From IMG/VR virus record IMGVR_UViG_3300036796_000091, positions 1-29,294 of that record: a stretch of 29,294 nucleotides of DNA. One strand, written 5' to 3'. The stretch comes from a virus (Duplodnaviria; Caudoviricetes). Made by a program: the position numbers and the translations under genes. The notes under the pieces were generated by a model that saw only the letters and a program-made list of their open reading frames with translations, was not told the DNA's origin and did no database searches. Shown piece by piece: positions 1 to 29,294 of this stretch (position 1 is its first letter; the number at the start of each line of letters is the position of its first letter).

Positions 1-75
1 GGTATTTTGGTTTTCCAGAACCATGCGAACAGCGCGCTGGCGAACTTCAGGGGGAAATCGGTGATGTTTTGTCAT
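1..75 (-). CDS. IS3-family transposase OrfA, N-terminal part (runs off window)
   Basis: Translates MTKHHRFPPEVRQRAVRMVLENQNT, matching IS629 OrfA MTKNTRFSPEVRQRAIRMVLE. Confidence 0.88.
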   Translation of the reverse strand, partial: MTKHHRFPPEVRQRAVRMVLENQNT

Positions 76-127
76 CCTGGTTACCTCTCTCAAAGAGTTT
101 AGTCTCCAGGATTACCGGGGCGGTTCA
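1..127 (-). mobile_element. Left end of an IS3-family insertion sequence (IS51 group, IS629/IS1203-like), truncated by the window edge
   Basis: Minus strand from 127 reads TGAACCGCCCCGGTAATCCTGGAGACTAAAC, nearly identical to the IS629 left end as I recall it. It is followed by SD GAGG and an OrfA start. Confidence 0.9.
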
Positions 128-277
128 ATCATGCATGGATTTATCTGCATCAGTACCAAGACCAGTAACCAAATTCTCCAGACCATCGGCAAGAGAAGTC
201 GCCCCTCCTACAAACTCTTCAGAATCTGTAGTGGTAACGACAGGAGCCGTGGCTTTGGCCCTGGCAGCGGCAGGCAT
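128..277 (-). pseudogene. Phage portal protein (DUF1073-like), 5' fragment interrupted by the IS
   Basis: ATG at 277 is coupled to the upstream stop (TAATG). MPAAARAK...SLADGLENLVTGLGTDADKSMHD carries the DGLxNLxTGLGT..DK N-terminal motif of DUF1073-type portals and lies just downstream of terminase. The frame stops at the TGA of the IS end. Confidence 0.75.
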
Positions 278-480
278 TAAGCTACCTTAGTAGCAGCGCT
301 GCGCTTAATTACAGTGCCATTGGTTTTCTTGATGTACAGGCCATCCATAGTGTCTACACCCAGATTGGCGCGGCCATCAGTTGCTTCAATAGTTGCCAGA
401 ACTTTACCTGTGGCAGATTCTAAAATGGAGAAGCCATAATTTTCAGTGGAGCGGCCATCCAAACGTGTTTTGATACTCAT
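277..480 (-). CDS. Hypothetical protein (67 aa) between terminase and portal
   Basis: MSIKTRLDGRSTENYGFSILES...; the ATG at 480 follows the terminase stop by 10 nt. The longer 573 start overlaps terminase and is rejected. Confidence 0.7.
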   Translation of the reverse strand: MSIKTRLDGRSTENYGFSILESATGKVLATIEATDGRANLGVDTMDGLYIKKTNGTVIKRSAATKVA

Positions 481-490
481 ATTATTTTTA

Positions 491-2491
491 TTATACCCAA
501 TTAAGATAATTTGCAGACAGCCCAGAGAACTCAATAGCAACAGCATCAGAAATGTTATCGCAAACATCGTCATGCCCTGTACCGCTACCCTGTGAAGTCA
601 TAGCTAAGACTTCGCGTTTCATATGCCCAATGTGTTCGTGTCCGGTAGGGAATAAAATTCTACCTTGTGCGAAATATGGGATTGTATTTAAAAATCGTGC
701 AATCTTGTCGCCACCAGATTTATCTCGTGGCACAGGTAAGCAACGGATATTCCCGTCCCTTACAAATTGTTGGTTGAGGAACTGCCCAGATGATTTATCC
801 TCCATGTATAAAGCACGAGGGAGCAATCTAGGAAAACGTATATCCAATTTATTACACTTACCCCAGAAAGATACTACAGCTTTCTTTAACTCTGGAGTTT
901 CAAACTTCCCGACTATCGCATCAAGCATAACCAGATTTCTTTCTCTGGTAACCCCCCAATAGATAAGCACAGAGTAGTCGGAATATGTTTTTACAGTAGA
1001 AGCTGTGTCTGCTGTTAAAAATGTTTTGGTAATTGTTGAATAATCGAAAGAATCTTTATCGTATTCAATCCACCATTCCTCTGAGACAAGACCATGCCCT
1101 TGCGCCGTTGGGTTACCCATATACTGCGAGTTGAACGTATACGGCGTCTTAGCTTGCATCTCTTTGAGAGTTTCATAACTTTTCCGAGCGGGCCATAAAG
1201 CAGATTCTTTCTCACGTTTTAAATCGTATAGGTAAGGAATGGCATTTGTATATGCCTGACCTGATATGAGTTTGTCATACCATTCCTGATTACCGGTATC
1301 CTTGTCCACCAATGCTGGAATGTTGAGATAATGATAACTATCCGAACTACCACCACGTAGTAGGAATCCAACTAAGTCTTCGTCATGCACTCGCTGCATG
1401 ATAATTACGATAGGTGTACGAGGACACTTGACCAGCTTGCCATCTTTATCATTAATGTACCCATCGTTAGCCAGACGAGACATAAATGTATTATCATAGC
1501 GGTCATTAATTTCTGCACGAATTGTATTTGAATAAGCATCCTTTGGCTTAATCACATCATCGACACAGAAAATACCAGAGTAGATATTTGTAAGACTCCC
1601 TGCACCTTTACCTGTCATTTTACCGCCAGTAGGTACAGCATGGAGGACACCTTGTTTGGTTGTACCCCATCGTTCCAAGGAACGTTTATTTTGGTCAATT
1701 CTTACATTGGAGAATATCTTCTGGAATAGCGGGTCCATCATAATCGTTCTGATGTACCCAGAAGACTCCTGAACAACATCATCAGCATAAGATGTAATGA
1801 TATTCTGTGAGGAAGGGTTATGGCAGAAAGAATACAATGGGAGGAAGATCGATATAATTTGTGTTTTAGAATGCCTTGGAGGGATAGTTACAATCCCCCG
1901 GTCAATTCCGCCATCTACTATCTTCTGGCAAAATTCAAAAACAACAGCATGAAAATCCTGCTCCTGAAATTTGAAACCCATTTGGATTTCGAAACTCCAT
2001 AAAGAAAATTTCCGGAAGTCTTTGGTAAGAATTTCTCTTACAGCATCAGCAACACTTTTTGTAATAGTGGATGGGTCAATGTTTAGTGGGTCATTAAGAA
2101 CACTATCTATTAGACCAATATGGGCTTGTTCTTCATTATCTGTCTCAACGGGCTGTCCAGATATCCGGTCGGATTTACCTTCTTTAATTATCTTTTCAAT
2201 TTCCGCTGAGAATTGGGTGGAATCTTTTGACTCACCTTTCCTCAAGCGCTCTAATTGAGCTTCCTTCAGAGATTTGAGAACGGCATCTTCAGCCAACCCC
2301 ATACCATCTATTTCAGCTTGTAATTTTTCCGAATACTCGCCCACAATCGCCGGATAAAATGCGATATATTTCCTTAAATTTGGGAGAGTATGTCGGCAAT
2401 GCCTTTCTCGGCTAATCTTGAGCAGATTACCGTAGTGCTTAATAAGATAAGAGACTACAAGTTTATCGTAATCTTCTCCCTGATGTTCCAT
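491..2491 (-). CDS. terL: Terminase large subunit with ~150 aa N-terminal extension
   Basis: Walker A-like VTIPPRHSKT, TGKGAG, Walker B CVDDVIK, IIMQRVHDED, FNSQYMGNP, nuclease ADTA...DYS, YMEDKSSG, HDDVCD. Confidence 0.93.
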   Translation of the reverse strand: MEHQGEDYDKLVVSYLIKHYGNLLKISRERHCRHTLPNLRKYIAFYPAIVGEYSEKLQAEIDGMGLAEDAVLKSLKEAQLERLRKGESKDSTQFSAEIEKIIKEGKSDRISGQPVETDNEEQAHIGLIDSVLNDPLNIDPSTITKSVADAVREILTKDFRKFSLWSFEIQMGFKFQEQDFHAVVFEFCQKIVDGGIDRGIVTIPPRHSKTQIISIFLPLYSFCHNPSSQNIITSYADDVVQESSGYIRTIMMDPLFQKIFSNVRIDQNKRSLERWGTTKQGVLHAVPTGGKMTGKGAGSLTNIYSGIFCVDDVIKPKDAYSNTIRAEINDRYDNTFMSRLANDGYINDKDGKLVKCPRTPIVIIMQRVHDEDLVGFLLRGGSSDSYHYLNIPALVDKDTGNQEWYDKLISGQAYTNAIPYLYDLKREKESALWPARKSYETLKEMQAKTPYTFNSQYMGNPTAQGHGLVSEEWWIEYDKDSFDYSTITKTFLTADTASTVKTYSDYSVLIYWGVTRERNLVMLDAIVGKFETPELKKAVVSFWGKCNKLDIRFPRLLPRALYMEDKSSGQFLNQQFVRDGNIRCLPVPRDKSGGDKIARFLNTIPYFAQGRILFPTGHEHIGHMKREVLAMTSQGSGTGHDDVCDNISDAVAIEFSGLSANYLNWV

Positions 2492-2501
2492 CCAATAATG
2501 C

Positions 2502-2675
2502 TCACTGTTTCTTTTCCTCCGTTTCTCGGTGTATGGAAGCAGCTTCTGCTACTCGCGGTAGAATTCTTTTCTGTGGATTGCCTAAAGGAGAATCACATAC
2601 AGGGCAATATTTACTTACTATATAATCATCTTCAGCTATGGCACATCCACATGAATAACATGCAAATGTGTTCAT
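2502..2675 (-). CDS. Small zinc-ribbon protein (57 aa, not in ORF track)
   Basis: MNTFACYSCGCAIAEDDYIVSKYCPVCDSPLG...; two CxxC pairs; SD AGGA upstream. Confidence 0.65.
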   Translation of the reverse strand: MNTFACYSCGCAIAEDDYIVSKYCPVCDSPLGNPQKRILPRVAEAASIHRETEEKKQ

Positions 2676-2790
2676 AATAATTTCCTAATTTGGGTTTTCC
2701 TTTAACCCTCGTAAACAACTAATGCTGATCAAGCACGGTGTTGATCTGTGCACTGTACAAAAGTGAAGCCAGAGTTATTCCGGCTTTAAT

Positions 2791-3210
2791 CTAGAAGGGA
2801 ATTTCTACTTTTGATCTTTCTCTAAATTCTCGTCGAATTAACTCAATCTCTTGTGCCCAAATCTGAACAATCTTCGAGTTCTCAGTTGCTGAAGGGTAAA
2901 GCCCCCATAAACGAAAGCCCCTTTCCATCCACGCGTAGAACTCGCGATCATACTCATGGCAAATGATATTGGTAAGAGTATTTATAACCTCTTCCTTGGA
3001 GAACTCCCCATCTTGAAGATAAATTGAATAATCATCAATTAAAGTTTTCCTGTGCTTAACTCTTATGTTTTCAGCGAAGTATGTTACTTCTTCTTCTTTT
3101 GATATCTTGGCGAATGGCGATTCTATGTAGATTCCACCATACATACCCTCAGTAACAGATCTGTTACTGCCTGACGCGCGGAATACGCCTCTATCCCAGT
3201 CTTTTCTCAT
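2791..3210 (-). CDS. Hypothetical protein ending in EIPF
   Basis: ORF track 2791..3231; ATG at 3210 has SD AAGGAGG, so the start is moved. Confidence 0.7.
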   Translation of the reverse strand: MRKDWDRGVFRASGSNRSVTEGMYGGIYIESPFAKISKEEEVTYFAENIRVKHRKTLIDDYSIYLQDGEFSKEEVINTLTNIICHEYDREFYAWMERGFRLWGLYPSATENSKIVQIWAQEIELIRREFRERSKVEIPF

Positions 3211-3280
3211 AGTGACCTCCTTGATTGACATAGTATATGATATATCAGAAGGTCACTTAATTAAATACTGCTTTTACAAC

Positions 3281-3571
3281 TTAGTACAAATTCGCATAAC
3301 TGACTGCTACTCGGAACGGCAGTTTCATTGGTGATACCGATTCTTCCAAAGATTTCACAGTTCGTTTAATTCGTGCATGAATACGATCTTTTTCATTACC
3401 ATCGGGTAACACAAAAACAAATACATCTGCCTTCGTTTTATTACGAGCATCCAAAACACGAGTTAAGTAAGAACCACCACCTGAGATAATATTGCTGCTG
3501 TGAAGATAACAATACTTCTCCCCATCTAATTCAACAATTAAATGAGCTTTACTCATTTTTTTTTCATTCAT
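3281..3571 (-). CDS. Hypothetical protein
   Basis: 96 aa ORF packed directly after dut. Confidence 0.65.
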   Translation of the reverse strand: MNEKKMSKAHLIVELDGEKYCYLHSSNIISGGGSYLTRVLDARNKTKADVFVFVLPDGNEKDRIHARIKRTVKSLEESVSPMKLPFRVAVSYANLY

Positions 3572-3573
3572 TG

Positions 3574-4008
3574 TTAGTTAGCACCAGTTGAACCAAAACC
3601 TGCTTCTCCACGGACTGTCTCAGTAAGTTCCTCTGAAACAATAAAATCCACAGTAACAATTGGAACAATCATTGCCTGGGCGATACGATCTCCAGCAGAG
3701 AAGTTAAGACCAATTCCTTTAACATCGGTTGCCAGTTTGACCTGCACTTCACCCCGATAATCCGAGTCGATCACCCCGACGCAGTTTGAAAGACGTACAT
3801 CACAGTTGAAGCCGTGGCCTGAACGGCTAAACACCAGCATCACGTAGCCTTCAGGAATTTCAAATGCCAATCCAGTCCGAACTGTAGCAGTTTTGCCCAA
3901 CAATGTGTGGCCTGCATGTAAAGCACAAAGGTCAAATGCTGCGGCACCATCTGTAGCGTATTTTGGGACTACCGCATCTTGGTGCAGTTTCTTAATTTTC
4001 AGTTGCAT
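3574..4008 (-). CDS. dut: Trimeric dUTPase
   Basis: AAAFDL, SRSG, GVIDSDYRGEV, GDRIAQ, RGEAGFGSTG (motifs I-V). Confidence 0.97.
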   Translation of the reverse strand: MQLKIKKLHQDAVVPKYATDGAAAFDLCALHAGHTLLGKTATVRTGLAFEIPEGYVMLVFSRSGHGFNCDVRLSNCVGVIDSDYRGEVQVKLATDVKGIGLNFSAGDRIAQAMIVPIVTVDFIVSEELTETVRGEAGFGSTGAN

Positions 4009-4757
4009 TTACGTTTTAAACTCTTATAAATATCAATTACTTCATTAACACCCGATTGAATATTCCCGGTTTCAAGAATCACATCACAGGAGAAAATGTT
4101 TCTCAGACCTACTGGATACATGTGGCTTCGGCTATCACCCCTGAAGGAGTAACCTTTCCTGTGCAGTCGAACAATGCAGATCTTACTGAACACTCCAAGC
4201 AGTGGGTCAACTTCTTCAAGGAATCCACCATCAGAATAGATAGCATCGAAATGTGGCATTCTACCTTGCCGCATTTTGGCGACCTCAGCGGCCTCCTGAC
4301 GCCCGAAGTAGTCAAGGCCATACAAAGGCTTTATCTCTTGCTCAGATACACGTATGAGCGCGCTCCGTGGCGATACGCCACCTAATAGAAATGAGGGCCG
4401 CTCTTTCAAAGTCCGGTCTGTAGCTATGTGTAAAAATTGCTCAATAGGGATTCCATAAAATTCAGCAGTGGCTTTATAAAGCACAGCTTTAAATTCTCGC
4501 TGCAAAACTGGCTGGCTATGCCTACAGGAGGTACAAGGGTACGCCGGTGTACACCAGTCAAAATGGTACTCGCCAGAGCCGACGCATCGCCGTTTCTGAG
4601 GCATGTCACAAACTGATTTCGCTATGGTATCTTTGCCACAACCTGGTGGGCCATTAAGGATGATTGCTACGTTATTGCTTGCATCTGATGCGGGGAATGA
4701 AGCGAGCACATCATTAATGTGCCCACTCACTTGTTTTAAGTTAATTGTCTCAATCAT
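3999..4757 (-). CDS. Deoxynucleoside monophosphate kinase
   Basis: P-loop ILNGPPGCGKDT, SPRSALIRVSE, SDGGF, FRGDSR. Start placed at MIETINLK, overlapping the ligase stop. Confidence 0.8.
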   Translation of the reverse strand: MIETINLKQVSGHINDVLASFPASDASNNVAIILNGPPGCGKDTIAKSVCDMPQKRRCVGSGEYHFDWCTPAYPCTSCRHSQPVLQREFKAVLYKATAEFYGIPIEQFLHIATDRTLKERPSFLLGGVSPRSALIRVSEQEIKPLYGLDYFGRQEAAEVAKMRQGRMPHFDAIYSDGGFLEEVDPLLGVFSKICIVRLHRKGYSFRGDSRSHMYPVGLRNIFSCDVILETGNIQSGVNEVIDIYKSLKRKCN

Positions 4758-5472
4758 AAGATTCTTCAGCTTTATCGAAACGCTGGCGAACAAAAGATGG
4801 GAAACGTAATTTTCCTTCCTCTGTTACCTCTCGATATTTAACTTCAATATAAGTATCTAACAGCTCGAATTTTTTCTTCCAGAATTCGATGCGCTGTTCG
4901 TCTGTGAAACCAGTGCCTACACTTCCTTTAGATGTTTTAAAACTACCAAGCATCCCTTTATTCTTACCAGTTCCTTCTTTGAAACCAGTAATTTTCAAGT
5001 CCATGTATTTATATGGAACGATCTTCCACCAATTGATGCGGCCTTTGGATTCAACTCGAACAATTAACCCCTCATCACCCAGGACTAGGTACTTCTCCAT
5101 TAACTTACGGAGATTCTCATTCGATGGATTAGTAGCTTTCCCGATTAACAAGCGTGGGTCGATGAAACTATCCCTTAACTCATAAATCATATCTTGGGTG
5201 ATAACTTGAGGAGACTGAGTTCTAACAAGAGATACAGTGTTATTCCAGTTAACTGAAAACACTTCACAATCTTTAAACTCAAGATGGTCTAGATTATATA
5301 AAGGTTTGCTATCCCGACTGACAACTGAGTTGTCTTTCAATCGTAAGGCCCTAACACCGTCAATTTTACGATAAACGAAACAGACACCTTTAAGACTCTT
5401 TGTTTTATCTTCCCAATCGTGAGCATGAGCTTTGGTGTATGTTGTTCCATCAGAGAGTGTTTTTATTGTCAC
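4750..5472 (-). CDS. Minimal ATP-dependent DNA ligase
   Basis: Motif I KIDGVRA, EGLIVR, WKIVP, OB-fold VGTGFTDEQR, EVKY...GKLRFPSF. Confidence 0.92.
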   Translation of the reverse strand: MTIKTLSDGTTYTKAHAHDWEDKTKSLKGVCFVYRKIDGVRALRLKDNSVVSRDSKPLYNLDHLEFKDCEVFSVNWNNTVSLVRTQSPQVITQDMIYELRDSFIDPRLLIGKATNPSNENLRKLMEKYLVLGDEGLIVRVESKGRINWWKIVPYKYMDLKITGFKEGTGKNKGMLGSFKTSKGSVGTGFTDEQRIEFWKKKFELLDTYIEVKYREVTEEGKLRFPSFVRQRFDKAEESYD

Positions 5473-5762
5473 TCATCCTCCTTAAGATACTGATACTCGA
5501 TTTTCATAACTTCAACTGCCACCATTTCTTTACAGGTAATTTCATCTGGTTCATCATCGAATGATGAGTAATCCTGATTTTCGGTAGCACCCTCTGAGTA
5601 TTCATAACCGTAGAATTTCCCAGTTTCTTTATCTTTAAAGATAAGGCTCTTGAACAAATCCCAACGACTCTCACCTGTAATTTCACACGATACGTGTTTA
5701 AATCGCTCTGTACTGCTATAAGTAAGTTCGGTTAATTCTTCTTTATCAATTTTAATACTCAA
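5469..5762 (-). CDS. Hypothetical acidic protein
   Basis: 97 aa ORF overlapping both neighbours by 4 nt. Confidence 0.7.
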   Translation of the reverse strand: MSIKIDKEELTELTYSSTERFKHVSCEITGESRWDLFKSLIFKDKETGKFYGYEYSEGATENQDYSSFDDEPDEITCKEMVAVEVMKIEYQYLKEDE

Positions 5763-6271
5763 GGTAATTTCTCCATAAGATACTGCCTAACACATTCTTT
5801 TCTTGTCTTTAAATTGTTAGGTTTGGGTATTTCAATTTTGGCAACCAATAGCTTCGCAATTTGCTGAGCCGCAGGTAATTTTGAAAAACCTATGACTCGT
5901 TTCTCAATCTCTGCTTCACGCTCTGTAACACCATAACGCTCTTGATAAGTGACTAACCCATGACATTTATGGCAAAGAATCTCCAACTCATCTTTTTTAA
6001 CTAGGAGCATTCGTGTTGCAAACTCACCAAAATTATCCAGATTCAACGTACCAACTGTATTTTTATGATTAACTTCGATCTCAGATGCTTTGTAAAAACA
6101 CTGACAACGTTCACATTGGTAATGCCAAATCATTCTCCCCGTATCATTTTTCATTCTAATACGGCATTCTTGGAGTAAGCCAAGTTTAACTGGATGCTTA
6201 CTCCAAACTTTTCTTAAGGCACTTCTTAGCCAATTTAGATACTGTTTCTCATCTTTGAGATACCCGTACAT
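5759..6271 (-). CDS. HNH-type endonuclease
   Basis: CERC...IEVNH...LEILCHKCH zinc/HNH pattern, located after the exonuclease. Confidence 0.75.
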   Translation of the reverse strand: MYGYLKDEKQYLNWLRSALRKVWSKHPVKLGLLQECRIRMKNDTGRMIWHYQCERCQCFYKASEIEVNHKNTVGTLNLDNFGEFATRMLLVKKDELEILCHKCHGLVTYQERYGVTEREAEIEKRVIGFSKLPAAQQIAKLLVAKIEIPKPNNLKTRKECVRQYLMEKLP

Positions 6272-7260
6272 TAAGCAGCCAATTGTTCCTGAGATGTAAT
6301 AATTCGTTGATTAACCAGGTCATAATATTCTTTAGTCCCGTCGAAATGCCATAACAAAGCTTTATCCTCAATAATGGTATTGACCATATATAATTGACGA
6401 CCAGCCGTTACAAGTGCATTGTGCCATTCAGAACCAAAGATTCGTTTATACTGTGAAATAACAACATGTAATCCATCTTTGTAACACGCGCATTTCTCGA
6501 GAAGTTCATATGCTTCAATAGCACCTACACCTTCTCTTTTTTCATACTCTTGACCAATTTTCTTACCGGATTGGTAAATTTTCTTTACCTTCTTACCACA
6601 TCCAATAATTCCATCTGTATTATCTCCGGTCAGGAGCTGCCAGAGGAAGAATTTAGTTCCTACGCCTTTCACTTCTTTCTTAACCGTTTTACCAGTAGCG
6701 TTGATGATTAGCTTAAGTGTTCCAAATCCAGATATTGTTTCTTTCTTCTCACCCTTCGATGTTGTTTCCCAACGATAATTAATGGAAGGAATCTGCTTCA
6801 GGTCTTTATCAAGGCTACAGATATAAATCTCTGTACCTTCAGGCCATTTTTCTGGCTTTCCAATATGACGAATTTTATTATGCTTGCCCAAGATTACGTC
6901 ATAGCTATATCGTGCAAAGCAAGCAATTAGATCATCTGCTTCTAATCCACGCATAGACATTGCATCCCAGCAAGTACGTAAATGTGCTTTGGCATTATCT
7001 AAATTGGCTGGTCGCCATACACCATCGCGATTAGCTTTATATTCTGGGTTAATGACAAAACGGAAATTGTCGTCACCAGAAATAAAGACGTACATTAAAT
7101 CAAGTTTAAGTCGATTTTTAAGATATTCTAATTTTGCATCCATACTCATTTGAATATGGGTAAAAGAAATATCAGCATCTTCTTTTCCATACTCTTCCGC
7201 AGCGCTATGGCCGAACGCAATCATATCCCCGTCGATTAAACCAACACGGAGTTTTGACAT
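6271..7260 (-). CDS. 5'-3' exonuclease (T7 gp6-like)
   Basis: LIDGD, NFRF...YKANR, LEADD, SLDKDLKQIP, QLLTGDNTDGIIG, GVG. Confidence 0.92.
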   Translation of the reverse strand: MSKLRVGLIDGDMIAFGHSAAEEYGKEDADISFTHIQMSMDAKLEYLKNRLKLDLMYVFISGDDNFRFVINPEYKANRDGVWRPANLDNAKAHLRTCWDAMSMRGLEADDLIACFARYSYDVILGKHNKIRHIGKPEKWPEGTEIYICSLDKDLKQIPSINYRWETTSKGEKKETISGFGTLKLIINATGKTVKKEVKGVGTKFFLWQLLTGDNTDGIIGCGKKVKKIYQSGKKIGQEYEKREGVGAIEAYELLEKCACYKDGLHVVISQYKRIFGSEWHNALVTAGRQLYMVNTIIEDKALLWHFDGTKEYYDLVNQRIITSQEQLAA

Positions 7261-7273
7261 TTCTTTTACTCAT

Positions 7274-7302
7274 AAAAAAAAAGCCCGTCACTAAGGACGG
7301 GC
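7274..7302 (-). terminator. Rho-independent terminator
   Basis: GCCCGTC-CTTAGT-GACGGGC followed by a T9 run on the minus strand. Confidence 0.8.
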
Positions 7303-7321
7303 AAAACCTTCAACGAAGGAA

Positions 7322-8176
7322 TTAAAATGGAACGCTTGATTGTTCCGGTGCGTTAGCAGTTTGAGCAGCCGCCGCCTGGCGAGCTAATTCAGCTTCCATT
7401 GCAGCATCAACTTCTTCCTGAGTTACTTCTGCCTCTTTCGGAGCATCAGCCTGGATATGGGTGCCACCAGATTCACCCAGTAGTGCAGCCAGTTTAGACT
7501 GACCATACTCAGGGCCAGCTTTGATACGTTCTTGAGGGCAGTATGGATTGCCAGATGGCAGCTTTTTGAATACCTCTACATCCGGGGCATCCATATCAAA
7601 GAATAGCGGGACATTCACCAACGGCGGTGCAACTTTCTTATCTTTGCCCTTCATTGCAGCAAAAGCAGAGATCTTGTTGACCATCTTGCCAGCATTCTTC
7701 CCTGACTTAGCAGTTTGCTGAATAAGGTTTACTGTCAAAGGTTCACTGAGAAGTTCTTTCAGCTCTTTCGCTGGATGCCCCTCGTTACCCTGCTCGAGGT
7801 TAGCTACAACCTCGAATGCATCAACAGCTTGCATCAGTTTATAGATGTGGGAACGATCACCCATAAATCCATCTTTGTTATAAGTGAATTCAAAATCGAA
7901 CCAACGCGGTTTATCTTTGATTGGAGTCATTTCCCAATCACCATCTTCGTTCTTAAACATCTTGATCGAACCATCTTCGTTGACTTCGCACATGAATTCA
8001 TCGAGCAGCTCAAATTTCATCAGCATCTTGTAAGCTGGTTGAGGGTATTGGGCGCTGCCAGGTTGCAGTCCAAGATCGATAATTTGGGCAATTCGAGCAG
8101 CATAACCACCTGCGTCCAATAAAGGAGCAGCAGATGGAGTATTATTTGATTGTTTGGTTGCAATAGCAAAAGCCAT
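7322..8176 (-). CDS. Putative ssDNA-binding/annealing replication protein
   Basis: GGYAARIAQIIDLGLQ...FEL motif; acidic, Ala-rich tail ending VPF; lies between polymerase and exonuclease. Confidence 0.6.
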   Translation of the reverse strand: MAFAIATKQSNNTPSAAPLLDAGGYAARIAQIIDLGLQPGSAQYPQPAYKMLMKFELLDEFMCEVNEDGSIKMFKNEDGDWEMTPIKDKPRWFDFEFTYNKDGFMGDRSHIYKLMQAVDAFEVVANLEQGNEGHPAKELKELLSEPLTVNLIQQTAKSGKNAGKMVNKISAFAAMKGKDKKVAPPLVNVPLFFDMDAPDVEVFKKLPSGNPYCPQERIKAGPEYGQSKLAALLGESGGTHIQADAPKEAEVTQEEVDAAMEAELARQAAAAQTANAPEQSSVPF

Positions 8177-8235
8177 AGTTATCTCCTTATAATCGAATAC
8201 AAATAAATTTCCGATTAATAATGTTTATTGTTTAA

Positions 8236-10173
8236 TTAGTGAATTTCGGAATAGTTAATTCCATATTGAACGTCACATGCAATATCACGATTCATTTTCA
8301 GTGTTGCATTTGTGCGTTCCATAGACTCTTTCAGAATTTCATCCCAGATTTCTCTGGTATTTTTTCTGATGATAAGAATTAATTCGTCGTGGAATTGACC
8401 TGCCAATTTCGGGTCGAGCCCATACCTTTCGTTGACAATGGTAATAACGTTGTTGCACCAAATGTCAAAGATATAGCTACCAGTACCCTGGCAAAGAGTT
8501 GAAAAGCGGTCTTTATCATAGCGGAGTGAGTACCAGAAATTATTTACCGGATTAAGTTGCCACATTTGTCCGTCGATTGTTTTGACAGTTGTGCGGGCAG
8601 CGATTTCTTTAATTGACCAGTTCAGCTTCCAATAAGCTTGATGAAGAAGTTCTCCGATGTGTAATGCTACTCCAGCAGCGCGGGCTACAGTTGGTGGCAT
8701 TGCCCCATATTGGCAACTGTAATTCGTAGATTTTCCGTAGCTACGTTGTGTTGAATATTTCTGAACACCTGCCTTATGGTCTGCAACTTGTTGTGCTGTA
8801 AGCATTCCACCCATCAAGCAAATCTCAAGGTGTGGGTCAAAGTCAGCACTCATCTGTTTCTTCACATACTCAGGGTCATAAGGCCATTGATAGTGGTGCT
8901 TAACTCGGTCTTCAAGAGAACAGAGATCACTACCTAATTCTTCAAAGCCGTCTTCACAGGTAAGCAGTTCACGCAGTTCTTTGCCATACGCTACTCGCAG
9001 GGATGGAAGGTTTACCAGCTCCCGGTGCTTAAGTCGTAATGTATTGGTTAGACCTCCACAACGAGCAGTAAGGTATCCATCAACATGGTTCTCAAGGAAG
9101 CCTTTGCAGACGCTTGCGCGATGCTTCAGCACTCCATACCCAATTAGATGTTGCAAACCTGCCTCGGGGTTTCGTTCTGCCAGCTTATAAAGCGATGGGC
9201 AAATATCTGGGTTACCATCATCATCTTTGATAGTGGTCTGTGGAATCTTCTTCATTTCATTCGTTTCTTTATTGCGAACGAACTTGAAAGTTTCCGGTTC
9301 CCAACCTAATTTGAACAGCCAGTCTTTCAATTGCTGGTGTGAATTAGGGTTACCTTTCTCATGACCAGTAATCATCATGACGGCTAAACCTGTATCATTG
9401 AAATCGAGGTTATTTCCGTCACAAATTGTTTTCCATTCAAGGCCAGCTTTAGACAAGCTTTTGTCTTTCTTAAAACACTTAGTAGGACGATTCTTTATTT
9501 TCTTGATTGGAACTTTCGGCATAGCACCGCTGAGTTCTTCAAACTTCTCCGCAACCTTATTATCAATCTCATCTTTAAGTTTGATACATGCAGGCACATC
9601 CAATTTCCATCGAGTATTCTGCTGGATGCGAAGTTGATTACCCTTGGACATGAGATAATTAATAAACCTCATTACCTCTGCGTGGGTTTGATAAATTGAA
9701 AGAAGCTGTCTATATTGCTTTTGCCAAAGCTTAATTTGAATTCGGCAGTCCTGCATTACACGATGATTATACTCATCTTGCGTCAATGACTCCCAATCAG
9801 CAATTGGTGGTTTCGGTACTCCAAACTCTTCACCATATTCTTCCAAGCCATGTTTAATACGACGTGGTTCCAGATACCAAGAGATAAATAGGGTATCAAT
9901 TACGGTAAGTTTTGAAACATCATAACCGAGCAATCTCAGAGCTTCTTTATCAAAGAGAATGCCATTATGGGTTACAAAAATTGGGCTACCACCAAGGAAA
10001 TTTTGGATTAGATCCTTCTGACTCCCCTCATATAAGGACTCTTCCAAAGTTTCTGCATTTATAAGCCCCATATTATGAAGTCTGGGACTCTCTTGTTTTC
10101 GCATTTGGTCTAGAAGACCTGTGGTTTCTATATCCATAGCGTACAAGTTATTTAAAAGTGGGTACTTTTTCAT
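8236..10173 (-). CDS. Family A DNA polymerase with 3'-5' exonuclease domain (T7 gp5-like)
   Basis: DIETTG, HNGILFD, motif A GSDLCSLEDR, motif B RSYGKSTNYSCQYGA, motif C QFHDE. Confidence 0.96.
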   Translation of the reverse strand: MKKYPLLNNLYAMDIETTGLLDQMRKQESPRLHNMGLINAETLEESLYEGSQKDLIQNFLGGSPIFVTHNGILFDKEALRLLGYDVSKLTVIDTLFISWYLEPRRIKHGLEEYGEEFGVPKPPIADWESLTQDEYNHRVMQDCRIQIKLWQKQYRQLLSIYQTHAEVMRFINYLMSKGNQLRIQQNTRWKLDVPACIKLKDEIDNKVAEKFEELSGAMPKVPIKKIKNRPTKCFKKDKSLSKAGLEWKTICDGNNLDFNDTGLAVMMITGHEKGNPNSHQQLKDWLFKLGWEPETFKFVRNKETNEMKKIPQTTIKDDDGNPDICPSLYKLAERNPEAGLQHLIGYGVLKHRASVCKGFLENHVDGYLTARCGGLTNTLRLKHRELVNLPSLRVAYGKELRELLTCEDGFEELGSDLCSLEDRVKHHYQWPYDPEYVKKQMSADFDPHLEICLMGGMLTAQQVADHKAGVQKYSTQRSYGKSTNYSCQYGAMPPTVARAAGVALHIGELLHQAYWKLNWSIKEIAARTTVKTIDGQMWQLNPVNNFWYSLRYDKDRFSTLCQGTGSYIFDIWCNNVITIVNERYGLDPKLAGQFHDELILIIRKNTREIWDEILKESMERTNATLKMNRDIACDVQYGINYSEIH

Positions 10174-10207
10174 TTAATCAATCACGGTGTTCTCTATGTG
10201 CCATTGC

Positions 10208-11941
10208 TCATGCTGTTTTCTTGTCTTTAAACATTTCATCATCCCAGAATCGCTCTAATAAGCGTCCGGTTGACGTCTCGTAGTAAGTCTTGAATACATC
10301 AGTCGTGCCGTATTTACGGGCTTTAAGTCCACGGATATACGAACAAGATGGGTCGATAGCTTGTTTATTACGTTCAAAGCCGATGATGAAATCTGCGTAA
10401 CGCTCTAACGCCTTGCTTCCTGTGAGCTGAGTGGTCAATACCTTGCCGCCATTCTCGTGCTGACGGCTTCCTTTATCTGGAGCATTCAGGTGACTAAGGG
10501 CAATGGCCTCAAAGTCATAATCACGCATCAGCTTATCAAGGTCAGAAATTACAGTGCCAATGAAGTCGTTTCGTTCAGCACTACTCATACCTTCAGATAG
10601 CTTCGTCAGGTTATCCAGAATGAATACGTCGATATCATTCCCAACAGTTCGAATGGATGATTTCATCCCCTCCCATGTTGTGTGAGCATCACCGGCACTT
10701 CCTCTATCCCAGAGGTAAACATATTCATCTAAGAAGTCTATTGTATTGAAAAACTTCTCCTCGTCGTAGTCGTGACCAGGGATGTGATAAAGTTCATCAT
10801 CCAATTTGCCTGCAATCTGGCGAACATGATCTTCCTCTTGCCCTTCCATCAATGCGGCATAGGTCTTCCAACCGTGTTCACGGGCATTGTGGGCAATCAG
10901 CTCATAGGCCATTGTGGTTTTACCACCACCAGTGGCACCGCCAATACCTATTAGCTCCTGCTTACGCTGACCAAATGTCATATTCGTAAGAGATGCCCAA
11001 GGCCAACTTTTCCCAGGCTTTGGTGGCTCTTTGATTCGTTGCTTCAAGGTAGAAACACGAAGGATTCCTGACGGCAGTGGTTTAGCAGCTCTCCAACAAA
11101 CAGCTTCCATCGTCTGTTTAATGAAGCCAGCTTTAAGACAAGCATTAGCATCATTAGCTGGAAGAATCGCTACATGGGCGTTCGGGAACATCTTGCAAGC
11201 TTCGCGAGCAGCTCTCTTTCCTGGCTCATCATTGTCAAATGCGATAACAACTCTGTCCCATCGTTGATTAATCTCATCAATCTTCGGGCCAAGGGTTTTC
11301 TGAACCGTTTCAATACCATCAGTGAGGGAAATAATCGCAAAGTTTAAGTCTGAATACTTTGTACCGAGATTGGCTGTTTTCAGAATTTGATTCAGGGCAA
11401 TGGTGTCTTCTTCCCCTTCTGTAATATACAGCGTCGAACCCCCGGTGATCTTTGCTCTCTCCCAGCCATATGGGTCATTGTTCTGGGTGTCTCCCACAGA
11501 CCACATAGGTTGTTTCTTATTAAGGAGTTTTATTTTCCATCGAACAACCTTCCCATCTTTAGTATACGGGTGTGCAATGGCATTTGGCGTTTTACCGTCA
11601 TATTCTGAGTAAAGGAGACGTACACCGTAATATTGCCACCACTCTGGTTCAATAGCACGATGCTCGAAATCAAGTTTCGGACATGCCATTATGTCATTTA
11701 ATTCTTCCTGAATTTCTTCTAGTGATTTAACTTTTACATCTTTAGGGTCAGGAGGATTATCTCCATAAGGGTCTTTCACAAATTCATTGCATGGGAAACA
11801 AAAACCACTGAAGTGTTTTCTTCCATCAGGTTCGACATTTAACCAAATTTGCAATGATTGACCGGTTGTGGATTTACAGCATCCAGCTTTGGGGATATGT
11901 GTGATTTTCTCAATGCAATGTTTTTCAATGCAGTGACTCAT
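10208..11941 (-). CDS. Primase-helicase (T7 gp4-like)
   Basis: N-terminal Cys motif (CC...CFPC), TOPRIM ITEGEED and FDNDEPG, Walker A GGATGGGKTT, ILDNLT, LSHLN, LTGSKALE. Confidence 0.95.
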   Translation of the reverse strand: MSHCIEKHCIEKITHIPKAGCCKSTTGQSLQIWLNVEPDGRKHFSGFCFPCNEFVKDPYGDNPPDPKDVKVKSLEEIQEELNDIMACPKLDFEHRAIEPEWWQYYGVRLLYSEYDGKTPNAIAHPYTKDGKVVRWKIKLLNKKQPMWSVGDTQNNDPYGWERAKITGGSTLYITEGEEDTIALNQILKTANLGTKYSDLNFAIISLTDGIETVQKTLGPKIDEINQRWDRVVIAFDNDEPGKRAAREACKMFPNAHVAILPANDANACLKAGFIKQTMEAVCWRAAKPLPSGILRVSTLKQRIKEPPKPGKSWPWASLTNMTFGQRKQELIGIGGATGGGKTTMAYELIAHNAREHGWKTYAALMEGQEEDHVRQIAGKLDDELYHIPGHDYDEEKFFNTIDFLDEYVYLWDRGSAGDAHTTWEGMKSSIRTVGNDIDVFILDNLTKLSEGMSSAERNDFIGTVISDLDKLMRDYDFEAIALSHLNAPDKGSRQHENGGKVLTTQLTGSKALERYADFIIGFERNKQAIDPSCSYIRGLKARKYGTTDVFKTYYETSTGRLLERFWDDEMFKDKKTA

Positions 11942-12109
11942 TTTGATTCCTTAAATAATTAATAATTCTCCTACCAGATATTGATAAACTCGCTTCCAAC
12001 TATGGCCGAATGGCGCAGTTGAGTTAACGAAAGGGAGGGAGTTCTGAACTACTCGAATGGATAGCAGAAGCAAGCTTATCAATATGCCGAATTTAATCGG
12101 CATAGAAAT

Positions 12110-12370
12110 TTAGACTGCCGCAAGAATTGCTTTGCGCTTTTGATTACTGTCATTAACTCCAGTAATACCCAACTCATTATCATTGAGACAATTTAGTATT
12201 AACTCATATTCATTCTGGATATCATTAAGTTCCACTTCCAGGATATGGGTGTTGACTTCAATGCTACTAATTTTACTATGCAACCTAGCTAATTGAATAT
12301 TTTGAATAAGACTAACAACCCATAACGAAAGTATAATAATAAATATTAAGACTGGGTAATTGATGGGCAT
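12110..12370 (-). CDS. Hypothetical membrane-anchored coiled-coil protein
   Basis: MPINYPVLIFIIILSLWVVSL hydrophobic segment then heptad-like region; SD AAGGA before ATG 12370. Confidence 0.6.
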   Translation of the reverse strand: MPINYPVLIFIIILSLWVVSLIQNIQLARLHSKISSIEVNTHILEVELNDIQNEYELILNCLNDNELGITGVNDSNQKRKAILAAV

Positions 12371-12374
12371 ACAT

Positions 12375-12692
12375 TTATTCCTTACCGAAAATCTTATCAA
12401 GAATGGAGACTACTTGTTCATGCTCACGGGTAAGCACCTCTTTTAAACTAATGCTTTCAATCTTTACCCTTTCCTGAGCTACAGAAATGATGGAAATAAG
12501 ATATTTAACTCCCCCAAGAGCAACCATACGGTTCACATCTTGAACTCCATAAACTTCATGTAGTAGTTCCAAATGCTCTTGCTGCAAGCTCCCCATCACC
12601 AGGCCTCGAATGTAAGCCATAATTGAAGTGATCTGTGTTGCAGTTGGGGCATCATGGTCGATACTTTCTTCAGCAATAACTAAATCTGACAT
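12375..12692 (-). CDS. Hypothetical protein
   Basis: 105 aa ORF co-oriented with the operon. Confidence 0.65.
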   Translation of the reverse strand: MSDLVIAEESIDHDAPTATQITSIMAYIRGLVMGSLQQEHLELLHEVYGVQDVNRMVALGGVKYLISIISVAQERVKIESISLKEVLTREHEQVVSILDKIFGKE

Positions 12693-12727
12693 TGATAAAA
12701 TCTCTGTTTAATGTTTAAAATGTTTAG

Positions 12728-12784
12728 GCACAGAACGTGGCAATTATGGTGGTTTGTTGAGGTTCGTTGGGCCACGTTCTGTGC
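12728..12784. repeat. 14-bp perfect inverted repeat with 29-nt loop
   Basis: GCACAGAACGTGGC (12728-12741) / GCCACGTTCTGTGC (12771-12784). Confidence 0.9.
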
Positions 12785-12795
12785 ATTTGAGAAGT

Positions 12796-12896
12796 TGGTA
12801 CTACAGGCAGGAATCGAACCTGCATTACATCACTTATCTGGTGATTGCTTTATGGAGGTATAAGCTCCACTCTCGGCCAATATTAGCAACTGTAGT
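12796..12896 (-). tRNA. Atypical 101-nt tRNA-Ile-like RNA with two anticodon-like arms (UAU and GAU)
   Basis: Acceptor ACTACAG/CTGTAGT + A + CCA; T-arm GCAGG-TTCGATT-CCTGC; arms TGGAG-CTTATAC-CTCCA and ATCAC-CAGATAA-GTGAT. Confidence 0.8.
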
Positions 12897-12905
12897 ATTT
12901 AGAAA

Positions 12906-13162
12906 CGGAGTTTTGGTAACGCAGACTCCTAACTGCGAGGCTTGTTGGTGAAATTGATATTACGTAACTGTATGCCAGGAACAAGCAGGGATTGATGGTC
13001 CCGAAATATCAAATCACTCAGGCTGAAGATGTAGCTCTAACTACTTTAGTAGTTTCCCACATCTCCGAACTCCCCATTTAGTGAGGAGCTGATCATTGCA
13101 ACTTGAGGAGTGGAAGAAATTAATAGAGCTTACACTACCTGAGAGGTTGCAACACTGCAACG
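12906..13162 (-). ncRNA. Candidate large structured ncRNA with pseudoknots
   Basis: Many nested and crossing complementary segments (see findings) in an intergenic region with no credible ORF. Strand inferred from the operon. Confidence 0.55.
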
Positions 13163-13190
13163 GAATCACTGTAAGATTAATATTCCAGTA

Positions 13191-15047
13191 TTATCCATGC
13201 CCATGCTTTACGCGGCTGATAACTTCATTTTGCTTCCCTTCAACAAATGGACGTGCATTCGGTGCTCCAAGATATCCGCAAACCCTTCGCGTTACTTGTA
13301 AGGTATCTGAATTATTCCCACAACAAGGGCATTCAAATCCGTTCTCAGTTGCAACAGACTCACCTGCGTAATCACATTCTCCACAGTAATCAACGGGCGT
13401 ATTAACTCCGAAATAATGGATATGTTTTGCTGCGTAGTCTATTACAAATTCAAGCGCGTTAATCTGCCCTTTCATATTCGGGAGTTCTACGTAGGAAATA
13501 CATCCACCGCTTGCAATCTTGGTGAATGGTTTCTCATAATCAAACTTCACTGTTGGGCTAACTTGACGATTCACATCAAGGTGATGAGAGTTGGTGTAGT
13601 AACCTTTTTCAGTTACAGAGTTAATCCCAAATTCCCCTCTGTCTAGCCTACAAAAACGATCGCACAGACTTTCTGATGGAGTAGCATATAACGCATAACC
13701 TAAACCAGTTCCGTGTTTCTTTTCATCTACACGCTGCCGAAGGTATGTAAGAACAGCTTTTAGAAACTCATTAATGTCAGATCTGTTAATGTTCGGCATT
13801 CCATCGAGATCATTCGAGATATCTTTGAACATGGCCAGAGCCAACTCATGTAACCCAATGTAGCCAAAGGAGACTGATGCCCGATCTTTGAAATGCGGGA
13901 ATATCTCTTCCTCCGGGTCTAATCGAAGACCGAACGCACCTTCGCAGTATAGAATGGGGGCTACTTTGGCCTTAACACCCTTCAGCTTGGACACACGATA
14001 ATTTAAGGCATCGAAGGTAGTGTCTGTTGTTGCTTTAAGTAGTTCCCAAAAGTCCCGCATGTTGCCATCAGCAAGCATACCAATGCGTGGTAGGTTGATA
14101 GAGACCACGCCCAAGTTATTGCGGCCATCCACTTCGCCGGAAGGCACGCCCGAAAGAAAGCTTCTGCAACCCATTGGCGCTTTAAAATCACCAGTGACTT
14201 CTACAACCTTGTCATAGCTTAGATAGTCTGGGTACATGCGTGTTGCAGTACATCGCATAGCAAGTTGCTTGATATCGTAGTTCACATCCCCGGCTTTAAT
14301 GTTTATCCCTTCTCTCAGAGTGAACACTAGTTTTGGGAACACAGCAGTACGTTTATGTTTACCCAAACCTTGCAAGCGAATGTCTAATATTGCTTTCTGA
14401 ATCAGGCGCGCCTCCCAACTGGTGCCCAGCCCAAAACCAATAGTTACGAACGGCGTTTGTCCGTTGGCTGTATGGAGTGTATTAAGCTCATACTCCAGTG
14501 CTTGAATAGCATCGTTGACTTCCTTGGCTGTCATTTCGGTTGCCATTACTGATGCACTCGCTTCATCACCTTTTAGCCATCTACGGGCAAAAGCATGATG
14601 CTTGTTGTATGACTTACGAACATACTCAGCCATCACTTCATCAAATCGGTTAAGGCTTTGGCCCCCATATTGGTGGGAAGCAACTTGAGCAACAATCTGT
14701 GCTGTAACAGCCACAGCAGTAGAAATTGATTTTGGAGACTCAATCTCCGCATTTCCCATCTTGAATCCGTTACGTAACATGCCGTCCAGCTCGATGAGAC
14801 AACAGTTCGACATGGGGAAATACGTGTAGTCAAGATCATGAAAATGGATATCACCAGAAATATGAGCTTTCGCGACATGCTCCGGCATTTCGTTCAATTC
14901 AAGAAATTTACTAATTTCACCAGCAACCATATCCCTCATAACTGGAATACGTTCACTAGCTTTATTCGCATTATTGTGGAGCAAAGTGCTATCTGCACTA
15001 CCATTAATAATTTGTTTAATACTTTCAATAGTGTCAGATAATTTCAT
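13191..15047 (-). CDS. nrdD: Anaerobic (class III) ribonucleotide reductase, lacking ATP-cone
   Basis: HNNANK, IHFHDLDY, SNCC, GQTPF, FPKL, MGCRSFL, TPSESLCDRF, CxxC...CPCC and glycyl-radical motif RRVCGYLG. SD AGGA before ATG 15047. Confidence 0.96.
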   Translation of the reverse strand: MKLSDTIESIKQIINGSADSTLLHNNANKASERIPVMRDMVAGEISKFLELNEMPEHVAKAHISGDIHFHDLDYTYFPMSNCCLIELDGMLRNGFKMGNAEIESPKSISTAVAVTAQIVAQVASHQYGGQSLNRFDEVMAEYVRKSYNKHHAFARRWLKGDEASASVMATEMTAKEVNDAIQALEYELNTLHTANGQTPFVTIGFGLGTSWEARLIQKAILDIRLQGLGKHKRTAVFPKLVFTLREGINIKAGDVNYDIKQLAMRCTATRMYPDYLSYDKVVEVTGDFKAPMGCRSFLSGVPSGEVDGRNNLGVVSINLPRIGMLADGNMRDFWELLKATTDTTFDALNYRVSKLKGVKAKVAPILYCEGAFGLRLDPEEEIFPHFKDRASVSFGYIGLHELALAMFKDISNDLDGMPNINRSDINEFLKAVLTYLRQRVDEKKHGTGLGYALYATPSESLCDRFCRLDRGEFGINSVTEKGYYTNSHHLDVNRQVSPTVKFDYEKPFTKIASGGCISYVELPNMKGQINALEFVIDYAAKHIHYFGVNTPVDYCGECDYAGESVATENGFECPCCGNNSDTLQVTRRVCGYLGAPNARPFVEGKQNEVISRVKHGHG

Positions 15048-15086
15048 ACACTTCCTATTTAATAGCTTCTCCATCTGTTGTTAATG

Positions 15087-15235
15087 TGGTGGTAGCGGCA
15101 GGACTTGAAACTTCAAACCATTCCAGCTTACTGTTCAGTAAACAGCTCTCTGACCTTTCGGACAATCATCTAATTTTTTTTAAGAGTAGGCGCGCATAGT
15201 CGCCTCGTGTTATTTACTCACCTTACGGTGCTACC
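15087..15235 (-). ncRNA. tRNA-like RNA (~149 nt) with CCA end and multi-hairpin body
   Basis: GGTAGC/GCTACC acceptor-like stem + A-CCA; T-loop TTCAAGT with a degenerate T-stem; GNRA hairpins CACC-GTAA-GGTG and TGTCC-GAAA-GGTCA. Confidence 0.5.
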
Positions 15236-15240
15236 TTTAG

Positions 15241-15374
15241 TGCTCCCAGATATGGGATTCGAACCCATGTTTCCTGCGTTTCGCTTACATTGAATATGAG
15301 AATATTGCTAGCCATCCTCTCACACCTTTGGCTCACTACTCAGCACGCGTATTCGGCCACTATACTAATCGGGG
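15241..15374 (-). ncRNA. tRNA mimic (134 nt) with anticodon loop replaced by a pseudoknotted insert
   Basis: Acceptor CCCCGAT/ATCTGGG (6/7), D-arm GTAT-AGTGGCCGA-ATAC, T-arm ATGGG-TTCGAAT-CCCAT, 3' end A-GCA, ~65-nt insert. Confidence 0.72.
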
Positions 15375-15397
15375 TCTGTCTTTCAGATACCACTAAA

Positions 15398-15545
15398 GCT
15401 CTCTTAATTCTGTCTCCCGTTTTATTAATCAGAGCACGGGAATAACACTCCGCCGAATTAGTTACAAGGAATCGGAAGACCTCGGAGAGCACTTAAATTT
15501 AATTAAGCGGCAACTCGCATTTCAGAATCGTTTGCATTTATATTT
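15398..15545 (-). ncRNA. tmRNA-like messenger module: resume signal, tag frame ANDSEMRVAA* (15503-15535) and downstream pseudoknot domain
   Basis: TATAAAT GCA AAC GAT TCT GAA ATG CGA GTT GCC GCT TAA matches the WATARNYGCNAA resume consensus and the AND...AA tag pattern. Followed by a GCTCTC/GAGAGC-closed domain with an H-type pseudoknot. Confidence 0.65.
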
Positions 15546-15583
15546 AAATGAATAAAATAATCGCTACTAAACTCGGAAAACCA

Positions 15584-15644
15584 CTTCAATGAATACTCTA
15601 ATCAGGTGGTGAACGACGGGCCACGAAGAGAGTATTCATTGAAG
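15584..15644. repeat. 16-bp perfect inverted repeat with 29-nt loop
   Basis: CTTCAATGAATACTCT (15584-15599) / AGAGTATTCATTGAAG (15629-15644). Confidence 0.9.
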
Positions 15645-15674
15645 CCCACCCTTTCAAATGGACTTCGTGAAGAA

Positions 15675-16043
15675 TTACTGAGGGAACAGCTCTTCTTCTC
15701 CAGCAACCACTACTTCTTCAGTAGGGGCTGCATCTTCTGCCTTAGCAGTAGTATCAACTTCAACCACTTTCTCTGGTTTTGGGGTGTCGAACGCAATGCG
15801 CTCAACTTCTGGGCAACCGGCATCTTTCCATGGGATATAGAATGCCAGGAACTCACCGACCAGATTTGCTGCGGTCACACGAGCACGATCAATACGTTTA
15901 GTGGAGTTCACAAACGCTTCAGCAGCAGCATCAATTACTGCTTTGTTTTCCAGCATGAAGTCATATGCATCAGCCTCTGCCGCAGTTGCGAACTGAGAGC
16001 CATCGTTAGCTTCGAACATCTGAATTTGTACAATCTTAGCCAT
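15675..16043 (-). CDS. Hypothetical protein with acidic tail
   Basis: 122 aa; SD AAGGA; Ala/Glu-rich. Confidence 0.8.
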   Translation of the reverse strand: MAKIVQIQMFEANDGSQFATAAEADAYDFMLENKAVIDAAAEAFVNSTKRIDRARVTAANLVGEFLAFYIPWKDAGCPEVERIAFDTPKPEKVVEVDTTAKAEDAAPTEEVVVAGEEELFPQ

Positions 16044-16092
16044 TTTTACTAATTTCCTTCGTTTTAAATTATTATTGTTTTATTAAATAAAT

Positions 16093-16776
16093 TTATTGAA
16101 TAAAGCCTTCACCTGTTGAGGTGTTGAAATAGGCCAATGCATGGGTTGCTACTTTCTCGATGGTAGCTTCATCGTAATCAAGCTTGATACTGTTGTTGCC
16201 ATTTAGCTGTACACAACAGAATCTGCCGACACCGTTTACAAATAAACGATCAACACGGTCACGGAATTTCATATTCGCATCCCCAACTAAATTTCTAATC
16301 ATCTTCAGTTGTGTTTGCGGTTTCAATTCTGCATAACCTTTCTTGCCGAACGTTACTTTGAGAATTCTTTGGAGATCTTTCGTCTGGGTGTTCCAACCCA
16401 AACCTTCCAGAACACGTAAAGCAGAAAGGACTAACATTTCTGGTTTTGAGTATGTCCCAGCTTTATTAAAATTGAATGCGCCTTGAGGTGCCATACCTTT
16501 GGTTGTGATTCCAAATTCGTAAACACGTTCTTCTTCCTGTAAGGCAGTAAGCAACAAGTGTCTGTCAACATATCGCATCAAATTGAGTCCACTACGCGTT
16601 GCCTTAATAAGACGCACAGCTTCAGCAATTGTTAACTTAATCCACTCCCCCCGATCACTCCCTGGGAAGAAAGCTTTCCAGTAAAAGAGACGGTTTTCAC
16701 GGACTAAGTAAACAACATCTAATTCTTTCAGCCACTGTTTTGCAATTTCAATGGCAATTTCTTTATTGTCGTTCAC
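16093..16776 (-). CDS. Hypothetical basic protein (possible DNA-binding)
   Basis: 227 aa ORF with GTG start; no motif recognised. Confidence 0.7.
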   Translation of the reverse strand: MNDNKEIAIEIAKQWLKELDVVYLVRENRLFYWKAFFPGSDRGEWIKLTIAEAVRLIKATRSGLNLMRYVDRHLLLTALQEEERVYEFGITTKGMAPQGAFNFNKAGTYSKPEMLVLSALRVLEGLGWNTQTKDLQRILKVTFGKKGYAELKPQTQLKMIRNLVGDANMKFRDRVDRLFVNGVGRFCCVQLNGNNSIKLDYDEATIEKVATHALAYFNTSTGEGFIQ

Positions 16777-16794
16777 TAATTATTTCCAGTAACG

Positions 16795-16962
16795 CTAACA
16801 ACTTTGGTCACAAGGACTCCAACCACAGGTTTTACACTCTTCTGGAGAGTAATTGCAACCATTGTCAGGTTCCCCATTAATCAAAGTCGTTCCACAATCT
16901 GGGCACTCTGTAACAACATCACCTGACTCTGGTTTCAGTTCCCAGCCATCGCAACATCCCAT
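16795..16962 (-). CDS. Small Cys-rich protein (55 aa, 9 Cys; not in ORF track)
   Basis: MGCCDGWELKPESGDVVTECPDCGTTLINGEPDNGCNYSPEECKTCGWSPCDQSC*; SD TAAGG. Confidence 0.75.
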   Translation of the reverse strand: MGCCDGWELKPESGDVVTECPDCGTTLINGEPDNGCNYSPEECKTCGWSPCDQSC

Positions 16963-17063
16963 ACGTTTTACCTTAATGAATATTTGTTATTCCCGTAATC
17001 AACTAATGTAACAAGCCTGAGACAATGCTAATTACCGCACTGTCTCAAGATTGTGATTTATCT

Positions 17064-17447
17064 TTAGAAAGGGATGTCCCGATCAAAATCCATTGGTGGT
17101 TCATTTGTTGGACGAGCACTTCCATCAGGATTATGCTCTTGGTGACTCTGTTGCCCATTCTGAGAATTCTGCTGAGCTGTATTATTCACAGGTGCAGCTT
17201 TGTTGATATACTTCTGAACTTCTTCATCAGTCATTTTGGTAAATGCCAAAGACTGATAACGCTCTCCAGTAGCTTTAGTATGTTGGGTCCATGAACTAAC
17301 CCAAAACCAAACATTGTCAATCATTGCACGACCACGTGCGCCGGGATGTTTAGCTTCAGTTTTCTGGTTGTTCTTATACAGTACGCCGCGCATATTGTCG
17401 TCATACTGTTGGGATTGCTCAGCACTATTGCTATTATTTGCAGTCAT
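17064..17447 (-). CDS. ssDNA-binding protein (Drc/N4 gp2/DUF736-like core) with bacterial SSB C-terminal tail
   Basis: YDDNMRGVLYKN..K....HP...G......WVSSW core, Q/N linker, tail NEPPMDFDRDIPF. Confidence 0.75.
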   Translation of the reverse strand: MTANNSNSAEQSQQYDDNMRGVLYKNNQKTEAKHPGARGRAMIDNVWFWVSSWTQHTKATGERYQSLAFTKMTDEEVQKYINKAAPVNNTAQQNSQNGQQSHQEHNPDGSARPTNEPPMDFDRDIPF

Positions 17448-17592
17448 AACTATTTCTCACATTATTACAAGTTTAGTAGAATTCTGCGTGACAGAATAAC
17501 GCGCAGAGATTTAGAAAATATGATGATGGCTATTATTACTCTAACAGCCATGACTTATTCTCTACCTCCAACTAATGCCAAATATGACACAG

Positions 17593-17760
17593 TTAGAACA
17601 TATCAATTGGATTCTGACGGGGACGGGTATTGTCAACCATCTTGTTCAACTTCTGCTTTTGAGCAGCCAGCAATTTATGGCGAGGTTGTTTATGTAAAAT
17701 ATCTAAAGGAATGGATGTTGTTTTCCAACGAGATGGCTCGTTAGTTGGTAACGGAATCAT
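17593..17760 (-). CDS. Hypothetical basic protein (55 aa; not in ORF track)
   Basis: MIPLPTNEPSRWKTTSIPLDILHKQPRHKLL...IDMF*; SD TAAGG right after the ardA stop. Confidence 0.55.
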   Translation of the reverse strand: MIPLPTNEPSRWKTTSIPLDILHKQPRHKLLAAQKQKLNKMVDNTRPRQNPIDMF

Positions 17761-17771
17761 AAAATACCTTA

Positions 17772-18359
17772 TTAATAATCAGTTAGAAAATAATGTTTTT
17801 CTTCAGAATGGAAGCTACCACAGCTATCCCGTGCAACGTGTTCCCAATCTATATATGGTTCGATGAATTCTGGGATTTTCCATAATGTTCCGATTTGTTG
17901 TTCAGCATATTCTGCATCGTTCCGGAATTCACCAACATAGGCATCTTCAATCTTATCAGCCGTAATACCTAATTTAAGGCCAGCAACGAATGCATCCATA
18001 TCTAGCCATGAGGCTTCCAACTCCTCTACAGCTTCTTCGTACTTCTTCCAGTCGAACGTTCCATACTTACCGTAGAAGTAGTCGGTGAGGCCATCATCTG
18101 TATCAACAATCTCAGAGTCTCGATTAAGGATTTCTTTGGCTGTTGGTTCATCAAGGATGGAAGTTAGATAATCACAAAGCCCACCAGATTCAACTATTTC
18201 TTCAGCATTGAACCAATAATCATATTCATCCAATCCGTAGAATCTGATACAGATATTTGTATTCGTCCGACGTGTAGCTTCGATTGCATATTTTGCCGCC
18301 AAACGATTTAAATTGTTCTGTGCGTCAAAGTATTCACTGACAATGTCTGTAGTTTCCAT
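17772..18359 (-). CDS. ardA: ArdA-family antirestriction protein (DNA mimic)
   Basis: Very acidic; C-terminal IEDAYVGEF...YAEQ...IPEFIEPYIDWEHVARD is the ArdA signature. Confidence 0.82.
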   Translation of the reverse strand: METTDIVSEYFDAQNNLNRLAAKYAIEATRRTNTNICIRFYGLDEYDYWFNAEEIVESGGLCDYLTSILDEPTAKEILNRDSEIVDTDDGLTDYFYGKYGTFDWKKYEEAVEELEASWLDMDAFVAGLKLGITADKIEDAYVGEFRNDAEYAEQQIGTLWKIPEFIEPYIDWEHVARDSCGSFHSEEKHYFLTDY

Positions 18360-18362
18360 AAT

Positions 18363-18800
18363 CTACTCCTTCAGTTGATAAACAAGTTGACGATCACCTA
18401 ATGGGTGTTTGAAGATTCTGATGAATCCTTTCTCATACCATGTTGTATCGCTTCCAACTAATTCATCAGGAGCATCTTTAAGTTCACCGAACACCTTGCT
18501 TCCATTCTCTACAAAATAGAAGTCTTTTGACCGAAAGGTAATGTCTCCCTCGGTAATGCGGTGCATCTTTGGCTTAGGCCAAAAGCGGTGCAAGTAGTAG
18601 TATCCATGCTCACTTTCTTTCATCTCAGCATTTGGTCCAAAGCATTCCTTAACGTATTTCTCTATTTGAGATTTATATTCAGGAATATCCTCAATCGTTT
18701 TCATGCCAGCAATAGTACGTACAACCTTCTTTCCATTAAGATTGCGGATACTTGCAGCACGGCTAACCACTTTTCCAAGTGGATTGTTGTTCTCACACAT
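18363..18800 (-). CDS. Hypothetical protein
   Basis: 145 aa; SD AAGGAG. Confidence 0.75.
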   Translation of the reverse strand: MCENNNPLGKVVSRAASIRNLNGKKVVRTIAGMKTIEDIPEYKSQIEKYVKECFGPNAEMKESEHGYYYLHRFWPKPKMHRITEGDITFRSKDFYFVENGSKVFGELKDAPDELVGSDTTWYEKGFIRIFKHPLGDRQLVYQLKE

Positions 18801-18878
18801 AAGATACTCCTTATGATAAATAGATTGGAGATACCCTCACCGTGGAGGGCATCGCTAATATATCTGCTCAGCTATCAT

Positions 18879-19031
18879 TTAGATTACCAATTCTAATTTA
18901 GATAACACATTGTCCATTTGTAGCCCGGCCTCTCTACAGTAGTAGCTAAATTGACTTACATCCCCATCAAAAATATCGGTAATGAAATGGTAAATAACTC
19001 TCGCTTCATTATTCTCTAGTATTGCTTCCAT
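18879..19031 (-). CDS. Hypothetical protein (50 aa; not in ORF track)
   Basis: MEAILENNEARVIYHFITDIFDGD...LELVI*; SD AAGGAG. Confidence 0.55.
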   Translation of the reverse strand: MEAILENNEARVIYHFITDIFDGDVSQFSYYCREAGLQMDNVLSKLELVI

Positions 19032-19143
19032 ACTTACAGGTTCTCCTTGTTATGGTTATTTATTAGTTGTGGATTTAATTTAGGCATGCTGCATCATATG
19101 CATCCAAGCACAAAATGAGCACGCCCTTATAAACTATTGCAGA

Positions 19144-20031
19144 TTATGCTAGTGCGAACTTAACGATTTCCGCTTCAACTTTACCTGTCGCATTGCGAAG
19201 GTATTCGATGACTCTGTTCTTACTGGCTTTACGCAGATATCGGATTGCTGGGTAACGAACTTCCCCTGTAGTCGTTCTTACGGTTACAGTGTCCTCTTCC
19301 TCTGCTGCTACTATTCCACGAGCATCAGCTCCGCTTTCCAGAATACCACAGTTGCCATCTGCCATAACAATTGAACCATAAGTCACAACGATATCTCCGA
19401 CTTTCAGGCCTTTCAGGGCTAATGGTGTTGTAGCTGCTTTTGCTTCCTCTTCAGTGACTTTAATAAGGTATTTAACAATATTTTTAACACCCTCTTCGCC
19501 CCAGCTGATGTTATTCATTTCAAGACGGTTCCCGTTGCCTAGATCAGTAACTTGGTAATAGTCGCCTGTACTTTTACCACGAACATAATCACCAACTTTA
19601 ATGTTAGCTTCTTCTGCTGGAGTTTTTAGCTTTAGTGCCTCACCTACTTTCTGAACATCCCCAATAAAAAGCTTTGTTTCAGTGCTGTTAAATTCATTTT
19701 TGAATAATGGATAATTACCGCCAGTATCTAAAACTAGGGTGTATCGAGCACCAGTACGTATATCAACTACATGGTCACCAACCTGGATACCTTTACGAGT
19801 AGCCGGAGTGTTGTTCATTGTCTCTGCGGCGCTTGCTATTGTGGCAGGAGATAATTCAGTAGCACTCATCCGCCATACATCGCTGTTGTATTTGTTCCGG
19901 CATTTGAATAGGCTTCCATATACATGGTGCATACAAACTACTATATCACCATTCTCAAATCCTTTTGGATTTGTATAATGAGCGCTAGTAACAACAAGTT
20001 CCATGCCGGTGCAGATATCAGATTTGTTCAT
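19144..20031 (-). CDS. Hypothetical protein made of tandem TP..G.KVGD.V modules
   Basis: TPATRKGIQVGDHV, TPAEEANIKVGDYV, TPLALKGLKVGDIV at about 60-65 aa spacing; SD GGAG. Confidence 0.75.
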   Translation of the reverse strand: MNKSDICTGMELVVTSAHYTNPKGFENGDIVVCMHHVYGSLFKCRNKYNSDVWRMSATELSPATIASAAETMNNTPATRKGIQVGDHVVDIRTGARYTLVLDTGGNYPLFKNEFNSTETKLFIGDVQKVGEALKLKTPAEEANIKVGDYVRGKSTGDYYQVTDLGNGNRLEMNNISWGEEGVKNIVKYLIKVTEEEAKAATTPLALKGLKVGDIVVTYGSIVMADGNCGILESGADARGIVAAEEEDTVTVRTTTGEVRYPAIRYLRKASKNRVIEYLRNATGKVEAEIVKFALA

Positions 20032-20086
20032 TTAATTTACTTCTCCATAGATAAAAAAAACACCAATGGTGTCTATTTATTCAGGT

Positions 20087-20104
20087 TATATATATATATA
20101 TATA
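20087..20104. repeat. (TA)9 microsatellite
   Basis: tatatatatatatatata in an intergenic region. Confidence 0.9.
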
Positions 20105-20152
20105 ATTGAAATACATTAATGCGCACTCTTAGAATGCACATTGTGTATCCAA

Positions 20153-20683
20153 TTAAACAGCTTCTGTTTCTGTGTTAAGTAGCCACTCTGGGCGAATACG
20201 TTTTTCAGATGCAGGGATAAATAGGTCAATAATATCCAAAAGGCGTGGGTAATATCTCAACGATGTCCGTCCGTCCATATTGATTACTTCTTCCCTTGTC
20301 ATATTAAACCAACCTTCCACAGTGTGGTTTTGGCAACCTGCACGTACATACTCACCATTGCAGATGGTAATAGCGTAGTGTTCACCAGTAATGATGAAAG
20401 TATTCTCCGGCAGGTCTGCGGAGCGCAGGTCTGCGTAGCTCAGGTCTGCGTAGCGCAGGTCTGCGTAGCTCAGGTCTGCGTAGCTCAGGTCTGCGGAGCG
20501 CAGGTCTGCGTAGCTCAGGTCTGCGGAGCGCAGGTCTGCGGAGCGCAGGTCTGCGTAGCTCAGGTCAAGACCAGATAAATCCACATTTTGCAGGTTAGCT
20601 TTAACACCTGATGCACCATAACTGCTCAGATAGACCTTGTGATCTTCCAGAATTTTATTCAATTCATTTTGTGATAAACGCAT
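20153..20683 (-). CDS. Pentapeptide-repeat protein with DUF5758-like C-terminal domain
   Basis: ADLRS/ADLSY repeats; C-terminal RAGCQNHTVEGW...MDG; SD GGAG before ATG 20683. Confidence 0.88.
   Translation of the reverse strand: MRLSQNELNKILEDHKVYLSSYGASGVKANLQNVDLSGLDLSYADLRSADLRSADLSYADLRSADLSYADLSYADLRYADLSYADLRSADLPENTFIITGEHYAITICNGEYVRAGCQNHTVEGWFNMTREEVINMDGRTSLRYYPRLLDIIDLFIPASEKRIRPEWLLNTETEAV
20410..20566. repeat. 15-bp tandem repeat (about 10 units) encoding the pentapeptides
   Basis: caggtctgcg(g/t)agc(g/t) units repeated in tandem. Confidence 0.92.
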
Positions 20684-20791
20684 TTGTGTTCTCCAATATT
20701 CGTTTAGGTAAGTTATGAAATTTAAATACACTAATGCCTACTCATTGAATAAGCATTATCTATTCCATTCCCAATTAATGTTGAAAGAGGG

Positions 20792-21016
20792 TTATTTCAA
20801 AGTCTTTGCAATTTCATTCAGAACGAATTCTTCAACAATGATGTAGCAGATCTTCCTGTTAGATAGGATTACATTCAGCCAATCAGATTTGTCCGACCTA
20901 ATCCCAAAATACTCCTGATTAATTCGATACCATCTCACACTCTCTTTCGCGGTGAATTTGTATGTTTCAATTGCTTCTTTGAAAACATCTTCAGGGCATT
21001 GAACCAAGTAAGCCAT
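20792..21016 (-). CDS. Hypothetical protein
   Basis: MAYLVQCPED...; SD GGAGG before ATG 21016. Confidence 0.65.
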   Translation of the reverse strand: MAYLVQCPEDVFKEAIETYKFTAKESVRWYRINQEYFGIRSDKSDWLNVILSNRKICYIIVEEFVLNEIAKTLK

Positions 21017-21142
21017 TCTACCTCCACAGCGGTCCATTCATGTATAAAGTAGGCTATTTATGGGAATAAAGCCATTGAAGGTAGAACATAGCTTCATTCC
21101 ACTCATTTACTGACTGTGGCTTTATTCTATCAGGCATGGATG

Positions 21143-21352
21143 TTACTCACCTTTCTTCTTCGAAGTACAAACTGGATTGCCTGCATTATTCACACATACC
21201 ACAACAGAATCATAATCACTTATTGTTGTCATATCACCAGACATACAGACAATACGATACTCTTTCGTTGCGCATACAGCACCTGCTGTTTTGTCTGCTG
21301 CAAAAACTGATATTACAAATAGTAATAGAATAACTCCGAATAGAAACCTCAT
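21143..21352 (-). CDS. Small secreted/periplasmic protein with 4 Cys
   Basis: Signal-peptide-like MRFLFGVILLLFVISVFA; coupled to the upstream stop (TAATG). Confidence 0.65.
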   Translation of the reverse strand: MRFLFGVILLLFVISVFAADKTAGAVCATKEYRIVCMSGDMTTISDYDSVVVCVNNAGNPVCTSKKKGE

Positions 21353-21510
21353 TATATTAACTCCATTTCTCGTTCTGTATAAACTGTTTCAACCACTGCA
21401 CGAGTAACTCTGTGTCCATCCAGTTCACAAAGATTTATACAAATATCAATGCAAAATTCAGCATCGTAACAGTCATTGATAAGTTTGACGATATGTCTCG
21501 CTACTCCCAT
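21352..21510 (-). CDS. Hypothetical protein (52 aa; not in ORF track)
   Basis: MGVARHIVKLINDCYDAEFC...EMELI*; SD AGGA. Confidence 0.55.
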   Translation of the reverse strand: MGVARHIVKLINDCYDAEFCIDICINLCELDGHRVTRAVVETVYTEREMELI

Positions 21511-21555
21511 AATTCCTAAGTTTCTCCATATTAAAAATCAATACAATAACACTAG

Positions 21556-21846
21556 CTAAATAACGTGATATGACAAATTAACTCTAAATTTGCTACGTAA
21601 GATCTTACGCAATTGTGCCAAAGGGTGATACGCACTTGGCGCATTATCCGCGAAGTAAAACCCTCCGTTCTTGCCAGTAAATAGTGGTATATCTGAACCG
21701 TCGTCGTGGAATAAAGTAATGATATCACCGATTTTAAATCCACTACTACCTTGTTCTACCCAACCGAATTCTGATCGATACCTATTTACTGACATTACTT
21801 CAAATTTATCGCCATCTTTATATCCAAGCTCTTCACAAGGTGTCAT
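21556..21846 (-). CDS. Hypothetical protein (TPCEELGYK.GD module)
   Basis: MTPCEELGYKDGDKFEV...GFKIGDII; SD GGAG before ATG 21846. Confidence 0.65.
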   Translation of the reverse strand: MTPCEELGYKDGDKFEVMSVNRYRSEFGWVEQGSSGFKIGDIITLFHDDGSDIPLFTGKNGGFYFADNAPSAYHPLAQLRKILRSKFRVNLSYHVI

Positions 21847-21848
21847 GC

Positions 21849-22091
21849 TTAACTCCGTGTACATACCATTTCATTAATGAAATCGGTGATATGTGATTGT
21901 AGGTAAGGGAACACAAGATTACGCACTTCCCTTCCTAATTGAATTCTCCCAGTTGTTGGGTATAGCATAATTGTCCCTACTAGTGATGGAATCGCGATTG
22001 TATTATTAGGATTTATAATGTGAGGGATATTCCCAAGAATGCGAACAGCGTCGTCTACTTGGAGTTTCTTTATTGCTGCGTTATTACTCAT
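21849..22091 (-). CDS. Hypothetical protein
   Basis: 80 aa; TAATG coupling. Confidence 0.65.
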   Translation of the reverse strand: MSNNAAIKKLQVDDAVRILGNIPHIINPNNTIAIPSLVGTIMLYPTTGRIQLGREVRNLVFPYLQSHITDFINEMVCTRS

Positions 22092-22336
22092 TACTTAGGC
22101 CTGCGAACGAATGTCCAAGGGTGAACTATGGTATTGAACCAACCCGTCTCCCCAGGATTATGGGACCATACATACAGATCTGTACATTGAGCCTTGTTAA
22201 GTTTAATGGGATAGATGTCGAACTCAGTCGTACCACTATCTTCGATATCAACGACCATTCGTTCCTTGCCTTCAACAAGAATAATGTCTCCTTGTTGCAG
22301 TTTACGCCAGTCAGTAATGGCTAATTTCTTACTCAT
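22091..22336 (-). CDS. Hypothetical protein
   Basis: 81 aa; SD GGAG; overlaps upstream stop. Confidence 0.68.
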   Translation of the reverse strand: MSKKLAITDWRKLQQGDIILVEGKERMVVDIEDSGTTEFDIYPIKLNKAQCTDLYVWSHNPGETGWFNTIVHPWTFVRRPK

Positions 22337-22649
22337 TTAATTCTCCAGATTCATCAGCATCGCAATACGCATCAAATTCATCGTTAAGCTTTTTGCAGTA
22401 TCGCTTAAATGATTTAACAGCTTGCCTGATTTGCTTTGCCGTTGGCTTACATGTGAAACGGACTTCCTTCCAGATGTCCCCCATTGACATGCATAAATAG
22501 AAACGATTAAGAAGATAACGTCGTTTAAGACCGTCAGAAAAGTTATTCAACTCAATCTTTCTTTGGCCGAAGAACCCGGTTGATATATTCAACCTTTCTT
22601 CATAGTGCTGTTCATTCATAGTTTTTCTATTGTCCTCAAAGGTAAACAA
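22329..22649 (-). CDS. Hypothetical protein (PTxKQIR motif)
   Basis: ORF track; the start may instead be ATG 22619 (SD GAGG). Confidence 0.62.
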   Translation of the reverse strand: MFTFEDNRKTMNEQHYEERLNISTGFFGQRKIELNNFSDGLKRRYLLNRFYLCMSMGDIWKEVRFTCKPTAKQIRQAVKSFKRYCKKLNDEFDAYCDADESGELNE

Positions 22650-22866
22650 ATTTACCTAAATCAACCTTTGCAGGGTTTGGTAATTCTAGAGGCTTGCACC
22701 ATAAGCCCACACGTTTGTAGTAATGGTTAATAGTTTTTCTGATTTGTTTCTTCGTAGGTCTTGATATAAATCCGTATTTATACTCCAAAACACAGTCTCC
22801 GATTGCAATCACGAAAAGCTGTAAATCTGGGTCAAAATATTGATGCCGATGAGCTAACAGAAACAT
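22636..22866 (-). CDS. Hypothetical protein (PTxKQIR motif)
   Basis: 76 aa; SD GGAG/AAGG. Confidence 0.65.
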   Translation of the reverse strand: MFLLAHRHQYFDPDLQLFVIAIGDCVLEYKYGFISRPTKKQIRKTINHYYKRVGLWCKPLELPNPAKVDLGKFVYL

Positions 22867-22986
22867 AACCTTTCTCCAATGAATTGTGCCAAATTAAGTG
22901 GCAGAGTTATTCTTCCTCACCAATTAATGTCTCAAACTTGCTTCACTTCTTACAGGCTAGAGTAGAAACAGGTTTGTCTCAGGCTC

Positions 22987-23934
22987 ACATGCAGCAATGA
23001 ATAACAGGCGGTGAAAGAGCTAAATTACAGTAGAAAGGACATTTATCTTTGATAAATAAATGTCCTATTCCAAAGATGAGTTACAAGAGAAACATGCCAC
23101 ATTGTTTCAGAATGACATGCAAGGTTTGTAGCAGATTGGATATTCGAGTTGGCTCAAATATAAGTGGCTCTGAGTGGCAGTATTAAATATTACACATTAA
23201 ATTAACCATCCTAATTCTGTGTCAGACTTAAAAAGAGTGCTACAAGCAGACATGCGGTATTGTCACAATAATGGAACAAATTAAACATGCAAGCCTGTAG
23301 CAAGACTGTAATAGTCAACATGCAGAATTTCGTAGATTAATGTGGCAGTTTTATATGCACATTTGTAACAGTATTTACATGCCAAACTGTTACAGATATA
23401 CAAGCAAATTTAGCCCACGATTTAACATGCCAGAATAGTGATAATTCTGTAGCAAGATGAATTGGCGTAGCCAATAATTTGTATCAGATTGAGTTTGCCA
23501 CGAGAGCTATTCTCAGGAATATCTAAGTATTGTACTGTGATTATGTTGCTGTAATGCTGTGTAAATGCCCGAATCTCCCTCACCTACTTCCCACTCACAG
23601 TTTGCATCTATGCTACCAATTTGTGGAACAAGGGTATCTCACCTTACCACTAGTAGCTGCTGCATCTGCAAATGAAGTCCCTGTAAGATTATTGGGAGAC
23701 TCTTGCATTCATTAACGTAACAAGCTGACATGCTAATATTGTTGATTGCTCGTATCACTCTGAATTGAGAGTGAGGACAATGGGCAGCAATATTGACATG
23801 CCAAACTCCAGCAAAGCTGAATCTTGTTACAGAACTCGGAACATGAGGATTTGATTTATAATCAACAAATCCTCTCGTTCCTAAATTGGTCACAGACTTG
23901 TCTCGAAGAGACGATTTATTCCACATCGACATGC
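22987..23934 (+). repeat. Dispersed, co-oriented array of ACATGC motifs
   Basis: ACATGC starts at 22987, 23092, 23115, 23250, 23285, 23318, 23377, 23425, 23728, 23796, 23929. Confidence 0.85.
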
Positions 23935-24379
23935 TAAATGGTTACTGTATTCGTAGCGCTCCGAACAGGGAGTTCCAAGTAACTTGCTGATGTTCTCCAA
24001 TCTTAGGTGATGCCTCACATACTAGTCACGATTCTCGTAACAACACTCGGAAGCTACTTTGAGTTGCATATGCTCTTAGTAGTTCTCAGTGGATGGAATG
24101 GAAAGTTTCGTGTCCAACTTGCTAATAGGTTGAATCAATCCCGGAGACCCGGAGTTACATGAATGGCCCATATTGATATCTACATCTCACGCTTATTTAT
24201 CCTGGCTGATGCAACCGAGTACCAGTTAGGTCTGAGAAGCTATGCTCCAAGCCTGACATTTTAACGAGTGCCCTAGCTCATGTTTTACGCACAGATTTAA
24301 AGTCTGGTGCAAGACGTTACAGCGATGGAGAATTGCCTTATGGTTGGGGCCTATTCTCCACCTCCAAATAATGCTAAAG

Positions 24380-24535
24380 TTAATGATTAACGTTATGCCA
24401 GCTCGGTCTGGTTTTGGCCTTGCCTTTGACGTTGACCTTTCGGTCAGCTCTGGTTCTGAATGTATGCAGGTAAGTTAGGTTTGCAAAGGTGCTGGTGTTG
24501 ACGTTACCCTCGCGTAGCAACAAGAATATGGCCAC
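24380..24535 (-). CDS. Possible small basic protein (51 aa, GTG start)
   Basis: SD AAGGAGG then MAIFLLLREGNVNTSTFANLTYLHTFRTRADRKVNVKGKAKTRPSWHNVNH*. Confidence 0.4.
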   Translation of the reverse strand: MAIFLLLREGNVNTSTFANLTYLHTFRTRADRKVNVKGKAKTRPSWHNVNH

Positions 24536-24602
24536 ATGCTGTATGCCTCCTTGCAACCTTAATAGAAGCCACCATTCAAGATGGCTTCGATAAGGCTACA
24601 TA

Positions 24603-26576
24603 TTAATGAGCAGTAAAGAAGTAAGAGTGCTCAGAGTAAATCAGTTCGTCAGTTAATACTTTCTCAGCATGGTAGTTGATACCACCGAGCTGTTCTGCCA
24701 GATGTTTCAATGGGTCATTGTCAACGAAGATTTCTTTGTATGCATCTGCAATCACGTTGTGAAGTTTAGGTGCATCAGCGAGACAAACACGGAAGCAGTC
24801 ATGGATGGATGTGAATCCACGCAGTCCAGCTTCTTTAGCTTTCACTGCGACAGTTCGTGCAATCAATGCATCAATACCTTGGACATAATTAACAACAAAG
24901 GTGCGAGTGAATTCTTCAGCCGTTGGCTCACGAGCTTCTGTTGACCACGCTGTACCTTCTTTGACATTGCCGAAGTTAACATTGACATTAGCGGCAACGC
25001 GGATGGCAAAAGCATCCGCAATTGGGATATCTTTAGTGAAGCAAGGCTTGAGTACCTTAGCCCCATCGATATGTGTATATGTCAAATACTGCTTGCCTGT
25101 CAGGGCCAACTTGTTGTTCACCGCTGTCTGTATCGCTTCAATCATGTGATTGATACGATCACCAAGGGTACGTTTAACTGCTTCAAGAGTTAAAGCAACG
25201 AATGCTTCACGTTGTTCTTCAGCTAAACCAAGTTTATCCAGTGCTACGATGAAGTCTTTGTTCTCTAAGAGCGCAGTCTTACCTCCACCGTATTGAACAG
25301 ACATGTAAGGACGTTTAGCAAAATTGCGTGTCAGTATCTCCTTCATCGCAGCATCCATGATGTAATGGCGAAGTGGGTTAATGTCCAACAGCGCCTCTAT
25401 GTTTGTCAGGCAAAGCATGTATGGGTCGGCGGACTTACCGCCAGTAAGACGAAAACCTGTCGCTTCAATTAACTCTTTAGCTCCTGCCAAGATTGCAAGA
25501 ATCTGTGTACCAGAACATTTGGCATCTTCACCAAACCCTAAACGAGAATCGCATTTACCATTCTCTTCAAATTCCAACCAATCAAGAGCCATTCGAATAT
25601 ATGTCAATGGTTTTGAAGGGATAGACTGACCTCCCTCTTCTCGCTTAAGAATCTTGTCTAACGCAATTGAAGGGTTCTTGGCTGATGCTCTCAAGAATGC
25701 AGGTTGCAACCATTCATCACTGCCTGCAACATCGGCTAATTCAGTCATGAAGATCTCATATGCTTCGCTATCTTTCTCTACCCAGTTCTCAACATTGTGG
25801 GAATAGTAAGCACGAGCCATGTCACCTGACTGTGGATTAGGCCCAAAGCAAGCTGCATGATAAAGACGGAAACGTGCATCAGCAGTGTATTCCGAGAATA
25901 ACTCTGGTTCAGAATGTACAAGCTCAGAACCTTTATGAACGTACATTTCAGCATCAATGCGAGTGGGTAACTTAGCGAACATACCTTTGTTGGCATTCTC
26001 ACGCTTCCAGTTTTCCAGATACTCGTGAACAGCCAACCCAACCTTACTTTCCACATGGTATGCAGTATCAGAAAGGAATTGCTCAGCCTCTTTGAGTAAC
26101 GTTGAGCCAGGGACTTTGTTCCCTTTGACATAGGGAACTCGGCGGGTTTCATCACTTACCTGTTGATTTACTGGTAACAATGCACGCGAACCAGTTGTAA
26201 GTTGAACCCACTTATCAGTGATCGACATCATCCCTTCAACACTGATACTCATCCAACGCATTGCCACCGTAAAGGCCAACATCTCAGCGGGAGTATGAGT
26301 GATATAACAGTCTTTCTTATCACGGTTAAGGGTATGCACTTGTTCGATTGCGTTAGCCATGTAGCCAATCATCTCAACATTTAACACTTTGCATTCTGTA
26401 TCAGGTAGGCAACTTAGTGCTGTATGGATAGCAAAGGCTGCTAAGCCCAACTGAGCATTAGAGCTAAATCCACACTCTTTATGGAAGAGTGCAACACCGA
26501 TGGCAGGTAGCACACAATCAAGAGTGGCTTTACGAGCGAAGTCAGAGGCAGAAGAAAAAGTGAATGCGTTAGACAT
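24603..26576 (-). CDS. Single-subunit (T7-type) RNA polymerase, N-terminally short
   Basis: DARFRLY (DxRGRxY), PNPQSGD, motif A DAKCSGTQIL, motif B RNFAKRPYMSVQYGG, NYVQGIDA, motif C SIHDCF; SD GGAG. Confidence 0.93.
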   Translation of the reverse strand: MSNAFTFSSASDFARKATLDCVLPAIGVALFHKECGFSSNAQLGLAAFAIHTALSCLPDTECKVLNVEMIGYMANAIEQVHTLNRDKKDCYITHTPAEMLAFTVAMRWMSISVEGMMSITDKWVQLTTGSRALLPVNQQVSDETRRVPYVKGNKVPGSTLLKEAEQFLSDTAYHVESKVGLAVHEYLENWKRENANKGMFAKLPTRIDAEMYVHKGSELVHSEPELFSEYTADARFRLYHAACFGPNPQSGDMARAYYSHNVENWVEKDSEAYEIFMTELADVAGSDEWLQPAFLRASAKNPSIALDKILKREEGGQSIPSKPLTYIRMALDWLEFEENGKCDSRLGFGEDAKCSGTQILAILAGAKELIEATGFRLTGGKSADPYMLCLTNIEALLDINPLRHYIMDAAMKEILTRNFAKRPYMSVQYGGGKTALLENKDFIVALDKLGLAEEQREAFVALTLEAVKRTLGDRINHMIEAIQTAVNNKLALTGKQYLTYTHIDGAKVLKPCFTKDIPIADAFAIRVAANVNVNFGNVKEGTAWSTEAREPTAEEFTRTFVVNYVQGIDALIARTVAVKAKEAGLRGFTSIHDCFRVCLADAPKLHNVIADAYKEIFVDNDPLKHLAEQLGGINYHAEKVLTDELIYSEHSYFFTAH

Positions 26577-27206
26577 GATATATCTCCGTAGAAAGGTGTA
26601 TAAACAAAGAATTAATTCAGACAGGTAGAAAATTTGGGGAACGGGTCCTACTTTCTATCTACCTTCATTCCGGCACTCGCTACGTCGATAAAAAAAAATT
26701 TAAATTGACTGTAGTATTTGCCACATTTGTTTACTCACACATTTCATGGGGACATTGAGTGTGGTTCAAACTTAAAATAATCAACAACATGTACAGCTAC
26801 AGACTTGTTTAATAACCCAAGACAATGTGGTCCCCTCCAAAGAACACTAACTCCGAATTTCATTTTTTAACTAACCCTCAAGCATCAGTTTCAATCCAAT
26901 ATCAATCTGGTAAAAAATCCAAATTCCCTTCAACATTAGAAACGTAACAACCATCAAAATAATTTACTTACATAACAGTTCTTAACATACGCAACACGAA
27001 ATACGAATTACAGGCAGTAACACACCAAGCAACTCAAAATAATCATTTGGAGGTATCACTAGTATTAACACCTGAACTTAAACCCCAAATCAATATCAAA
27101 TTTTTCTACACAATATCTATAAAATAAAAATATTATTAAGATGACATATTAATGTTGAATATATGTTTAATGGATTAAAAATATATGTAAAATGCAGGAA
27201 TGGGTA

Positions 27207-27234
27207 TTGACAAGGATATTTCACGCCATATAAT
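27207..27234 (+). promoter_or_regulatory. Consensus sigma70 promoter
   Basis: TTGACA (27207-27212), 16-nt spacer, TATAAT (27229-27234), AT-rich upstream. Confidence 0.7.
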
Positions 27235-27340
27235 AGAAGCTCAATTAATAATGCACCATTAGTTCACCCCCAATTAAAATTAAATTTTGACGCCGATGTT
27301 GAGTATGTGCGAGGGCTTGGTTTTGGTGATAGTTGCGTAA

Positions 27341-27922
27341 CTACTCAACTAATTGAAAGAATCTGTGCCCCCCATAATCCCCAGCCAATTTAAATTCTTT
27401 ACTCTGACTCCAGCTTGGTAACATCTTCATTTGTTTTGGCGCGTAATAGGATGTAACACCCACCCCTACATTCCCTTTAAATACAACAGAGTACAATGCG
27501 GCCCATACGCTTTGCAAATACTCGGCATCCCTTTTGCCCTTAATTAATTGGTAATGTCGGTTTAGTGACTTACTCCGTGTCCAAGAGAATTGGTGGGGCT
27601 GGTAAATGACTCCACATATCGTGGAGGGGTATCTACTTAATTTTCTACGATTCATTACAGTGCTGGCTACTAACAGTTTCCCCATTTTATTTTCTCCTCT
27701 GGCTTCCATGTAAATATTTTTTATCATACACTCAAGTCCCATGCTTTTCGGCATGTGTCTCTTAAAGTGTTCATTGACATACATGTTGGTAGCTAAGGTT
27801 GCTAATGAAGCTGTTACCGGATTAATTTGTGATAAATTTTTAATTGGTGTTTTCGCATAGCAGAAACCAGTCATTAAAATCAAACATAAAATCTGGGAAA
27901 GTATTATTCTCATACGTTGCAT
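27341..27922 (-). CDS. SleB/Hydrolase_2 family cell-wall hydrolase with N-terminal hydrophobic segment
   Basis: CMIKNIYMEARGE, VMNR, YPSTICGVIYQPHQFSW, YYAP, GGHRFF. Confidence 0.9.
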   Translation of the reverse strand: MQRMRIILSQILCLILMTGFCYAKTPIKNLSQINPVTASLATLATNMYVNEHFKRHMPKSMGLECMIKNIYMEARGENKMGKLLVASTVMNRRKLSRYPSTICGVIYQPHQFSWTRSKSLNRHYQLIKGKRDAEYLQSVWAALYSVVFKGNVGVGVTSYYAPKQMKMLPSWSQSKEFKLAGDYGGHRFFQLVE

Positions 27923-27943
27923 ATCTATTATTAATTTATAAAC

Positions 27944-27968
27944 AAAAAGGAAGCGATTAAGCTTCCTT
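27944..27968 (-). terminator. Rho-independent terminator downstream of the integrase
   Basis: AAGGAAGC-TTAATC-GCTTCCTT followed by T-run on the minus strand. Confidence 0.65.
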
Positions 27969-27984
27969 GTATTTAACCATTGAA

Positions 27985-29142
27985 TTACGTTCTATCTATT
28001 GCGTTCTTCATTAATGTGATAGGTTGTTTATTCCTATACACTTTGTCTGTTGTGGTGCTATGCGCGTGCCCAAGTATTGAGTAGCGTACATGATCTGGTA
28101 TATCAACGAGATCTCTTAAACGGTCACTCATCGAATATCTGTAGCAGTGAGGTGTTCTCTTCAAATTAACTTTTTTAAATGCAATCCTAACCCTATCCCC
28201 TGCGCTTCCAACTGTCCGCCAGTGAAAAACAGGTTTGATTTCCATTATTCCAAACTCAATTAAATCTTTATGTATTGGTACGCATCTTATGGAGTTAGAG
28301 TTTTTAATTGTCTTGTCTCCATCGTCGTTTATGCTAAAGCAGTGTATGCCATCGACAATTACATAGTCCTTCTTAGATAATTGAGCCGCTTCTCCTATCC
28401 GCATCCCTGTATACCAAAGTATATTCATTAGCCATTTAAGTTCAGCATCTTTTGTGTTTTCTAGTGCAAGGAGGTGTTCCGCTGGTGTGATATTCTCCTT
28501 CTTGCTTAAACTTTTCACATTCTTGTATAGCATACCTTTCAGTGGATTTTTATTTAAATATCCGCGTTTGTTGATTGCGAAGTTAAACAACCCTGAAATG
28601 CTAGTTAATCCACTTTGACGAGTATGGGGAGATTTATAAGCCTTATCTAAATGCAATTTATATTCACTAATGTCCTTCTTTGTAACATCATGAAGATGGA
28701 CGTCACCTTTCCATTTAATAAAACCCAATACCCTGTCTTCGTTTAATTTCATTGTTTGAGGGGACCAGTCTCTGTCCATTTCTGACACCCATTCCTTCAA
28801 CGTGTGGGACAGACTTGGCGAAAGAGTAACTTCTGCTTGCTGTGTAGGCGACACCATCTGGCAGATAGATTCAAGAAGGTGAGAATCAACAAACCTATCT
28901 CTTAGAGAATTAAGGTTTGATTTGATGGTTAAAGGCGGGATTCCTAACTGCTTAAGTTTAATAAATGCAGAAGTCAGATTGACGTATCGGTTAAGCGCTT
29001 GCCCTTCATCTTTCGTTCTCAAGCTTATACGTAAAACAACTCCCTTGTACTTCCGCTGCCAAAGGAATGAACACTCTGACTTGCTCCTCCGATCAATCAG
29101 ACCGGGGTATAAAGAAGGTGTAAAGTTTAGGGGAAGATTCAT
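27985..29142 (-). CDS. int: Tyrosine recombinase / integrase
   Basis: YTGMRIGE (R), IKN...R.VPIH (K), HCYR (HxxR), LGH, terminal VY; N-terminal RISLRTKD arm-type motif; SD AAGGAG. Confidence 0.93.
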   Translation of the reverse strand: MNLPLNFTPSLYPGLIDRRSKSECSFLWQRKYKGVVLRISLRTKDEGQALNRYVNLTSAFIKLKQLGIPPLTIKSNLNSLRDRFVDSHLLESICQMVSPTQQAEVTLSPSLSHTLKEWVSEMDRDWSPQTMKLNEDRVLGFIKWKGDVHLHDVTKKDISEYKLHLDKAYKSPHTRQSGLTSISGLFNFAINKRGYLNKNPLKGMLYKNVKSLSKKENITPAEHLLALENTKDAELKWLMNILWYTGMRIGEAAQLSKKDYVIVDGIHCFSINDDGDKTIKNSNSIRCVPIHKDLIEFGIMEIKPVFHWRTVGSAGDRVRIAFKKVNLKRTPHCYRYSMSDRLRDLVDIPDHVRYSILGHAHSTTTDKVYRNKQPITLMKNAIDRT

Positions 29143-29159
29143 AAGGTTCTCCTTAGAAT

Positions 29160-29294
29160 GCTTCTCGTTCGTCCGCAGAAAGGAAACCAGTTGGAACGGT
29201 TTTTATGCATGGCGCTATTCGGCCTGGCCGTATGGATGCCGCAAAGCCTGCCCGAAAACAGTGCAGTGCGCTGGTCGTCACAGATGATAAATTC
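29160..29294. other. GC-richer flank, probable host side of the prophage boundary
   Basis: Hand count gives about 53% GC over 29171-29294, against the visibly AT-rich int gene. The att core was not identified. Confidence 0.5.

Follow-up and report, generated by a model that had tools for sequence, protein, structure and literature searches.

The window, i.e. the whole 29,294-nt stretch of DNA that was analysed, comes from a Chaseviridae-like phage and covers a fragment of it: the RNA polymerase encoded there shares 42-44% identity with those of Faunus, ST32 and their relatives, records of the Faunus/ST32 type are classed as Chaseviridae in taxonomy, and the gene order of the window agrees with theirs. 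A cluster of RNA features occupies a 600-nt gap between a gene for a 122-residue protein on one side and nrdD on the other. The features of the cluster and its upstream anchor, all on the minus strand, are the following:

15675..16043, minus: upstream Chaseviridae gene phrog_17419, the synteny anchor, outside the RNA
15583..15645, minus: long hairpin (predicted fold) with 17-nt strands 15645-15629 and 15599-15583, ending where the arm starts
15554..15584, minus: antisense arm, with block A (15584-15576) opposite E. coli tmRNA nt 99-107
15572-15569, minus: middle segment of the arm, complementary to E. coli tmRNA nt 92-95
15564-15554, minus: block B of the arm, complementary to E. coli tmRNA nt 81-91, including A86 and the resume codon
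15536..15553, minus: AU-rich linker and tmRNA-type resume signal (U at -5, A at -4)
15503..15535, minus: tag frame ANDSEMRVAA* (TATAAAT-GCA...GCT TAA), as read in the sequence
15486..15518, minus: predicted helix-5-like hairpin of the last tag codons and stop with the following 18 nt
15453..15484, minus: pseudoknot A, CGAGG (15484-15480)/CCTTG (15469-15465) crossing CCGA (15475-15472)/TCGG (15456-15453)
15414..15452, minus: pseudoknot B, CGGAGT/GCTCTG crossing TTCCCGT/ACGGGAG
15180..15407, minus: the cassette, a separate RNA with a tRNA mimic in a conserved scaffold, outside the tag module
15374-15245, minus: the tRNA mimic itself, with D-stem, T-arm and enlarged anticodon arm, GCA replacing CCA
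15087..15165, minus: tRNA-like stretch ending in ACCA, apparently decayed

The nrdD gene (anaerobic ribonucleotide reductase; 13191-15074, minus) directly follows the RNA cluster, at a place where the annotated relatives shown carry a spanin and small genes. A tyrosine integrase (phrog_1; 27985-29142, minus) adjoins the RNA polymerase region; its tblastn search against the phage collection gave 11 matches, all distant (22-29%) and none in Chaseviridae records. The window phage bears an integrase and may hence be an unusual member. ARAGORN overlooked a tRNA-like gene at 12799-12896 (minus; Rfam 40.8 bits, anticodon GAU), whose D-loop has a 32-nt insertion; ST32-like phages have a comparable tRNA, with its D-loop expanded and its anticodon loop shortened. 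Just 5' of tRNA-like elements in Chaseviridae lies a short conserved hairpin motif, CAAGCCTCGCAG...CTGCGTT..CAAAAC (window 12905-12945, minus), which recurs in loci L003, L004, L005, L006, L017, L019 and L021. In Proteus phage Myduc, which is without the module described below, the same region holds an annotated CCA-adding nucleotidyltransferase (L016:6392-6961).

Architecture and distribution of the tag module

Judging from its sequence, the segment 15585-15414 (minus) is a putative anti-tmRNA arm joined to a replacement tag template; a tRNA-like domain is absent. From 5' to 3', the module comprises the arm, a resume signal, a 10-codon tag, a stop-codon helix and two covarying pseudoknots. 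The initial annotation had singled out the frame ANDSEMRVAA* behind TATAAAT-GCA, which is indeed present at 15535-15503; as in tmRNA, a resume signal is followed by a frame for an Ala-rich degron and a stop, and the U at -5 recurs in 97/102 modules. The tags are 10 codons long, like that of E. coli, and end in AA or VA in 55/55 modules among the matches listed. A VA end also works as a degron, and SspB favours an aromatic side chain where M or V stands in many phage tags. ClpX binds to the LAA terminus, in which the last alanines are crucial (PMC3968760, PMC8778911).

Conservation of the frame, which had been proposed as a check, is borne out by synonymous variation of the last Ala codon and by the retained AA or VA ends; it is partly circular, as the first codons were set by the search pattern and the tag is part of model R1. 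The last Ala is GCC, GCT or GCG among 48 distinct 10-codon DNA versions, a set pre-filtered for a final Ala that shows codon variety, not the ending. Codons 4-8 vary freely and depart from the host's at the very positions where the arm would otherwise pair with the phage's own frame. An alternative frame from the ATG in AAATGC was rejected: substitutions within it change amino acids, and in Faunus it is cut short by a stop.

The helix-5-like hairpin is predicted in 16/16 folded modules, at -7.5 to -12.2 kcal/mol, an uncontrolled figure. The two helices of pseudoknot A are 88% and 94% paired, with two-sided changes at 2/5 and 4/4 pairs; the first stem of pseudoknot B is 100% paired with 4/6 pairs two-sided, and its second stem varies in sequence across homologs while complementarity is retained. 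A per-sequence pattern finds pseudoknot B in 37/43 modules, one of them misplaced. Taken over three helices and 32 aligned sequences, 94.4% of the cells are paired and 10/15 pairs have changed on both sides; paired cells and covariation score lie above all 500 shuffles, and slid controls reach 30-52%. The suggested covariation check thus speaks for the helices, and the H-type pseudoknot CGGAGT/GCTCTG crossing CCCGT/ACGGG of the initial annotation stands, at 15452-15414, joined by two features absent from it, pseudoknot A (15484-15453) and the antisense arm (15584-15554).

Two longer-range pairings proposed at the same time were not supported by comparison. Both halves of GCTCTC/GAGAGC occur in just 3/18 module loci; GCTCTC folds back onto tag codons, and GAGAG has a partner in the 3' end of the cassette itself, a pairing with two-sided changes. 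The ~480-nt fold through AGTAGCG/CGCTACC has both halves in 1/18 loci, i.e. the window itself. Of the proposed TAATTC/GAATTA helix, the TAATTC half overlaps pseudoknot A at its 3' strand. A circular-permutation reading, with pseudoknot A as T-arm and D-loop, was also rejected, the loop and the downstream strand covarying as a pseudoknot.

The module is present in Chaseviridae, Ounavirinae, Ackermannviridae, Schitoviridae, Roufvirus and P1. It was read in Felix O1, phiEa104 and Michonne (Ounavirinae), KpS110 (Ackermannviridae), Pollock (Schitoviridae), pYD38-A (Roufvirus), HC6, pAh6-C and P1, and it is unannotated in the laboratory phages P1, Felix O1 and ST32. A blastn search with the 600-nt gap matched many phages, mainly across the tag-bearing part; among Chaseviridae loci, the block from resume signal through tag and hairpin to the two pseudoknots is constant and the flanks are variable. 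One homolog, used as query, matched 504 phage records (364/504 with at least 80% coverage at E up to 1) and 617 plasmid records, the latter mostly over half of its length, representatives alone of both sets having been read. A pattern that excludes the arm found at least 120 viral loci, and 81 of those listed reach at least 81 bits with the arm-free model (locus L208 lies outside the module label list, is a duplicate in the arm test and is absent from the codon, hairpin and promoter counts). Since host ssrA loci score 16-26 bits with the arm-free model and modules 77-124, the module is not a recent host fragment. It is dispensable: the loci of Myduc, PM1, PP101 and EaPF7 gave no match.

In EaPF7 the entire arm and tag have given way to an HNH-like gene, so called for its resemblance (L020:4500-4930), and the 4HA13-like locus L013 (2650-3090) has an HNH-like insertion at its 3' pseudoknot, the pseudoknot end being duplicated. 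A divergent module (L036:1484-1697; R1 score 51.9 bits) differs in its pseudoknot region and has a tag of 13 codons (ANDESNGEMRLVA); a pattern for this 13-codon type gave no matches. For prophage copies with a differing host tag, model R1 found 0/28 in Yersinia-genus genomes, with one DNA match that was spurious. Prophage-copy samples at order and family level gave 0/151 and 1/151, with just 23 of ~1000 candidates per genome scored, and a class-level pattern gave 1/401 hits, itself not a module; the prophage blanks are little informative.

The antisense arm and its predicted host target

The arm was taken as the 30 nt before the linker, with E. coli K-12 tmRNA as the reference target. The predicted duplex between the window arm and this tmRNA has -24.6 kcal/mol, and 0/300 dinucleotide shuffles are as strong (shuffle mean -13.0). 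Among the matches listed of the arm-free set, arms are stronger than all 40 shuffles in 53/55 distinct modules versus 2/31 non-module controls, and the duplex averages -29.6 (mean z -4.5) in the 55 module arms and -11.2 in the controls; these arms come from related sequences and count for fewer than 55 independent cases, though several phage families are spanned. The ST32 type is one of the misses, because an inserted hairpin moves its block A beyond the stretch tested. When the whole tmRNA was scanned in 40-nt segments, the best one overlapped the resume region in 34/43 modules and lay elsewhere in 9/43, 18 of the 43 modules coming from an arm-containing pattern. Predicted pairing is focused on host nt 86-91 and 97-105, with a gap at host nt 92-96 in most modules, and a second module subtype has an extra block against the 3' strand of host pk1. 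From the end of the duplex, the phage resume codon is 14-18 nt away in the window's subtype; in the subtype that invades pk1 the distance is mostly 22 nt. The module thus has the conserved complementarity beyond chance that characterizes trans-acting antisense sRNAs.

The arm's target is near-invariant among enterobacteria, which limits a covariation test of arm against host. All six Erwinia/Pantoea Chaseviridae pair ~4 kcal better with an Erwinia-genus ...ENF... tmRNA and 5/5 others favour ...ENY..., the ENF type being only 2/30 Erwinia-genus tmRNAs and its change possibly a single event. There are counter-examples: Erwinia phage phiEa104 prefers ENY, and the arm of Yersinia phage PYps23T reaches -24.8 with Y. 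similis and -30.1 with E. coli. The Erwinia pattern is only suggestive of covariation between arm and host. The window arm fits the ...ENY... type best among eight host types. No confirmation of the E. amylovora tag was found in the literature; one Erwinia-genus tmRNA (L152, G051) has a 21-codon tag containing an internal AND motif.

The long hairpin that precedes the arm is likely a processing site, which would make the 5' end of the RNA, and we infer that RNase III acts there; 57/93 modules lie directly behind the 3' strand of a predicted stem, a count without a control. An exact TTGACA with a 16-17-nt spacer and TAnnnT, ending 7-12 nt before the arm core, occurs in 19/102 modules and in 11/20400 shuffles, and such sigma-70-type promoters would start transcription, and so place the 5' end, at the arm. 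The promoter scan of the window gave no site at the arm; most modules without a promoter match, the window included, follow a long hairpin instead.

Neighbouring tRNA mimics and known tmRNA forms

The cassette combines a fixed scaffold with a variable tRNA-like insert, whose anticodon arm is enlarged and variable, in a layout loosely like that of YrlA-type Y RNAs. Its alignment across 10 phages has 230/230 cells paired and 7/23 pairs two-sided, and its single-sequence fold is unremarkable (z -0.91). The 3' end is GCA or GCT for CCA and runs on into a conserved helix; a tRNA, with cloverleaf, 7-nt anticodon loop and free NCCA end, it is not. Cassette-type RNAs of 180-280 nt are common to Chaseviridae, a T5-like phage, Arno162 and a jumbo Yersinia phage (loci L001, L002, L003, L004, L015, L020, L023, L290, L291 and L292), and blastn with the cassette gave 107 records at E up to 1. 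The initial annotation had counted two tRNA-like RNAs next to the tag: the first (15374-15245), with D-stem and T-arm, holds, and the second (~15165-15087) has its ...ACCA end at 15087 and no matching 5' acceptor strand. This second stretch is no more stable as a fold than its shuffles (z 0.25), lacks homologs in the phage collection and is probably a relic. Neither mimic has a G3.U70 acceptor, as had been noted.

ARAGORN at default settings called nothing in the window, and relaxed settings gave only weak calls, one inside the primase gene; the sole Rfam match in the gap was to the T-arm of tmRNA, over 18 nt and at 13.9 bits, where the cut-off is 47. The view that the locus is not a normal one-piece or permuted tmRNA is upheld: a T-arm scan of the window found no acceptor stem with G3.U70 and CCA enclosing the tag, the 50 nt upstream hold the antisense arm and linker in place of pk1 and helix 2, and permuted tmRNA models gave no gathering-level match in the window and 8 other loci (best 19.2 bits against 50, in L002). 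The module would work like the message half of a tmRNA, outside both tmRNA gene forms.

With one-piece tmRNA (SsrA, RF00023, E. coli type), the module shares the resume signal, the GCA resume codon, the 10-codon AND...AA tag and, in identical order, the stop-codon helix (here the predicted H5-like hairpin) and downstream pseudoknots; it differs in lacking the tRNA-like domain, helix 2 and pk1, in having two pseudoknots only and in its anti-tmRNA arm. Like the coding piece of two-piece tmRNAs (RF01849-RF01851), it carries the tag template on a separate RNA that would be base-paired to the tRNA-like part. The two-piece coding piece, however, gives half of the acceptor stem and helix 2 and is cut from a transcript shared with its partner, whereas the module does neither and is predicted to pair with the message region of an intact host RNA. 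The TLD-only tmRNA of mycobacteriophage DS6A is likewise a phage-borne fragment proposed to act on host trans-translation (PMC4131195, PMC11915505), but it is the opposite half, with the tRNA-like domain kept and neither tag nor antisense arm. Synthetic antisense oligonucleotides to the mRNA-like domain address the same target domain (PMC8778911); the module, in contrast, is natural and phage-encoded, has an interrupted predicted duplex and is linked to a replacement template. Its possible back-up logic and its location in tRNA clusters recall the phage tRNAs that stand in for host tRNAs after cleavage by anticodon nucleases (PMC10264068), except that these replace whole molecules, the module would patch a host RNA by pairing, and no nuclease has been identified for it. 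Neither cassette nor module has an Rfam family, and no description of the module was found in the literature searched (mainly non-subscription); the candidate models of PMC10690425 may hold part of it unnamed, and the available part of the report on sRNA-17 (PMC7719688) makes no mention of tmRNA or ssrA.

Possible functions of the module

The direct observations are the sequence, its conservation, the covariation and the complementarity statistics, and this evidence points to the host's own tmRNA as the module's partner. Transcription, duplex formation in cells, translation of the tag and its purpose are what we infer from them. The reading towards which we lean is that the phage RNA masks the host tag frame and is translated instead, using host tmRNA and SmpB, in the following manner: The phage RNA would pair with the resume region of host tmRNA, masking the host resume codon and the first six tag codons. 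The phage frame would be read in the host frame's stead, and stalled proteins would receive the phage tag, while the host RNA would still provide the alanine-charged tRNA-like domain and SmpB. The duplex would stop at the exit of host pk1, with the phage resume codon 14-18 nt further on versus 11 nt for the host's, and the phage helix and two pseudoknots would replace host H5, pk2 and pk3.

In tmRNA, the five bases before the resume codon contact SmpB, which sets the frame from them, and the mRNA entrance is where H5 and pk2 are anchored (PMC8012679). Since the phage RNA keeps parts of the SmpB-contact, H5 and pk2 type, exchange of the template is favoured over inhibition or a splint. In addition, pk1 can be swapped for a hairpin and pk2-4 can be exchanged with tagging retained (PMC3968760). 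Against an exchange, the tags are still degron-like and the gain is not obvious; host H5 and pk2 would, moreover, compete for the same ribosomal site. No precedent for resumption on a second RNA was found in the literature searched. The purpose is the weakest step of the model: because every tag retains an AA or VA end, it is likely that rescue and degradation would be kept running if the host message is cut or attacked, or that the choice of protease or adaptor would be changed. HigB and other RelE-family toxins cut tmRNA (PMC3912914), CoCoNuT systems are predicted to engage tmRNA (PMC11090510), and for the DRT2 defence a benefit from ArfA rescue, in place of tagging, has been proposed (PMC11100668); a phage could thus gain by keeping tagging alive.

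The main alternative, itself rather unlikely, is that the arm purely blocks the host tag frame, the tag-like part aiding ribosome seating or serving as a decoy for SmpB or S1, so that tagging would drop and phage proteins would be spared or rescue moved to ArfA. The identical complementarity data fit, the arm of one subtype also invades the 3' strand of host pk1, and blocking is the proven effect of such pairing, because a synthetic antisense oligonucleotide to the same mRNA-like domain efficiently inhibits trans-translation in vitro (PMC8778911); the TLD-only phage tmRNA has been reported as inhibitory, too (PMC11915505). An inhibitor, however, needs no fixed 10-codon frame, stop and terminal Ala kept via synonymous changes in six phage groups. 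Lost tagging would also favour ArfA, which DRT2 is proposed to exploit (PMC11100668), and host SsrA remains stable during T4 infection (PMC9697503).

That the duplex directs or follows cleavage of the host tmRNA message, with the phage RNA as a splint on the 5' fragment (a three-piece tmRNA) or with tmRNA destroyed, is improbable. Toxins do cut tmRNA (PMC3912914), natural two-piece tmRNAs function with an opened ring and fewer pseudoknots, and block B alone (host nt 81-91) would retain the 5' fragment. Yet the duplex is broken at host nt 92-96 in most modules, contrary to a nuclease-recruiting helix, and block A requires intact host nt 97-107. RNase III, for its part, has helix length needs.

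It is most improbable that the arm is the intramolecular partner of its own resume region, arisen by an old inverted duplication, or that the frame is the end of a small protein, an objection raised with the initial annotation. A weak self-hairpin is possible, and the window has an in-frame TTG at 15589; but the host duplex beats pairing with the phage's own tag region in 55/55 modules among the matches listed and in 43/43 of the other set, and block A fits codons 4-6 of the host, not those of the phage. The small-protein objection fails on the 43 distinct modules, of which 22 have no in-frame start within 30 codons upstream and two an SD-like word before one, with no upstream start conserved among them. 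Least of all survives the original model of separate phage messenger and tRNA modules that jointly rescue ribosomes, which is largely refuted: its stand-alone tag template and proposed action in trans are retained, the cassette directly follows the module in the window and lies within 1.1 kb of 7/18 modules, and both reside in phage tRNA/ncRNA clusters, but the adjacent mimics are not the tRNA module, because the cassette is absent near 11/18 modules, exists without the module in KEY, Arno162 and fHe-Yen9-04 (1.5 kb examined) and has a D-stem and neither G3.U70 nor CCA, and there is no conserved module-cassette pairing, the arm pointing to host tmRNA.

If the host tag frame is masked and the phage frame read in its place, the modules could be widespread phage guide RNAs with which the ribosome jumps from the host tRNA-like domain to a viral frame, tagging being restored or redirected when the tmRNA message is under attack by host defences; we regard this broader proposal as evenly balanced between true and false. 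If true, it would comprise a natural tmRNA-targeting RNA and trans-translation that resumes on a third, virus-encoded RNA, neither of which was found in the literature searched. The copies in P1, Felix O1 and ST32 make the module directly testable in E. coli K-12. Pure blocking would make it a natural inhibitor of an antibiotic target. A swap of the tag would allow programmable peptide addition to stalled proteins with ssrA untouched, and would imply an unrecognised defence aimed at the tmRNA message.
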